64,000 bases of DNA, from IMG/VR virus record IMGVR_UViG_3300028394_000066, positions 15,214-79,213 of that record; one strand, given 5' to 3'. The first letter of the stretch is position 1. Each line of letters begins with the position of its first letter. Source of the DNA: a virus. Of this stretch, positions 1-64,000 are shown one piece after another. The notes under the pieces are model-generated. The model saw nothing but the letters and a program-made list of their open reading frames with translations. It searched no databases and was not told the DNA's origin. The position numbers and the translations under genes were made by a program.

Positions 1-20
1 AAGGAACGCGGAGATAAGTA

Positions 21-1742
21 ATGTCATTTACTGATTTCTCTCCCCCCAGCTATAGGGCCGCTTCTTCCGACCTAACAATCAGCATTTCGCCCCTTGGGCT
101 TGTAGAGCTGGCTGATGAAGAGTTTGAGGTTCACGGTCCTCGCCTAAACCGTTACTCGCTAAACTGGGCCATGTACCTTGGTCACCACTGGGGTTACCGA
201 CGTGAGCAAGGCGAAATGCAAATTGCGATTAATTACTACCGCGCCTTCATTGATTACCTCGCTAGGTTTACTTTTGGTAATGGAGTGCATTTCCGCGCTC
301 CTAGATACACGGAGGGCATTGTTCCCGACCGTCTTGCTAGAGTATGGGAAGTAGACAATGACAAACAAAGAGTTCTCTACGAAATGGCACAGCTTGGTGG
401 AATCACTGGCGACTGCTTCGTCAAAGTGGCTTATGAAGAGCCCTGGGAGGATTCGATTGGCCGAGCACATCCAGGCCGCGTCCGTATTCTTCCCCTAAAC
501 TCGGCTTTTTGTTTTCCCGAGTTTCACCCTCACGACCGTACCCGTCTGCTTCGTTTTAAACAAAAGTACCGTTTCTGGGGTACTAGCCTTGAGGGAACCC
601 GTCAGGTATTTACTTACACGGAAATCCTTACGGACGACATTATTGAGGAGTACATTAACGATGAGCTTATTGACTCGCGGCCTAATCCGCTTGGGCTTGT
701 TCCTGTTGTTCATATTCCTAACGTTCCTATTTCTGGTAGCCCGTGGGGTCTTTCCGACGCACACGACATTATCACAATTAACCGTTCGTACAACGAAATT
801 GCAACGGACATTGCAGACATCATCAACTACCACGCAGCTCCCGTCACAGTAATAGTCGGAGCTAAAGCTTCAAACCTTGAAAAAGGTGCAAAGAAGGTAT
901 GGGGTGGACTCCCCAAGGACGCCCAGGTATTCAACCTTGAAGGTGGTGGCGCTGGAATTCAGGGCGCACTGCAATACCTAGAGACTTTAAAGCGCTCTAT
1001 GCATGAACTCATGAACATTCCCGAGACAGCCCTTGGACAATCGCAGCCTGTATCGAACACCTCAGGTGTTGCACTTCAGGTGCAGTACCAGCCACTCATG
1101 AACCGTTGGGCGCAGAAGTCCGCACAGTACGGCTCTGGCATTGAAACCATCAACGAGTTGGTTCTTCTTAACCTGGCTATTAAAGAACCCGAAATGTTCC
1201 AGTGGAACCCCAATGTTGACGGTCCTCTTGAAGAAGGTCAGGCAGAGATGCTGGATGTTAATGACCCAATGACTTTTATTACTTACACGCACTTTCCTCC
1301 GCCCCTCCCCCTTGACAAAATTGTTCTTCTTAACGAACTTTCTCAAAAGATTTCTATGGGACTGGAGTCTAAGGCTGGTGCTCTCCGTGCTCTTGGAGAA
1401 GAATTCCCTCTTGAGAAGCTGAACGAAATCCGTAAGGAAAGCCAAGATGACGCTATGTCTGAGGGCGCGCTTAACCTGGTTAAGGTTCAGGTACAAAAGC
1501 AGATTATGGATATGACTGGCTTTATGGCTGGACCTGATGGAACAGCTACTCCTATTGACCCGATGATGATGGGTGACGGAGACGTAATGGGCGACGGACA
1601 GCTAGGCCCCCAGGGCTCTGACCCCGAAGCAGGCGACGTTGAGCAAGATAATTTGATGGCTGAATCGAACATTCGTAACACTTTGGTAGAGGAAGCGTTC
1701 GGAGATAATCCTCCGCCAATGCGACCAGTTGACAAAGATTAA
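21..1742 (+). CDS. Phage portal protein (SPP1 gp6-like)
   Basis: 573 aa; first gene before scaffold and capsid; portal-like motifs (GITGDCFVKV, NPLGLVPVVHIPN, GLSDAHDIITINRSYN, TSGVAL); acidic tail. Confidence 0.9.
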   Translation: MSFTDFSPPSYRAASSDLTISISPLGLVELADEEFEVHGPRLNRYSLNWAMYLGHHWGYRREQGEMQIAINYYRAFIDYLARFTFGNGVHFRAPRYTEGIVPDRLARVWEVDNDKQRVLYEMAQLGGITGDCFVKVAYEEPWEDSIGRAHPGRVRILPLNSAFCFPEFHPHDRTRLLRFKQKYRFWGTSLEGTRQVFTYTEILTDDIIEEYINDELIDSRPNPLGLVPVVHIPNVPISGSPWGLSDAHDIITINRSYNEIATDIADIINYHAAPVTVIVGAKASNLEKGAKKVWGGLPKDAQVFNLEGGGAGIQGALQYLETLKRSMHELMNIPETALGQSQPVSNTSGVALQVQYQPLMNRWAQKSAQYGSGIETINELVLLNLAIKEPEMFQWNPNVDGPLEEGQAEMLDVNDPMTFITYTHFPPPLPLDKIVLLNELSQKISMGLESKAGALRALGEEFPLEKLNEIRKESQDDAMSEGALNLVKVQVQKQIMDMTGFMAGPDGTATPIDPMMMGDGDVMGDGQLGPQGSDPEAGDVEQDNLMAESNIRNTLVEEAFGDNPPPMRPVDKD

Positions 1743-1873
1743 AGCTTAAATCCATAGAATAATGGAGTTAAGAAACAAATACTGTACATTTTGTACTTTA
1801 CTTGTTTTGAATACAGTTAAGGTCATGTGGCATTAATTCGGAAAACGACCCATAGAATGAAAAGAGAATCATA

Positions 1874-2647
1874 ATGGAAGATAACCAAGAGGTTGCAGAG
1901 ACAACCGAAGACGCATCCATGGCAGCGTTTAGTGACGCCGCTGAGGAAGTAACTTCTCAGCCCACCCCCCAGTTCAGTGCAGAAGATATTTCGAAGGCAC
2001 GAGCTCAGGAAAAGGCGAAGCTCTACCCACAGGTAGAAAAGCTTCAGGAGGAGCTCTCCGTTCTTAAGAAGGAACGAGAGGAACGCGCAGCACTTGAGGC
2101 TGAGCGTGCAGCAAAGCGACAGGAAAGAGAATCTGTTCGTCTTGCCGAAAAGAAAGCACTTGAAGAAGAAGAAATGGGCTTCAAGGAACTTCTTAAGGCA
2201 AAGGAGCAGGAGTTTCAGTCGCAGCTTGAAGCTGAGCGCACAGAGCGTGAGAAGGCATTTGCCCTTCTTGACCGCGAACGTGAGTTCCAGGAACTTCAGC
2301 AGTACCGTCAGGCTCGTATTGAGCAAGAGCGGGACAATATTATCCCTGAACTAATTGACCTTATTTCGGGAAACACGCAAGATGAAATTGAATTGAGCGT
2401 TGCAAACCTTAAAGAACGCAGCTCTCGCATTTTCGAATCCGTTGCCCAAGTGGGTCAACAGGCTAGAAAAGATATGGTAGGAACGCGAACGACGCTTCCT
2501 GCCTCTGGACCCCTCGACAATGATTCGGAACAACGTTCGTTTACACCTGAGGCCATCGCACAGATGTCTGCATCAGAGTACGCGAAGAATCGCGCCAAGC
2601 TTCTTGGCAGTGCTGGAACTAACCGTGGACAAGGGTTGTTCGGGTAA
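1874..2647 (+). CDS. Capsid scaffolding protein
   Basis: E/K/R-rich coiled coil with acidic N-terminus, between portal and capsid genes. Confidence 0.8.
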   Translation: MEDNQEVAETTEDASMAAFSDAAEEVTSQPTPQFSAEDISKARAQEKAKLYPQVEKLQEELSVLKKEREERAALEAERAAKRQERESVRLAEKKALEEEEMGFKELLKAKEQEFQSQLEAERTEREKAFALLDREREFQELQQYRQARIEQERDNIIPELIDLISGNTQDEIELSVANLKERSSRIFESVAQVGQQARKDMVGTRTTLPASGPLDNDSEQRSFTPEAIAQMSASEYAKNRAKLLGSAGTNRGQGLFG

Positions 2648-2680
2648 TCCCAACCATTAACCTCTATTAAGGAGACCACC

Positions 2681-3814
2681 ATGGCTTCAGCCATTACAGG
2701 TTCGTCGCAGCTCGCTTCTGCACCTACCGCTTATTCAGGGTCTAATAGCTCGCTCTCGCAGGCTATTCAGACTATCTGGTCGAAGGAAATCCTCTTCCAG
2801 GCAATGCCCATCCTCCGCTTTGAGCAGTTCGCTGTTAAGAAGACTGAGCTTGGAGTTTCGCCTGGTTTGCGCGTTAACTTCCTCCGTTACAAGAACTTCG
2901 CAGTGGACCCCTCGCCGCTGACCGAAGGTGTCCGTATGACCACCAACGCATTGACCGCAGAGCAGATTGCTATCACGGTTGCCGAGCACGGCTACGCCGT
3001 TGCTGTTTCGGAGCTTCTCCTCAACAGCTCGTTCGACGACATCATGGCTTCGGCTTCGCGTCTTCTTGGTCGCCACATGGCGCAGTACCTCGACCTTCAG
3101 GCTCGTAACACGCTGTCGGCTGCTACTTCGGCTTCGTTCGGTTACGACCGCACAGGCATCACAGGTGGCGCTTTCACGAACTACGACGAAGGTTCCGTTG
3201 GTACCAGCATCGGTGCGCTTGACGGAAACCACAAGCTGACCACGGGTGCCATCAAGGACTCGGCCCTTGTTCTTGCTTCAAAGAACATTCCGAGAATTGG
3301 TGAGACTTACGTACAGTTCATCCACCCGAAGCAGTCGCGTGACCTTCGTTCGAACCCCGAGTTCATCGAAGTTACGAAGTACGCTGCTCCTGGTAACTTC
3401 ATGCTCGGTGAAATTGGTCGTCTCTACGACGTCGTCTTCATCGAAACGACTCAGGTAAACAAGCTTGCTGCATCGCAGGCTGGCTACACCACTTCGACCA
3501 ACGTCGGCGCTCCTGCTACACAGGTAACCGTTCCCGTCAAGGCGAACACGGCTCCTGGTTCGGGTGGAAACCCCATTTCGGCTGACTACACTGCTGAAAA
3601 GGGTTACCTCACCTCGGCAACAGGCAACACTGCTGACGTTTACGAGTCCATCATGATTGGTGACAACGCATTCGGTCACGCAATCTCGCTCCCCGTTGAG
3701 CTCCGTGACGGTGGCGTCCTCGACTTCGGTCGTGAGCACGCTCTCGCATGGTACTCCATCTGGGGCCTCGGTATCATCACCGACCAGGCTATCAACAAGG
3801 TTTACACCAACTAA
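2681..3814 (+). CDS. Major capsid protein (N4-gp56 family, HK97 fold)
   Basis: 377 aa; strong RBS (AAGGAG); highly biased codon use; motifs YVQFIHP, GEIGRLYDVVFIET, DFGREHALAWY. Confidence 0.92.
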   Translation: MASAITGSSQLASAPTAYSGSNSSLSQAIQTIWSKEILFQAMPILRFEQFAVKKTELGVSPGLRVNFLRYKNFAVDPSPLTEGVRMTTNALTAEQIAITVAEHGYAVAVSELLLNSSFDDIMASASRLLGRHMAQYLDLQARNTLSAATSASFGYDRTGITGGAFTNYDEGSVGTSIGALDGNHKLTTGAIKDSALVLASKNIPRIGETYVQFIHPKQSRDLRSNPEFIEVTKYAAPGNFMLGEIGRLYDVVFIETTQVNKLAASQAGYTTSTNVGAPATQVTVPVKANTAPGSGGNPISADYTAEKGYLTSATGNTADVYESIMIGDNAFGHAISLPVELRDGGVLDFGREHALAWYSIWGLGIITDQAINKVYTN

Positions 3815-3831
3815 TAGCCAAACCTCGTGGA

Positions 3832-3855
3832 GGGGGGCCCCGCAAGGGGCTCCCC
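3832..3855 (+). terminator. GC-rich stem-loop after capsid gene
   Basis: GGGGGGCCCC-GCAA-GGGGCTCCCC (GNRA loop); no U-tract, so it may be an mRNA stabiliser or attenuator. Confidence 0.65.
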
Positions 3856-3891
3856 AACACAAACAAAATAACCTAACAGGAAGAAAACATC

Positions 3892-4272
3892 GTGCCAACT
3901 AAACCAACCAGTCCTCAGGACGCAACAGGTAGAGCAGCTGAAGAAGCTGCCAAGCGTAACGCTAAGGAACTTGCAGACCGCAAAGACGAGATGTCTCTCG
4001 CACGTGCCGTCGAGGAAGAGCTCTTAGAAACAGGCGTATTTGACGCCAAAACATCTGACAAGCCCGTTCTTATTGATGAGATTGAGGAAGTCGGAATTTC
4101 CGTTAATAACGAGAAGATTGTTATTCGCACAATCTCCGATATTGATGACATGACTTACGGAGTAGTAAACGGGGCACCGCAGAGCTACACGTTTAAATCT
4201 GGGGTGAAGTACTTGGTCCCTAAAGACCTCGCTCTTTACCTCCAGGGTCTCGGTTATCTTTGGATTGCCTAA
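3892..4272 (+). CDS. Head-associated hypothetical protein
   Basis: 126 aa, GTG start with RBS, directly after capsid. Confidence 0.7.
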   Translation: MPTKPTSPQDATGRAAEEAAKRNAKELADRKDEMSLARAVEEELLETGVFDAKTSDKPVLIDEIEEVGISVNNEKIVIRTISDIDDMTYGVVNGAPQSYTFKSGVKYLVPKDLALYLQGLGYLWIA

Positions 4273-4286
4273 CCCTTAACTAAACT

Positions 4287-4333
4287 GTCCGCCCTGCTGG
4301 TACCGCCCTCCTCGCCAGCAGGGTGGACTTTTT
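4287..4333 (+). terminator. Intrinsic terminator
   Basis: GTCCGCCCTGCTGG / CCAGCAGGGTGGAC stem followed by TTTTT. Confidence 0.75.
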
Positions 4334-4391
4334 GCTATGTATTTCATTCCTTTATGAGACAATATAGATACAGATAATCTTCGGAGGATTT

Positions 4392-5882
4392 ATGGCTACC
4401 CTTTCCAGCCTTACGGATAGAGTTCGCGTTGAGCTAGGCGACCTCGGTAAATCCTTTGTGACTCAGTTTGTTGCTGATGGAACAACCAATAGATTTAAGC
4501 TCCACTATTCTCCTTTAGACGGTACTGGAGTAATGGTGTTTAAGGACGGCGTTGATGTCTCTAACGCTTGTTCCGTAGAGGAATCTACTGGAGTCCTTGT
4601 TACCGACACACTTCCCGCGGATGGGGCAGAGTTTACTGTTAGCGGAAATTATTACCGCTACTTTACGCAAACTGAAATGAATACGCTCATTAATGACGCG
4701 CTTGTTCAGCACACCGCTCACGCACGGGATTCAATTGGAAGACAGATTACTCTTGATAATCTTCCCGTTATTGAAGAGTACCCTGTAGCCATCTACGCGG
4801 TCACCTTAGCGCTTTACACGCTTGCTACCGACTCCGCCTTTGATATTGACATTCAGGCCCCTGACGGGGTGACTATACCCCGCGCAGAGCGCTTCCGTCA
4901 GCTCATGGACATGGTAAACACCCGCCGTGAGCAATACCGCGAGCTGTGTACCCTTCTTGGTGTGGGTATGTACAAGATTGACGTGTTCTCTCTTCGTAGA
5001 ATTTCTTTGGCTACTGGACGATACATCCCCGTTTACAAGCCTCAAGAGGTCGATGACCGCTCGTTCCCCGAACGCGTGGACCTTCCTATTCCTGTTTACG
5101 GAGACTACGAGACTCCTTGGCCTACACAATCATCCGAGCTTACTGCGTACCAGGGTCGCGAATACTACTCAGAGATTCCCTTTACTGCTAGCCTTTACCT
5201 TTCTGCTACAGTCACTAACGTTACTGGTTCGGGAACTGCGGTCACCTACACTGCTGCAAACAACTACGCTGTTGGTCAAGCAGTAACAATCACTGGTGTA
5301 ACGCCTACTGCTTACAACTTGACAAACGCGGTTATAACTTCGGCAACAGCCACTACATTCACAGTTTCCAGTGCTGTTACTGGAACCTATGTTTCAGGTG
5401 GAATTGTCGACAAGAGTGCAGCCGTTACCCTGGCTACAGGTACTGGAGCCACGATTACTTACACCGCAAATAACAAGTTTGCTGTTGGCGACCGAGTGAC
5501 TGTTTACGGGGTTTCTCCATCCGAGTACAACCTTACTGGTGCGTATGTTACAGCAGCAACGTCTACTACCTTCAAGGTTGAAGGTGCAGCCAAAGCAGCG
5601 TTTGTTTCTGGTGGAACAGCGCTTCGTATTGGAAACGGCGTTATTGCTAGAGCCCTGCCGCAGCGTGGTGCCCCTCTGGCAGCGCAGAACTTTACTCTTA
5701 CGGTAACAGATAACTACAACGGAACCTACGTTGCTAAGATTAGCCTTACCTCCAGCCAAACACTTATTATGGCAAACCGAACTTACTGGCAGATTGCTAC
5801 TGTTGACCCTATAACAGACGTAAAGACAGAAGTTCTTGGAGGAAATTTTTTCACTGTTCGTAGAAGCCAGGCTATGGTCTAA
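4392..5882 (+). CDS. Putative head-tail adaptor/neck protein with two inserted beta-rich repeats
   Basis: N-terminal [11 protein letters not shown] adaptor-like start; two copies of TYTAxNxxAVGxxVTxxGVxPxxYNLT. Confidence 0.6.
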
Positions 5883-8800
5883 TGCCGATTAACCCAGATG
5901 CACCTATTTATCCCGAAGCGGATACAAGCCTGCTGCAAAATGGAGCAGAGCCGATTACTACTGTACCTGCGCCTCCATATAGCAGCCCAGATTACCAAGT
6001 TCCTAATGACCAGGTTCAGCCTGAAGTAGACATTGCTCTTCTTCCTGGAGTTCCCAATCAAAGAGGTCCCGCAGGTCCCACTGGTTCTACAGGACCAACT
6101 GGACCAATTGGGGCAGCCAGTACGGTAACTGGACCAACTGGTCCCACAGGAGCGACAGGGCTAACAGGCGCTACGGGTGCTACTGGTGCTACTGGTGCTA
6201 CTGGGTTGCAGGGTGTGCAGGGCGTAACTGGTCCTACAGGCGCACAAGGAATTCAAGGTTCTCAAGGTATTCAAGGAAATATAGGACCGACAGGTGCTCA
6301 GGGACCGACAGGTGCCGCGTCTACTGTCACGGGACCGACAGGTCCTACTGGTGCCGCGTCAACAGTTACTGGTCCAACTGGACCTACTGGACTTGTTGGT
6401 GCAACTGGTCCGACAGGCGCGACGGGAGCAACTGGGGCAGCGTCGCAGGTTACGGGTCCAACTGGTGCGACAGGTGCCGCTTCAACGGTTACAGGTCCGA
6501 CTGGACCTACAGGTGCTCAGGGTATTCAAGGACCGACAGGTTCTACAGGTATTACTGGTCCGACTGGTCCGACTGGTGCCGCTTCGACTGTGACAGGTCC
6601 GACAGGTGCAACTGGCGCAACAGGAGCAGCGAGCACTATCACTGGTCCAACGGGTTCCACGGGTTTAACTGGGCCTACTGGACCCACTGGTTCTCAGGGT
6701 GTGACTGGACCTACAGGTCCTACAGGCGCACAAGGTATCCAAGGACCCACTGGCACTCAAGGACCTACTGGTGCTCAAGGAACACAGGGCATTCAAGGTG
6801 TCACAGGTCCTACTGGACCTACAGGTGCTATCGGTGCGACTGGACCAACAGGTGCTTTAGGACCGACTGGTGTCAATGGTGACAGTTTTCAATTCCGAGG
6901 TGCTTACGGTGGCGCAGGGATTATTTACAACCTCAACGATGTAGTCGCATACAACGGCTCTTCGTACATTTGTCTAAACAACAACACCAGTGGCTATCAA
7001 CCAGACTCACTAATATCTTGGGATATTTTTGTAGAAAAAGGGGCAACTGGTCCTACTGGCGCTACTGGTGGAACAGGCGCTCAAGGAGTCACGGGACCCA
7101 CTGGTCCCACTGGCGCAACAGGGGCGCAAGGACCCACTGGTTCGACAGGACCAACAGGCGCAGCAAGCACTGTCACAGGTCCCACGGGTCCAACTGGTGC
7201 AACAGGAAATGCTTCAACAGTTACAGGACCGACTGGCCCAACAGGACCTACTGGCGCAACAGGCGCAGCGAGTACAGTTACTGGTCCAACTGGTCCAACT
7301 GGTGCTCAAGGTGACGCTTCTACAGTCACTGGTCCCACTGGACCAACAGGTGCTACGGGAGCAAACAGCACTGTCACAGGTCCAACTGGACCAACAGGTC
7401 CGACTGGAGCCACAGGCGCAGCGAGCACTGTAACTGGTCCAACAGGTCCGACTGGAAATACTGGCGCTACTGGTCCAACAGGAGCAAACTTCACGGGCTA
7501 TGACTATGAAATTCACGTTAGTCAAGTAGATGGAAATGATACTACTGGTAATGGTGATTTGCTTACTCCAGTTGCTTCTATTACTAAGGCATTGACTTTA
7601 GTAGATTCACAGCGTAAAACCATTATTGTTCACCCAGGAACGTACACTGAAAGTCCATCGATAACTACCCAATACACAACCTTGACTGGCCCAGGGCTTC
7701 TTGGCGGAAACATTGTAATCTCTGGAACGGTAAGCACAAGTACTGGCTGTACTATCTCAGGCATAAAGATGACAAACCTTACTGTCACTACGCCCACTGG
7801 TACAGGAAACGTAAACATCCTCAACTGTGAAGTTTCTGGAACTTTTACAAAGAGCAGTAATGCTGACTACACCGTTCTTCGTTTGTGTGATTTTAATGCC
7901 GCAAGTATTACTGGGGCTGGATTACTGGCTATCTTTGGTGGCAATCCAAACTTTATAACCGTCAACAATGCCAGTGCAAATGTAATTGTTAAGAGTGCCG
8001 TTACCGTCTCTCCAGTCCTAACTGCTGGAACACTGAGCCTTGTAGATTCTGTAGTCGGTGCTGCTGTGACCAATGCCGTGACATCTGCTGCTTCAAGCGT
8101 CATTACCTTAGCAAACTGCCAATTACTGACCTCAGCACTAAACAATGTCGCACCAGTTGTTTTAAGCGGCTTCTACTCAATCCTCAACTGTGTATACGAT
8201 AAGCCAAACTCAACCTTAGTTGCTTCGTCTGGTACTGGTGGCACAACAAACGCCGTTGATTACTTCCAATACATCAACGCAGATAAGTTCATCACTCAAG
8301 GTGGAACTTCATCTCAGTTTGTGAAGGGTGACGGCTCTCTTGACTCCACGGGACCTGTTTCGCCAACAGGTCCAACTGGACCAACTGGCGCAACAGGTCC
8401 CACAGGAGCCACTGGCGCTGCTAGTACGGTGACGGGTCCGACTGGACCAACTGGTGCGGCGTCAACTGTAACTGGTCCAACGGGTGCGACTGGCGCAGCG
8501 AGCACGGTTACTGGACCCACAGGTCCCACAGGAGCCACTGGCGCAGCCTCGACTGTCACAGGTCCGACAGGTGCCACTGGCGCAACTGGCGCAACAGGTC
8601 CAACAGGACCAACTGGCGCAACTGGACCAACAGGGGCGGCGTCTACAGTTACGGGTCCGACGGGTGCTCAGGGCGATAAGGGTGGACTCAAATACTACTT
8701 TAACTCAGACATTTCGTGGGAGAATGACGTAAATTCAGGAAATATCAGATTTTTTGCCGATACCGCAGCAACAACTAATAGTATTGACGTCTCTCTGACT

Positions 8801-10030
8801 ACATATGACGGAGCAACAGTAACAACATACCTTTCGACGTGGGCAGACTCCACTAGTACTGTCAAGGGTCAACTCATCGTAAAAAGCAACACAAATGGTG
8901 ACAACACCTACGCTATTTTTAACATTACAGGGATAAGTCTTGTTGCTGGTGCGGGATATCGACTCGGAGTTACATATGTCTCGGGAACAGTCCCATCTAA
9001 TGCTGAACTGGTTGTTGTAGAGTTTATTCGTACAGGAGATAAGGGAAACACGGGTCCTACTGGGGCAACTGGGGCAACTGGACCAACAGGTCCCACGGGT
9101 GCGACTGGAGCAGCGTCCACAGTTACAGGTCCAACTGGACCCTCTGGAACCCTCACTCTTCAGCAAACTATTACTGCAACTGGACCTCAATCTCCTACTT
9201 TGACTGGTGCTCCTGCCCTCGTCTTTGCTGTAGTTATCGGAGCAGGTGGCGGTGGTGGTAACGGAAACAACGTCAACTACCAAGTAGGTGGCGGTGGAGG
9301 TGCTGGAGCCGTAGTCTGCGGTTGGGTCCCTAAACAATCAACGTGCTTTATTGGTACTGGTGGCTCTGGCGCAACTGGCGCGACTGCGGCTACTACTGGT
9401 GGCTCGTCTTACTACGCAGGTCTTTTTGCTCAAGGTGGTCTTCTTGGCGGTTCTGCTGGTGGAGGTGGTACGTCCAGTAACGGTGCTGGTGCGGGCGGTT
9501 CGGGAACGACCACAACCGCTGGGTCAACAACTGGTGCTGCTGGTTCCTCGCTGGGGTACTCAGTCGGGGGTGCTGGTGGTTCGGCAACTACTGCAACTTC
9601 TACAGGAACTGGGAGCGCTGGTAGCGTCGGTGTCTCTGGAGGTGGAGGTGGAGGTCGAGTAGTCATCACTACCGCAGCAAGTTCTCCGACAGGTGGCGCT
9701 GGTGGAGCAGGACAAGTCGGCGGGGGTGGCGGGTCGGCGGCGTCTAGCGTCACATCTGCTACAGGACAGGCTACTGGCGGTGCTGGCGGAGAAGGTGCTT
9801 ATGGTGCTGGAACAGCAGCGACAGCAACTACTGGAACTGCAACAGGAAAACAGTCTGGCGGGGCAGGTGGAACTGGCTATCTCGGTGCTGGGACAACAGG
9901 TACTGCTGGAACTGGCACCACCGCTCGTACAGGAGGCGCTGGAGGCTCTGGTGGGGGCGGTGGTGGAGCCGCGACTTCTGGAGGAACTGGAGGCGCTGGC
10001 GGTAACGGTGCTGTACTGATTTACTGGTAG
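5882..10030 (+). CDS. Collagen-like fibre protein with beta-helix and Gly-rich C-terminal domain
   Basis: Four G-X-Y (GPT/GAT) tracts separated by globular domains; [16 protein letters not shown] beta-helix cap; C-terminal polyglycine domain. Confidence 0.85.
6065..9145 (+). repeat. Coding tandem repeats (GPTGPT / [10 protein letters not shown] units)
   Basis: Recurrent ggtccaactgga/ggaccgacaggt-type codons with synonymous diversification. Confidence 0.85.
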
Positions 10031-10039
10031 GAGTGAACT

Positions 10040-10945
10040 ATGCCTAACCTTTCTCATATTGTTCCAAAGGGCATGTCCCTTCGCCAAACTATCTCCACTG
10101 CTGGAACGCAGTCCGTCACTCTAACTGGTGCGCCATATATTGTGTTTGCCGTTGTCGTGGGCGGGGGTGCTTCAGCGTCGCTTGGATACGTGACTGGTAC
10201 ACAAGCAACAGGGGGAGGCGGTGGTGGAGCAGTCGTTTGGGGGTTGGTTCCCGCAAGAAACACTGCAATTATTGGTGCGGGGGGTAGTGGCGGGTCGAGT
10301 GGCGTAACATCCCGCTACTCTACGCTCTTTGCTCAAGGCGGTGGAAACTATCCAGGTTCTGGAGGTCAGGGTACGCCTACTTACGCTGGAAGCGCAGGTG
10401 GAGGTTCTCCTGGTAACGGGTCGGCGCTATTTCAATCAGTTGGAGGGTCTGGTGGTGGCCCCAACATCTACGATACCGACAATGAGATATATACCTCGGT
10501 GGCTGACAATGGAGAAAATGGTACTTCTGGGGGTGGGGGTGGCGGCTCTGCCCCAGTAGATTACACGAGTACGGGCGGAAACGGAGGGAGCGGTTTAGTC
10601 GGTGGAGGCGGTGGCGGTGCTACTGTCTCCCTCCCGTATACCTTCCTTACTGGGGGAACTGGGGGAAACAGTGGCTCATACACGGGAGGTGCTCCGTATA
10701 CTCGCACTGCTACGGGTCACGCTGCAGGAGGTGGGGGTGCTGGTCTTCTCGGAAACGGACAAGATGCGTACCTAGCGTTTGACCCTAGTCAAGGCGCCTC
10801 TGGCGGATACGCTCCGTATGGCGGAAACGGAGGCGTCGGTGGCGGTGGCGGTGGGGGTACTGGTGGAGGCTATCAAGATTCTATAGGAAACTCCCTTTAT
10901 TACGGCGGTTCAGGCGGCGTCGGTTGTGTACTTATTTATTGGTAA
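10040..10945 (+). CDS. Glycine-rich fibre/adhesin protein, paralogue of the upstream C-terminal domain
   Basis: Shares QTIxxxGxQSxTLTGAPxxVFAVVxG start and GGxGxVLIYW end with the upstream protein. Confidence 0.8.
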   Translation: MPNLSHIVPKGMSLRQTISTAGTQSVTLTGAPYIVFAVVVGGGASASLGYVTGTQATGGGGGGAVVWGLVPARNTAIIGAGGSGGSSGVTSRYSTLFAQGGGNYPGSGGQGTPTYAGSAGGGSPGNGSALFQSVGGSGGGPNIYDTDNEIYTSVADNGENGTSGGGGGGSAPVDYTSTGGNGGSGLVGGGGGGATVSLPYTFLTGGTGGNSGSYTGGAPYTRTATGHAAGGGGAGLLGNGQDAYLAFDPSQGASGGYAPYGGNGGVGGGGGGGTGGGYQDSIGNSLYYGGSGGVGCVLIYW

Positions 10946-10956
10946 GGAGGAAATAA

Positions 10957-11130
10957 ATGAACGAATTTAACGCAATATGCCGAACAACGGGATGTCCTAA
11001 CTTCATTGTGCCGTCTCGCATATCGTCAGAAGGGCTAACGCCAATCAATGTAACATGTGGCTCATGTGGACAACAGATTACAGAGTTTGTGCTAATCAAC
11101 GCTGAAGCATTGGTACAGCCAGACAACTAA
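10957..11130 (+). CDS. Small Cys4 protein (57 aa), not in ORF track
   Basis: RBS AAGGAGG; MNEFNAICRTTGCPNF...VTCGSCGQQITEF... Confidence 0.75.
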   Translation: MNEFNAICRTTGCPNFIVPSRISSEGLTPINVTCGSCGQQITEFVLINAEALVQPDN

Positions 11131-11154
11131 CAATAAATCGGGAAGAATACGTAT

Positions 11155-18728: not shown

Positions 18729-20993
18729 ATGGCGAATTACAATCGTCCTGGAGTTTATATCAATGAACTCCCTCTGACTGCAGCCCCCATTACTGGTACA
18801 GCTGCAGCCAACGCTGCTGGTGCCGTTCTCGCCGCATTCTCGCAAGGTCCCGACACAGTAACACTTGTTACTTCGTGGTACGACTTTGTAAAGACATTCG
18901 GTGGTTACAGCGCCACATACCCCGCAACATTCTCGGTTGGCTCATTCTTTAAGAATGGTGGAACTGAGCTCTATGTTAAGCGGATTCTTCCCACTGCCGC
19001 TAGGAAAGTCGCAAAAGTCAACATTCTCTCAAGCGCGCAAGCCTTCTCGGAACTAACAATTTCCAAAGGTTCAAAAGTTGGAACTACGGCAAAAATTAAG
19101 ACAACTGCGGTCCACGGCCTTGAGCAAGGGGACACGGTTACTGTCACAGGTTTGACCGCTATCACCCAGAAGTCAATTTTATTGGCTGCAAAAACTGGAA
19201 CCACGGCTACCGTTACAACCTCAGCTGTTCACGGCCTTGTGACTGGAGATGTTGTTACAGTTAGCGGACTTACTTCTAGTGGAACTGACTGGACAGTTTT
19301 TAACGCTGCTTCAGTTACCGTTACAGTTACTGCTACTAACAAGTTTACCTATACTGTTGTTTCTAGCGGAACAATTGCTGAAGCTACTCCTACGGGTACA
19401 GGCCTCGTTGTTGGTGCTGGAGTTACTGGCGGAATTGACTGGACTGTTTTCAACAAGGCTGGCGCAGTCGTCACTGTAGTAGACTCAACTACTGAGTTTT
19501 CTTACGAGGTAACTACTCCAGGAACAGTGGCGGAAGCTACTCCCCGCGGTACAGGTAAGGTAAACGGAACTAGTGGAGTTCCCGTTATGACTATTGCTGC
19601 AAAGAACCGTGGACTTGATGGAAACGGAATTCGTGTTGAGTTCTCGGCTTCACGTGCGGTTCGTCAATCTGGATACTACGACATCACGGTTTACCGCGAA
19701 GCTGGCGTCCCCGATACTGTTACTAACGGTGTCGTTGTTGCTAACTCTGGTGATGATACTGTTGTTGAACAGTTTAGCGGAGTAGTTATTGACGACCCAA
19801 ACTCTGGTGACTACATCACAACTGTTCTTGATTTCAACTCTAGCTATATCAGGGTTCTTGAAGGAGCCGTAACAGAATACGATTCAAATGGCGCTGCTAT
19901 TAACCCCGTGGTTACCTACACAATAAATGCGGCTGTAGAGCCTCTTTTGAACACCATCTTCCCTCTTTCTGGTGCACCTTCTCCCGAAACTGCTCTTACG
20001 TATCTTGATTACACGGGCAACTCCGTGTATGACCCTTATGACGTAAGCCCTGGAACATTTGATGTAGATGATTGTGAACTTTTCAAAGAGTTTGAAATCA
20101 TTGAGCAGCCGCTTGTGTTTTTCCTTCCCGATGTAATTTCCAAAATTGCTGGAACTCCTAATACAGAAGTTCTTGGGTGGGACCAAGCACAGTACGTGTA
20201 CAGTGCCCTTATTGAGTGGGTTGAAGCACCTTCCACTGCTGGACGTAACTTTGTTATTGTTGAAACGTCAGGCGGTATTTCAGTCGATGCCGCCTTGAAT
20301 GAGGCGGGCTCGTACCCTGAAAGCAGCCGCGCGGCGGTGTACTACCCTCACGTGTTCATTAAGGACCCGATTGGTCGTTCTGGCGCATCAGTTCGTAAAA
20401 TTGGTCCTTCAGGCGCAGTCGCAGGCCTGTACCTTTACTCCGACCGCCAGAATGGGCCTTTTAAGGCTCCTGCTGGAATTGGAACCAAGGTTGTAGACGC
20501 AATTGCTCTTGAGCGTGCGTTTAGCTCCGCAGACTTAGACAACCTTAACACGGGTGTTGACTCGGGAGGCGATACTGCAGGCAACAATGTCATTAACGCT
20601 ATCCGTAATATTCCTGGTGCAGGAGTAGTCGTTATGGGTGGTCGTACACTGAAACAAGATGGAACGGCAAATCGCTACATCTCAATGCGCCGTTCGTTGA
20701 CGCACATTGAAACCCGCCTCAAGGACATTGCTCAGTTTGCAGTGTTTGAGAACAACACAGAAACTCTGTGGGCTCGTTTAATTACTGTTCTGGGAGTATT
20801 CCTTAACGAATACCGTAACCAGGGCGGCCTTCGAGGCACCACGGTTGACGAGTCGTTCTACATCAAGTGTGATGGCGAAAACAACACCGCTGCTTCGATT
20901 CAAGCTGGGGAGGTCCACATCGAAGTTGGTGTGGCTCTTGAGTACCCTGCTGAGTTCGTTGTAATCAACCTCAGTCAGAAGACTGCAGAATAA
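18729..20993 (+). CDS. Contractile tail sheath protein
   Basis: N-terminal RPGVYINE; AAVYYP, PSGAVAG, KAPAG, GGRTL, RYISMRR, FENN, PAEFVVI. Confidence 0.95.
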   Translation: MANYNRPGVYINELPLTAAPITGTAAANAAGAVLAAFSQGPDTVTLVTSWYDFVKTFGGYSATYPATFSVGSFFKNGGTELYVKRILPTAARKVAKVNILSSAQAFSELTISKGSKVGTTAKIKTTAVHGLEQGDTVTVTGLTAITQKSILLAAKTGTTATVTTSAVHGLVTGDVVTVSGLTSSGTDWTVFNAASVTVTVTATNKFTYTVVSSGTIAEATPTGTGLVVGAGVTGGIDWTVFNKAGAVVTVVDSTTEFSYEVTTPGTVAEATPRGTGKVNGTSGVPVMTIAAKNRGLDGNGIRVEFSASRAVRQSGYYDITVYREAGVPDTVTNGVVVANSGDDTVVEQFSGVVIDDPNSGDYITTVLDFNSSYIRVLEGAVTEYDSNGAAINPVVTYTINAAVEPLLNTIFPLSGAPSPETALTYLDYTGNSVYDPYDVSPGTFDVDDCELFKEFEIIEQPLVFFLPDVISKIAGTPNTEVLGWDQAQYVYSALIEWVEAPSTAGRNFVIVETSGGISVDAALNEAGSYPESSRAAVYYPHVFIKDPIGRSGASVRKIGPSGAVAGLYLYSDRQNGPFKAPAGIGTKVVDAIALERAFSSADLDNLNTGVDSGGDTAGNNVINAIRNIPGAGVVVMGGRTLKQDGTANRYISMRRSLTHIETRLKDIAQFAVFENNTETLWARLITVLGVFLNEYRNQGGLRGTTVDESFYIKCDGENNTAASIQAGEVHIEVGVALEYPAEFVVINLSQKTAE

Positions 20994-21010
20994 CCGAAGG
21001 AGAATAGTAA

Positions 21011-21640
21011 ATGGCTGGCCCAACTATTATCAATAACCGTTCGTCTCTTGAGACGGACCCGATTCGTAACTTTAGATTTTTGGTTACGTTTAAGCCCCTT
21101 ACAGGCGGACAGCCTGGCGGAGGCAACTGGTTGAAGAACACAAAGGTCACAATTGGATTCACCTCGGTTTCGGGTCTGTCGGTTAACACTGACAGCATCC
21201 CCTACCGTGAAGGTGGTTACAACACGACCGTGCACCAGATTCCTGGTCAAACGACGTTCTCTCCAATCACCCTTCAGCGAGGTGTCGTTCTCGGCACCCC
21301 GCAGCACTGGGACTGGATGCGGAAGCTCTTTGCAACGGTTCAGAACGGGAGTACTTCCACTACTGGAGAAAACTTCCGCGCTGACGTTGAGATTGAGGTC
21401 CTCACTCATCCCATTGCTGGTTCGGGTGGAAGCGCAGAGTTGACCGTCGGTAACTACAAAGACCACGTTTCTGCTCGCTTCCAGGTCTACAATGCATGGC
21501 CGACTTCGGTTGCGTACTCAGACCTTAACGCCGCGGACAACGCACTTCTCGTAGAGCAGCTTACGCTGGTTCACGAAGGGTTTGATATGAAGTGGGGAAC
21601 TGACCTCAGTAGTACTGGTTCTGCAGGTAAGTTCCAGTAA
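21011..21640 (+). CDS. Tail tube protein (T4 gp19-like)
   Basis: DPIRNFRF, GFTSVSGL, YREGG, PGQTTFSPITLQRG, NAWP, EQLTLVHEG. Confidence 0.93.
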   Translation: MAGPTIINNRSSLETDPIRNFRFLVTFKPLTGGQPGGGNWLKNTKVTIGFTSVSGLSVNTDSIPYREGGYNTTVHQIPGQTTFSPITLQRGVVLGTPQHWDWMRKLFATVQNGSTSTTGENFRADVEIEVLTHPIAGSGGSAELTVGNYKDHVSARFQVYNAWPTSVAYSDLNAADNALLVEQLTLVHEGFDMKWGTDLSSTGSAGKFQ

Positions 21641-21663
21641 TAAACAAACTATAGGAGAATAAA

Positions 21664-22476
21664 ATGGATAGCGTAAAGAGTGCTACTGCTAACGAAGTCA
21701 ACAATAATCTTATTGAAGAGGCGTTGGGTAGCTCTGAAGTACAAGAAGATACAAAGTTTAAGGTCAAGGCTCCTTCGGATACTTTGGTGACTCTCCCCGC
21801 TGGGTTTATTAACTCAGACGGGGAGGTCATCAATACCGCGGAAGTTCGTGAGCTTAACGGGTATGACGAGGAAGCCATCTCTAAGACGGGAACACCTGGT
21901 AAAGCCCTCACAACCATCATTAATCGTGCAACTGTAAGTATTGGCGAGCTAGATGCGACTGAAGATATTTTGGACAGACTGCTCTCGGGTGACCGCGACA
22001 TGCTTCTTCTGGGAATCTTTAAAGCAACTTTTGGTAACGTTGCAGAGATTCCTGGCTTTTGCGGTACTTGTAATGACTTTAAAACTGCTGAGGTAGACCT
22101 CAACAAAGATGTAAAAGTAAAGGCGCTCCTTGACCCTGTTGAAGACCGAACCTTTACTGTTAATGGTAAGACTAGAGACTACCTTGTTACACTGCCTAAT
22201 GGTAGAGCGCAACGAGAAATCTCTTCTGGCGAAGATAAAACGGGACCCGAACTAACAACTATTTTGCTAAATAATACGGTCTTGGAAATTGGGGGACAGC
22301 CTGTGCTTGGAAAAACTCAACTGCAGGGGCTTTCTGTGCCTGACAGGCGAGCTATCTCAGAGGCTATTTCCGACCGTCTCCCTGGACCGCAGTTTGACGA
22401 TATGGTGCTTGACTGCCCAGATTGTAATGGAGAGGTTGTGGTTCCGTTTAGTCTCGGAGCTTTGTTTCGATTCTAG
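21664..22476 (+). CDS. Tail assembly chaperone / T4 gp26-like hub assembly protein
   Basis: EVRELNGYDEE, LLSGDRDMLL, two CxxC motifs; between tube and tape measure. Confidence 0.75.
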   Translation: MDSVKSATANEVNNNLIEEALGSSEVQEDTKFKVKAPSDTLVTLPAGFINSDGEVINTAEVRELNGYDEEAISKTGTPGKALTTIINRATVSIGELDATEDILDRLLSGDRDMLLLGIFKATFGNVAEIPGFCGTCNDFKTAEVDLNKDVKVKALLDPVEDRTFTVNGKTRDYLVTLPNGRAQREISSGEDKTGPELTTILLNNTVLEIGGQPVLGKTQLQGLSVPDRRAISEAISDRLPGPQFDDMVLDCPDCNGEVVVPFSLGALFRF

Positions 22477-22630
22477 AGGAAACCGCTACTCTGGTTTTTT
22501 TACAGAAGTGCTTGAATTAACCACCGCCTACCCAGGCTGGACTCTAACTGAGATAAAAGAGCTTTCCGTAAGGGAACGCAAAAATTGGCTAGAAGCTGCT
22601 GTAGCTTCTAAAAAGTTAGTTAGGAATTAG
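22466..22630 (+). CDS. Chaperone C-terminal extension, probably via +1 frameshift
   Basis: YPGWTLTEIKELSVRERKNWLE in the +1 frame with no ATG; TTT CGA at 22465-22470. Confidence 0.6.
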   Translation, partial: FDSRGNRYSGFFTEVLELTTAYPGWTLTEIKELSVRERKNWLEAAVASKKLVRN

Positions 22631-22633
22631 TAG

Positions 22634-25030
22634 ATGCCCGAAATTGACGGCTTTGATAGTTTAGTTACTAAGCTAAACCAGGCTAAGACCTCGTCAAAAG
22701 AGCTCGAAAAGACCTGGGAAAAGATTAACACCCACGCCAAGGATGCCGTAAAGAATCTTGGCAAGATGGGGGTGGGCTCTGGGGGAGGAGCTTTTGGTGG
22801 TAGCGGCAGTGGCGGTACGGGCGGAGGCATGCCCAGCCAAGGGGACATGGATTCAAAGAGCCTTAAAAATGCTAAGGCTCCGAAGACAGACATCACCAGT
22901 GGTGCAAACTTTTCAATTGGTGACGTTGCCACATATATGGGTGAGATGTCGGGGGCGTTTAACACGTTCCTTCCTGACGTAAAGTCAACCATGAATCGCG
23001 CCACTGGCTACTACAATGCTGGTGTATACGGTGGAAGTTCGATGTCTCGAACAAAACTCCAAAAGGCTACTTTTGGAACCCTTAGCCAAATGCAGGGCCT
23101 TTCTTCTAAGGGCTCTGATGCTAACGTGGCACAGTTCCTTGGCCAAAGAGGCATGACTGCAAGTTCGGGAGTTAATAGCACTTATCAGCAAACTTTGCGA
23201 ACGGTTGGTAACGCCGCTCGTTATATGAACATTTCCAACGAAGACGCAGCAGCTTCTGTTGAGGGGTTAACTAACGCCAGCGGTGCCGCTAGCATGCTTA
23301 AAAACTTTGGTATTTACACTGCTGATTTAGGCACAGGTAAAGAAAAGACTCAGGGACAAATCTTTGAGGAACTTGCCCAAAGGCTTACGGCTGGGCGAGG
23401 ACAAGCTAACGTAGAGCAAACTCAATCGTCTATTCGACGCGGAGCTCTTGGTGTTACTATTGACTCGTTCTTCAAGGGTGACCAACAGGGCGGCCAAATG
23501 TTCAAGCAGTACATGATTGAACGTGCCCGTGGAAAGAACATGGACTTTTCTGCTACTGGTGATACTGCTAGTAAAATTGGAATTAGTTCTAATATTAATC
23601 CTCTAAATGCGCAGATGGCTTTGGCTGCTTCAGATACTGGGGCAATGCAGGCTTCTGAAGAACAGTTTATAAAAGGAATTAACTCCGCAACAGGTGCGCT
23701 TATGATTCTTAACCAGGCAGCTGGTTTCTTAGGAAGCACTATTGGTTCCGTTGCATCCCTTATGCAAACCCTTTTGGGAGCGGGTACTGTTCAAGGAGCA
23801 CTTCAGGGAGCAACAAGTACTGTAGGTATGGTTGGAAAAGCTGCTGCGGACGCTACAAGCAAATTTGCTCAGTCTAATCCTATTGCTGCGGGTGTAGCTG
23901 GTGTTGCAATTGCCGCGGCTGGGGCGGGTGCACTTGCTCTCGGAATGAACGCTTTTGGTGGAAAAATTCCTGGAGCGCCTACTTCTACTGGTGGTACTGG
24001 TGGTACTGGTGGTGGGGGTGGTACTGGAGGCGGGTCTTCTTACTACGGTTCTCCTACAAGCACAGACTACACTTACGGCAGTACCAACACTGGAGCAACT
24101 AGCGGAAGGCCTGGAGCTCCTGGAGCCCCAGGAGCGGGGGTTACTGGTTCTGGAAATGCGGGCCGTCCAGGCAAACTTTTTGATATTAGCATTGTTGCTC
24201 AAGGGCACAATGTAACTGCCGCATTTGGTAGTAACGCAGGTGTTCACTCTGGACGGGGCCATAGAGGAACGGACTACGCGTACGCCGAGGGGACACCCGT
24301 TAAAGCTATTGCTGACGGAAAAGTAATTGTTGTTAGGAGTGGGGCAAAAAATACGTACGATGAAGGGCCTCGAAGCCTAGGTAACTACGTGGGAGTACTA
24401 AGCACGTCTTCAAAGGGCGTTCAGTACACGGTATTTTATGGACACTTGTCTAAACCTAAAGTGGCCCTTAATTCATCTGTTGTGCGGGGTCAGACAATTG
24501 GTCTATCGGGAAACACAGGGTTTTCTACGGGCCCTCACCTTCACCTTGAAGTTGTTAAAGGAAAAGTAACAGTTCCTGGTACTGGTACTGCAATTAGCCT
24601 TAGTGGTGCTGCAAAAGTTACTGGAACCACCTCGCTTTCCAATGGCTCAACCACCACTGTTCCTGCTAATCAATCGGGTCAAAAAGACGTTAACGCACTT
24701 TTAGGTTCTGCGGGCAATAGCTCGGCACTTCTCAGTGGTTTTTACTCTGGAGATAAGAGCGCTATTTTGGCTTCTGTTGGGGCAATGGCAAGCTCTGTGG
24801 GAATTAACAATTTTCAAAAACAATTAAACGACGCTAATGGCTCTTACTTATCTGGACCTGGAACTCCTGGGGGAAACCCATCCAATCCTGGCGGTGGAGG
24901 AGGGGGAGGAAATGTGAACATTACTGTTCAAGTTCCAGATGTGACCGCTGCGGATGCTGTAAAATTTGCTCAGCTGGTAAAGCAGTACTTAGACAATGAC
25001 TCACTGATTTCTAACACAGGAAGTTTCTAA
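22634..25030 (+). CDS. Tape measure protein with M23 peptidase domain
   Basis: A/G-rich helical body; HRGTD...YGHLS...GFSTGPHLHLEV. Confidence 0.85.
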   Translation: MPEIDGFDSLVTKLNQAKTSSKELEKTWEKINTHAKDAVKNLGKMGVGSGGGAFGGSGSGGTGGGMPSQGDMDSKSLKNAKAPKTDITSGANFSIGDVATYMGEMSGAFNTFLPDVKSTMNRATGYYNAGVYGGSSMSRTKLQKATFGTLSQMQGLSSKGSDANVAQFLGQRGMTASSGVNSTYQQTLRTVGNAARYMNISNEDAAASVEGLTNASGAASMLKNFGIYTADLGTGKEKTQGQIFEELAQRLTAGRGQANVEQTQSSIRRGALGVTIDSFFKGDQQGGQMFKQYMIERARGKNMDFSATGDTASKIGISSNINPLNAQMALAASDTGAMQASEEQFIKGINSATGALMILNQAAGFLGSTIGSVASLMQTLLGAGTVQGALQGATSTVGMVGKAAADATSKFAQSNPIAAGVAGVAIAAAGAGALALGMNAFGGKIPGAPTSTGGTGGTGGGGGTGGGSSYYGSPTSTDYTYGSTNTGATSGRPGAPGAPGAGVTGSGNAGRPGKLFDISIVAQGHNVTAAFGSNAGVHSGRGHRGTDYAYAEGTPVKAIADGKVIVVRSGAKNTYDEGPRSLGNYVGVLSTSSKGVQYTVFYGHLSKPKVALNSSVVRGQTIGLSGNTGFSTGPHLHLEVVKGKVTVPGTGTAISLSGAAKVTGTTSLSNGSTTTVPANQSGQKDVNALLGSAGNSSALLSGFYSGDKSAILASVGAMASSVGINNFQKQLNDANGSYLSGPGTPGGNPSNPGGGGGGGNVNITVQVPDVTAADAVKFAQLVKQYLDNDSLISNTGSF

Positions 25031-26175
25031 TGGCTCTTAGAAGAAAAATTAAATCGGCTAGAGAAAAAGCTCGAGCAAATAGGCTTTTGTTTGAAGAGGC
25101 CCAGGTAAATCTTCAAAAAATTGATACTAATTCTTTTGATGAAAAAATTGTGGCATTAAGCGTGGAGCTTGCTGCTCTTGACGCGCTTATTTCTAGTAGG
25201 CAAAAAGTTTACGACACTAGCAGTACTAAAGCTAATAAAAAACTTTTAAATGAGGTAATTGCGCTAAGAGCCCCTATTGTAGAAGAACTTGTTAAAGCTC
25301 AAAAACAAAGTGTAGATTCTAAAAAAACTAATGAATCAACTTCGTCTAATGAAGCAACTGATGGTGTTGAAGAGATTGGTACTGGAGTTGTTGCTTCAAA
25401 CCAAAGAACAACTGCCCTGGAGTACAACGCCAGTGGAGTTAAGGAGCTTCTTTTTAGTGAGAGAACTGCTTTTTCAAAAAGGCTTATGTCATCTCCAAAT
25501 GAGCCTCGTCAAATTCGTGCTGCAAATGATTTGTGGAAAACTGCCCAAGCCAGTAAAGGGATGATTGTAACTTCAGAACAAGTTTTAAAATCGTGGAATA
25601 CTGGTTCAACTAAAATTCCTGGTGGAGTAAAGAACTACGGCTTTCAATTTCAATACAATCCTGGAACTGTTGGAATGTCGTATTTTACGTCCCCCAATGT
25701 TGACGTTACCCTCATGACTTCTGGTCAGGAAATGTTTAACCTGGCGGGAACTTCTGGGTCTCAAGGCGCTGTTAGTTTTCAAATTATTATAAATAGAATT
25801 TTTGACATGCAGTACTACACTCGTAAGGGATTTATTGATAAAAAGTACAATCCCAGAAAGCTTTACTCAAAACCTCCTGCAGGCCCAACAGAAGAACAGC
25901 TCATTTACAACAAGGGCACTATGTACGACGTAGAGTACTTTTTGAGGACTCTCATGGGAACAACCATGAAAAGCTACCTTCGTGGAGAGGATACGGCAGA
26001 TATGGGCTGGTTGCCAGCAATCCCAGTAGAGCTTCACCTTGGTAACAAACTTCGATATCTTGGAACAATTAATACCATACAGTTAAACCACATTATATTT
26101 AACGAACGAATGGTTCCGCTGTTTACTACAGTAGATGTTCAGTTCACTCGCCTTCCCGACTATCCCTCAAAGTAG
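25030..26175 (+). CDS. Baseplate / tube-initiator-like protein
   Basis: FQFQYNPGTV, FNERMVP; position after tape measure. Confidence 0.55.
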   Translation: MALRRKIKSAREKARANRLLFEEAQVNLQKIDTNSFDEKIVALSVELAALDALISSRQKVYDTSSTKANKKLLNEVIALRAPIVEELVKAQKQSVDSKKTNESTSSNEATDGVEEIGTGVVASNQRTTALEYNASGVKELLFSERTAFSKRLMSSPNEPRQIRAANDLWKTAQASKGMIVTSEQVLKSWNTGSTKIPGGVKNYGFQFQYNPGTVGMSYFTSPNVDVTLMTSGQEMFNLAGTSGSQGAVSFQIIINRIFDMQYYTRKGFIDKKYNPRKLYSKPPAGPTEEQLIYNKGTMYDVEYFLRTLMGTTMKSYLRGEDTADMGWLPAIPVELHLGNKLRYLGTINTIQLNHIIFNERMVPLFTTVDVQFTRLPDYPSK

Positions 26176-26182
26176 GAAAAAA

Positions 26183-26458
26183 ATGATTTTTGCAGACAGT
26201 AGATACTCAAACGGTAACGTTACTAAAGTTCAAGACCCAAGAACGGAAACGTACCGACTTGCGGTGTACCGTAAATTCCCAGCTTCAAAGGCGACGTTTT
26301 ATTATTACACTTGGGTAGAGAATGACAGAATTGACAAAGTAGCTACGGACCTTTTGGGCAGCCCTACATTTTGGTGGAAGATTATGGATTTTAATCCAGA
26401 GTACACCAACCCGTTTAGTATTCCTGTAGGAGCCGACATTAGGATTCCAAGTGTCTAA
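26183..26458 (+). CDS. LysM-like / P2 gpX-like baseplate protein
   Basis: ENDRIDKVATDLLGSPTFWWKIMDFNP...GADIRIP. Confidence 0.8.
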   Translation: MIFADSRYSNGNVTKVQDPRTETYRLAVYRKFPASKATFYYYTWVENDRIDKVATDLLGSPTFWWKIMDFNPEYTNPFSIPVGADIRIPSV

Positions 26459-27749
26459 CCTTGTAACAAATAAATACAGGAGAGGAACATCTACCTCAAC
26501 ATCCTTTCCCACTTTACCGTCTCTTACGGTTCAACCAAGGCGCGTTGACCTTATTCAAAAAATGTACAATCATGACATTTTACTGCTAGAGTTTCCTGCC
26601 GAGAGCACACTGTGGTTTGAAACTCTTAAAACAGGTGTTCCTGTTCAGTTTAGCTTTAGGCAAGATACTTTAAGTAAAAACTGGATTGGCTATGTTTCTT
26701 CGGTCTCTAAAGTTAACGCTCCTCAAAGAACCAATATTATGCAGATTATGTGTGTTGGAACTTCTTTTGTTTTGAAAGAGCGCGCCACAAGAATTTTTAA
26801 AAACCACACAATTCCTGAAGTTATTCAAATTATTGCTGAAGAATTTGGTTTTAATGTAATTCTTGATAACCACCCGCAAAAGTTTTCTCAGTTAAATATG
26901 ACGGCAGTATCCTACTGGGAGTGGATGGTTGAGCAAGCAAAAAGAATTGGTTATGGGCTTGTCATTGACGGTATGGACTTTTATTTTAAACCGTTAGATA
27001 AACTAATTGATTTAGGGTTCTCTAATGCAGCAGTTTTATCTTTAGGAAATGCTGGGCCTTCGTTTAATACTCAACTATTGGACAGAACTTTGGATGAGTT
27101 TAAGGTTATCTATGGAGATAGCGTAGAAGATACCACTAATTTTAGGGCAACCAAGAATGTTGGAGGTGTGAGTCCCTTCAGCAAGGAAGTGCTGCTGTCA
27201 AATTCAACACCCACCGATACTGGAACTCCTCTTCGAACTGACGTTAGTCCCACCCTTTTTCAAGAGTATAGAACTGACCGAGTTGTTAACAGCAAAAGTG
27301 ACGCCGATGAAGCCGCTAAAGGAGCAGCACAATTAGCTAGATTTAGTATTCCTGCTACAGCCAAAGCTCAAGGTGACCCACGAATTCACCCTTTTGGCAG
27401 TGTTTATATTGCTGGAACAGGGGCCATAACAGACGGTTTTTGGGTAGTTCGCGAGTCCCACCATATGTTTCACAAAATTGGGGAGTACCAACTGCAATTA
27501 AAAGTTGCTACTGACGGTATTGGGGACGCTGTTGTTTCTACCCCATTTAGAACTAGAAAAGATTTAACTGCGGTTATCCCAACAGGGGGTACCCTTGGCA
27601 CGATAAACTTAAATGAAGCACTTGCTAATGGAACAGGGCTGTTTAACTTTGAGTTGAGTTCCGTTAAAAGAGTAAACAGCGATAGCGTAAGTTTTGAAAG
27701 TAATCAAGGGTTTACAAGAACCCCAACTGTTTGGAGAAAGGCTGGTTAA
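26451..27749 (+). CDS. Baseplate hub (gpD / gp27-like)
   Basis: IAEEFGF, SYWEWMVEQAKRIGY, GDPRI, GFWVVRESHH. Confidence 0.78.
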   Translation: MSNLVTNKYRRGTSTSTSFPTLPSLTVQPRRVDLIQKMYNHDILLLEFPAESTLWFETLKTGVPVQFSFRQDTLSKNWIGYVSSVSKVNAPQRTNIMQIMCVGTSFVLKERATRIFKNHTIPEVIQIIAEEFGFNVILDNHPQKFSQLNMTAVSYWEWMVEQAKRIGYGLVIDGMDFYFKPLDKLIDLGFSNAAVLSLGNAGPSFNTQLLDRTLDEFKVIYGDSVEDTTNFRATKNVGGVSPFSKEVLLSNSTPTDTGTPLRTDVSPTLFQEYRTDRVVNSKSDADEAAKGAAQLARFSIPATAKAQGDPRIHPFGSVYIAGTGAITDGFWVVRESHHMFHKIGEYQLQLKVATDGIGDAVVSTPFRTRKDLTAVIPTGGTLGTINLNEALANGTGLFNFELSSVKRVNSDSVSFESNQGFTRTPTVWRKAG

Positions 27750-27750
27750 T

Positions 27751-28152
27751 ATGTCCGAGATTTCATTAGCTCTTCCGTTTAGCCTCGACTCCTCAGGTAA
27801 TATCCGAGTTACTTCTGACCAGGCTACAATTTGGTCCAATAGAGTTAGAAGTGCTGTTGGAACTGCTCTTGGAGAAAGAGTTATGCGCCCAAATTACGGA
27901 ACGGAAGTTCCTAGACTGTTATTTGATACAGTTAGTGCAATGGAGGAAGGAATTTCCCTGGAAGTTGGAAAAGTATTTTCAGCGTCACTTCCCCTCTTAA
28001 CTTTAAATTCTGTTGTTTCTTTACACAACGAATTTACGAATACACTTACGGCAGAAATTAACTATTCCCTGCCAAATAAGAAAGATGCGACTACTGTTGT
28101 AGGTAATATTACAGTTTCACTTACCAACCCGCCATACGAGGAGCTTACATGA
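27751..28152 (+). CDS. Baseplate wedge protein (gp25/gpW-like)
   Basis: TALGERVMRPNYGT..LLF. Confidence 0.88.
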   Translation: MSEISLALPFSLDSSGNIRVTSDQATIWSNRVRSAVGTALGERVMRPNYGTEVPRLLFDTVSAMEEGISLEVGKVFSASLPLLTLNSVVSLHNEFTNTLTAEINYSLPNKKDATTVVGNITVSLTNPPYEELT

Positions 28153-31100
28153 CTTCCCCCGCTAATAAGACGCCACTATCCGTAGACTACACGGGTAGAG
28201 ACTACTACGCTCTAAGAGAAGAGCTTATTGCTCGAGTAAAAGAGCGCACCGCACAACAGTGGCAAGGAACTGACGAAAATGACTTTGGTCTTGCTTTAGT
28301 TGAGTCTTTTGCGTACATGGGTGACTTGCTTAACTACTACATTGACCGTGTAGCTAACGAGTCGTATATTCTTACCGCCACTCAGCGAGAATCTCTTATA
28401 AATATTGCAAATATGTACGGATACAGGCCCGCAAATTACGTTAGCTCTCTTGTAGACCTAACTATGTTAAACAGTGACGGGTACATTGGACAAATTGGCG
28501 CAGCAACAATCGAAGATGGAACGGTCGGTGCGGCAACGGGCCACTTTGCAAAAATTATTGTTCCTTCAGACCACCCGTTTAGTGCGGGAGACTATCTTGT
28601 GGTTAAAGATGTTCCTTCAGAGTATGCGGTTACTGAGGGCGACACTACTGTAACGTATAACCCCTCAGTTCTTAACGGAACTTTTCCAATTTCGTATGTT
28701 GGGTACAACGGTATTGGTTCTAATGTCCTTTGGTATCGACCAAGCGAAACTATTACGAATATTGTTCCCGATGGGACCACGTTTACTCTTACACTTTCTG
28801 GACTGGGAACTATGACTATCGATGAGTTGGTATCTCCTACTCAAAGTGTTTACATTAGTGGAGTTACTTCCGATGGAAATGGTTATAACGGAAATTGGGT
28901 TATTTCCGATGTTCCTGCAACAAGCACTGCCGCAGCTCCTCAAATTAAAATTGATGCTGCCGAAAATACAGCAGTAATTAGAAACGCGGTAGTTCAGAGC
29001 TCTAACTTTGTTTACTCTTCGTGGAATAACCTTGTAGCAGGACAAAAAGTAGCTATTACAGGAGTAAAAAGCTCTGCTAATACTGGCGGTACTGCCAATA
29101 CTGGCTATAACTTTTCTACTGCTACAATTACGGCAGTTAAGAATCAGTTTGCGTCAATCTTTGGTTTAACTTCTAACGGCACCAATGTAGTCTTTGATTC
29201 TAGCGTTTTGTTTGCAGTAAACGACATTGTTAGCGTCTATGGGATTACCAGTGTTGGAAACACTACTGGAGCGGCTGGAGCTGGGTTTAACTTTGCGGAC
29301 AAAGCTGTTTCTGCGGTTGGCTCTGTAGACACGGCTATTTCTTCAGTTACTCCTGACTCTGGTACAGGTGAGATTGCTTACACCACGGCCTCTGCGCACA
29401 CATTCCAGGTAGGTGATTATGTAACTATTAGTGGAGTTAGCCCTAATGTTTACAATATTTCAAGTGCCAGAATTACGGCTGTGCCATTATCTACAAAATT
29501 TATTGTTGAAGGGTACTGGACCGATGCGTTTAACGCTGGAGCGTCTAGTTTGGCGAAAGCAACTACCTATACCTTTACTATTGCTAGCTCAGAAAACAGC
29601 AATGTAATAAGCAGCTCAGCAGCAGCTATTTGCCGACAATTTACTGTCTCTGGAGGAGGTAGGACTCCTGGTACTTTTGCTACTTCTGTAACTCCATTGA
29701 TGACTCCCCTTATTGGGGGAGTTGAAACTCTGTCTGCATCTAGCGAAGTAGTCTACTCAGACATTCCTCCTATTATTTTTACTGGAGCTACGCTGGAATC
29801 TTCTGCAAAAGTGATTAATATAGGTGATGTTACGGTACCTCAAGGAACGCAGTTAACTACGCAGGTAGCTTTTGATGGTGGTACCAAAGACCTTATATTT
29901 TCAACACAGTCGGATGTAACCGTTCCTTTTAAAGGAACTGCAACTGTTACGGCTATTCATGGAGAAGATATTTCTTTAAGAACTGAAAATGCGCCAAATA
30001 CCGCAGGCATTGCTTACGACATTGCTGGTGAACTCTTGGGGTACTCCACTGGTAAGGCAAATCAATCCTTTGCTATTTCTGAAGTTCAAGTTGCTCTTCG
30101 CTCTATTCGCATATTTGTTGATACTGGACTTGAGTGGGAGGAATGGGCTCAAGTAGAGCACGTTCAAGATTACGCCCCTTACTCTAAAGTCTTTCAAGTA
30201 GACGTTTCTGCATCAGGAATAGTTTCGGTATCATTTGGCGATGGGGTGTCTGGGTTGATTCCTAACACTGAAGGCGGAATTAAAGCCACGTATATTGCTG
30301 GTGGAGGGTTGATTGGAAATGTTGGAGCAGATACTATTAAAACATTTGGGGCAATTCCTGCAAACACCACCGAAATTGAAGAAAATATTCGGACATATGT
30401 AACTGTTACAAATGAACTTAACGCAACAGGCGGGGCAGACCCCGAAACGGATAACTCAATTAGGTACAACGCTCCAAGAGCACTGCGTTCTTTGAGCCGT
30501 GCTGTTACTCTTGAAGATTTTGCAAATCTTGCTCTTTCCGTTGATGGGGTTGCCAAGGCTAAAGCAATTGCTTCATCAAGAAGTTCTGTAACTGTTTACG
30601 TTTCTCCAGTGTCTGGAGATAACAGCGGAGAGCAAGTTCCAGGATACTACGGTGATATAACTGATTATTCTCAAGAAACTGAACAGATGGTTTACACTCG
30701 TGGATTAGTTACAGAATACCTTGCTGAAAAAGTGCAGATTGGAACAGCAGTAACAATACTTCCTGCAACTTACACGGGGGTCAATGCTGCAATTTCTTAC
30801 AGCAGAATGCCCCAGTATTCCCAATCTTCTGTTGAGATTGCTATAAAAAAGGCTCTATTAAACGATTTTTCTTACAACAATGTGGATATGGAAGATGTTA
30901 TTACCCCCGAAGAACTAGAGTTTAGACTTCGTCAAGTAGACGGGGTGTCTAACGTTACTGTGACGGCGCTTTTCCGTGAAGGTGGGGCTGGAAGAAACAG
31001 TCTGGTAGGTTTCTCTGACGAAATCTTTGTATTCACTGAATCTAAAATTACACTCACGGAATTGGCAACTAATGCAGCTATTACTAGCGCTACATTTGCT

Positions 31101-31391
31101 CCCAAGACCGACGCAAACGCAAGTACAGGTTCTGCAACTATTCTTCCTGCGTTTAGTTCAACGATTTATTCTTACAATGTCTCTTTGCCTGCCACAACAA
31201 CTAGAGTTACTGTAGGTTCTGGTCTTTCGGATGCTGACGGGTCCATGACAATTAACGATAAGGCGGGAACCTCTAGTACTGTTCAACTTGTTTCGGATGC
31301 TGTACAAACAGTTAACACCGTTATCATCACTGCAACTGCTGAGGACGGTGTAACGGTTAAGTCTTACAAGTTCAAGGTAACCATCGCGTAA
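28149..31391 (+). CDS. Baseplate J/gp6-like wedge protein with inserted beta domains and C-terminal cadherin-like domain
   Basis: DYTGRDY..LR, YYIDRVANESYILTA, FGDGVSG, GGADPET, RAVTLEDF; ITATAEDGVTVKSY. Confidence 0.88.
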   Translation: MTSPANKTPLSVDYTGRDYYALREELIARVKERTAQQWQGTDENDFGLALVESFAYMGDLLNYYIDRVANESYILTATQRESLINIANMYGYRPANYVSSLVDLTMLNSDGYIGQIGAATIEDGTVGAATGHFAKIIVPSDHPFSAGDYLVVKDVPSEYAVTEGDTTVTYNPSVLNGTFPISYVGYNGIGSNVLWYRPSETITNIVPDGTTFTLTLSGLGTMTIDELVSPTQSVYISGVTSDGNGYNGNWVISDVPATSTAAAPQIKIDAAENTAVIRNAVVQSSNFVYSSWNNLVAGQKVAITGVKSSANTGGTANTGYNFSTATITAVKNQFASIFGLTSNGTNVVFDSSVLFAVNDIVSVYGITSVGNTTGAAGAGFNFADKAVSAVGSVDTAISSVTPDSGTGEIAYTTASAHTFQVGDYVTISGVSPNVYNISSARITAVPLSTKFIVEGYWTDAFNAGASSLAKATTYTFTIASSENSNVISSSAAAICRQFTVSGGGRTPGTFATSVTPLMTPLIGGVETLSASSEVVYSDIPPIIFTGATLESSAKVINIGDVTVPQGTQLTTQVAFDGGTKDLIFSTQSDVTVPFKGTATVTAIHGEDISLRTENAPNTAGIAYDIAGELLGYSTGKANQSFAISEVQVALRSIRIFVDTGLEWEEWAQVEHVQDYAPYSKVFQVDVSASGIVSVSFGDGVSGLIPNTEGGIKATYIAGGGLIGNVGADTIKTFGAIPANTTEIEENIRTYVTVTNELNATGGADPETDNSIRYNAPRALRSLSRAVTLEDFANLALSVDGVAKAKAIASSRSSVTVYVSPVSGDNSGEQVPGYYGDITDYSQETEQMVYTRGLVTEYLAEKVQIGTAVTILPATYTGVNAAISYSRMPQYSQSSVEIAIKKALLNDFSYNNVDMEDVITPEELEFRLRQVDGVSNVTVTALFREGGAGRNSLVGFSDEIFVFTESKITLTELATNAAITSATFAPKTDANASTGSATILPAFSSTIYSYNVSLPATTTRVTVGSGLSDADGSMTINDKAGTSSTVQLVSDAVQTVNTVIITATAEDGVTVKSYKFKVTIA

Positions 31392-31393
31392 AC

Positions 31394-32287
31394 ATGATAA
31401 AGGACTCCTACGGAAATACCCGATTCTTTGGGACTTATCGGGGAATTGTTGTTGACAATAAAGACCCGTTAATACGCAATAGACTCCAACTAAAAGTTCC
31501 ACAAATATTTGGTAATATTTCTACTGAATGGGCTTGGCCTGTAGTTCCTTCGGGGGCTTTATTTGCTACTCCCGCAATTGGTGACGGTGTTTGGGTTCAG
31601 TTTGAGGGTGGGGATGCTTCTTTTCCAATTTGGGTGGGAACATTTGAGGGTGTCGGCGCTGCCCCAACGGGGGGGCTCGTCGGTCCGACTGGTCCTACAG
31701 GGCCTGCTGGAACTAGCGGAACAAACGGAACAAACGGAGACACTGGTCCGCAGGGTCCCGCTGGAATTGCAAGCGCTACGTCACCAATTACAGTAACTGG
31801 TCCCACTGGAGCTCAAACTATTGGAATTAATCAATCTGCAATTGCTATTGCTGCGTCACAGGTAACTTCTGGACTTTCTGGAACGTATGCTCCGTTGGCT
31901 TCACCCGCATTAACGGGCACACCAACAGCCCCGACTGTGGCACTGACAAACGACTCAACTCAAATTGCTACAACAGCATTTGTAAAGAATGTTATTCCGT
32001 ACGCAATTGCCGCAGGAACGGCAACTATGGACGGGGATGGAACATCTAGTCTTACGGTAACTATTACTTTCCCTGCACTTGAGTTTACTCAACCGCCTAT
32101 TGTTACGGTTGGTTCGGGTAACGGGCTTCTGAACGCCTCAGTTCAAAGCATCACTACATCGGGTGCAACAGTAATTCTGGCCCATATAAACGCCAGTAAC
32201 TGGAGTGCTATTTACTATCTGCAGTGGATAGCCATTCAAATGACATCTAGTTCGGCAAGCGGGGGGCTGGGGTATAACAGTGTCTGA
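31394..32287 (+). CDS. Baseplate spike (gp5/gpV OB-fold) fused to collagen and fibre-tip domain
   Basis: YRGIVVDNKDP...PAIGDGVWVQFEGGD..PIWVG; GPT repeats; ITFP..FTQPPIV...WIAI. Confidence 0.8.
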   Translation: MIKDSYGNTRFFGTYRGIVVDNKDPLIRNRLQLKVPQIFGNISTEWAWPVVPSGALFATPAIGDGVWVQFEGGDASFPIWVGTFEGVGAAPTGGLVGPTGPTGPAGTSGTNGTNGDTGPQGPAGIASATSPITVTGPTGAQTIGINQSAIAIAASQVTSGLSGTYAPLASPALTGTPTAPTVALTNDSTQIATTAFVKNVIPYAIAAGTATMDGDGTSSLTVTITFPALEFTQPPIVTVGSGNGLLNASVQSITTSGATVILAHINASNWSAIYYLQWIAIQMTSSSASGGLGYNSV

Positions 32288-32453
32288 GCTAATTTTTATT
32301 AATTATGTGGTTACTTGTCACACTAATACTTGTAGTAACTCGGAAGTGCCCATTAATATTACTGCGCCTAGTATTAACCCGCGCTTTATGTGTGGGGTGT
32401 GTTCACAAGAGATAGCGGATGTTCAACCTGTAAACCCTGAAGTAACCCCGTAA
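32280..32453 (+). CDS. Small Cys4 protein (57 aa), paralogue of 10957..11130
   Basis: VTCHTNTCSN...MCGVCSQEIAD. Confidence 0.65.
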   Translation: MSELIFINYVVTCHTNTCSNSEVPINITAPSINPRFMCGVCSQEIADVQPVNPEVTP

Positions 32454-32489
32454 ATACGAGATAATAGATAAAGAGACTTAGGAGTTAAT

Positions 32490-32804
32490 ATGGCAGCGAC
32501 TTACCCAGGAGGAATTGCCTCCTTTACAAGAAAAATTGACAATGTCGATACCGTCATTGCCTCTGACGTAAATGTTATTTACGACGAAGTTGAAGAGATT
32601 GAACGCCAATTAAGTGGTGTTAATAACCCGTCTTATGGTGGGGCGCTTGCTACGAGTTCCGTTTGGGGTTCTGGAAATATGATTACAAACCGAACTGACT
32701 GGTATCAGTTTGGTGGTCTTGCTGGTCGCATTCAAAACATTGAGCACGGTGTGTACAAAGCGGTAACAGCTATTGATGGAGGAACCGCGGCTTCTAATGC
32801 CTAA
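32490..32804 (+). CDS. Virion structural protein
   Basis: MAATYPG..SF..K.DNVD.V.A.DVN..DEV..IE..L fibre-anchor-like motif. Confidence 0.65.
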   Translation: MAATYPGGIASFTRKIDNVDTVIASDVNVIYDEVEEIERQLSGVNNPSYGGALATSSVWGSGNMITNRTDWYQFGGLAGRIQNIEHGVYKAVTAIDGGTAASNA

Positions 32805-35052
32805 GTATAGCCAGTCCGTTTATAACACTGCCCTTTATGGAATCAAGGCAGTGCTGCCATTTAGCGCAGAACCAATGACTGCAATTGCGCTGTTGTACAG
32901 TGCTGTTACTTTGGAGTTTGCGTCTCCTTCTGGCAGTTACATTGAATTTAGAATTGTTAGAAGCCAAGAAGGTTACCCGCAATCTCAAGAAGACGGGGCT
33001 GTTATTTATCAGTCTCAGGGGATTCCTGGACAAACTAGAATCTTTGATGGAAAATACTCAGACAAAGGCTCCGTAACCTCGTACGCCAATCTTCCCACTA
33101 CGGCGTCTGTTAACGACCAGTACACGGTTAAATCTTTGGGGGCTGTTACTGGCACTTCTTATGTTTGGAATGGATACGAGTGGCGCAATTTGTCACCCCT
33201 TGTGTCTGGTAAGTTTGTTTATTACCGTGCGTGGATTCGAGCGTCGGCCACGTCTAGCTGGGTTAGGGCGGGTACTACGTTTACTTTAATTCCACAAATT
33301 GACTCGTTGTCTGTAGGGCGCGACACCGTGTACACAGCCAGCACTACTCCTACACAAGATAAACTTGTTTACGCTCTTAACGGCGGAGAGTCGTTGCTCT
33401 CAACTACACACGAACGATTTATGGCGACAATTCCGTCAGTGTTTGTTTCCGCAACTAACGGCTCGTTTGACCTCCCTAATGACGTGTACGACCCTTCCGT
33501 CGATAAAAGTGGTATCCGAGAGAACTCTCTCATCTCCACATTTCTTTCAGCTTTTTCGTACACAATTGATGAGTTTATAACTTGGGCAAGAGGCGTCTAC
33601 CCCGACAATCAAAATCACCGAGCTGGTGAGGCCGCCCTTATTTTTAAGACCCATGAGTTGGGCATGAAACCCGACTACGAGGGTGTGACCACTACGCAAA
33701 AAAAGCTTCTCAGTAATGCGGTTGAAATTTACCGAAGTAAAGGAACTAAGGGGGGCCTAGGTCTTTTTGTTAAAAGTGTTACGGGGTATGCCGCAGAAGT
33801 TTCGGAAACAAGAAATCTCCTTTTGTCTCACGAAGATAGCACTTTTGATATCCCTGGTTGGACTTCTGGGTCTGTGGGCAACTGGTTTTCTCTTTCTGGC
33901 ACGCCCACTCTTACCGTAAGCAATTCCCAGGCGACCGCTGCGGGTGTCACTGATTCTTTAGATGCCAACTTTTCTTTAAAAGTAACGACTGGGGGCACGG
34001 GTAAGTATATTTCCCTGGGAACAACGAGCCCAATTACAAACGGAATTCCAGTAACTGCGCTGAGTTATTACTCTCTTTCTTTTTATGCTCAAAACTCTGC
34101 TAGTTCAAACGTTACTGCGGAAATTAGATGGTACGACCGAGCGGGTGTTCTTCTTTCCACAACGGCTGGTACCGCTACTGCAACCGCAGCAACGTTCACA
34201 AGAATAAGTCTTATAAATAAGCAAGCCCCAACTGGCGCTGTTTACGCGGCCATTGCGATTAAGTTTGCAACTAGCGCGGACTACTACATTGATATGGTTC
34301 AGTTTGAAAAATCTGCAACTGTAACTGCGTATCAAGAGCCCCGTGGGGCGGTTGTTACTCTAAGTCCCACAAAGACAAACTTGATTGTTAATCCTTCTTT
34401 TGAGGTTAACGCAACTGGTTGGTCTGGAACAAACGCAACACTTGCTGGCTTTCTTACTACTGTTGCAGCTCACTGCGGAGAGAAGCACGGGTCTATTACC
34501 GCGTCATCAACGGCTGTGGTAACTTGTCAAACAACAGACTACATTACGGTAACTGCTGGAAAAAAGTACAGCGCATCCGCATACTTAAAGGACAAAGATT
34601 CTTCTAAATCTTACGTTGCTGGAATTATTTTTTACAACAGCTCAAGTGCAGCCATCGGCAGCGGAGAGTTTGTCGGTTCGGCAACTCCTCTTTCTACTTC
34701 TGCTTGGACTAGAGTTTTTGTAAGTGGTCTTGCTCCCGCTACTGCAGTAAAAGCTAAGGTGTACATAAAGTCCACAACAGCGGTTACCTCTACAAAAGCC
34801 GTGTATATTGACGCCGTGCAATTTGAGCAGAGTGAAACTCCAACCGACTACTTTGATGGCTCTTTAGAAGTAAGTGGAGCTAATTGGGCTGGTACCGCAA
34901 ATAATTCCGTATCTTATTACTACCTTGCCTTATCAAATAGAGTCAGTAGACTTCAAGAAGAGATTACAGAATACATTGGTTTGAATACTCCTTATTACAT
35001 AAAATTTTCTGGAAATCCAGCTATTACAGGCTCGCTTTCTGGCATAGCGTAG
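32797..35052 (+). CDS. Baseplate/tail protein with two carbohydrate-binding (CBM4-like) domains
   Basis: AVEIYRSKGTKGGL (P2 gpI-like); NLIVNPSFE, APTGAVYA, YIDAVQFE, YFDG. Confidence 0.75.
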   Translation: MPKYSQSVYNTALYGIKAVLPFSAEPMTAIALLYSAVTLEFASPSGSYIEFRIVRSQEGYPQSQEDGAVIYQSQGIPGQTRIFDGKYSDKGSVTSYANLPTTASVNDQYTVKSLGAVTGTSYVWNGYEWRNLSPLVSGKFVYYRAWIRASATSSWVRAGTTFTLIPQIDSLSVGRDTVYTASTTPTQDKLVYALNGGESLLSTTHERFMATIPSVFVSATNGSFDLPNDVYDPSVDKSGIRENSLISTFLSAFSYTIDEFITWARGVYPDNQNHRAGEAALIFKTHELGMKPDYEGVTTTQKKLLSNAVEIYRSKGTKGGLGLFVKSVTGYAAEVSETRNLLLSHEDSTFDIPGWTSGSVGNWFSLSGTPTLTVSNSQATAAGVTDSLDANFSLKVTTGGTGKYISLGTTSPITNGIPVTALSYYSLSFYAQNSASSNVTAEIRWYDRAGVLLSTTAGTATATAATFTRISLINKQAPTGAVYAAIAIKFATSADYYIDMVQFEKSATVTAYQEPRGAVVTLSPTKTNLIVNPSFEVNATGWSGTNATLAGFLTTVAAHCGEKHGSITASSTAVVTCQTTDYITVTAGKKYSASAYLKDKDSSKSYVAGIIFYNSSSAAIGSGEFVGSATPLSTSAWTRVFVSGLAPATAVKAKVYIKSTTAVTSTKAVYIDAVQFEQSETPTDYFDGSLEVSGANWAGTANNSVSYYYLALSNRVSRLQEEITEYIGLNTPYYIKFSGNPAITGSLSGIA

Positions 35053-35066
35053 TGTAGGCTGTCCGT

Positions 35067-35324
35067 ATGGACACATTAATTTGGATTATTATTTCGGGAA
35101 TGGCAGTGGCCTTCTCAACAGAACTACTTATTCGTATTCTTCAATGGTGGGTTGAACCTCGAAACGTTCGCGTGTGGGGAACAGTGCCCCTCTCTCTTGG
35201 TGCATGCTATTTAGTTGGCATCCCCTTCCCAAGTATCGTCGTAGCCACATTGGCGGTCGGGTTTTTTTCGACCACCCTATTGCTAATTATCGACCGTGCC
35301 TCTATAGTTAGTATTCGTCGTTAA
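35067..35324 (+). CDS. Small membrane protein (possible holin)
   Basis: 2-3 hydrophobic segments, basic C-terminus, end of structural region. Confidence 0.5.
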   Translation: MDTLIWIIISGMAVAFSTELLIRILQWWVEPRNVRVWGTVPLSLGACYLVGIPFPSIVVATLAVGFFSTTLLLIIDRASIVSIRR

Positions 35325-35346
35325 ATTAACTTAGAGAGGGCATCGC

Positions 35347-36228
35347 TTGGAGGGCTTGTTAGCACGTGAGGTGACTCTGCTTTCTGTTTTGTCAGAGAAT
35401 GTAGACCGCTGGGGTGATATCAAATTGACTATGGTCGAGTTGGTCGGAATGACTGGTTCGAGCCGTACGACTCTGTGGCGTGCCCTCACAAAGCTGAACG
35501 AGATGGGTCTTGTCCAGACGACTCGAACAAAACGTAATCTTGGTAAGTTGTACAAGAACCGTTACCGACTTGGTGAAACATCAACAGCTGGCCAAGGTGG
35601 CTATGATGACATATCTACTACAGGTACAGTAACTACAGAAGTAAAGAATACTTCGTATTCTTTGGGGGCCGAGGGCCCCGCGAAAGGAAAAACAATGGTG
35701 AACAAATGGAGTGACGATGACGAGGGCATTGCGGGCTTTGGTTTGCTTGAAGAAAAAACCGTCGAGCCAGTAAATGTAAAGAGGAATGACCCGAAGACCC
35801 GCTATCTGCGGCCTCAGAATGAGTGGACGGCATGGGATGTAGCCTCGGAATTTGCGGTGCGAGCGTATGACGTTGTGCGTGGAACACCTGGGATTGTGAA
35901 TACGAAAGCGTTGGCGGGGGCTTTGCGAGCCAATCGGACTAAGTTTGGAATTACCGCCGAGCAAGAGGTGACTCTGCTGGATAAGTTCTTTGCGGACACT
36001 CGGAACCATGTGAAGATGCGGAAATTCCCCAAGGGCACTCACGGTATGTACTTGAACTTCATCACCAGCAACATATCGGACGTCTCCAACTTGGTGACTG
36101 TTGAGGACGCTCTTGCGTTGGTCGAATCTTTGGAGTATGTTATTGCTTCTGATGGTCGTAAGTTTGACAACTCAATGCCAGGCCGTTCGGCTTTGGCTCG
36201 TTACGAAGAAAAATTGAAGGGGGCATAA
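35347..36228 (+). CDS. HTH replication initiator-like protein
   Basis: ELVGMTGSSRTTLWRALTKLNEMGLV winged HTH; upstream of DnaC-like and DnaB genes. Confidence 0.65.
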   Translation: MEGLLAREVTLLSVLSENVDRWGDIKLTMVELVGMTGSSRTTLWRALTKLNEMGLVQTTRTKRNLGKLYKNRYRLGETSTAGQGGYDDISTTGTVTTEVKNTSYSLGAEGPAKGKTMVNKWSDDDEGIAGFGLLEEKTVEPVNVKRNDPKTRYLRPQNEWTAWDVASEFAVRAYDVVRGTPGIVNTKALAGALRANRTKFGITAEQEVTLLDKFFADTRNHVKMRKFPKGTHGMYLNFITSNISDVSNLVTVEDALALVESLEYVIASDGRKFDNSMPGRSALARYEEKLKGA

Positions 36229-36407
36229 TGCTTTACGAATTAGGATTTACGGAAAATATGCGCGACAAGATTAACGATGAGCAAGTTCGCAAGGAAGAGC
36301 GCGAGCGTATTATCAAAGCGATTGAAGATGCACCACCAGCAATGGACTTCTTTGGCCCATACATCGCCAAGGATAAACTGATTGCTCTTATTAAGGGAGA
36401 AAACTAA
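36228..36407 (+). CDS. Small hypothetical protein (59 aa), not in ORF track
   Basis: MLYELG...EERERIIKAI...LIALIKGEN; TAATG overlaps. Confidence 0.65.
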   Translation: MLYELGFTENMRDKINDEQVRKEERERIIKAIEDAPPAMDFFGPYIAKDKLIALIKGEN

Positions 36408-36601
36408 TGGACTCTTGGAAAGAAGAAATGGAAAAAGAGTTTCAAGTAATACAAGGGCTTGTTGTAGAAGCTGGAGCACAGGGAGCCAAGCGTGAGAGGG
36501 AGCGCATTCTCGCGATACTTGCACGCCTACACGACTCTGAGTACGAAGAAATAATGACACACGATGACTTAATAGAACTTATCCAGGAAGAAAACTCATG
36601 A
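36407..36601 (+). CDS. Small hypothetical protein, paralogue of upstream ORF
   Basis: RERERILAIL...LIELIQEEN. Confidence 0.65.
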   Translation: MDSWKEEMEKEFQVIQGLVVEAGAQGAKRERERILAILARLHDSEYEEIMTHDDLIELIQEENS

Positions 36602-37320
36602 CGTATGACATTGCGGAACTATCTCCAATGAAGCGACACTGGCTTCTTCGCGGCTCTAACATTCCACGAAGGTTCCTTGGAATTGAACCCGAAGATTTGA
36701 TTAAGCGCACAGGCGGATTCCCGTACGAGATTACGGACTGGCTTGAGCAGGTATTAGAGGGAAAGATTATCAAAGAAATTGGCGGGCTCTCAGTAACGGG
36801 AACTGGCCTCTTGTTTGATGGTTCCCCTGGACTGGGCAAGACTACGCATGCGGTTACGGCATTGATGGAATTTGTACGCCATCTCCCAGAAGAGTCCGAC
36901 AAGGCACGTGAGATTCTTGCAATAACAGCGGAAGATTACGGCCTTTATTCTCGTCCCGTTTACTACATGACTTTTCCCGAGTTCTTGTCACGCAAGAAAG
37001 CCATGTTTGATGCCGACCCCGACACAAAGAAAGAGATGTTTCATGAGATGGAGGGCTTTCATGGTCGTGCCAAAGAGGACCACCTAAACGTCCGTCTTCT
37101 TGTCTTAGATGACTTGGGAAAAGAGTACGGTTCAAAGTATGATGACACATCATTTGACGAAATTTTGCGCGCAAGGTATGATAAAGCTCTACCTACTATT
37201 ATTACAACAAACGTAGAGCGCGAAAAGTGGTCTGCCCAGTATGGTGAAGCTATGGGGAGTTTCGCCCACGAAGCCTTCACTCGAGTGCGTATCCTGGGAG
37301 AGGACAAGCGTAAAAAATGA
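36598..37320 (+). CDS. DnaC/IstB-like helicase loader ATPase
   Basis: Walker A GSPGLGKT; Walker B LLVLDDLGKE; PTIITTN. Confidence 0.88.
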   Translation: MTYDIAELSPMKRHWLLRGSNIPRRFLGIEPEDLIKRTGGFPYEITDWLEQVLEGKIIKEIGGLSVTGTGLLFDGSPGLGKTTHAVTALMEFVRHLPEESDKAREILAITAEDYGLYSRPVYYMTFPEFLSRKKAMFDADPDTKKEMFHEMEGFHGRAKEDHLNVRLLVLDDLGKEYGSKYDDTSFDEILRARYDKALPTIITTNVEREKWSAQYGEAMGSFAHEAFTRVRILGEDKRKK

Positions 37321-37625
37321 AAGAAGTCAATATGCACATTTCGTGGAGAACAGTTCAAATGTTCTTGGATGATGCTGGTGTTTTTGAGGTTGAAATTGAC
37401 CAAGACAATAAGTCTAAAATTCGTTGTAGCTGCCCAGCGTTTTTTAAGTCCGCTAAATGCAAACACGTTAAGTATGTCCGTGACCAGATGTCTACTAATC
37501 AAGGGCACTACTCTATTCAGATTCCCCTTGACATTGACGAAACTGAAGCAATCGCGGCAATTGACGACCCCGACCAGTTTCGTAGTTTTGTAATCAAGTA
37601 TGGTAAGGTCGAAGTAATTGATTAA
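37317..37625 (+). CDS. SWIM zinc-finger protein
   Basis: CSCPAF....CKH. Confidence 0.8.
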   Translation: MKEVNMHISWRTVQMFLDDAGVFEVEIDQDNKSKIRCSCPAFFKSAKCKHVKYVRDQMSTNQGHYSIQIPLDIDETEAIAAIDDPDQFRSFVIKYGKVEVID

Positions 37626-38031
37626 AGGCGATATCTCAAATGAAACCCCGCCCCGCATCATAGTTTTGATGGATGTAGTGGCCGAGGTTACTTTTGAGGA
37701 ATCGCGCAAAGGTCTTCGCAAGATTATAATTCCAAAGGTCAAGTGGAAGAATGAAAACCTCAACCACCTTTGGAACATTAGCTACAAGTTTGGTTTAGCC
37801 ATTGAATTAGCAGGCATTGCAGACGAGGGCTGGACAGAAGACTTACTTTACAATATGATGAACAAGCTTGACAATCGTGGGGGTAATCCGTTTAACTACT
37901 CCTGGGTGTATGATGACTTTCAAGAACTGATTGATGAACTTCCATACAAAGCAAACTTTAAAGGCATCATTGCCAACCCTGGGACCGTAGCTCGTTTTGG
38001 TTCATGGGGCATAGAGATTCAAAACATCTAA
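37618..38031 (+). CDS. Hypothetical protein
   Basis: 137 aa ORF overlapping upstream gene. Confidence 0.6.
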   Translation: MIKGDISNETPPRIIVLMDVVAEVTFEESRKGLRKIIIPKVKWKNENLNHLWNISYKFGLAIELAGIADEGWTEDLLYNMMNKLDNRGGNPFNYSWVYDDFQELIDELPYKANFKGIIANPGTVARFGSWGIEIQNI

Positions 38032-38049
38032 CAAACGCTGGAGGGCAAA

Positions 38050-39309
38050 ATGGCGGCAGACAACGAATACCGCTTACTGAGTAAGGTCATTCTTGACCGC
38101 AACATTATTCCCGTAATTGAAAACGGGATTAAAGACGACTGGTTTGTAGACGACGACTTACGTCGTGTGTACAAGTTTGTGCGTGAGCACTACGCTTCAT
38201 ACCGCGAAGTCCCCACAGCGATAGCAGTTAACGATAATTTTCCTAATTTCAAGACACTCAAGGTTGAGGATACTCTCGAGTACTTGATTGACAAGATGGT
38301 AGAGTTTCGTCGCCGTACCTTGACTCGCAACGGTGTTGCTGACGTAGTGGAATCGCTGAACAACAACGACCACGAAGCCGCGCTACTTGAAATGAGCAAG
38401 GCAATAAGCCTTGTTAATGAACAGGGCATAATTGGTACCACACACATTGACCTCACTAAGAATCCCGACCAGTTCTGGGAAGACTACGAGAACGTACAGA
38501 ACCACAAACTTCTTGGGGTTGCCACAGGATTTGAAAAGATTGATGAGGCAACCGCAGGTCTCCAGGGCGGACAGTTAATTACTATTATTGCTCCACCTAA
38601 GACGGGTAAGTCCCAGATTGCTTTGCGAATGGCCACCAACGTCCACGAAATTGGACTTGTTCCTATGTTCCAGTCTTTTGAAATGAACAACCATGAGCAG
38701 GCCATGCGACACAACGCTATGCGTGCGCAACTCTCTAGCAAGCGCCTCCGCATGGGAACCCTTGAGACTGCAGAAGAAGACCGTATGCTTAAGATGCTTG
38801 ACCACATGAAGACCGCAAAGCCGTTTCATCTTGTAGACGCGGTTAACGGTCTTACGGTAGACGCACTTGTAGCAAAAGCGGAACAGCTTAACCCCGACAT
38901 TATCTTTGTTGACGGTGTTTATCTTATGCTTGATTCCGTTACTGGAGAGGCTAACACGCCACAGGCCCTTACAAACATCACTCGCGCACTTAAACGTGTT
39001 GCGCAAAAGCTTGACATACCAGTAGTAATCACAACCCAAACTCTTCTGTGGAAGATGAAGGGCGGTAAGGTATCCGCAGACTCGATTGGCTATTCCTCCT
39101 CTTTCTTCCAAGACTCAGACGTAATCCTTGGACTCGACCCAATTGATGGGGACGAACGTCACCGTAACCTGCGCGTTGTTCAGTCGCGTAACAGCGGTCC
39201 TGAAAATAACTCTATTACCTGGAACTGGGATACTGGATGTTTTCACGACGAGATTAAAGAAAACTCGTGCAAATACTGCACGCCGTTTGCAGGAAGCATG
39301 AAGATATGA
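38050..39309 (+). CDS. dnaB: DnaB-like replicative helicase
   Basis: ATGFEKID..TAGL, APPKTGKS, SFEM, IFVDGVYL, SSSFFQDSDV. Confidence 0.92.
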   Translation: MAADNEYRLLSKVILDRNIIPVIENGIKDDWFVDDDLRRVYKFVREHYASYREVPTAIAVNDNFPNFKTLKVEDTLEYLIDKMVEFRRRTLTRNGVADVVESLNNNDHEAALLEMSKAISLVNEQGIIGTTHIDLTKNPDQFWEDYENVQNHKLLGVATGFEKIDEATAGLQGGQLITIIAPPKTGKSQIALRMATNVHEIGLVPMFQSFEMNNHEQAMRHNAMRAQLSSKRLRMGTLETAEEDRMLKMLDHMKTAKPFHLVDAVNGLTVDALVAKAEQLNPDIIFVDGVYLMLDSVTGEANTPQALTNITRALKRVAQKLDIPVVITTQTLLWKMKGGKVSADSIGYSSSFFQDSDVILGLDPIDGDERHRNLRVVQSRNSGPENNSITWNWDTGCFHDEIKENSCKYCTPFAGSMKI

Positions 39310-40283
39310 TGCTAGATGTTCCTTTGGCGCTAGAGGCGCTAGGGATGGAGTATGACGAGCGTGGGCACGAGGCAAACGCCCTCTGCCCTGCACACCTCGC
39401 CCGTACTGGCAAGAACGACAACTCTCCTTCGTGGTGGATAAACCTCGAAACAGGGCAACACATCTGTTTCTCCTGTGGGTACAAAGGCAACCTGGCACAA
39501 CTTGTCTGCGATGTAAACGAGTTCTACCTCAAGACCTGGGACAACAAGTACGCGTACGATTACGACACGGCGCGGACCTGGTTGGCCGAGGTGTCCGCAA
39601 TTCCCGTGGAGCGTTTGCTAGAGATGATGAAGGCTCTACCTAACCGCATCGAGCCTATTCCCAAGCCTTTAGAAATGTCAGAAGCCCGCCTTGCCGTATT
39701 TGAGTCGCCCCCCGCAGAGGCGTTAGCTTCACGGAACATTACTGCTGAGGCTGCGGATAAGTACGGCGTATTGTGGGATACTAAAAAAGCTACATGGATT
39801 CTTCCTCTGCGTGAACCTCACTTTAACCGCTTGATTGGTTGGCAAGAAAAAGGTACACTTAATCGCACGTTCTTTAATCGCCCCGCTGGACTTCAGCGGG
39901 CTAAAACACTGTTTGGAGCTGATGTACAAAATGGAGATATTGCTGTTCTTGTTGAGTCTCCTCTTGATTGTTTGCGCGTTTATAGCGCTGGACAAGTTGG
40001 AGCGATGGCTAGTTGTGGTACAACTATCTCAGAAGACCAAGTCCGCCTCTTACGTCGGTCCGACCGAATCGTCTGCGCCTTCGACAACCCAAAATTAGAC
40101 TCTGCTGGTAAAAAGGCATCCGCAGAGATGGTAAGACTGGGCCGTAAATACGGACTAAACTTGTTCTTTTTCAACTATGGTGATACTGGGAAGAAAGACC
40201 CAGGAGACCTCACCAATGAAGAGATTGTGTGGGGAATTCAAAACGCACAATCCGCAGTACTTGGTGAAATGGCTTATGTTTAA
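39306..40283 (+). CDS. DNA primase (CHC2 Zn finger + TOPRIM)
   Basis: CPAH...CFSC; VESPLD; AFDN..DSAG; KDPGD. Confidence 0.88.
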   Translation: MMLDVPLALEALGMEYDERGHEANALCPAHLARTGKNDNSPSWWINLETGQHICFSCGYKGNLAQLVCDVNEFYLKTWDNKYAYDYDTARTWLAEVSAIPVERLLEMMKALPNRIEPIPKPLEMSEARLAVFESPPAEALASRNITAEAADKYGVLWDTKKATWILPLREPHFNRLIGWQEKGTLNRTFFNRPAGLQRAKTLFGADVQNGDIAVLVESPLDCLRVYSAGQVGAMASCGTTISEDQVRLLRRSDRIVCAFDNPKLDSAGKKASAEMVRLGRKYGLNLFFFNYGDTGKKDPGDLTNEEIVWGIQNAQSAVLGEMAYV

Positions 40284-41847
40284 TGGAACTCTGAAACCGT
40301 ATCAGGTTGAGGCTGTCGATAAGATGGTCGAAAAGAAAAAGATTCTTGTAGCTTATGAGATGGGTCTGGGTAAAACTCCTATGACCATTGCCGCAATTGA
40401 GCGGCTTAGAAGTAGCGGTGAGATAACAAAGCCTGTACTAGTCCTATGCCTGGCTTCTTTGAAGTATCAGTGGCAAAAAGAGATTACAAAATTCAGCGAC
40501 TCGGACTCAACTGTTATTGACGGAACTCCATCAGTTCGAGCAAAGCAGTACGTAGATGCTCCAAGGCACGAGTACATCATTATGAACTACGAACAAGTTC
40601 TTAGAGACTGGGAGACAGTTAAGCTGATTGAGTTTAGTGCCGTAATATGCGACGAAGCAACGGCCATCAAAGGATTCAGAGCAAAAAGAGCTAAGAAGGT
40701 AAAGGAGCTCTCAAAGAATATCCCGATTAGATTTGCTCTTACAGGAACTCCCATAGAAAACGGACGTCCAGAAGAAATCTTTTCAATCATGCAGTTTGTG
40801 GATAACAAAGTTCTAGGTAGATTTGACATCTTTGACAAGACGTTTATTGTCCGCAATCATTTCGGCGGGGTTCAGCGGTACCGCAATCTTCCTACATTAA
40901 ACAAGACTTTAATGGAGAGCACAGTTCGTAAGGCCCAAAAAGACGAGGACGTTAGCCCGTATCTTCCCGACGCAATTTATCGCGAGCCAATTGTAGTTAA
41001 ATTAGATAAAGGAAGCCAGCTCGTGTACAACACAATGGCAGAGCACCTAGTGGCCTTCCTAAACGAAGCAAAAGAGATGTTTGGAACATCCTTTAGCGTC
41101 GCCGCGCACTACGGACAGTCCTACCAGCCCGATGACCCCGCAACACAGATGCGCGGAGAAATTATGTCTCGTATTTCTGCAATGAGAATGCTGTGCTCAA
41201 GCCCCAACGTAGTTAAGGCAAGTTACAACAGATACGAGGATAGCCGAGGCACCGAAGGTAGCGCGTATATTCACGCCCTAGATGACCTCCTTAACGGAAT
41301 CAGCAAAACACCTAAGATGGACGTTGCCATCTCGTATCTATCAGAACACCTAGACATTGACGAGAGCTACAAGGCCGTTGTGTTTGCGTCTTATTTGGAT
41401 TCCGTGTCGGAGCTTGTTGATAGACTTAATGAGAAGGGATACGGAGCTGTTTCCTACACTGGAGAAATGAACGCAGTTAAGAAAGAAGCCGCAAAGGTTA
41501 AATTTCAAACCATGCCTAACGTCAGAGTGTTGGTAAGCAGTGACGCTGGAGGATACGGGGTAGATTTACCTCAAGCAAATCTTTTAGTAAACTATGACCA
41601 GCCCTGGAGTTCGGGAATGTTAGTCCAAAGAAACGGGCGAATCAACCGAACATCCAGCGAGTGGACAACTATTACAATTCAAGATATACTTATTAAAGAC
41701 TCAATCGAAGAGCGCCAGTTCGAAGTATTGAGACAAAAGAAAGATGTAGCATTAGCAATCCTTGACGGAGAGAATATAAACTCCAAAGGGGGAGTTGACT
41801 TAACAGTCGGAAGTCTGTTAGATTTTATTACAACCAAATTAATCTAG
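40276..41847 (+). CDS. SNF2-family helicase
   Basis: EMGLGKT, CDEA, LTGTPIEN, GGYGVDL, QRNGRINR. Confidence 0.92.
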   Translation: MFNGTLKPYQVEAVDKMVEKKKILVAYEMGLGKTPMTIAAIERLRSSGEITKPVLVLCLASLKYQWQKEITKFSDSDSTVIDGTPSVRAKQYVDAPRHEYIIMNYEQVLRDWETVKLIEFSAVICDEATAIKGFRAKRAKKVKELSKNIPIRFALTGTPIENGRPEEIFSIMQFVDNKVLGRFDIFDKTFIVRNHFGGVQRYRNLPTLNKTLMESTVRKAQKDEDVSPYLPDAIYREPIVVKLDKGSQLVYNTMAEHLVAFLNEAKEMFGTSFSVAAHYGQSYQPDDPATQMRGEIMSRISAMRMLCSSPNVVKASYNRYEDSRGTEGSAYIHALDDLLNGISKTPKMDVAISYLSEHLDIDESYKAVVFASYLDSVSELVDRLNEKGYGAVSYTGEMNAVKKEAAKVKFQTMPNVRVLVSSDAGGYGVDLPQANLLVNYDQPWSSGMLVQRNGRINRTSSEWTTITIQDILIKDSIEERQFEVLRQKKDVALAILDGENINSKGGVDLTVGSLLDFITTKLI

Positions 41848-41856
41848 GAGGGCATT

Positions 41857-42300
41857 GTGGCACGAGTATTTGAAGAAGAAGGCACCCGCTTCACCGACCC
41901 TGAGTCGCTTGAAGCACAAGTCCGTGAATACGGGAAGATTAAAACTTCCATGGAGATTCTCGAGACCCGTTCAAAAGAACTTCGCACCAAGTTGTTTGAG
42001 TACCTCGACACTGAGGGCGAGGAAGACGACAAGGGCAACGTTCAGCTTGAGCTCCCTGCGTCTATTGACGGAATCACTCGTCTAGAAAAGCAGCGACGAG
42101 TAACCCGTAAGCTTGACGAAATGACCGCAGAAACAATCATTGACCAGACAGGTCTTGCAGAAGAGGTCTACGAAATGAAGCGCGTAATCAACGAGGACGC
42201 ACTCATGGCCGCTTACTACGAAGGTAAGATTACCGAAGAGCAGCTTGACGAGATGTTCCCAACTAGTATCATTTGGGCACTACGTACCATCAAGAAGTAG
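41857..42300 (+). CDS. Hypothetical protein
   Basis: 147 aa, GTG start, RBS AGGAGG. Confidence 0.7.
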   Translation: MARVFEEEGTRFTDPESLEAQVREYGKIKTSMEILETRSKELRTKLFEYLDTEGEEDDKGNVQLELPASIDGITRLEKQRRVTRKLDEMTAETIIDQTGLAEEVYEMKRVINEDALMAAYYEGKITEEQLDEMFPTSIIWALRTIKK

Positions 42301-42306
42301 GTTTGA

Positions 42307-42780
42307 ATGGTAGGGATGCGCGGTGACGACGAGATTCTCAAAGCCTTTGAGGGTCTCGACCGCGCGCCTGGTTCAAAACAAAAACGACGAGAAACCACTG
42401 CAGTAGCAGACAAGCGTCGCAAGAAAATCCTGGGGCAGTCTAACGGCTGGGATGAAAATCCCATAGTTAAAACGCTCAAGGGGGTAGAGACCGAGGTGTT
42501 TACTATCGGAGCCTTTGCGGAGGCTCTAGAAAAACAAATCGTAACTATCCGCTTATGGGAGAAGAAGGGATACATCCCAATTGCTCCCTACCGTTTGCGC
42601 TCAAAGAGCTTAAATGGTAAAAAGGTAAATGGTAATCGTGTGTATACACGAGCACTGATTGAAATCACAATTGAAGAATTCGCAAATCGTGGGCTTCTAG
42701 GTACTGCCCGCGTGGAGTGGAAACAGCATACAGACTTGACAGAGGTACTTGTGCACCGCTGGAAAGATGCGCTAAACTAA
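42307..42780 (+). CDS. MerR-like HTH DNA-binding protein
   Basis: FTIGAFAEALEKQIVTIRLWEKKGYIP...RVYT. Confidence 0.75.
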   Translation: MVGMRGDDEILKAFEGLDRAPGSKQKRRETTAVADKRRKKILGQSNGWDENPIVKTLKGVETEVFTIGAFAEALEKQIVTIRLWEKKGYIPIAPYRLRSKSLNGKKVNGNRVYTRALIEITIEEFANRGLLGTARVEWKQHTDLTEVLVHRWKDALN

Positions 42781-42848
42781 ATACGTGGTCGAAAGACCCA
42801 CTGCCAACAAAGTAGCCGCAAGGCTCATAACCGAAAGATAAAAAGCCC

Positions 42849-43496
42849 ATGATTGAAAACCCATCCGTCGAAGCAGAACACTACCTTGCTGAAGACACCG
42901 TCGAATCCGACCCGAAGCACGGTACCACTGTGCAGGCAGGTTGGGGAGCCGCAAAGGACGTTCTGAAGAGCTCGTCTAACTCGGACTACCCCACCGACTT
43001 CCGCTTCTCTGACCAAGCTCAGCTCGTCCGCTTTATGGAAGACGAGCCGTTTGCTGTTTACGAGTCGCACTGGATTGAGCGCGAAGGTAAGAAGTCCTTC
43101 GTTTGCCTTGGCGATGAATGCCCTTTGTGCACCATTGCTGGCGACAAGCCCCGTCCAAAGTTCGCATTTAACATCATCTCGCTTTCTGATGGTGAGCCCA
43201 ATGTTCAGATTATGACCGCACCGCCTTCGTTTGCGCGTCAGCTTCAAGCAGCCAACGAGGACCCTCGTCGCGGCCCGCTTACGAAGTACTACTGGGCAAT
43301 CTCTCGCACAGGTACAGGTAACAAGACGCTGTTCACGCTTGACCGCGTTCGTGGTACCGACCTTGCGGAAGAGTGGGAGTTGGACGCCAACTCGGTTGAC
43401 GAGTTTGCAATGACAGCTGTGTCGTACGACACTTCTGCAGTGTACGTGAGCCCTCGCGACGAGCTGTTGAAAATCGCACGCACGCTGGTTTCCTAA
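42849..43496 (+). CDS. Single-stranded DNA-binding protein (gp32-like)
   Basis: HW...CLGDECPLC, ISRTGTG; upstream of polymerase; biased codons. Confidence 0.7.
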   Translation: MIENPSVEAEHYLAEDTVESDPKHGTTVQAGWGAAKDVLKSSSNSDYPTDFRFSDQAQLVRFMEDEPFAVYESHWIEREGKKSFVCLGDECPLCTIAGDKPRPKFAFNIISLSDGEPNVQIMTAPPSFARQLQAANEDPRRGPLTKYYWAISRTGTGNKTLFTLDRVRGTDLAEEWELDANSVDEFAMTAVSYDTSAVYVSPRDELLKIARTLVS

Positions 43497-43507
43497 CCAC
43501 TCACCCC

Positions 43508-43559
43508 TGCGGGGGACCAGGCTTTGTTTATCCTTTCGTGTTACGCCTGGTCTCCCGCA
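43508..43559 (+). terminator. 15-bp stem hairpin between SSB and polA
   Basis: TGCGGGGGACCAGGC / GCCTGGTCTCCCGCA. Confidence 0.6.
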
Positions 43560-43580
43560 CATTACTTTTAGAGGGCTTAT

Positions 43581-45584
43581 ATGAACGTCATTACTACTAA
43601 AGAACAACTCGACGAGTTTGTTCAGTATTACGCCAAGGTTGAAGCATTCGCCTGGGACGTAGAGACCATCGGGGATAACCGTCTGTACCCCGTTATCAAC
43701 GACGTTTGTTGGATTTCTTTTGCGACCGATGGCCGTGTAGATGTTATTCCCATGGGCCACCCTAACGGTGAGCTTGAAGGCCACGACAAGCCTTTACTTC
43801 TTCCTGGACAACGACGACTCGCGGAAGGAAAACCCATCCTTGACTCGCACTACTCTAAAGACCAGCGTAAATGGACTGCTAAGTTTGGTGAAGCACCAGA
43901 GCAACTTACCCCTCGCCAAATCTTTGACGCTATTGAGCCGCTTATGTTTGGTCCCGCCTTAAAGATTGCGCACAACGCCAAGTTTGACTTAAAGTCAGTC
44001 GCAAAATACTACAAGGGGAGTGTTCCCGCAAAACCCCATTTTGATACCCTGATGGCTGCTTTTATCATCAACAACATGAACAAGTTTGACCTTGGACTTG
44101 CTGCTTGCGTAAAACGCGAATTAGGCATAGTGGTGGAGAAGGGTGTGGGAGAAAACGTCGCTCTACACGCGTTCTCAGAGGTAGCAAAGTATTCAGGTAT
44201 AGACGCTGAGGTTACTTGGAAACTTTATCAAGCCCTTGCCCCTAAGATTACTGGCAACCTACAAAAGGTTTGGCGTCTTGAAACTGACGTGCTAGCTGCT
44301 CTCTGTGACATGGAATTAACTGGTGCTTACTTAGACCAAGCAGCCCTCAAGACACTCGCAGAAGAGGTGGAAAAGGGCAAGATTGATGCCGAGGCCAAGT
44401 GCTACAAAGAAGCAGGAAAAGCCTTCTCTATCAACTCAGTTCCCGCCAAGCAGATGCTTTTGTTTGGGTCTGAGAACGGCCAGAAGCCCCGTCTGCCAGC
44501 CCCAAACCCTAAGTTTAAGACTGTGCTCACCCCTAAAGGACAAGCGGCTCACAAGGCTCGTGAGGCCCTTACACACATTCACTATTCTGTTTCAGCAGAA
44601 GCCCTCGAGTTTCATCGTGGCAAAGATGCTTTGGTTGACGCACTCCTTGAGTACCAAGACCTCAATAAACTTATGACTACCTACGTAACTCCGTATACAG
44701 GTGGGGACGTTAAGCGCGTCACCAATGGTAAAGAAAAAATTACTAAGCGTAAGAGCCTCCTTATCAATGGACGAGTACACACTAACTTCAAAGCCCACGG
44801 TGCCGAGACGGGACGGTTCTCGTCATCCGAACCAAACCTTCAAAACATTCCTTCATCAGGAGAATACGGAAAACTAGTACGCAATCTTTTTGTAGCTCCT
44901 CCTGGGTATAAGCTGGTTGTTGCAGACTACTCTCAGATAGAGCCAAGAATTATTGCATCTTTCTCAAAAGACCCAGTTATGCTGGAGAACTACATGACTG
45001 GAGGAGATATCTATACTACAATTGGTGATACGATGGGCGTCGACCGTCAGGCTGGAAAAGTCTTGGTCCTCGCAATCTCATACGGGGTAGGTCCCGACAA
45101 GATTGCAGCGTCTGTTGGGTGTACTGTAAAGGAAGCTAAAGACCTCCTTAACCGCTTTGAAGCAAAGTTTGCTTCCATTGCGCAGTACAAAGCCAAGGTA
45201 ATTCGTATGGCAAAGCAGGCGGGGCCCATCCCGTTTGTTGAAACAATGTTTGGACGCCGCCGCTACATTCCCGACCTTAAATCCTCAGAGTTTGGATTGC
45301 TGGGTAGGGCCGAACGTCAGGCGTTTAACACAATGATTCAGGGGTCAGCTGCTGACCTCATGAAACTGGCTTTAGTTCGTGCACACTCGTGTTTTGTAAA
45401 TGAGCCAGATATAAACTTAATTCTCACAGTACATGATGAACTTGTGACAATTTCGCCAGAGAATAAAGCTACTGAAGTTGCCGAGGCAATTCGTGAATCT
45501 ATGGAGGGTATACAGTTGTCTAATATTACTGTTCCGCTAATTGCAGACGTTAAAATTGTAGACAAGTGGGGTGAAGCAAAGTAA
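43581..45584 (+). CDS. polA: Family A DNA polymerase with 3'-5' exonuclease
   Basis: DVET, HNAKFD, TGRFSSSEPNLQNIP, ADYSQIEPR, KVLVLAISYG, QGSAAD, VHDE. Confidence 0.96.
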   Translation: MNVITTKEQLDEFVQYYAKVEAFAWDVETIGDNRLYPVINDVCWISFATDGRVDVIPMGHPNGELEGHDKPLLLPGQRRLAEGKPILDSHYSKDQRKWTAKFGEAPEQLTPRQIFDAIEPLMFGPALKIAHNAKFDLKSVAKYYKGSVPAKPHFDTLMAAFIINNMNKFDLGLAACVKRELGIVVEKGVGENVALHAFSEVAKYSGIDAEVTWKLYQALAPKITGNLQKVWRLETDVLAALCDMELTGAYLDQAALKTLAEEVEKGKIDAEAKCYKEAGKAFSINSVPAKQMLLFGSENGQKPRLPAPNPKFKTVLTPKGQAAHKAREALTHIHYSVSAEALEFHRGKDALVDALLEYQDLNKLMTTYVTPYTGGDVKRVTNGKEKITKRKSLLINGRVHTNFKAHGAETGRFSSSEPNLQNIPSSGEYGKLVRNLFVAPPGYKLVVADYSQIEPRIIASFSKDPVMLENYMTGGDIYTTIGDTMGVDRQAGKVLVLAISYGVGPDKIAASVGCTVKEAKDLLNRFEAKFASIAQYKAKVIRMAKQAGPIPFVETMFGRRRYIPDLKSSEFGLLGRAERQAFNTMIQGSAADLMKLALVRAHSCFVNEPDINLILTVHDELVTISPENKATEVAEAIRESMEGIQLSNITVPLIADVKIVDKWGEAK

Positions 45585-45991
45585 TGTTTTTTAAAAAGAA
45601 AAAGAAGACCCTTACTTTACGCGACATCAACAACCGCATTCGCGGGTTTATCTTGGATTCACAAATTCAGAATGCTCATGAACTAAGCGTAATTTTGGGA
45701 TGTTCCAATATTAGCAGTGAAGTTCAAGAGCGTGAAGAAGAGGAGAGCGACAAACGCATCGAAAAAATTTCATATTTAGTTCCACTACTATACGCTCACG
45801 TTCACCTTTTGGCAGAAGGAGCAGTGGAATACCAGAAGAGCACTCTACCTGAAGAATTTAAAGATTTTCCAGATGAGATTTGGATGGAAAGCCGTAGGAT
45901 GATGGAACAAGTCGCCATATCAACACTCGTGGGGTCTGTGTCACAACTTATTGACATGGGGCTCATTGATATTCCAAGAAAGCACAAGTAA
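45584..45991 (+). CDS. Hypothetical protein
   Basis: 135 aa, TAATG coupled to polA. Confidence 0.65.
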   Translation: MFFKKKKKTLTLRDINNRIRGFILDSQIQNAHELSVILGCSNISSEVQEREEEESDKRIEKISYLVPLLYAHVHLLAEGAVEYQKSTLPEEFKDFPDEIWMESRRMMEQVAISTLVGSVSQLIDMGLIDIPRKHK

Positions 45992-45995
45992 ACTA

Positions 45996-46085
45996 ATGAA
46001 TGAATACACAACAACCGACGCTGTAGACGGTTACGCCTGCCCCATCGACCCGATGGAAGCACTTCAGTGCGAGAGCTGCCAGTAA
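45996..46085 (+). CDS. 29-aa peptide resembling the C-terminal redox tail of ribonucleotide reductase alpha
   Basis: MNEYTTTDAVDGYACPIDPMEALQCESCQ; fills the intergenic gap; weak RBS. Confidence 0.6.
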   Translation: MNEYTTTDAVDGYACPIDPMEALQCESCQ

Positions 46086-46100
46086 TACTATAGGAGTAAA

Positions 46101-46478
46101 ATGAGTAACGCGGATTGGTGGGCCCAAAAACTGGGCAATACACAACCAGTACAGCAGGGGCGACCCGTTCCTAATATTCCTATGCCGCCGTCTCAACAAC
46201 CTATGACGCCGATGCCCACGTTTCAGCAGCAACCGTCTGCTGGGCGTGCGCAAAGCGCATCTCAAGTCTTATCCTGTCCTGAATGCGGTTCAGGAAACTA
46301 TATGTCTGTAGCAGGAACAGCGCCCCGTTGTTTTGATTGCGGGTACCCCATCGAGCAGTCGGGCTCCCGATACGGTAATTTATCTACCGCTCGAGTTGAA
46401 GGAGCAGCCCAATCCGCTCGCGGCAATGACACAAAAAGTAATTGGAATCCCCAAGGAATTATCGGAACTATAAATTAA
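46101..46478 (+). CDS. Zn-ribbon protein
   Basis: CPECGS...CFDCGY; P/Q-rich N-terminus. Confidence 0.75.
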   Translation: MSNADWWAQKLGNTQPVQQGRPVPNIPMPPSQQPMTPMPTFQQQPSAGRAQSASQVLSCPECGSGNYMSVAGTAPRCFDCGYPIEQSGSRYGNLSTARVEGAAQSARGNDTKSNWNPQGIIGTIN

Positions 46479-46507
46479 CCTACCCAACTAAAACAAGGAC
46501 TACTAAA

Positions 46508-47551
46508 TTGATAAACCCAGATGCATTAAAAGTTATGGCCCAAATTAACAAACGCTTTGGAGGCGATACTGTTGTTATTGGCGGAGATATTCGTAACGAC
46601 CTTATTCCTCGTGTTACTACTGGCTCTACTACTTTTGATTACGTTCTTGGTGGGGGTTTTCCTGCTAATCAGTGGAATGAACTCATCGGAGAACCTAGCC
46701 ACGGCAAAACGGCTATCGCGCTCAAAGTCATCGCAGCAAACCAGGCGCTAAATCCAGACTTTACTACCGTATGGATTGCGGCAGAGCAGTGGGTTCCCGA
46801 CTACGCAGCAATGTGTGGTGTCGATGCCAGCCGTGTAATCGTAGTTGAAACTAACATAATGGAAGAGGCGTACGACGCCGCCATTGCTTTTGCAGAATCA
46901 AAAGCGGTAGACGCTATTGTTATTGACTCATTGCCCGCTCTTGTTCCTGGGCCTGAAAATGAAAAAAACATGGACGAAATGACCGTTGGTCGTGGAGCTC
47001 TCTTGACTAACAAGTTTTTCCGTAAAGCTGGCGCTGCTATGAAACGCTCACTTACCGAAGAAGAGCGCCCCATCATGGGGCTCATCATTAACCAGTGGCG
47101 CATGAAGATTGGGGTCATGCATGGAGACCCCCGCACTACTCCTGGTGGAGTAGGAAAAGACTACGCGTACTTTACCCGCTCAGAAGTTCGTCGTGACGAA
47201 TGGATTGAAACTGGTTCTGGAGATAACAAAGTTCGTGTAGGACAGCGTATCAAAATTCGTGTCACCAAGAACAAGACTGCCCCGCCACAACAGATTGCGT
47301 ACGTGGATTTCTACTTTAAAGACCACTCAATCTACGAGGCAGGAGACTACGACACGGCTAAGGAAGTTGCCGCCATGTCTATTGTTAAACAAATTGTTGA
47401 CCGACGAGGTGGTTGGGTCTACTACGGTGAGCGTAAGTGGCAGGGCCTAGAGGCCCTTGTGAACTCTATCCGTGAAGAGGTAGACTTATTTGAAGAGCTA
47501 CGAGATAAGGTTCTCGAAGACTCACCCCAGATTCCTATTGTAACGGAGTAA
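46508..47551 (+). CDS. recA: RecA-like recombinase
   Basis: GEPSHGKT, IVIDSLPAL, INQWRMKIGVMHGDPRTTPGG, KNKTAPP. Confidence 0.95.
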   Translation: MINPDALKVMAQINKRFGGDTVVIGGDIRNDLIPRVTTGSTTFDYVLGGGFPANQWNELIGEPSHGKTAIALKVIAANQALNPDFTTVWIAAEQWVPDYAAMCGVDASRVIVVETNIMEEAYDAAIAFAESKAVDAIVIDSLPALVPGPENEKNMDEMTVGRGALLTNKFFRKAGAAMKRSLTEEERPIMGLIINQWRMKIGVMHGDPRTTPGGVGKDYAYFTRSEVRRDEWIETGSGDNKVRVGQRIKIRVTKNKTAPPQQIAYVDFYFKDHSIYEAGDYDTAKEVAAMSIVKQIVDRRGGWVYYGERKWQGLEALVNSIREEVDLFEELRDKVLEDSPQIPIVTE

Positions 47552-47554
47552 TAC

Positions 47555-47875
47555 GTGAAAAGCGAAGGTCAGAAGCAGTCCCAGAAACACGAGAAACGTC
47601 TCGCAAAAGCTGTAGGAGGGCAAACCACAGCCGCTTCTGGGGCCTTCTGGTCTCGCAAAGGCGATGTACGAAGCCCCACGCTTCTTATAGAACACAAGTG
47701 GACTGGAAAGAAAACCAAAACTATTAGCTCAACAGAGCTTAAGAAAATTACCAACGAAGCAATAATGGACGGAAGACTCCCAGTGTTTGGGATTCACCTA
47801 GACGGGGAAGATTATGTAGTCCTTCTCGAGACAGATTTCCTCGAACTTTGGGACAAATTACATGCTGCGAACTGA
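47555..47875 (+). CDS. Holliday junction resolvase-like PD-(D/E)XK nuclease
   Basis: E..LA..VGG....SGA...KGDV....LIEHK. Confidence 0.75.
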   Translation: MKSEGQKQSQKHEKRLAKAVGGQTTAASGAFWSRKGDVRSPTLLIEHKWTGKKTKTISSTELKKITNEAIMDGRLPVFGIHLDGEDYVVLLETDFLELWDKLHAAN

Positions 47876-48191
47876 CTACGAGCACTGGACCGACCAAGCT
47901 CGGTGCTCTGGGATTGAAAACCCTGACATATTCTTTCCCCCCCGTGACAAAGACCTTTATAAAAAAATAGCAACAGAGGCGAAAGCCATGTGCTCAGGAG
48001 TCAAAGGTTCAAGTCCTTGCCCAGTTAGAACCCAATGCTTGTGGACCGCAATCGAGGACGACGAGCAACATGGAATCTGGGGAGGCTTAAGCCACCGTGA
48101 ACGAAACGCCGTAGTACGTAAGTGGAGTCGAAACTTCAAAAGTAAGATGACACTAAAGGAATACATATTCCAACTAAACAAGGAGAACTAA
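47862..48191 (+). CDS. whiB: WhiB family transcription factor
   Basis: W..QARC...FFP...AKAMC...CPV..QC...GIWGG. Confidence 0.92.
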   Translation: MLRTDYEHWTDQARCSGIENPDIFFPPRDKDLYKKIATEAKAMCSGVKGSSPCPVRTQCLWTAIEDDEQHGIWGGLSHRERNAVVRKWSRNFKSKMTLKEYIFQLNKEN

Positions 48192-49046
48192 ATGGTAGTA
48201 ATGAAATCGGACTTGAAAAAGTTCCTTGATGCAAAAGCAAAGCCTAGTCGTCTTCTTGGGGATATTGAACGACACCTCCAGAAGCGTCCCGTAGGAGACC
48301 GCTCAACTACTGTGCTTCACCCCTCGGAGATTATCAAGAAAGATTTCTGCCGACGAGGTTCGTACTTCCTGTTGAGTGGCCACACCAAGATTGCCGAGAA
48401 GCCTGCTCTTCGCCTACAGTCTATATTTGACGAGGGACACGCAATCCACGCCAAGTGGCAACGCTGGTTCCAAGAGATGGGCGTTCTTCACGGCAAGTTT
48501 TACTGTTCAGTTTGTGAGCACAGCACCTGGGGCACCTCTCCCGAGGCCTGTGAGAGCTGTGGGGCGCCTTGGACTAAGTTGACCTATGACGAGGTCACCC
48601 TTCACGATGACGCCCTGCGTATCAAGGGACACACCGACGGATGGATTAAAGGTATTGGTGACGATACTCTGATTGAAATCAAGTCAGTGGGTCCAGGCAC
48701 AATTCGTTCAGAATCTCCTGGCCTGTTTATGGATGCCGATGGAGATTTCATGAAAGCGTGGAGCAACGTACGACGACCTTTCTCGACGCACATTATGCAA
48801 GGGCAAATGTACTTGGAGCTTATGAAGCGCATGGGTCATCCTGTAAACGAGATTGTTTTCCTTTACGAACTTAAGGCCGACCAGTCCTACAAAGAGTTTT
48901 CCATTAAGGCAGACTTTGAGCTTGTTCGTCATATCTTTGATATGTGCGAAAAGGTAGTCGAATCCGTAGACGCAGGTGTTGCACCTGAATGTAACAATAA
49001 CCCTGGTGGTGCCTGCAAGCAGTGCGACCCGTACGAGGAGAGCTAA
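48192..49046 (+). CDS. Cas4-like PD-(D/E)XK exonuclease
   Basis: HPSE..C.R, G..IH, GHTDG...IEIKS, Q.Q.Y, terminal C..C..C. Confidence 0.8.
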   Translation: MVVMKSDLKKFLDAKAKPSRLLGDIERHLQKRPVGDRSTTVLHPSEIIKKDFCRRGSYFLLSGHTKIAEKPALRLQSIFDEGHAIHAKWQRWFQEMGVLHGKFYCSVCEHSTWGTSPEACESCGAPWTKLTYDEVTLHDDALRIKGHTDGWIKGIGDDTLIEIKSVGPGTIRSESPGLFMDADGDFMKAWSNVRRPFSTHIMQGQMYLELMKRMGHPVNEIVFLYELKADQSYKEFSIKADFELVRHIFDMCEKVVESVDAGVAPECNNNPGGACKQCDPYEES

Positions 49047-49504
49047 TGTCTGCAGTGCGCAAATTTGAAGGTTGGGGTCTTACATTCCAAAAACCTGAAG
49101 GAGACCAGGTCCACCTACCCCCAGACATTACTGCTGTATCGTCTGAGGAACTTGGAGAACTGTTTACTAAACTCACCGCTTGGACAGACTATATCGCCTC
49201 ACAGCTCACTATGGCCCAGTTAGAGGAACGTGCAGCTCTTAAGAAGAAAGAGTTTACAGAAAACACCATGCTGGTTCGTCGCATGGGAGCAACTGCCCGC
49301 GGTGAACGGGTAACCACAGTCAAGGCAGAAATTGCTGTTGATGATACAGTCGTGGAGCTTGACAACGACTACGAAGAGAAGTACGCTTATCGTAAGTTAG
49401 TAGAAATGCTTCTTACTAACCACGAACGTGACCTATCTCTTGTATCACGAGAAATTACACGACGCTCTAACGACTCACGAGCAATGCGAAAGGAATACTT
49501 CTAA
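49046..49504 (+). CDS. Helical hypothetical protein (possible recombination mediator)
   Basis: Coiled coil ending in SREITRR. Confidence 0.6.
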   Translation: MSAVRKFEGWGLTFQKPEGDQVHLPPDITAVSSEELGELFTKLTAWTDYIASQLTMAQLEERAALKKKEFTENTMLVRRMGATARGERVTTVKAEIAVDDTVVELDNDYEEKYAYRKLVEMLLTNHERDLSLVSREITRRSNDSRAMRKEYF

Positions 49505-49953
49505 TGGGATTTACTGAAGACGAGTTTTACCGCACCCCTATGGAAAAAGACGACAATACTTGGGTACACAAGTATCTTGACTATTCTGCCAAGGTAGACG
49601 AGGTAGGGCAGCCCATACCCCGTGGTCGACGAGGACTTCCAAAAGCACCCTGGAACACCATTGATGAATTTGAAATGGTTGCGGGGCAGTACTACTCAGA
49701 CCTTCTTAAGGTACTTGTAGACAAACAACGCGATTACGGCCCCAAGAACATCTCTTCCGCTCCTGGAGGGGCACTCAACGGGCTTCTTGTACGTATGAAC
49801 GACAAGATGCAGCGCCTAATCAACCTGACTTACGAAAATCAAGACGACCCCACTAACGAGTCCATTAAAGATTCTTACGCCGACCTTGCTAACTACTGCG
49901 TTATTGCAATGATGGTATTGGACAATAAGTGGGATGGAACTGGAAATGTCTAA
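49504..49953 (+). CDS. Nucleotide modification-associated domain 1 (DUF1599-like) protein
   Basis: KQRDYG..N, VRMNDK..RL.NL, ESI.DS..DLANY. Confidence 0.75.
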   Translation: MGFTEDEFYRTPMEKDDNTWVHKYLDYSAKVDEVGQPIPRGRRGLPKAPWNTIDEFEMVAGQYYSDLLKVLVDKQRDYGPKNISSAPGGALNGLLVRMNDKMQRLINLTYENQDDPTNESIKDSYADLANYCVIAMMVLDNKWDGTGNV

Positions 49954-50173
49954 TAACGAAAAGACTTGGGAAACAATTCAAGTAAACGCTGCAAAAGCCT
50001 GGGCAAACCTTGACATTGCAATTGAAATGATTGAGGAAAGCAAATCTGAACTTACTGACGAACAGTACGCCGAAATTCAAGCAAAGATTGGAGAGCAACA
50101 GAAGATGATTCAAGACCTTCTTCTTGAAGGTAAAGTTGCATATCTTGCCGCGGGCGGCAAAGATGAAGACTAG
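49946..50173 (+). CDS. Hypothetical protein
   Basis: Acidic helical 75 aa. Confidence 0.6.
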   Translation: MSNNEKTWETIQVNAAKAWANLDIAIEMIEESKSELTDEQYAEIQAKIGEQQKMIQDLLLEGKVAYLAAGGKDED

Positions 50174-50711
50174 CTACCGCCTTACCGCACAGGAAGAGGC
50201 CACGGCAGCACGAGTAGGCTGGGAACGCCAGCTCCCAATGCTTGGACAGCCAGAACGTAACCGTAACTACTCAGAAGGTGACATCTGGGAATCTTGGCAA
50301 CACATGATTTGTGCCGCATCTGAGATTGCTGCTGCCCGAATGCTTGGTATGGATGACTTTGAGCCCCATGCCAACACGTTTAAGAACGTGCTTGATATTC
50401 CTGGATACGAAGTACGCTACTCTTTTACCAAAGAATACGAGGATGGCCCTAAGTATTCTTTACGGTTTAAAGAAGGCGTTGATGACCCCAACCAGATTTA
50501 CATTCTTATTGTCGGTGGACCTGAACTAAAAGAACGCCGCTCAGCAGCAGACGGATACGCGACACCCCCATTCCGAGCAATTGGGTGGATGAAAGGGGCA
50601 GACATGGTACAGGAAGAGTACCGCGCACCGTACGGTAAAGGAAACTTCTCTGTTCCTGCTGGAGAACTCAAAGAGATGACAGCTCTTCCTGTCATGGAGG
50701 ATGTACACTGA
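50163..50711 (+). CDS. Hypothetical protein
   Basis: 182 aa overlapping neighbours. Confidence 0.6.
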   Translation: MKTSYRLTAQEEATAARVGWERQLPMLGQPERNRNYSEGDIWESWQHMICAASEIAAARMLGMDDFEPHANTFKNVLDIPGYEVRYSFTKEYEDGPKYSLRFKEGVDDPNQIYILIVGGPELKERRSAADGYATPPFRAIGWMKGADMVQEEYRAPYGKGNFSVPAGELKEMTALPVMEDVH

Positions 50712-51319
50712 TGACTAAGGAATTCGATGGAGGCCTTCGAAACGAACATCAAGTTTCCGTAGGCATTGACCAATCATTGACAGGGTTCGCTTTTTCAGCG
50801 GTCTCCGTCGAATACCCCACTGAGCACATTACCTGGGTGTTTAAGTCTACGTACTCTGGCATCCAGAGACTCGATGACATACAGAATTTTATGTACGAAA
50901 AGTTTACGTGGTTAAAAGACAGAGGCAATACCATTGTAGATATTGCAATGGAGTCCCCCTTTATGGGCGCTCCGTCTACGTTGGTTCTTGCGGAACTTGC
51001 TGCAGCCGTAAAACTATTCCTTTATGACCACTTTAATGGCACTAACAATTACGCTGAAGCAGCAGACCCTACCTTAAGAACCCCCCTAGTTGTTCCGCCC
51101 ATGACTCTAAAGAAGTACGCTACTGGTAAAGGAACCTCCAAGAAACAGGAGATGCTCCTACAGATTTACAAGCGTTGGGGCGTAGAGTTCAACGATGATA
51201 ACGCTGCAGACGCCTATGCTCTGGCAAGGTTAGCTGGAAGCCACTCAATTGACGGCGTAGAAAAGGCCGTTGTAGCCCAAATAAAAGATATTAAATACCG
51301 CGATTACATAGCTCAATAG
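50711..51319 (+). CDS. RuvC-like resolvase
   Basis: GIDQSLTG, AMES, TLKKYATGKG..K, DNAADA. Confidence 0.82.
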   Translation: MTKEFDGGLRNEHQVSVGIDQSLTGFAFSAVSVEYPTEHITWVFKSTYSGIQRLDDIQNFMYEKFTWLKDRGNTIVDIAMESPFMGAPSTLVLAELAAAVKLFLYDHFNGTNNYAEAADPTLRTPLVVPPMTLKKYATGKGTSKKQEMLLQIYKRWGVEFNDDNAADAYALARLAGSHSIDGVEKAVVAQIKDIKYRDYIAQ

Positions 51320-51372
51320 CGGTATCCTTGTTGTTAGGGATGGCATAACCTCACAACAAAGGACCACAAATA

Positions 51373-51669
51373 GTGAACGAAGAAGACATCGTTCTGCCAT
51401 CTACCGAAGAACCCTTTCTCCGCGTTTCGGCAGGCTCAAACCCACAATCAGTAGCATCCGCTATCGCTCATGCAATCTACGAAAACAAAGCTGTAAAGCT
51501 TCGTGCAGTAGGCGCTGGAGCGGTAAACCAGGCAGTTAAAGCTATGGCAATTGCAAGAGGATACGTCGCCCCTAGAGGCCTCGACCTTACGTGTAAGCCA
51601 GGCTTTACCACAATTGAGAGCCGCGACGGCGAGATTTCTGCAATTGTGTTTGCCATTACCGCAATCTAA
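51373..51669 (+). CDS. spoVS: SpoVS family protein (Alba-like fold)
   Basis: LRVSAGSNPQSVASAIA...AVGAGAVNQAVKA.AIARGYVAP.G.DL...P.F. Confidence 0.9.
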   Translation: MNEEDIVLPSTEEPFLRVSAGSNPQSVASAIAHAIYENKAVKLRAVGAGAVNQAVKAMAIARGYVAPRGLDLTCKPGFTTIESRDGEISAIVFAITAI

Positions 51670-51706
51670 AAATAGCTTATTCTAGATATAAGCGAAGGAG
51701 TCAATC

Positions 51707-52168
51707 ATGGCAACTCAGTACAGCATGGGACACGGTATGCGTCGGCGTAACGGAACCCCCTCAAACTCTTTGGAAGCAGCAGGTACCAGCATGGCACGTA
51801 GCCACATGACATCAGACGAGCACCACGAAGCCGCATCGGCTGCGGGAAGTCACCGCATTGCTATTGGCAATGCAGACCCCATGCCATCGTACGGTATGGA
51901 CCAGATGGACGAGCTTACCCGCGGACAATACGCAGGAACACTCATCCCTAAGAAAAGCACTCAGGCAGCTGACCCCACCAACCCTGGTTCAAAGGCAAAC
52001 CGCGTAAACATTGAGCGCATTGGAGCAACTTACCGCGTGCAGCCCAAGTCGACGTTCGTTCAGCTTGACCCTTCGGCTGGTCCGACGATGGCTAACGCCC
52101 GTATCGTTCCCAGCATCCAGGGCCGCGAAAACCCGAACTTCGAAAACGGTATGCAGGCTTCTTACTAA
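51707..52168 (+). CDS. Hypothetical protein
   Basis: RBS GAAGGAG; biased codons. Confidence 0.7.
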   Translation: MATQYSMGHGMRRRNGTPSNSLEAAGTSMARSHMTSDEHHEAASAAGSHRIAIGNADPMPSYGMDQMDELTRGQYAGTLIPKKSTQAADPTNPGSKANRVNIERIGATYRVQPKSTFVQLDPSAGPTMANARIVPSIQGRENPNFENGMQASY

Positions 52169-52175
52169 GGGCATA

Positions 52176-52421
52176 ATGGCCGATTTAAGCCAAATGCAAT
52201 GGAACCCACAGGGACCCCCTGGTGGGTTTCAAAGTGACGCAGGAATTCCTAGCGCAAATAAACCTAGAGTATCTTCTCCTCGTCCTGTAAACGCGCAGAA
52301 TATGAGCGGCAGTGTCTCTAATAGAAACTTTGATAAGATGTACGCCAAAGACTACAACGACTCTACTGTTCCTCAACCTCTGGCCGCCGACAATGCTGGT
52401 TCCAGCACCTATAGAGGATAA
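52176..52421 (+). CDS. Hypothetical protein
   Basis: 81 aa, low complexity. Confidence 0.55.
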   Translation: MADLSQMQWNPQGPPGGFQSDAGIPSANKPRVSSPRPVNAQNMSGSVSNRNFDKMYAKDYNDSTVPQPLAADNAGSSTYRG

Positions 52422-52423
52422 TA

Positions 52424-52645
52424 ATGGAAAATCGTTATGGAGTAAAAAACCCCAATAAGAGGGTTATTCAGTCATTGCATGAGTCTCCCACATACCACAG
52501 AGTATACGCTAGCCAGGTAGGCGCTCAAAAAACTCAAGACAGATTGTTTCTTATGAACCCATCTGACCTTGCAGGAGAACGGGGTATGACCACCCCTGGC
52601 GGAGGCTCATTGAGCAAGCAACTTTTTGGATTTGGTCAAAACTAA
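52424..52645 (+). CDS. Hypothetical protein
   Basis: 73 aa, RBS GAGGA. Confidence 0.55.
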   Translation: MENRYGVKNPNKRVIQSLHESPTYHRVYASQVGAQKTQDRLFLMNPSDLAGERGMTTPGGGSLSKQLFGFGQN

Positions 52646-53178
52646 TGGCTGGTCCAGTCAACAACATGTCTCCTCAGCAGAACTGGCAATCTCTGGGTGG
52701 CGGTGGCTTAAACGGGTACAACAACCAGGGTGGTTTTGGAGGCCCAGTTGCTCGTGGAGACCTCGATGCAATTCGTATTGGTACAGGACGTGTTCCCCAA
52801 GCCGAGTATCCTGATGGTTACCTGGGAACTATTCGTTCTCGTCGTGATGACCGTCTCCTTGACTCCATTAAGAGCCGTGTAGGACAGAAGGAATACCAGC
52901 GCGGCGTTCACAAAGGTGAGCGCATCGAGCCCTCGGCATACTTTTGGTCGCCTGATTTCAATGCAGACTCTGGCATCAAGCGACAGATGAAGGCAAAGCA
53001 AGTAAACATCAATGGAGTAAACGTGTGGCGTATGCCCCGTTATGGAATTGACACGCGCCTTGTTCCCGCGCCGCACCTTGTAAACGACGGCAAATCAAAC
53101 ATGCGCTCAGATGCACCAGGAACAATTAATGTCCAGCGTGCAAACCAGCTTAGTTACTTAAGGTCTCCGTATAAATAA
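52645..53178 (+). CDS. Hypothetical protein
   Basis: PQAEYPDGYLGTIRSRRDDRL...YQRGVHKGERI; TAATG coupled. Confidence 0.7.
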   Translation: MAGPVNNMSPQQNWQSLGGGGLNGYNNQGGFGGPVARGDLDAIRIGTGRVPQAEYPDGYLGTIRSRRDDRLLDSIKSRVGQKEYQRGVHKGERIEPSAYFWSPDFNADSGIKRQMKAKQVNINGVNVWRMPRYGIDTRLVPAPHLVNDGKSNMRSDAPGTINVQRANQLSYLRSPYK

Positions 53179-53540
53179 TGTCGCAATTTGACGGACAGTA
53201 CGACTACACTAAGCCCTGGCAAGACCAGCGCATAGTGGCTCCTTCTGGTAATCCCAGATGGACTTATAGCGGACCCTGGTCGTCAAATGAAGAACGACTA
53301 ACGCAGCAAGCATTGGCCGTAGCCACCATACCTGGTGTAGAACTGGCAATGCTTGTGCGCCCCAATCTTCCCCAAATCAGATTATTTCCCCCCAGATTTG
53401 GATACGGTGACCGTACTCAACCAGAAATTGATGACGTTGTCAGCGTTGATAGAAACTATGTAGAACCTCGAGTTTCCTGGTATTCTGGAGGAGTCGGTAG
53501 CTACAGCGGTAGCAGCCGTAACGAATTAGGAGCTAACTAA
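53178..53540 (+). CDS. Hypothetical protein
   Basis: 120 aa, TAATG coupled. Confidence 0.65.
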   Translation: MSQFDGQYDYTKPWQDQRIVAPSGNPRWTYSGPWSSNEERLTQQALAVATIPGVELAMLVRPNLPQIRLFPPRFGYGDRTQPEIDDVVSVDRNYVEPRVSWYSGGVGSYSGSSRNELGAN

Positions 53541-56086
53541 TGGCCAGTAAGAACGACGCGTTTGGAGCAGCCCGTGGAGGCGCTGGTTCAGACCCCAGAC
53601 TTTCGACTGTACTATCCTCAGGACAAACCCTAGGTGACGCACTTAGCGGCGGAGTGTCAGATAGACCTGAGCACTTTAGTTCAGAGCACCGCGCTGTACG
53701 TCAGCACCTTATGTCTCTTGGCCCTCAGAATGACAACGCTCCCATTAAAGTTGCTGGTGGAAAAATGGCTTCTCCTGGAGGAATGCCCCTTCCGTCTGAC
53801 ACGTCCCACCCCGCGTGGAAAGGTGTAAGTGGTTACACGGGGACACCCAAGACGGAAACTGCTTTTGCAAAAAAGTCGGCAGACGAAGCCGAGGCAAAAA
53901 GAAAAGCCGATGAAGACTCTAGAGCATCAGTTGAGGCTGAACGTGCTGCAAATCTTGAAGCTATAGATACACAACTTACGAGAAGCTCTAAGCCTCCTCG
54001 TAACCCCACAAACGACCCTTTCAAGCCCACAAGAAGAGCCTTAAACATTAAGCCGCTTTCAAAAAGAAAGCCCAAGGCTGGCAAGCCACAGACAGTTGTG
54101 TCTGCCGTAGGCACCGCAGGTAAAAAAGAAGTTAAAGAAACCACTCTTGGCGATGGTGCAAGAGTATTTGACGGGCTTAAAGGACCTGTAAAAGAAACCC
54201 TACCCGACCCCGCAAAAACTCCTGGAACTCCCGAGTTTAAAGCAGCAGCCGAACGTCGAAAAAATCTTGAAGACACAATTACGGGACTCAAGACAGGCGC
54301 AGTTGAATCGATAGGTGACCGAGGCCCGTCCATTCAAGAAGACCCTAATATTATTAAGGGAACTGCCGCGGGAGGAAAAGGCCCACTTGTAAAGGGAGTG
54401 ACCCTTATTCCCGATGGAACTGGCGGGTTTGCTCTCCCTCACAAAGAAATTGACCCATATACTGGGGAACAACGAAGACTTACAGATTCTCAAAAAGCAG
54501 AAAATGACCGTCACGCCGACGCCATTCGCGATTTTGAAACTAGGCGCAGTCAAAGTGACTCCGACCGCGAACACATCGGTAGCGGGTTTGATGCTGCTAT
54601 TACTGACGAAAAGCACAAGCACGAGATTGCTAAGCGCATTGCTCAACTTTCTGCCGTAAAGGGAGCAATGTCTCCTGCAAGAGAAGGCGACGCTCCTAGA
54701 GACTTTATGCGACCGCGGCCAACAGAGCTTGCCGTTTCAATGCGCGAACACCTGAATATCTTAAAGTCGCACGCAAATACGGCAACAGGAAACGCAGGAA
54801 GAATTGGGTTTGCAAATACCCATCTTAAGAACGCGCAAGATAGCTTAGACGCTTTTGATACCTATACTTCAAACCGTGCCCGTGGAGGACACGAGCACCT
54901 TGTTGCAGCAGCAACCAGCCTTGGTAGAGCAAATGACACGCTTAACAACTTGGGTACAAACCGTGACACTGGAGAAATTCAACAGGGAACAACATCTATT
55001 CCTGCCTCAAAGTTTCTTGAACATCACCTTATTGCATCCAGTATTCACGGATTTCACAGCCCTAAAGCACAAGGAACCGCGGGAAGCTACGACCTTACAG
55101 GAACCCTCAAAGACGGACGCACAGCAAAAGTTACAGTTAATCCTGGAACTAGTGGAGCTCTACAAGTTGCAAATAACATCGAGCAAATGCAGCGAGAAGG
55201 TAGAATTACAGGAATTCTTAAGGAGCAACTTGACCAAATGCGGGGTCTAGTTAAAACCTCCAAGACGCCTGAATCTGAGTTTAAGCGTGCACAAAATCAA
55301 CAGCAAGCGTCTATTTTGGGAGACCATTACAAGACTCTTCTTGACCACATGGTTACTTCTTCTCAGAAAACACAAACAGTTCTAACCCCTGGCGGAGACC
55401 GAATCTCTGAAGAACGTCCCGTAACTATTAGCGGAGAAGCAGCAAAGCACCACACTAACGCTAAAATGCACCTTCAAGCCGCAAACAGCTCACTTTACTC
55501 CTTCTCGCAAAGCAAGGGTTTAGGAGATAATAAAGCGATTGAAAGCGCCCACAACTCGCTTCTTGCAGCCCATGCAGAGCTAAGTCACCCCAGCCTTTCA
55601 GACCACATTGGTGTACTGCCAATTAGTGCAGAAAAAATGACTGAAAGCTACATGGCGCCTAGAGAAAACCTGACCCTTCCTACAGTTGACCGTGGAAGCG
55701 GCGGTCGTAATAGCGGCGAACTTATGGCGGGAACAAGCACACCTGCTAACGTTCGTGAAGGAGACCAACCTCAAGGAAACATGGAAACTCCCCGACTTGA
55801 AGTACGCAGCGGCGGAGGAATTTCTGTACCAGAAATCATGAAGCCTGTAGGTAAAGGCCGAGGAGTTGAAGGGCCCGAAAAGGAAGACCCAAAACTCGTC
55901 GAACTTAGGGAAGGCCTTAGAGGAGCTATTAAAAAGGGCGATTCAGGTCGCGCCAAGACGTTTAAAGACGCATTAATGGCCCACAAACTGGTCGGGGAAT
56001 ACCGAGAAGCTGGTGCCAAGCCACTTTCTGATGAAGATTACATCCTCTCAGACGAGCTAGAGGGACCTGAAAAGGCAGGTAAGTAA
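53540..56086 (+). CDS. Large low-complexity protein with His-rich helical segments
   Basis: 848 aa; no Cys; mostly disordered-looking. Confidence 0.75.
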   Translation: MASKNDAFGAARGGAGSDPRLSTVLSSGQTLGDALSGGVSDRPEHFSSEHRAVRQHLMSLGPQNDNAPIKVAGGKMASPGGMPLPSDTSHPAWKGVSGYTGTPKTETAFAKKSADEAEAKRKADEDSRASVEAERAANLEAIDTQLTRSSKPPRNPTNDPFKPTRRALNIKPLSKRKPKAGKPQTVVSAVGTAGKKEVKETTLGDGARVFDGLKGPVKETLPDPAKTPGTPEFKAAAERRKNLEDTITGLKTGAVESIGDRGPSIQEDPNIIKGTAAGGKGPLVKGVTLIPDGTGGFALPHKEIDPYTGEQRRLTDSQKAENDRHADAIRDFETRRSQSDSDREHIGSGFDAAITDEKHKHEIAKRIAQLSAVKGAMSPAREGDAPRDFMRPRPTELAVSMREHLNILKSHANTATGNAGRIGFANTHLKNAQDSLDAFDTYTSNRARGGHEHLVAAATSLGRANDTLNNLGTNRDTGEIQQGTTSIPASKFLEHHLIASSIHGFHSPKAQGTAGSYDLTGTLKDGRTAKVTVNPGTSGALQVANNIEQMQREGRITGILKEQLDQMRGLVKTSKTPESEFKRAQNQQQASILGDHYKTLLDHMVTSSQKTQTVLTPGGDRISEERPVTISGEAAKHHTNAKMHLQAANSSLYSFSQSKGLGDNKAIESAHNSLLAAHAELSHPSLSDHIGVLPISAEKMTESYMAPRENLTLPTVDRGSGGRNSGELMAGTSTPANVREGDQPQGNMETPRLEVRSGGGISVPEIMKPVGKGRGVEGPEKEDPKLVELREGLRGAIKKGDSGRAKTFKDALMAHKLVGEYREAGAKPLSDEDYILSDELEGPEKAGK

Positions 56087-57288
56087 TGGTAGCCCGCGCG
56101 AACGCTAGGGCTAAAGCGGCAAAAACGGCAGAAAGAATTGCCGAAAAAGAGGCCGCCCCCCCTACACCCGCCCCCACTCCAAAGATTCCTAAAGAAGAAC
56201 GCCCCGCAAGAGATAGGGCTAAAGCAGTTGAGTCTTTTGCAAATAAACTTAAGACGGGTAATCTTGAAGATGAAATGACGGTTGACCCTGACTGGGAACA
56301 AAGAGACCATCAAGTTCTCGCAAGTAAAATCAACCCCATTTCTCCTACAGACCACCACGCTCACTTTTTAAACGCTGTTGTACGTGAGCTTCAAGATAGG
56401 GTCTGGACTAAATCTCAGCCGCTTCCTGATGACCCTAACGAAGACCCCATCCCCATTGGATGGTCCGATAAAGGAAAGCGCTCTCCTTATGAAGGCGCAA
56501 ATAAGTTTCTTCGTCAAGCATCTGACGCAATTGAAGACCATTATTCTGGGCATGCTAATAATCAACCTTTAACTGCGCTCCATCACCTTGTAAAAGCAGC
56601 CGACAACATCCAAAACGCCCACGAAGAAATCCGTAGAGTAGATAAAAAGCAAGGCGGGTTCAGTGTTTTAGCGGACTCTGCCAGGTTTAATGTTGAGCCT
56701 GCTGGAAATGAGCGCGGCCTGTGGAGTACCCCAATTCAAAAAAACTCGTCAGGCCTATCTATTCACGATAGACTTTCTACAGTAGTTAACTCCTATAAAG
56801 ATATCGTTAAGGGAAAAACTACCGACCCTAATATTCTGAGTAATATTAACCAGATTACTAGAAGTTATGCTCCTGGACAACAAATGAACGCGTCTGAACG
56901 CTACGATTTTGCTGGTAAGAGTGATGAGGAAATGGTCAGTGATATGCGCGACCGTAATCGCGGAAGAACTAAGCCCAAAAATGGCCCAGCCCCCACACTC
57001 CCTAGACCCGTATCTTCTTTTCTAGAATCCAAAACAGACGACATTGCTGAAGATGACGCAACTAAAGCTGAGATGGCTACAAAAGAGTTTCAACCCCCAG
57101 CCAGCGCAATTCGCGCAACAAAGACACCCTCGGAGAAACAAGTAGAAAACTATGAGCCTCTCGACTTTGATGAGTCAGACGAAGAGCGCCAAGCTAGATA
57201 TAGTTCAACTGATGTAACCAAAATTGCTAAAAGTCGTGCAAAAGATTTAGGTCTGCATTTTGATAACGGACGAAACGCGGGTATCTGA
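56086..57288 (+). CDS. Hypothetical protein with His-rich helical segment
   Basis: 400 aa, TAATG coupled. Confidence 0.7.
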   Translation: MVARANARAKAAKTAERIAEKEAAPPTPAPTPKIPKEERPARDRAKAVESFANKLKTGNLEDEMTVDPDWEQRDHQVLASKINPISPTDHHAHFLNAVVRELQDRVWTKSQPLPDDPNEDPIPIGWSDKGKRSPYEGANKFLRQASDAIEDHYSGHANNQPLTALHHLVKAADNIQNAHEEIRRVDKKQGGFSVLADSARFNVEPAGNERGLWSTPIQKNSSGLSIHDRLSTVVNSYKDIVKGKTTDPNILSNINQITRSYAPGQQMNASERYDFAGKSDEEMVSDMRDRNRGRTKPKNGPAPTLPRPVSSFLESKTDDIAEDDATKAEMATKEFQPPASAIRATKTPSEKQVENYEPLDFDESDEERQARYSSTDVTKIAKSRAKDLGLHFDNGRNAGI

Positions 57289-57485
57289 TGCTTGATGGTG
57301 ATGGAGCAGAAATGCTGGAACTCCAGGCATACAAGATTGCGCAGAACTCAATCCTGTACCCTGGAAAATCTCCATGCCCTGCGTGCGGAATTGTAATGAG
57401 TCCCGTACAGTACATGTACGGTCTCCTTTGTCCTGAATGTAAGGAAAAGAAAGCCGCAGCTCGAGTTGCCAGGAGGATGGCGTGA
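57288..57485 (+). CDS. Small Zn-finger protein
   Basis: CPACG...CPEC. Confidence 0.7.
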   Translation: MLDGDGAEMLELQAYKIAQNSILYPGKSPCPACGIVMSPVQYMYGLLCPECKEKKAAARVARRMA

Positions 57486-57871
57486 GTAAGTACATGCACG
57501 TGTTTGAGCTAAAGGACATTGCAAACAACATAAAGGAAGTCGCTACTAGTTCCTTATGGGGCCAGCAAGACGTTATTAAGGTCCACAAGCGCGCCGATGA
57601 GGCAATTGGTCACCTGGACCAGGTAACAAGTAACATGCGTGACCTAGATGCAGAGCCCGACGCGCGTAAAAGAGCAAGTAAAGTTGCCGCTATTAGCGGA
57701 CACCTGGCCGCAGCCGCAGGACATATTACTGATACACACCGTATTGTTAGTGGTATTATGGGACAAGATACTCCAGCAGATGTTTTGCAGGTAGCACATT
57801 TGGGCGAGGCTCACACTTTGCACGACAATATCATGCAAGAACTTAACGAAGGATTGAAAAATGGCAGTTAA
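57482..57871 (+). CDS. His-rich helical protein
   Basis: HKRADEAIGHL...HLAAAAGHITDTH. Confidence 0.65.
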   Translation: MSKYMHVFELKDIANNIKEVATSSLWGQQDVIKVHKRADEAIGHLDQVTSNMRDLDAEPDARKRASKVAAISGHLAAAAGHITDTHRIVSGIMGQDTPADVLQVAHLGEAHTLHDNIMQELNEGLKNGS

Positions 57872-58073
57872 CACAAGCCGCTCAATGAACGACGGACTCA
57901 ACGAAGGCGCAACTGACGGTAAATACCGCAAGGCACGCCCCGACACTGAGGTTGGCGACGTCATGGGTCACGAAAAGACCATGGAAAACCGCCAGTTGCT
58001 GCACCCATTCTTTGGATACGGGTTCTCAACGTCGGAAGCTCCGTCCGAATCACGCGTTAATCCTGGCAAGTAA
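57861..58073 (+). CDS. Hypothetical protein
   Basis: MAVNTSRSMNDGLNEGATDGKY. Confidence 0.65.
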   Translation: MAVNTSRSMNDGLNEGATDGKYRKARPDTEVGDVMGHEKTMENRQLLHPFFGYGFSTSEAPSESRVNPGK

Positions 58074-58141
58074 CCTAGCGGCCCTTGTATTAGGGGTCTA
58101 AACACGGTATAGTAATTCGTAGTATTCATAAGGAGCATACA

Positions 58142-58714
58142 TTGGCAGAATTAATTGACTCAACGGGAAAACCCCTTATAGGTTCTAAAACGATTGACGG
58201 ACCAGTCATACGTTTGTTGCGTTGTTTTGTGTGCGAAACCTGGGAAGAACTTCCCGATTATGAGGGGCCCTCTGACAAGGATTACCTGTTAGAGATTGCA
58301 ATTGAGAAGCACGTATTTCCGTCGGGTGACCCGCACGTAGGAAAACTGTTTAAGATTCCTGTAAAAACCTGGGCAAATGTCGAGCAGCGCAAAGCTGTTC
58401 TAGACAATCTAGGCGCAGGCTCACGAGGTCTTGATGACCTTGACCCTGACGCGTCATTTTACGATACAAAGATGACATTTGCGCAAGACGCCATGACGTG
58501 TTGGAAAGCCCACAACAAAGTAAAAGATAACTGCGAGGATTACGAATCTCCAAAGAAGCGCCTGTTGCCTAACACGGCAAAGGAGCGCGGTGATTTAGGG
58601 TTGCCAAAGCCAGAGCATTTGGATGGCCCAAAGATTTTTACCTGCCATTTCTGCCCAGTACACACGTCAGTGATTACTCGCCGTCGTATGCTGGCAGGGT
58701 TGTACGATAACTAA
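58142..58714 (+). CDS. Cys/His-rich (Zn-binding) protein
   Basis: CFVC...H...H...C..H.....C...CHFCPVH; RBS AAGGAG. Confidence 0.7.
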   Translation: MAELIDSTGKPLIGSKTIDGPVIRLLRCFVCETWEELPDYEGPSDKDYLLEIAIEKHVFPSGDPHVGKLFKIPVKTWANVEQRKAVLDNLGAGSRGLDDLDPDASFYDTKMTFAQDAMTCWKAHNKVKDNCEDYESPKKRLLPNTAKERGDLGLPKPEHLDGPKIFTCHFCPVHTSVITRRRMLAGLYDN

Positions 58715-58724
58715 GGAGCAAAAT

Positions 58725-59030
58725 ATGGAAAACAACAAGGAAGTAGAAGCCGCATACGTAGTGACCATTCACAAGGATGGAACATTTGCAGCGCACATGG
58801 AGCAGCCAGATGAGAAGTTTGTTGTAGAACGGGCCGCCACTGCGTACGACGTCCTGACCATTTCAGAAAACCTTGTAAAGGAGATTGAAATGGGACAGTT
58901 AACAGACCGCATTGTGATGTCAATCCTAACAGTTATGCAAGGCGCCGCCCAGCCCAGCACCGCATCCGCGGTAAAGGAGAAGCTAAAAGAGCGCGGTATT
59001 CACCCAGAAAGCGTGACCGAAGCCGAATAA
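58725..59030 (+). CDS. Hypothetical protein
   Basis: RBS AAGGAG. Confidence 0.65.
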   Translation: MENNKEVEAAYVVTIHKDGTFAAHMEQPDEKFVVERAATAYDVLTISENLVKEIEMGQLTDRIVMSILTVMQGAAQPSTASAVKEKLKERGIHPESVTEAE

Positions 59031-59039
59031 ACTTGTCAT

Positions 59040-59933
59040 ATGAATGATTTTGAGAGCCCGACAAGTTATTTCAGTGCCCCCGCATCGACATTGGACCCGA
59101 ACCTTTTTGAAGGACGGGTCCTTCGTTCGTGGGTACGTCAAGGCATCATGTCTCTTTTGTTGGATTTCCTCGAGATAAAATTCAGACACCCAGAGATTTG
59201 GTCGCACCCGTGGCTGGCTGGTTCTGGAGTGTCGTACCAATGGAGCGCAGCACGTCAGCCAGGAGATTTAGATTGCCTGGTAGGTGTTGATTTTGTTCAG
59301 TTCCGCAAGGCCAACCCAGAGTTTGGTGGACTGACGGACGGGGAAATTGCGGAAGAACTCAACGAAGAGTTTAGAGAAAACCTGCAACTACAGACAGATA
59401 ACTGGAACGGGTATGAGTTAACTTTTTATGTTAATCCTTCAGCCACAGACATTCGCTCCATTAAGCCGTACGCGGCGTATGATTTGAAGTATGACGATTG
59501 GACCGTAACACCAAATCCAGCGCAGCAGCCACCCACCGACGCCGAGTGGGAAAAGATTATAAAGAACGATTCTGATGTAGCAAACACGGTAACCAACCGT
59601 TTTAATGGAGCATTACAGGACGTTCAAACCACGCAAAGTGAGCCGATGAGACGCAACGCGGAGATAAAGCTGACCGCAGCAGCGGCCCAAGCAAATGCGC
59701 TGTATAACGAAATTCACAACAATAGGGCCCTAGCATTTTCCCCCCAAGGAGAGGGTTATGGAGATTTCCATAACTACAGGTGGCAAGCAGGTAAGGGTTA
59801 CGGAACAATTTCAAAGTTGCGAACAATACGCCAATACATGAAGAATTCATTGCAGAACAAAGATTTGTACGGAGTAGAGTTGCCAAATCACAGCACCCTA
59901 GTTCGCAGAGCAGCACTGTATAGGAACAAGTAG
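59040..59933 (+). CDS. Pol-beta superfamily nucleotidyltransferase
   Basis: LAGSGVSYQW.....GDLDCLV (hGS...DhD) and third acidic residue in YELTFYV. Confidence 0.72.
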   Translation: MNDFESPTSYFSAPASTLDPNLFEGRVLRSWVRQGIMSLLLDFLEIKFRHPEIWSHPWLAGSGVSYQWSAARQPGDLDCLVGVDFVQFRKANPEFGGLTDGEIAEELNEEFRENLQLQTDNWNGYELTFYVNPSATDIRSIKPYAAYDLKYDDWTVTPNPAQQPPTDAEWEKIIKNDSDVANTVTNRFNGALQDVQTTQSEPMRRNAEIKLTAAAAQANALYNEIHNNRALAFSPQGEGYGDFHNYRWQAGKGYGTISKLRTIRQYMKNSLQNKDLYGVELPNHSTLVRRAALYRNK

Positions 59934-60040
59934 TGTCAATAGTAGACTATTGTCATTTGTGCAGGCATGAATTGTACAAAGGAATATGCACGGAAGACTA
60001 TTGCAAATGTGATTGCAACGGAGAAGATTACGAGGATTAG
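59933..60040 (+). CDS. 35-aa Cys-rich microprotein, not in ORF track
   Basis: MSIVDYCHLCRHELYKGICTEDYCKCDCNGEDYED; TAGTG overlap. Confidence 0.55.
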   Translation: MSIVDYCHLCRHELYKGICTEDYCKCDCNGEDYED

Positions 60041-60043
60041 ACG

Positions 60044-60529
60044 ATGCAAATATTGGTGGATTTAGAAGGCGTACTTAAAGGAGATAAGGACCAACCCCTT
60101 TCACAGGGGATTGTAATGGTCGGTTCGTTGAGTGCCTGGAATAAAATTACGTTGATTTCTCCATTGAATGCCGAACAGACACGGCAGTGGTTAGACGTAA
60201 ATAAAGTTGTTGATTTCGATAAAGTGATTGATGCAAGTGTTGGTTTGGTTGGCGAAGAATTAGGAGAGCGCCAAGTAAATCACGCACGGTCATTGGGTGC
60301 AATTGATTTGTTTATTACGAACAACCCGACCCTGTGGGCGTATACGTTTAATCAGGGAATAGCGTCGGTAATGTTCGGCGTACCGTTGTATACTCGCCCA
60401 GAGTTCCGCCCAGACGCACCCAAGAGGTTACGCGCGTGGAACGACATTGAGAAAGCCGTAGAGGAGCAGAACGCACTAAGAACGCAGGATGCGCGGTTGC
60501 ACCGCACTGAGGCGTTGAATTTCGAATGA
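60044..60529 (+). CDS. HAD-superfamily-like protein
   Basis: N-terminal ILVDLEGVL (DxDxxL-like), TRQWL, LFITNNP. Confidence 0.6.
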   Translation: MQILVDLEGVLKGDKDQPLSQGIVMVGSLSAWNKITLISPLNAEQTRQWLDVNKVVDFDKVIDASVGLVGEELGERQVNHARSLGAIDLFITNNPTLWAYTFNQGIASVMFGVPLYTRPEFRPDAPKRLRAWNDIEKAVEEQNALRTQDARLHRTEALNFE

Positions 60530-62031
60530 CAGAAATCATATTTGGCGGTGTAGAGATTCCGTCAAACAGAACGTTACTGGAGCGCACAGGCGTTCAGAAC
60601 GTTATGTTAAACTACTGGGGACTGCGTAAGCGAGGATTGCCAAAGACAAAGCCGTATCTAATTGGAGAGCATTTCCTGCCACAGATGAAGGTGTGGGTAG
60701 ATTCAGGCGCAGTACAGGCCGATAAGGCAAACCTGTCGGAGCGAGAATTAGAAGAATACGTCGCAGATTACGAAGATTTTATTGCGATGAATTACGACCG
60801 CATCGAAGGGTTTACGGAGTTTGATTCGCAAACACTGGGATTACCAGCAATTGTACACAATAGAGCAGTGTACGAGAATGACCCAAAGTTGTGGGTAGTA
60901 TGGCATGAGACATACAGCATTTTGTTGTTGGATGATTGGGCCGCGCAATATCAAAACATTGCAATTCCAGGCACAGCGCTAGATTCTGTAACAACATTAG
61001 CAGGAGCAGTCCGAAGGATTAAAAGTGTACAAAATGTACAATTTCATGGGTTGGCCGCAGCCAAGCCAGATAACATTCGTTCCGTTCCACTAGACACGGT
61101 AAGCACATTATCGTGGTTATCACCAATGCGACGTGGAGAAACAATCGTTTGGGATAACGCAAAGTTGGTACGATACCCAAAAGGAATGAAGGACCAAGCC
61201 CGCAAGAGGTACAAGAGCGTGGTCGAGAAGGCGGGGTTAGATTTCACAAAGTTCGTCGACGATGACACAACGGAAGCAACAAAGGTTGCAATTTGGTCAT
61301 ATCTACAGTTAGAGAAAACAATGGTAAAGAAACAAAACAACCCTAATGGAGTCACCAATGGGCGCATAGTATCTGATAACAGTGACGACACACTATACAC
61401 AGGTTTGATGGAAACAGGTATAGGTGGTTCTAATAACAGTGGTACTGAGGTGCGGAAAGTTACGCGCACAGAAATAGTCCAAAGAGACCAAAATGAAGTC
61501 AGTCCACTCCCAGTATTTGGGTTTGAAATGAAGACAGTCGTAGAGACTGAAAACGGTCACGATGTGTTGAAAGATGTACCTGTTGTACAGTCACAGTACG
61601 GCAGTTTACGACAATGCAACACCTGTTTTGTGGCGTCTAATTGCCCAGCATTCAAGCCCGATAACTCGTGTGCGTTTAACCTGCCAGTAGAGGTAAAGAC
61701 AAAGGAGCAATTGAAGTCATTATTGACCGCAATTGTTGAAATGCAGGGCCAAAGAGTAGCGTTTATGCGGTTCGCAGAAGAAATGAACGGCGGTTATGCC
61801 GACCCTAATGTGTCTCAAGAGATAGACCGATTGTTTAAGTTGGTGGCCAATTTAAAGGACCTAGAAACCAACAAAGAGTTTGTACAAATCACAGCGTCAA
61901 GACAGACGAGCGGTGGAGTACTTAGTGCTATTTTTGGTGACCGTGCGCAGGCATTGCGCGAGATGGAACACCCAATTCTAGAAGAACAAACCACGATGAT
62001 TATCAAAGATTCTCTTGAAGGTACTATCTGA
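60526..62031 (+). CDS. TGT/DpdA-like TIM-barrel protein fused to Cys-rich C-terminal domain
   Basis: VMLNY, VWVDSGA, EFD, VWH, IAIPG, FHGLA, DTVSTLSW; C-terminal CNTC.....C........C. Confidence 0.6.
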   Translation: MTEIIFGGVEIPSNRTLLERTGVQNVMLNYWGLRKRGLPKTKPYLIGEHFLPQMKVWVDSGAVQADKANLSERELEEYVADYEDFIAMNYDRIEGFTEFDSQTLGLPAIVHNRAVYENDPKLWVVWHETYSILLLDDWAAQYQNIAIPGTALDSVTTLAGAVRRIKSVQNVQFHGLAAAKPDNIRSVPLDTVSTLSWLSPMRRGETIVWDNAKLVRYPKGMKDQARKRYKSVVEKAGLDFTKFVDDDTTEATKVAIWSYLQLEKTMVKKQNNPNGVTNGRIVSDNSDDTLYTGLMETGIGGSNNSGTEVRKVTRTEIVQRDQNEVSPLPVFGFEMKTVVETENGHDVLKDVPVVQSQYGSLRQCNTCFVASNCPAFKPDNSCAFNLPVEVKTKEQLKSLLTAIVEMQGQRVAFMRFAEEMNGGYADPNVSQEIDRLFKLVANLKDLETNKEFVQITASRQTSGGVLSAIFGDRAQALREMEHPILEEQTTMIIKDSLEGTI

Positions 62032-62091
62032 TAACAGTGGGTTACGATGGTAGGAACGTTACAGTCGCCAATACCGTCACCCAACACAAAC

Positions 62092-62120
62092 AATCGGGCC
62101 CCTATTACAGGGGCCCGATT
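62092..62120. terminator. Bidirectional terminator at convergence of + and - strand genes
   Basis: Perfect 12-bp stem AATCGGGCCCCT-ATTAC-AGGGGCCCGATT flanked by A- and T-rich runs. Confidence 0.8.
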
Positions 62121-62124
62121 ATTG

Positions 62125-62424
62125 TTAGTTACGAGGTGCGACTGGTGACTCAATGTCTAGTGGTTCAACCACGATGTTATACACACGACGATACGCGCGC
62201 AGCTCTGCAGGAGTTCGTCCTCCCCAGATGCCTATCTTTTCGTGTTTAACACCGTGCATGAAGCAGGCAAGAACAACAGGGCATGCACCACACAGTTCCT
62301 TAGCAGATGCCACAAGGTCCCAGTGGTCAGCCTTTCCATCAGGAAAGAACATGTCGGGGTTGTCAACCTTGCCGCATGCGGCCTGGGAGTAATCAATATC
62401 AATCTCAGTAAAGCCATCAATCAT
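62125..62424 (-). CDS. whiB: WhiB family transcription factor (second copy)
   Basis: QAAC...DMFFP...AKELCGACPVVLAC...GIWGG. Confidence 0.92.
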   Translation of the reverse strand: MIDGFTEIDIDYSQAACGKVDNPDMFFPDGKADHWDLVASAKELCGACPVVLACFMHGVKHEKIGIWGGRTPAELRAYRRVYNIVVEPLDIESPVAPRN

Positions 62425-62648
62425 CGTCGTCGACCTTTCTTTGTAATCTCAATAAACCCATTCATTCTCAAGTCCTTTTTGATATTCGCCAAGGCCCTCC
62501 AGTCCGAAGGAGTACTGGACGAGAAGAAGAGGCCCCCATTAGGGGACCTCCACTTCAAGTGGTTGTTGTTAGTAAGTTCAATTGCCCACCCTTGTTTCTG
62601 AGCAGTCTTAATTAGAACGTTTACGTCCTTACTTGTAGTCAGTCCCAT
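62421..62648 (-). CDS. HicA-like (dsRBD-fold) RNase
   Basis: LIKTAQKQGW.....NHLKW.SP.G.....STPSD..A..N....L...G. Confidence 0.7.
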   Translation of the reverse strand: MGLTTSKDVNVLIKTAQKQGWAIELTNNNHLKWRSPNGGLFFSSSTPSDWRALANIKKDLRMNGFIEITKKGRRR

Positions 62649-62770
62649 CAGTCTCCATTCTCGCATGCACCACAGAGATAGTCGCCCCCGTAGGGGTTAC
62701 CAATAAAGGTGCCATGCTTACAGCGGTAATTAGTGTTGGACAGGTCGTCTTCATCGAATAGCGGGTCCAT
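62648..62770 (-). CDS. 40-aa microprotein (CxH...CxxC)
   Basis: MDPLFDEDD...RCKHG...LCGACE; RBS AAGGAG. Confidence 0.65.
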   Translation of the reverse strand: MDPLFDEDDLSNTNYRCKHGTFIGNPYGGDYLCGACENGD

Positions 62771-62784
62771 TGTTTCTCCTTTGT

Positions 62785-62931
62785 TTATTTGCAGTCGCAT
62801 GGTTCAGGGTCGCAGAAGATGCACTCTGGCGTTACTTGACCAGTACCATCACACCAGATACAAACCAAGTCGGTATCTGTACCGCTACCTTCGCACCATA
62901 CACATTCAATTACAAATGTTGATTCGTTCAT
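62785..62931 (-). CDS. 48-aa DnaJ-type Zn-finger microprotein
   Basis: CVWCEGSG...CIWCDGTG...CIFC...CDC; RBS AAGGAG. Confidence 0.7.
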   Translation of the reverse strand: MNESTFVIECVWCEGSGTDTDLVCIWCDGTGQVTPECIFCDPEPCDCK

Positions 62932-62942
62932 TTGTTTCTCCT

Positions 62943-63152
62943 TTACTTGTAGCGGGATTCAAAGCGAGACCGTAGTTTCCACAAGTCATTCCCGTAAGCT
63001 GCGTGAGCTTCAAGGTCTTCCTCGCTAAGTAGTGAGGCGCAGTCTTCTAACCCACACTCACACACCTGGTGTTGCACTAGCCCTTGTAATGCCATTGATA
63101 TACATTCAATTACTAAGTACGTTTCATCGTTGCTCAAATTAAACTTGGGCAT
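62943..63152 (-). CDS. Hypothetical protein
   Basis: 69 aa; RBS AAGGAG. Confidence 0.7.
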   Translation of the reverse strand: MPKFNLSNDETYLVIECISMALQGLVQHQVCECGLEDCASLLSEEDLEAHAAYGNDLWKLRSRFESRYK

Positions 63153-63163
63153 TGGTTTCTCCT

Positions 63164-63334
63164 TTATTTGTAGCGGATATCAAGTAATTTAATTTGTTCT
63201 GGTGTTGCTACTTTAATCGCTTCATCAATGATTTCAAACATTTGTTCTTGAGTAAGTGTTGTTGTGTCTGCAAGAGACGGGTAGTCTCCTTTTATAACGT
63301 GAAAAGCTTCTGCGAAGTTTACTATTTGTTGCAT
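63164..63334 (-). CDS. 56-aa hypothetical protein
   Basis: MQQIVNFAEAF...DIRYK; RBS AAGGAG. Confidence 0.65.
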   Translation of the reverse strand: MQQIVNFAEAFHVIKGDYPSLADTTTLTQEQMFEIIDEAIKVATPEQIKLLDIRYK

Positions 63335-63345
63335 GTGTTTCTCCT

Positions 63346-63828
63346 TTATATAGGCCAGTAATATTCGTATTCAGTTATAGGGATACCAGAATCTTCAGGC
63401 CAACCAAATTGGCTGTACCATTCATAATTCTTGGCGAGTAATGCTTGTCGATGAGTCGCGGTTACGCGCTCAAGGGCGGATAGTTCAACCATCCAAGTGG
63501 GCAAGTCAGTATGCGCATCAAATACTTGGTTGATGTAATGGGTGATAGTGTTAGTCGCTTTGTCTGCAATGGTTGACTTATACCCACGTCGTTGCCACTC
63601 CTTTACCATGGAGAGTATGTATTGATACAGCACGCCTTCATGGTCACGCCACATCTTTACTGCAGGATGGTTGACCCATCCTTTGGGTACTCGTCGGTTG
63701 TTCTGTGGGTCGAGCTCAGTAAGTACCATGAGTATTTGCCAAGCTTCAAGCGCCTGTTTATGAAGTCGTTTGTTGTCTAGCACTTGTGCAGTTTCATCAA
63801 AGTCTGCGCTAGGTAAGAACGTTTGCAT
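63346..63828 (-). CDS. Pyrimidine-dimer DNA glycosylase (MSMEG_6728/DenV-like)
   Basis: MQTFLP..DF...A..LD.KRL.KQ..EA.QIL; W.NHPAV.MW; H...LL.K....Y; Y.WP. Confidence 0.85.
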   Translation of the reverse strand: MQTFLPSADFDETAQVLDNKRLHKQALEAWQILMVLTELDPQNNRRVPKGWVNHPAVKMWRDHEGVLYQYILSMVKEWQRRGYKSTIADKATNTITHYINQVFDAHTDLPTWMVELSALERVTATHRQALLAKNYEWYSQFGWPEDSGIPITEYEYYWPI

Positions 63829-63829
63829 A

Positions 63830-64000
63830 TTACCACCCCTCGTCTCGCATGCGGTCGCCCCAGGCATCGGGGTCAAATCCGAAGTCTTCCATGTCAACTT
63901 CAAATTCAACATTGCTATACTTTTTGCACGTAAGGCATTGCCACTCGGCACTCGCGTGGTTACCCCAGTGGTACGCCTCAAGGTCAGTTTGAATAGGCTT
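63830..64000 (-). CDS. Partial hypothetical protein (runs off window)
   Basis: Open frame ...WQCLTCKK...DRMRDEGW*. Confidence 0.5.
   Translation of the reverse strand, partial: KPIQTDLEAYHWGNHASAEWQCLTCKKYSNVEFEVDMEDFGFDPDAWGDRMRDEGW

Follow-up and report, generated by a model that had tools for sequence, protein, structure and literature searches.

A stand-alone relative of the class Ia ribonucleotide reductase redox tail in a freshwater phage and its putative role as a trans-acting electron shuttle

Class I ribonucleotide reductases (RNRs) are commonly described with a reductive tail on their catalytic alpha subunit, examples of its cysteine pair being C754/C759 of Escherichia coli NrdA and the CX2C element of the eukaryotic R1 protein. 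After each turnover of these enzymes, the Cys pair at the end of alpha swings into the active site, reduces the disulfide there and moves out again to be recharged by thioredoxin, glutaredoxin or NrdH (PMC4078304, PMC6382339). In the literature examined, split RNRs of free-living organisms are described for class II only, in an example that was called unique, namely the enzyme of Pseudomonas aeruginosa, whose partner polypeptide NrdJb "mediates efficient reductive dithiol exchange" (PMC4520616). This NrdJa/NrdJb pair is the closest known system to the phage tail peptide that is the subject of the present study, and our literature search found no description of the motif of this peptide or of a detached class I RNR tail.

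The peptide gene resides in a stretch of 64,000 nucleotides (hereafter the window; positions 15,214 to 79,213 of IMG/VR record IMGVR_UViG_3300028394_000066), which belongs to the 79.2-kb virus record G000 of a freshwater phage, estimated to be 82% complete, and whose DNA was also found in metagenomes from freshwater and lakes that belong to several studies. A first-pass annotation, made from the letters of the window alone, had proposed a 29-codon ORF in the gap between the gene that follows polA and the Zn-ribbon/recA genes, and this ORF is indeed present on the + strand at 45996..46085, with its ATG at 45996 and its TAA stop codon at 46083-46085. On its 5' side, polA (43581-45584) is followed by a 135-aa ORF without assigned function (45584..45991, + strand), which has no Pfam, NCBIfam or PHROG family match and is 73% identical in the syntenic relative L032, with the same junction to the peptide ORF. 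On the other side, a Zn-ribbon-like ORF of 125 aa (46101-46478) with a clear GGAG ribosome-binding site starts 15 nt after the peptide ORF and is followed by recA (46442-47551; PF00154) and, beyond it, by a WhiB gene (PF02467) and more replication/recombination genes assigned with Pfam. The listed recA start is a TTG that creates a 37-nt overlap with the end of the Zn-ribbon-like ORF, and the true start may be further downstream.

The product is an acidic peptide of roughly 3 kDa with six Asp/Glu and no Lys/Arg residues and with cysteines at positions 15, 25 and 28, so that the proposed acidic character and the ending C-x9-C-x-x-C-Q-stop both hold. Codons 16-23 (46041..46064, + strand) encode P-I-D-P-M-E-A-L, an invariant or nearly invariant motif 5' of the Cys pair that may serve in docking, and codons 25-29 (46068..46082, + strand) encode C-E-S-C-Q, i.e. 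the terminal CxxC redox pair with Gln as the last residue. Codon 15 (46038..46040, + strand) specifies a third Cys, in the context C-P-I-D-P-M, a residue shared with the fused NrdA tails and with roughly half of the phage peptides. Only 4 nt separate the stop codon of the 135-aa ORF from the peptide ATG at 45996, and no Shine-Dalgarno sequence precedes this ATG, from which it appears likely that the peptide is translated through coupling to the upstream ORF. A 44-aa form of the ORF extended to a TTG is not conserved, as L032 has a stop there. Reverse-strand ORFs across the site were considered and rejected, their start not being conserved and the ORFs being absent from L032. A promoter and terminator scan yielded nothing above shuffled expectation. 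Metatranscriptome contigs from an RNA library span both flanks and break inside the ORF (46010-46041); such contigs cannot show transcription, and DNA carry-over is possible.

The relationship to RNR emerges from a search with the family profile A2 against 5.8 billion proteins, restricted to proteins longer than the query (the first row of A2 is the 44-aa TTG-extended window ORF, used only for the length minimum of the search). The profile matches the extreme C-termini of actinobacterial class Ia NrdA proteins of 840-1044 aa with E values of 3e-8 to 3e-5. These proteins carry the ATP-cone PF03477 together with PF00317 and PF02867 and come from Demequina, Cellulomonas, Nocardioides, Serinicoccus, Ornithinimicrobium and others. 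Their chains end in a long Ala/Pro-rich linker followed by V-D-G-V-A-C-P-V-D-P-M-E-A-L-Q-C-E-S-C-Q-stop; the terminal Cys pair of the window peptide aligns with theirs, and the residue at the position of codon 15 is Cys in the full-length fused tails examined. By tblastn, the window peptide is 82.6% identical to residues 978-1000 of Demequina NrdA, the last 23 of that protein. The resemblance to RNR alpha C-termini put forward by the first-pass annotation is hence borne out (83% identity over 23 residues, when rounded), and both kinds of context that it had named for a check, RNR C-termini and small ORFs beside tail-less nrdA genes, were found. The window ORF is free-standing, and no PF02867 gene is present in the 79-kb record. 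The peptide is thus not covalently part of an alpha subunit, and it is therefore a detached homologue of the tail and not a tail in the strict sense.

The same tail also forms the C-terminus of NrdH-like redoxins (about 99 aa, active site CVQC; TIGR02194, E 1e-22), a fusion that ties the tail to the RNR reductant. Such fusions were seen in the metagenomic proteins P0030, P0048, P0077-P0082 and others. Proteins of about 93 aa bear it as well, in this case behind an unrelated phage domain, phrog_1178, that spans about 70 aa (P0027, P0042 and, from Planctomonas, P0121). The existence of the class Ia tail as a stand-alone micropeptide family is demonstrated by the present study.

How widespread the free-standing form is among phages was addressed with a degenerate DNA pattern for the last 14 codons and the stop (P-I-D-P-M-[DE]-x-L-x-C-x-x-C-Q-stop), which was run on IMG/VR. 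It matches 95 phage loci, nearly all of which have an ATG, GTG or TTG start 23-36 codons before the stop. They encode 77 distinct peptides with a mean net charge of -5.7, none of which ends a large protein, and the consensus of the family (23-36 aa) reads P-[IV]-D-P-M-[DE]-x-L-x-C-x-S-C-Q-stop. In an alignment of 58 family members (A1), C25, C28 and Q29 are invariant; P16, I17, D18, P19 and M20 are invariant as well and L23 reaches at least 90%, these being residues that the search pattern imposes. The P-[IV]-D-P-M motif also occurs in the fused NrdA tails and in nrdB-linked phage peptides that were fetched without the pattern, and a [VI]-[DGN]-G-[YIF] element is conserved in the family although it lies outside the searched pattern. 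The codon-15 position is more variable, with Cys in 36, Val in 31, Ala and Ile in 4 each and Pro in 1 of 76 distinct phage peptides, and with Ile in L032. Many of the 95 loci also carry WhiB genes and are therefore considered to derive from actinophages.

A tblastn search against GenBank phages revealed the same type of peptide in three isolated phages. The family members of Pontimonas phage phiPsal1 (L001:3995-4087) and Clavibacter phage CN1A (L003:2983-3054) are both unannotated and located in "intergenic" gaps, and both phages can be cultivated together with their hosts for experiments. The third, in Pseudanabaena phage Pan2 (ON968453; L002:3989-4069), is a 26-aa member ending in C-P-N-D-P-A-D-L-V-S-C-E-S-C-Q, which places the peptide family in a cyanophage; it overlaps, in a different frame, the annotated 27-aa gene Pan2_27, the annotation of which is probably in the wrong frame. 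A blastn search with the 1.1-kb peptide region against 50,697 phage records gave no match. The phage contig L077 has two tandem tail-peptide genes (7949-8116 and 8116-8256, overlapping in TAATG) for products of 55 and 46 aa, the N-termini of which are both extended by a stretch that looks helical; L016, L056, L073 and L086 have a similar form of 66 aa. No family model in Pfam, NCBIfam or PHROGs covers the tail peptide. Its gene is a phage auxiliary gene of a new kind, one that escapes standard gene callers and is missing from family databases. What speaks for a phage auxiliary metabolic gene is its occurrence at the 95 loci and in the three isolated phages, its retention in L032 and its homologues in Microbacteriaceae.

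The first-pass annotation had made its case dependent on conservation of the ORF, and the ORF is kept both in L032 and at the 95 IMG/VR loci. In the syntenic relative L032/L246 (PolA 86% identical, neighbouring genes 70-73%), the peptide ORF occupies the same slot and differs from that of the window at 8 amino acids, at 4 codons with synonymous changes and by an indel of 2 codons. Related strains, represented by contigs from other lake samples, show 6 base changes within the ORF. The 5 silent ones comprise a switch of the Leu codon CTT to TTG, and the single replacement, D8N, falls into the variable N-terminal part. Comparison of these sequences demonstrates purifying selection on the peptide ORF. 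Given the 95 loci with a start codon, the retention in L032, the silent variants and the recovery of the ORF at 17 of 32 loci that were fetched via NrdB (see below), the last three of which do not depend on the search pattern, the 29-codon ORF is confirmed as a real gene, far beyond what chance would produce.

With respect to RNR genes, the first-pass annotation had stated that none is present, which is true for the window; the same phage record, however, carries a full-length nrdB for the RNR small subunit (G000:C1:4377-5357, equivalent to L220:4377-5357; PF00268, E 2e-73), about 57 kb upstream of the peptide gene and outside the window. No RNR alpha (PF02867), glutaredoxin or thioredoxin was found in G000. 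Neighbours of this nrdB are an HSP20 gene (L220:2822-3349) and genes for cell-wall hydrolases (NlpC/P60, M23). The encoded NrdB is 84-96% identical to the NrdB of other phage-like contigs, which are its best matches, and about 79-80% identical to cellular NrdB proteins of several phyla, so that the search singled out no host. NrdB of this type is unusually well conserved between phyla, as about 79-80% identity is seen among the G000 phage, Microbacteriaceae and Saccharibacteria. The C-terminus of beta is the end that binds alpha, and that of the G000 NrdB is nearly identical to the C-terminus of Microbacteriaceae NrdB.

The combination of nrdB and tail without alpha is also found in G405, a syntenic relative of 93,151 bp that has terminal repeats and is 100% complete, and no alpha was found in records G406 and G407, both with terminal repeats and estimated by CheckV at 68% and 71%. 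The idea that the phage supplies the tail in trans fits this gene content of G000 and of the complete relatives. Independently of the peptide, 32 phage nrdB loci were fetched via NrdB with 10-kb flanks. A tail ORF is present in 17 of them, often abutting nrdB and in several cases ending exactly at the nrdB start, and the peptides include variants with P-[VMTQ]-D-P-M and P-I-D-P-A. Only 3 of the 32 loci contain nrdA, and in these the alpha is tail-less and the peptide gene lies about 1 kb upstream; the NrdA proteins of phages L248 and L242 end without Cys. The RNR module of L248 (5991-10981; also L242 and L245) comprises, in this order, genes for a DUF7455 protein, the tail peptide, a free-standing LAGLIDADG-like ORF of 321 aa, the tail-less nrdA and nrdB, and the nrdA ORF of L245, with 1120 aa, probably contains an inserted element. 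In the record to which L232 belongs, that of a phage with a peptide-nrdB pair, a sub-threshold PF02867 match (G408:C1:4961-5305; 14.6 bits, E 3e-4) lies in a 703-aa ORF that might be a very divergent RNR-like protein or a chance match. Phages thus repeatedly carry the two exchangeable partners of alpha, beta and the tail, and not alpha itself. At most of the 95 peptide loci, the flanks lack RNR genes, and the window peptide gene sits in a replication/recombination module some 57 kb from nrdB, so that the link to RNR in G000 rests on homology and co-occurrence.

The question arises whether a detached class I tail is also used by cellular organisms. A scan of bacteria with one genome per species returned at least 120 loci, and nearly all of those listed belong to Microbacteriaceae. 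In about 45 of the 120 loci listed, the gene order is nrdA, micro-ORF, nrdB. In Clavibacter tessellarius L163, for example, NrdA (834 aa) has a Gly/Ala/Pro-rich end without Cys, the nrdA stop overlaps the start of a 24-codon tail ORF (TGATG), and nrdB follows 92 nt further on. Two MAGs that were reached via NrdB and not via the peptide, one of Aurantimicrobium and one recorded under the name Synechococcus sp. UW140, have the same gene order. A catalytic subunit without the Cys pair, next to a gene that supplies it, is hence found in L163 and in phages L248 and L242; the window's own phage, lacking alpha, does not show this arrangement. The split-RNR system that the first-pass annotation had considered as one possibility does exist in bacteria, with tail-less nrdA, micro-ORF and nrdB side by side. 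The alpha subunit of this subclass has an ATP-cone, and between split and fused forms the alpha cores share 70-75% identity, which indicates one enzyme type that differs in whether the tail is attached. The bacterial peptides retrieved have Val or Ile in place of the third Cys, most of them having come through a pattern that excludes Cys there. In an even sample of 401 genomes of the class, the motif was found in only 2, which points to a narrow distribution. The gene order in these genomes demonstrates that the tail of the Microbacteriaceae enzyme is encoded as a separate micro-gene.

The remaining bacterial loci are orphan copies elsewhere in the chromosome with a strong ribosome-binding site upstream. 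At 60-110 nt upstream of these orphan micro-ORFs, two 16-bp partial palindromes occur whose starts are 32 bp apart; box 1 reads A-C-A-C-T-A-C-A-T-G-T-A-G-T-G-G and contains all six positions that define NrdR sites (C4, A6, A8, T9, T11, G13). The NrdR operator consists of two 16-bp boxes that are 15-16 bp apart (PMC13584703). The same pair of boxes is located upstream of nrdA in 22-24 of 26 loci, and since the orphan genes share it with nrdA, they are members of the nrd regulon. When eight of the bacterial orphan loci were scanned with Rfam, only tRNAs were returned; the conserved upstream element is a DNA operator and not a known RNA. Between the two NrdR-type boxes, a TGACA-N4-TGTCA inverted repeat was observed in L099-L218 (e.g. 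L124, L113, L159 and L190). For the phage, neither the window nor the initial 15.3 kb of the record, where nrdB is located, yielded an NrdR box.

From our point of view, the peptide probably represents a trans-acting electron-shuttle tail for the RNR alpha of the host. On the basis of homology, gene content, linkage and purifying selection, we infer that it is translated, docks, transfers electrons and benefits the phage. As such, the phage peptide, made from the replication module, would do the job of the fused tail in trans: it would dock on host alpha via P-[IV]-D-P-M-[DE]-x-L, in place of a tether, and its C-x-S-C-Q end would deliver two electrons to the active site. The same motif might instead, or also, dock the redoxin. 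The oxidised peptide would then be recharged by a redoxin of the host, as the phage encodes none. Together with the phage beta (G000:4377-5357), it could raise RNR capacity for phage DNA synthesis, and both tail and beta may escape repression by host NrdR, because the window and the first 15.3 kb of the record are free of NrdR boxes. Whether freshwater and soil actinobacterial phages in general take over host alpha by means of their own beta and a diffusible 3-kDa electron-shuttle peptide, outside NrdR control, is a broader proposal to which we would give an even chance.

Docking of the peptide to RNR, a check named by the first-pass annotation, was modelled for the tail-less NrdA of phage L248 and its own 35-aa peptide. 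The three predictions gave ipSAE values of 0.49, 0.47 and 0.43 (the 0.47 standing against 0.00 for the best of 3 controls), which is graded as "weak support". In the calibration, 58 of 80 solved complexes and 2 of 110 mismatched pairs attain the mark; scores of at most 0.60 account for only 7 of these solved complexes and for both mismatches. The pLDDT of the partner is at least 57, and the runs agree in at least 60% of contacts. Along with the NrdH-tail fusions, this prediction is indirect evidence that the peptide may reduce the active-site disulfide and be re-reduced by a redoxin. It counts against a tail in trans that the high local concentration of a tethered tail is lost once the peptide is free.

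The same sequence features could serve an opposite end, in that a free tail might act as a decoy or inhibitor which competes with the tail or peptide of the host for the alpha active site or for NrdH/thioredoxin and thereby throttles or redirects dNTP synthesis. Yeast Sml1, which acts on the C-terminal region of R1, offers a comparison. A tail-less host alpha would be complemented by the peptide, and a host alpha with a tail of its own would compete with it. Such a role would suit a host that already has a covalent tail, which might be the case here as the window peptide shares its three cysteines with the fused tails, and it would suit the fact that most of the 95 phage loci have no flanking RNR gene. 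However, the phage has its own nrdB and in relatives the peptide gene abuts nrdB in an operon-like manner, which fits boosting and not blocking; in bacteria, the nrdAB enzyme has no tail other than this peptide; and a lytic phage with its own DNA polymerase needs dNTPs. We therefore regard a decoy as unlikely. That the peptide boosts or complements host RNR is favoured over hijacking or inhibition solely by the linkage to nrdB. Somewhat less likely still is a general thiol-disulfide micropeptide or redoxin adaptor with a main target other than RNR, which might, for instance, titrate NrdH/thioredoxin, redirect it to some other protein of phage or host, or bind a metal via its three cysteines. 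The fusions of the tail to an NrdH-like redoxin and to the unrelated phrog_1178 domain could be read in this way, as could the position of the gene in a replication/recombination module beside a Zn-ribbon protein and RecA. Yet all informative contexts, namely fused NrdA, nrdA-peptide-nrdB, the NrdR operator and the phage peptide-nrdB pairs, are RNR contexts, and a metal site is made less plausible by the third Cys, the position of which varies (Val in 31 of the 76 peptides) and is Ile in the closest relative.

The presence of bacterial orphan copies in the NrdR regulon and the ATP-cone in the alpha of this subclass might also be taken to indicate a regulatory role in the nrd system, with the peptide acting on NrdR or on the oligomeric state of alpha and lifting repression or dATP inhibition. 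We found no link between the peptide and the NrdR protein, however, and both the invariant terminal CxxC and the homology to a catalytic tail point to redox chemistry, so that regulation seems improbable to us. Hardly credible, finally, is a non-functional relic, be it the leftover 3' end of a lost phage nrdA or a chance ORF. While the gene lacks a Shine-Dalgarno sequence, is too short for gene callers and is unannotated in the GenBank phages, the 95 loci encode 77 distinct peptides with a start at a fixed distance and a stop right after the Gln, the ORF is kept in a diverged syntenic relative, natural variants are biased to silent changes, and the [VI]-[DG]-G-[YIF] element outside the searched pattern is conserved. 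A RiPP precursor was also considered and was dropped, as no modification enzyme is linked to the peptide in any context.

If the peptide does act as a tail in trans, it would be the smallest known product of an auxiliary metabolic gene and a natural demonstration of a class I RNR tail that works untethered. Bacteria use a stand-alone tail within their nrd regulon, and many phages, including complete genomes without alpha, carry it, often with nrdB. The steps of docking, active-site reduction and recharging of the tail thereby become directly testable, since synthetic peptides of about 25-30 residues lend themselves to titration, mutation and trapping. RNR-based marker surveys of phages that tally alpha or beta genes alone may in turn misjudge which phages manipulate dNTP supply. 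What the present analysis adds is an orphan nrdB and a tail gene 57 kb apart, complete relatives without alpha and a frequent peptide-nrdB cassette, along with the NrdR operator on bacterial orphans, the NrdH-tail fusions and the silent-site evidence from natural variants.

Compared with the covalent tails of actinobacterial class Ia enzymes (...C-P-[IV]-D-P-M-E-x-L-Q-C-[DE]-S-C-Q), the window peptide is homologous, acidic and probably flexible and has the terminal Cys pair, and by analogy it is presumed to share their role in re-reduction of the active site and recharging by thioredoxin, glutaredoxin or NrdH; it differs in being a separate 29-aa product in a phage without alpha. With the nrdA-micro-ORF-nrdB operons and the NrdR-controlled orphans of Microbacteriaceae it shares family and motif, and the phage gene is the viral counterpart of these copies, which lie in the nrdAB operon or behind NrdR boxes, whereas neither applies to the copy of the window phage. 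In Facklamia ignava, a glutaredoxin domain is fused to NrdB. Like the NrdH-tail fusions, this arrangement couples parts of the RNR electron-delivery chain, but it joins the reductant to the enzyme, while the tail described here stands alone or is fused to an NrdH-like reductant. The NrdJa/NrdJb system resembles the present one in that catalytic and reductive parts are separate, cooperating polypeptides, and it thus provides a biochemical precedent for a working detached reductive C-terminal part. It differs in being of class II and B12-dependent and in that NrdJb is encoded next to NrdJa in a bacterium. NrdJb is moreover a folded protein of a few hundred residues and not a peptide of about 25-30 aa.
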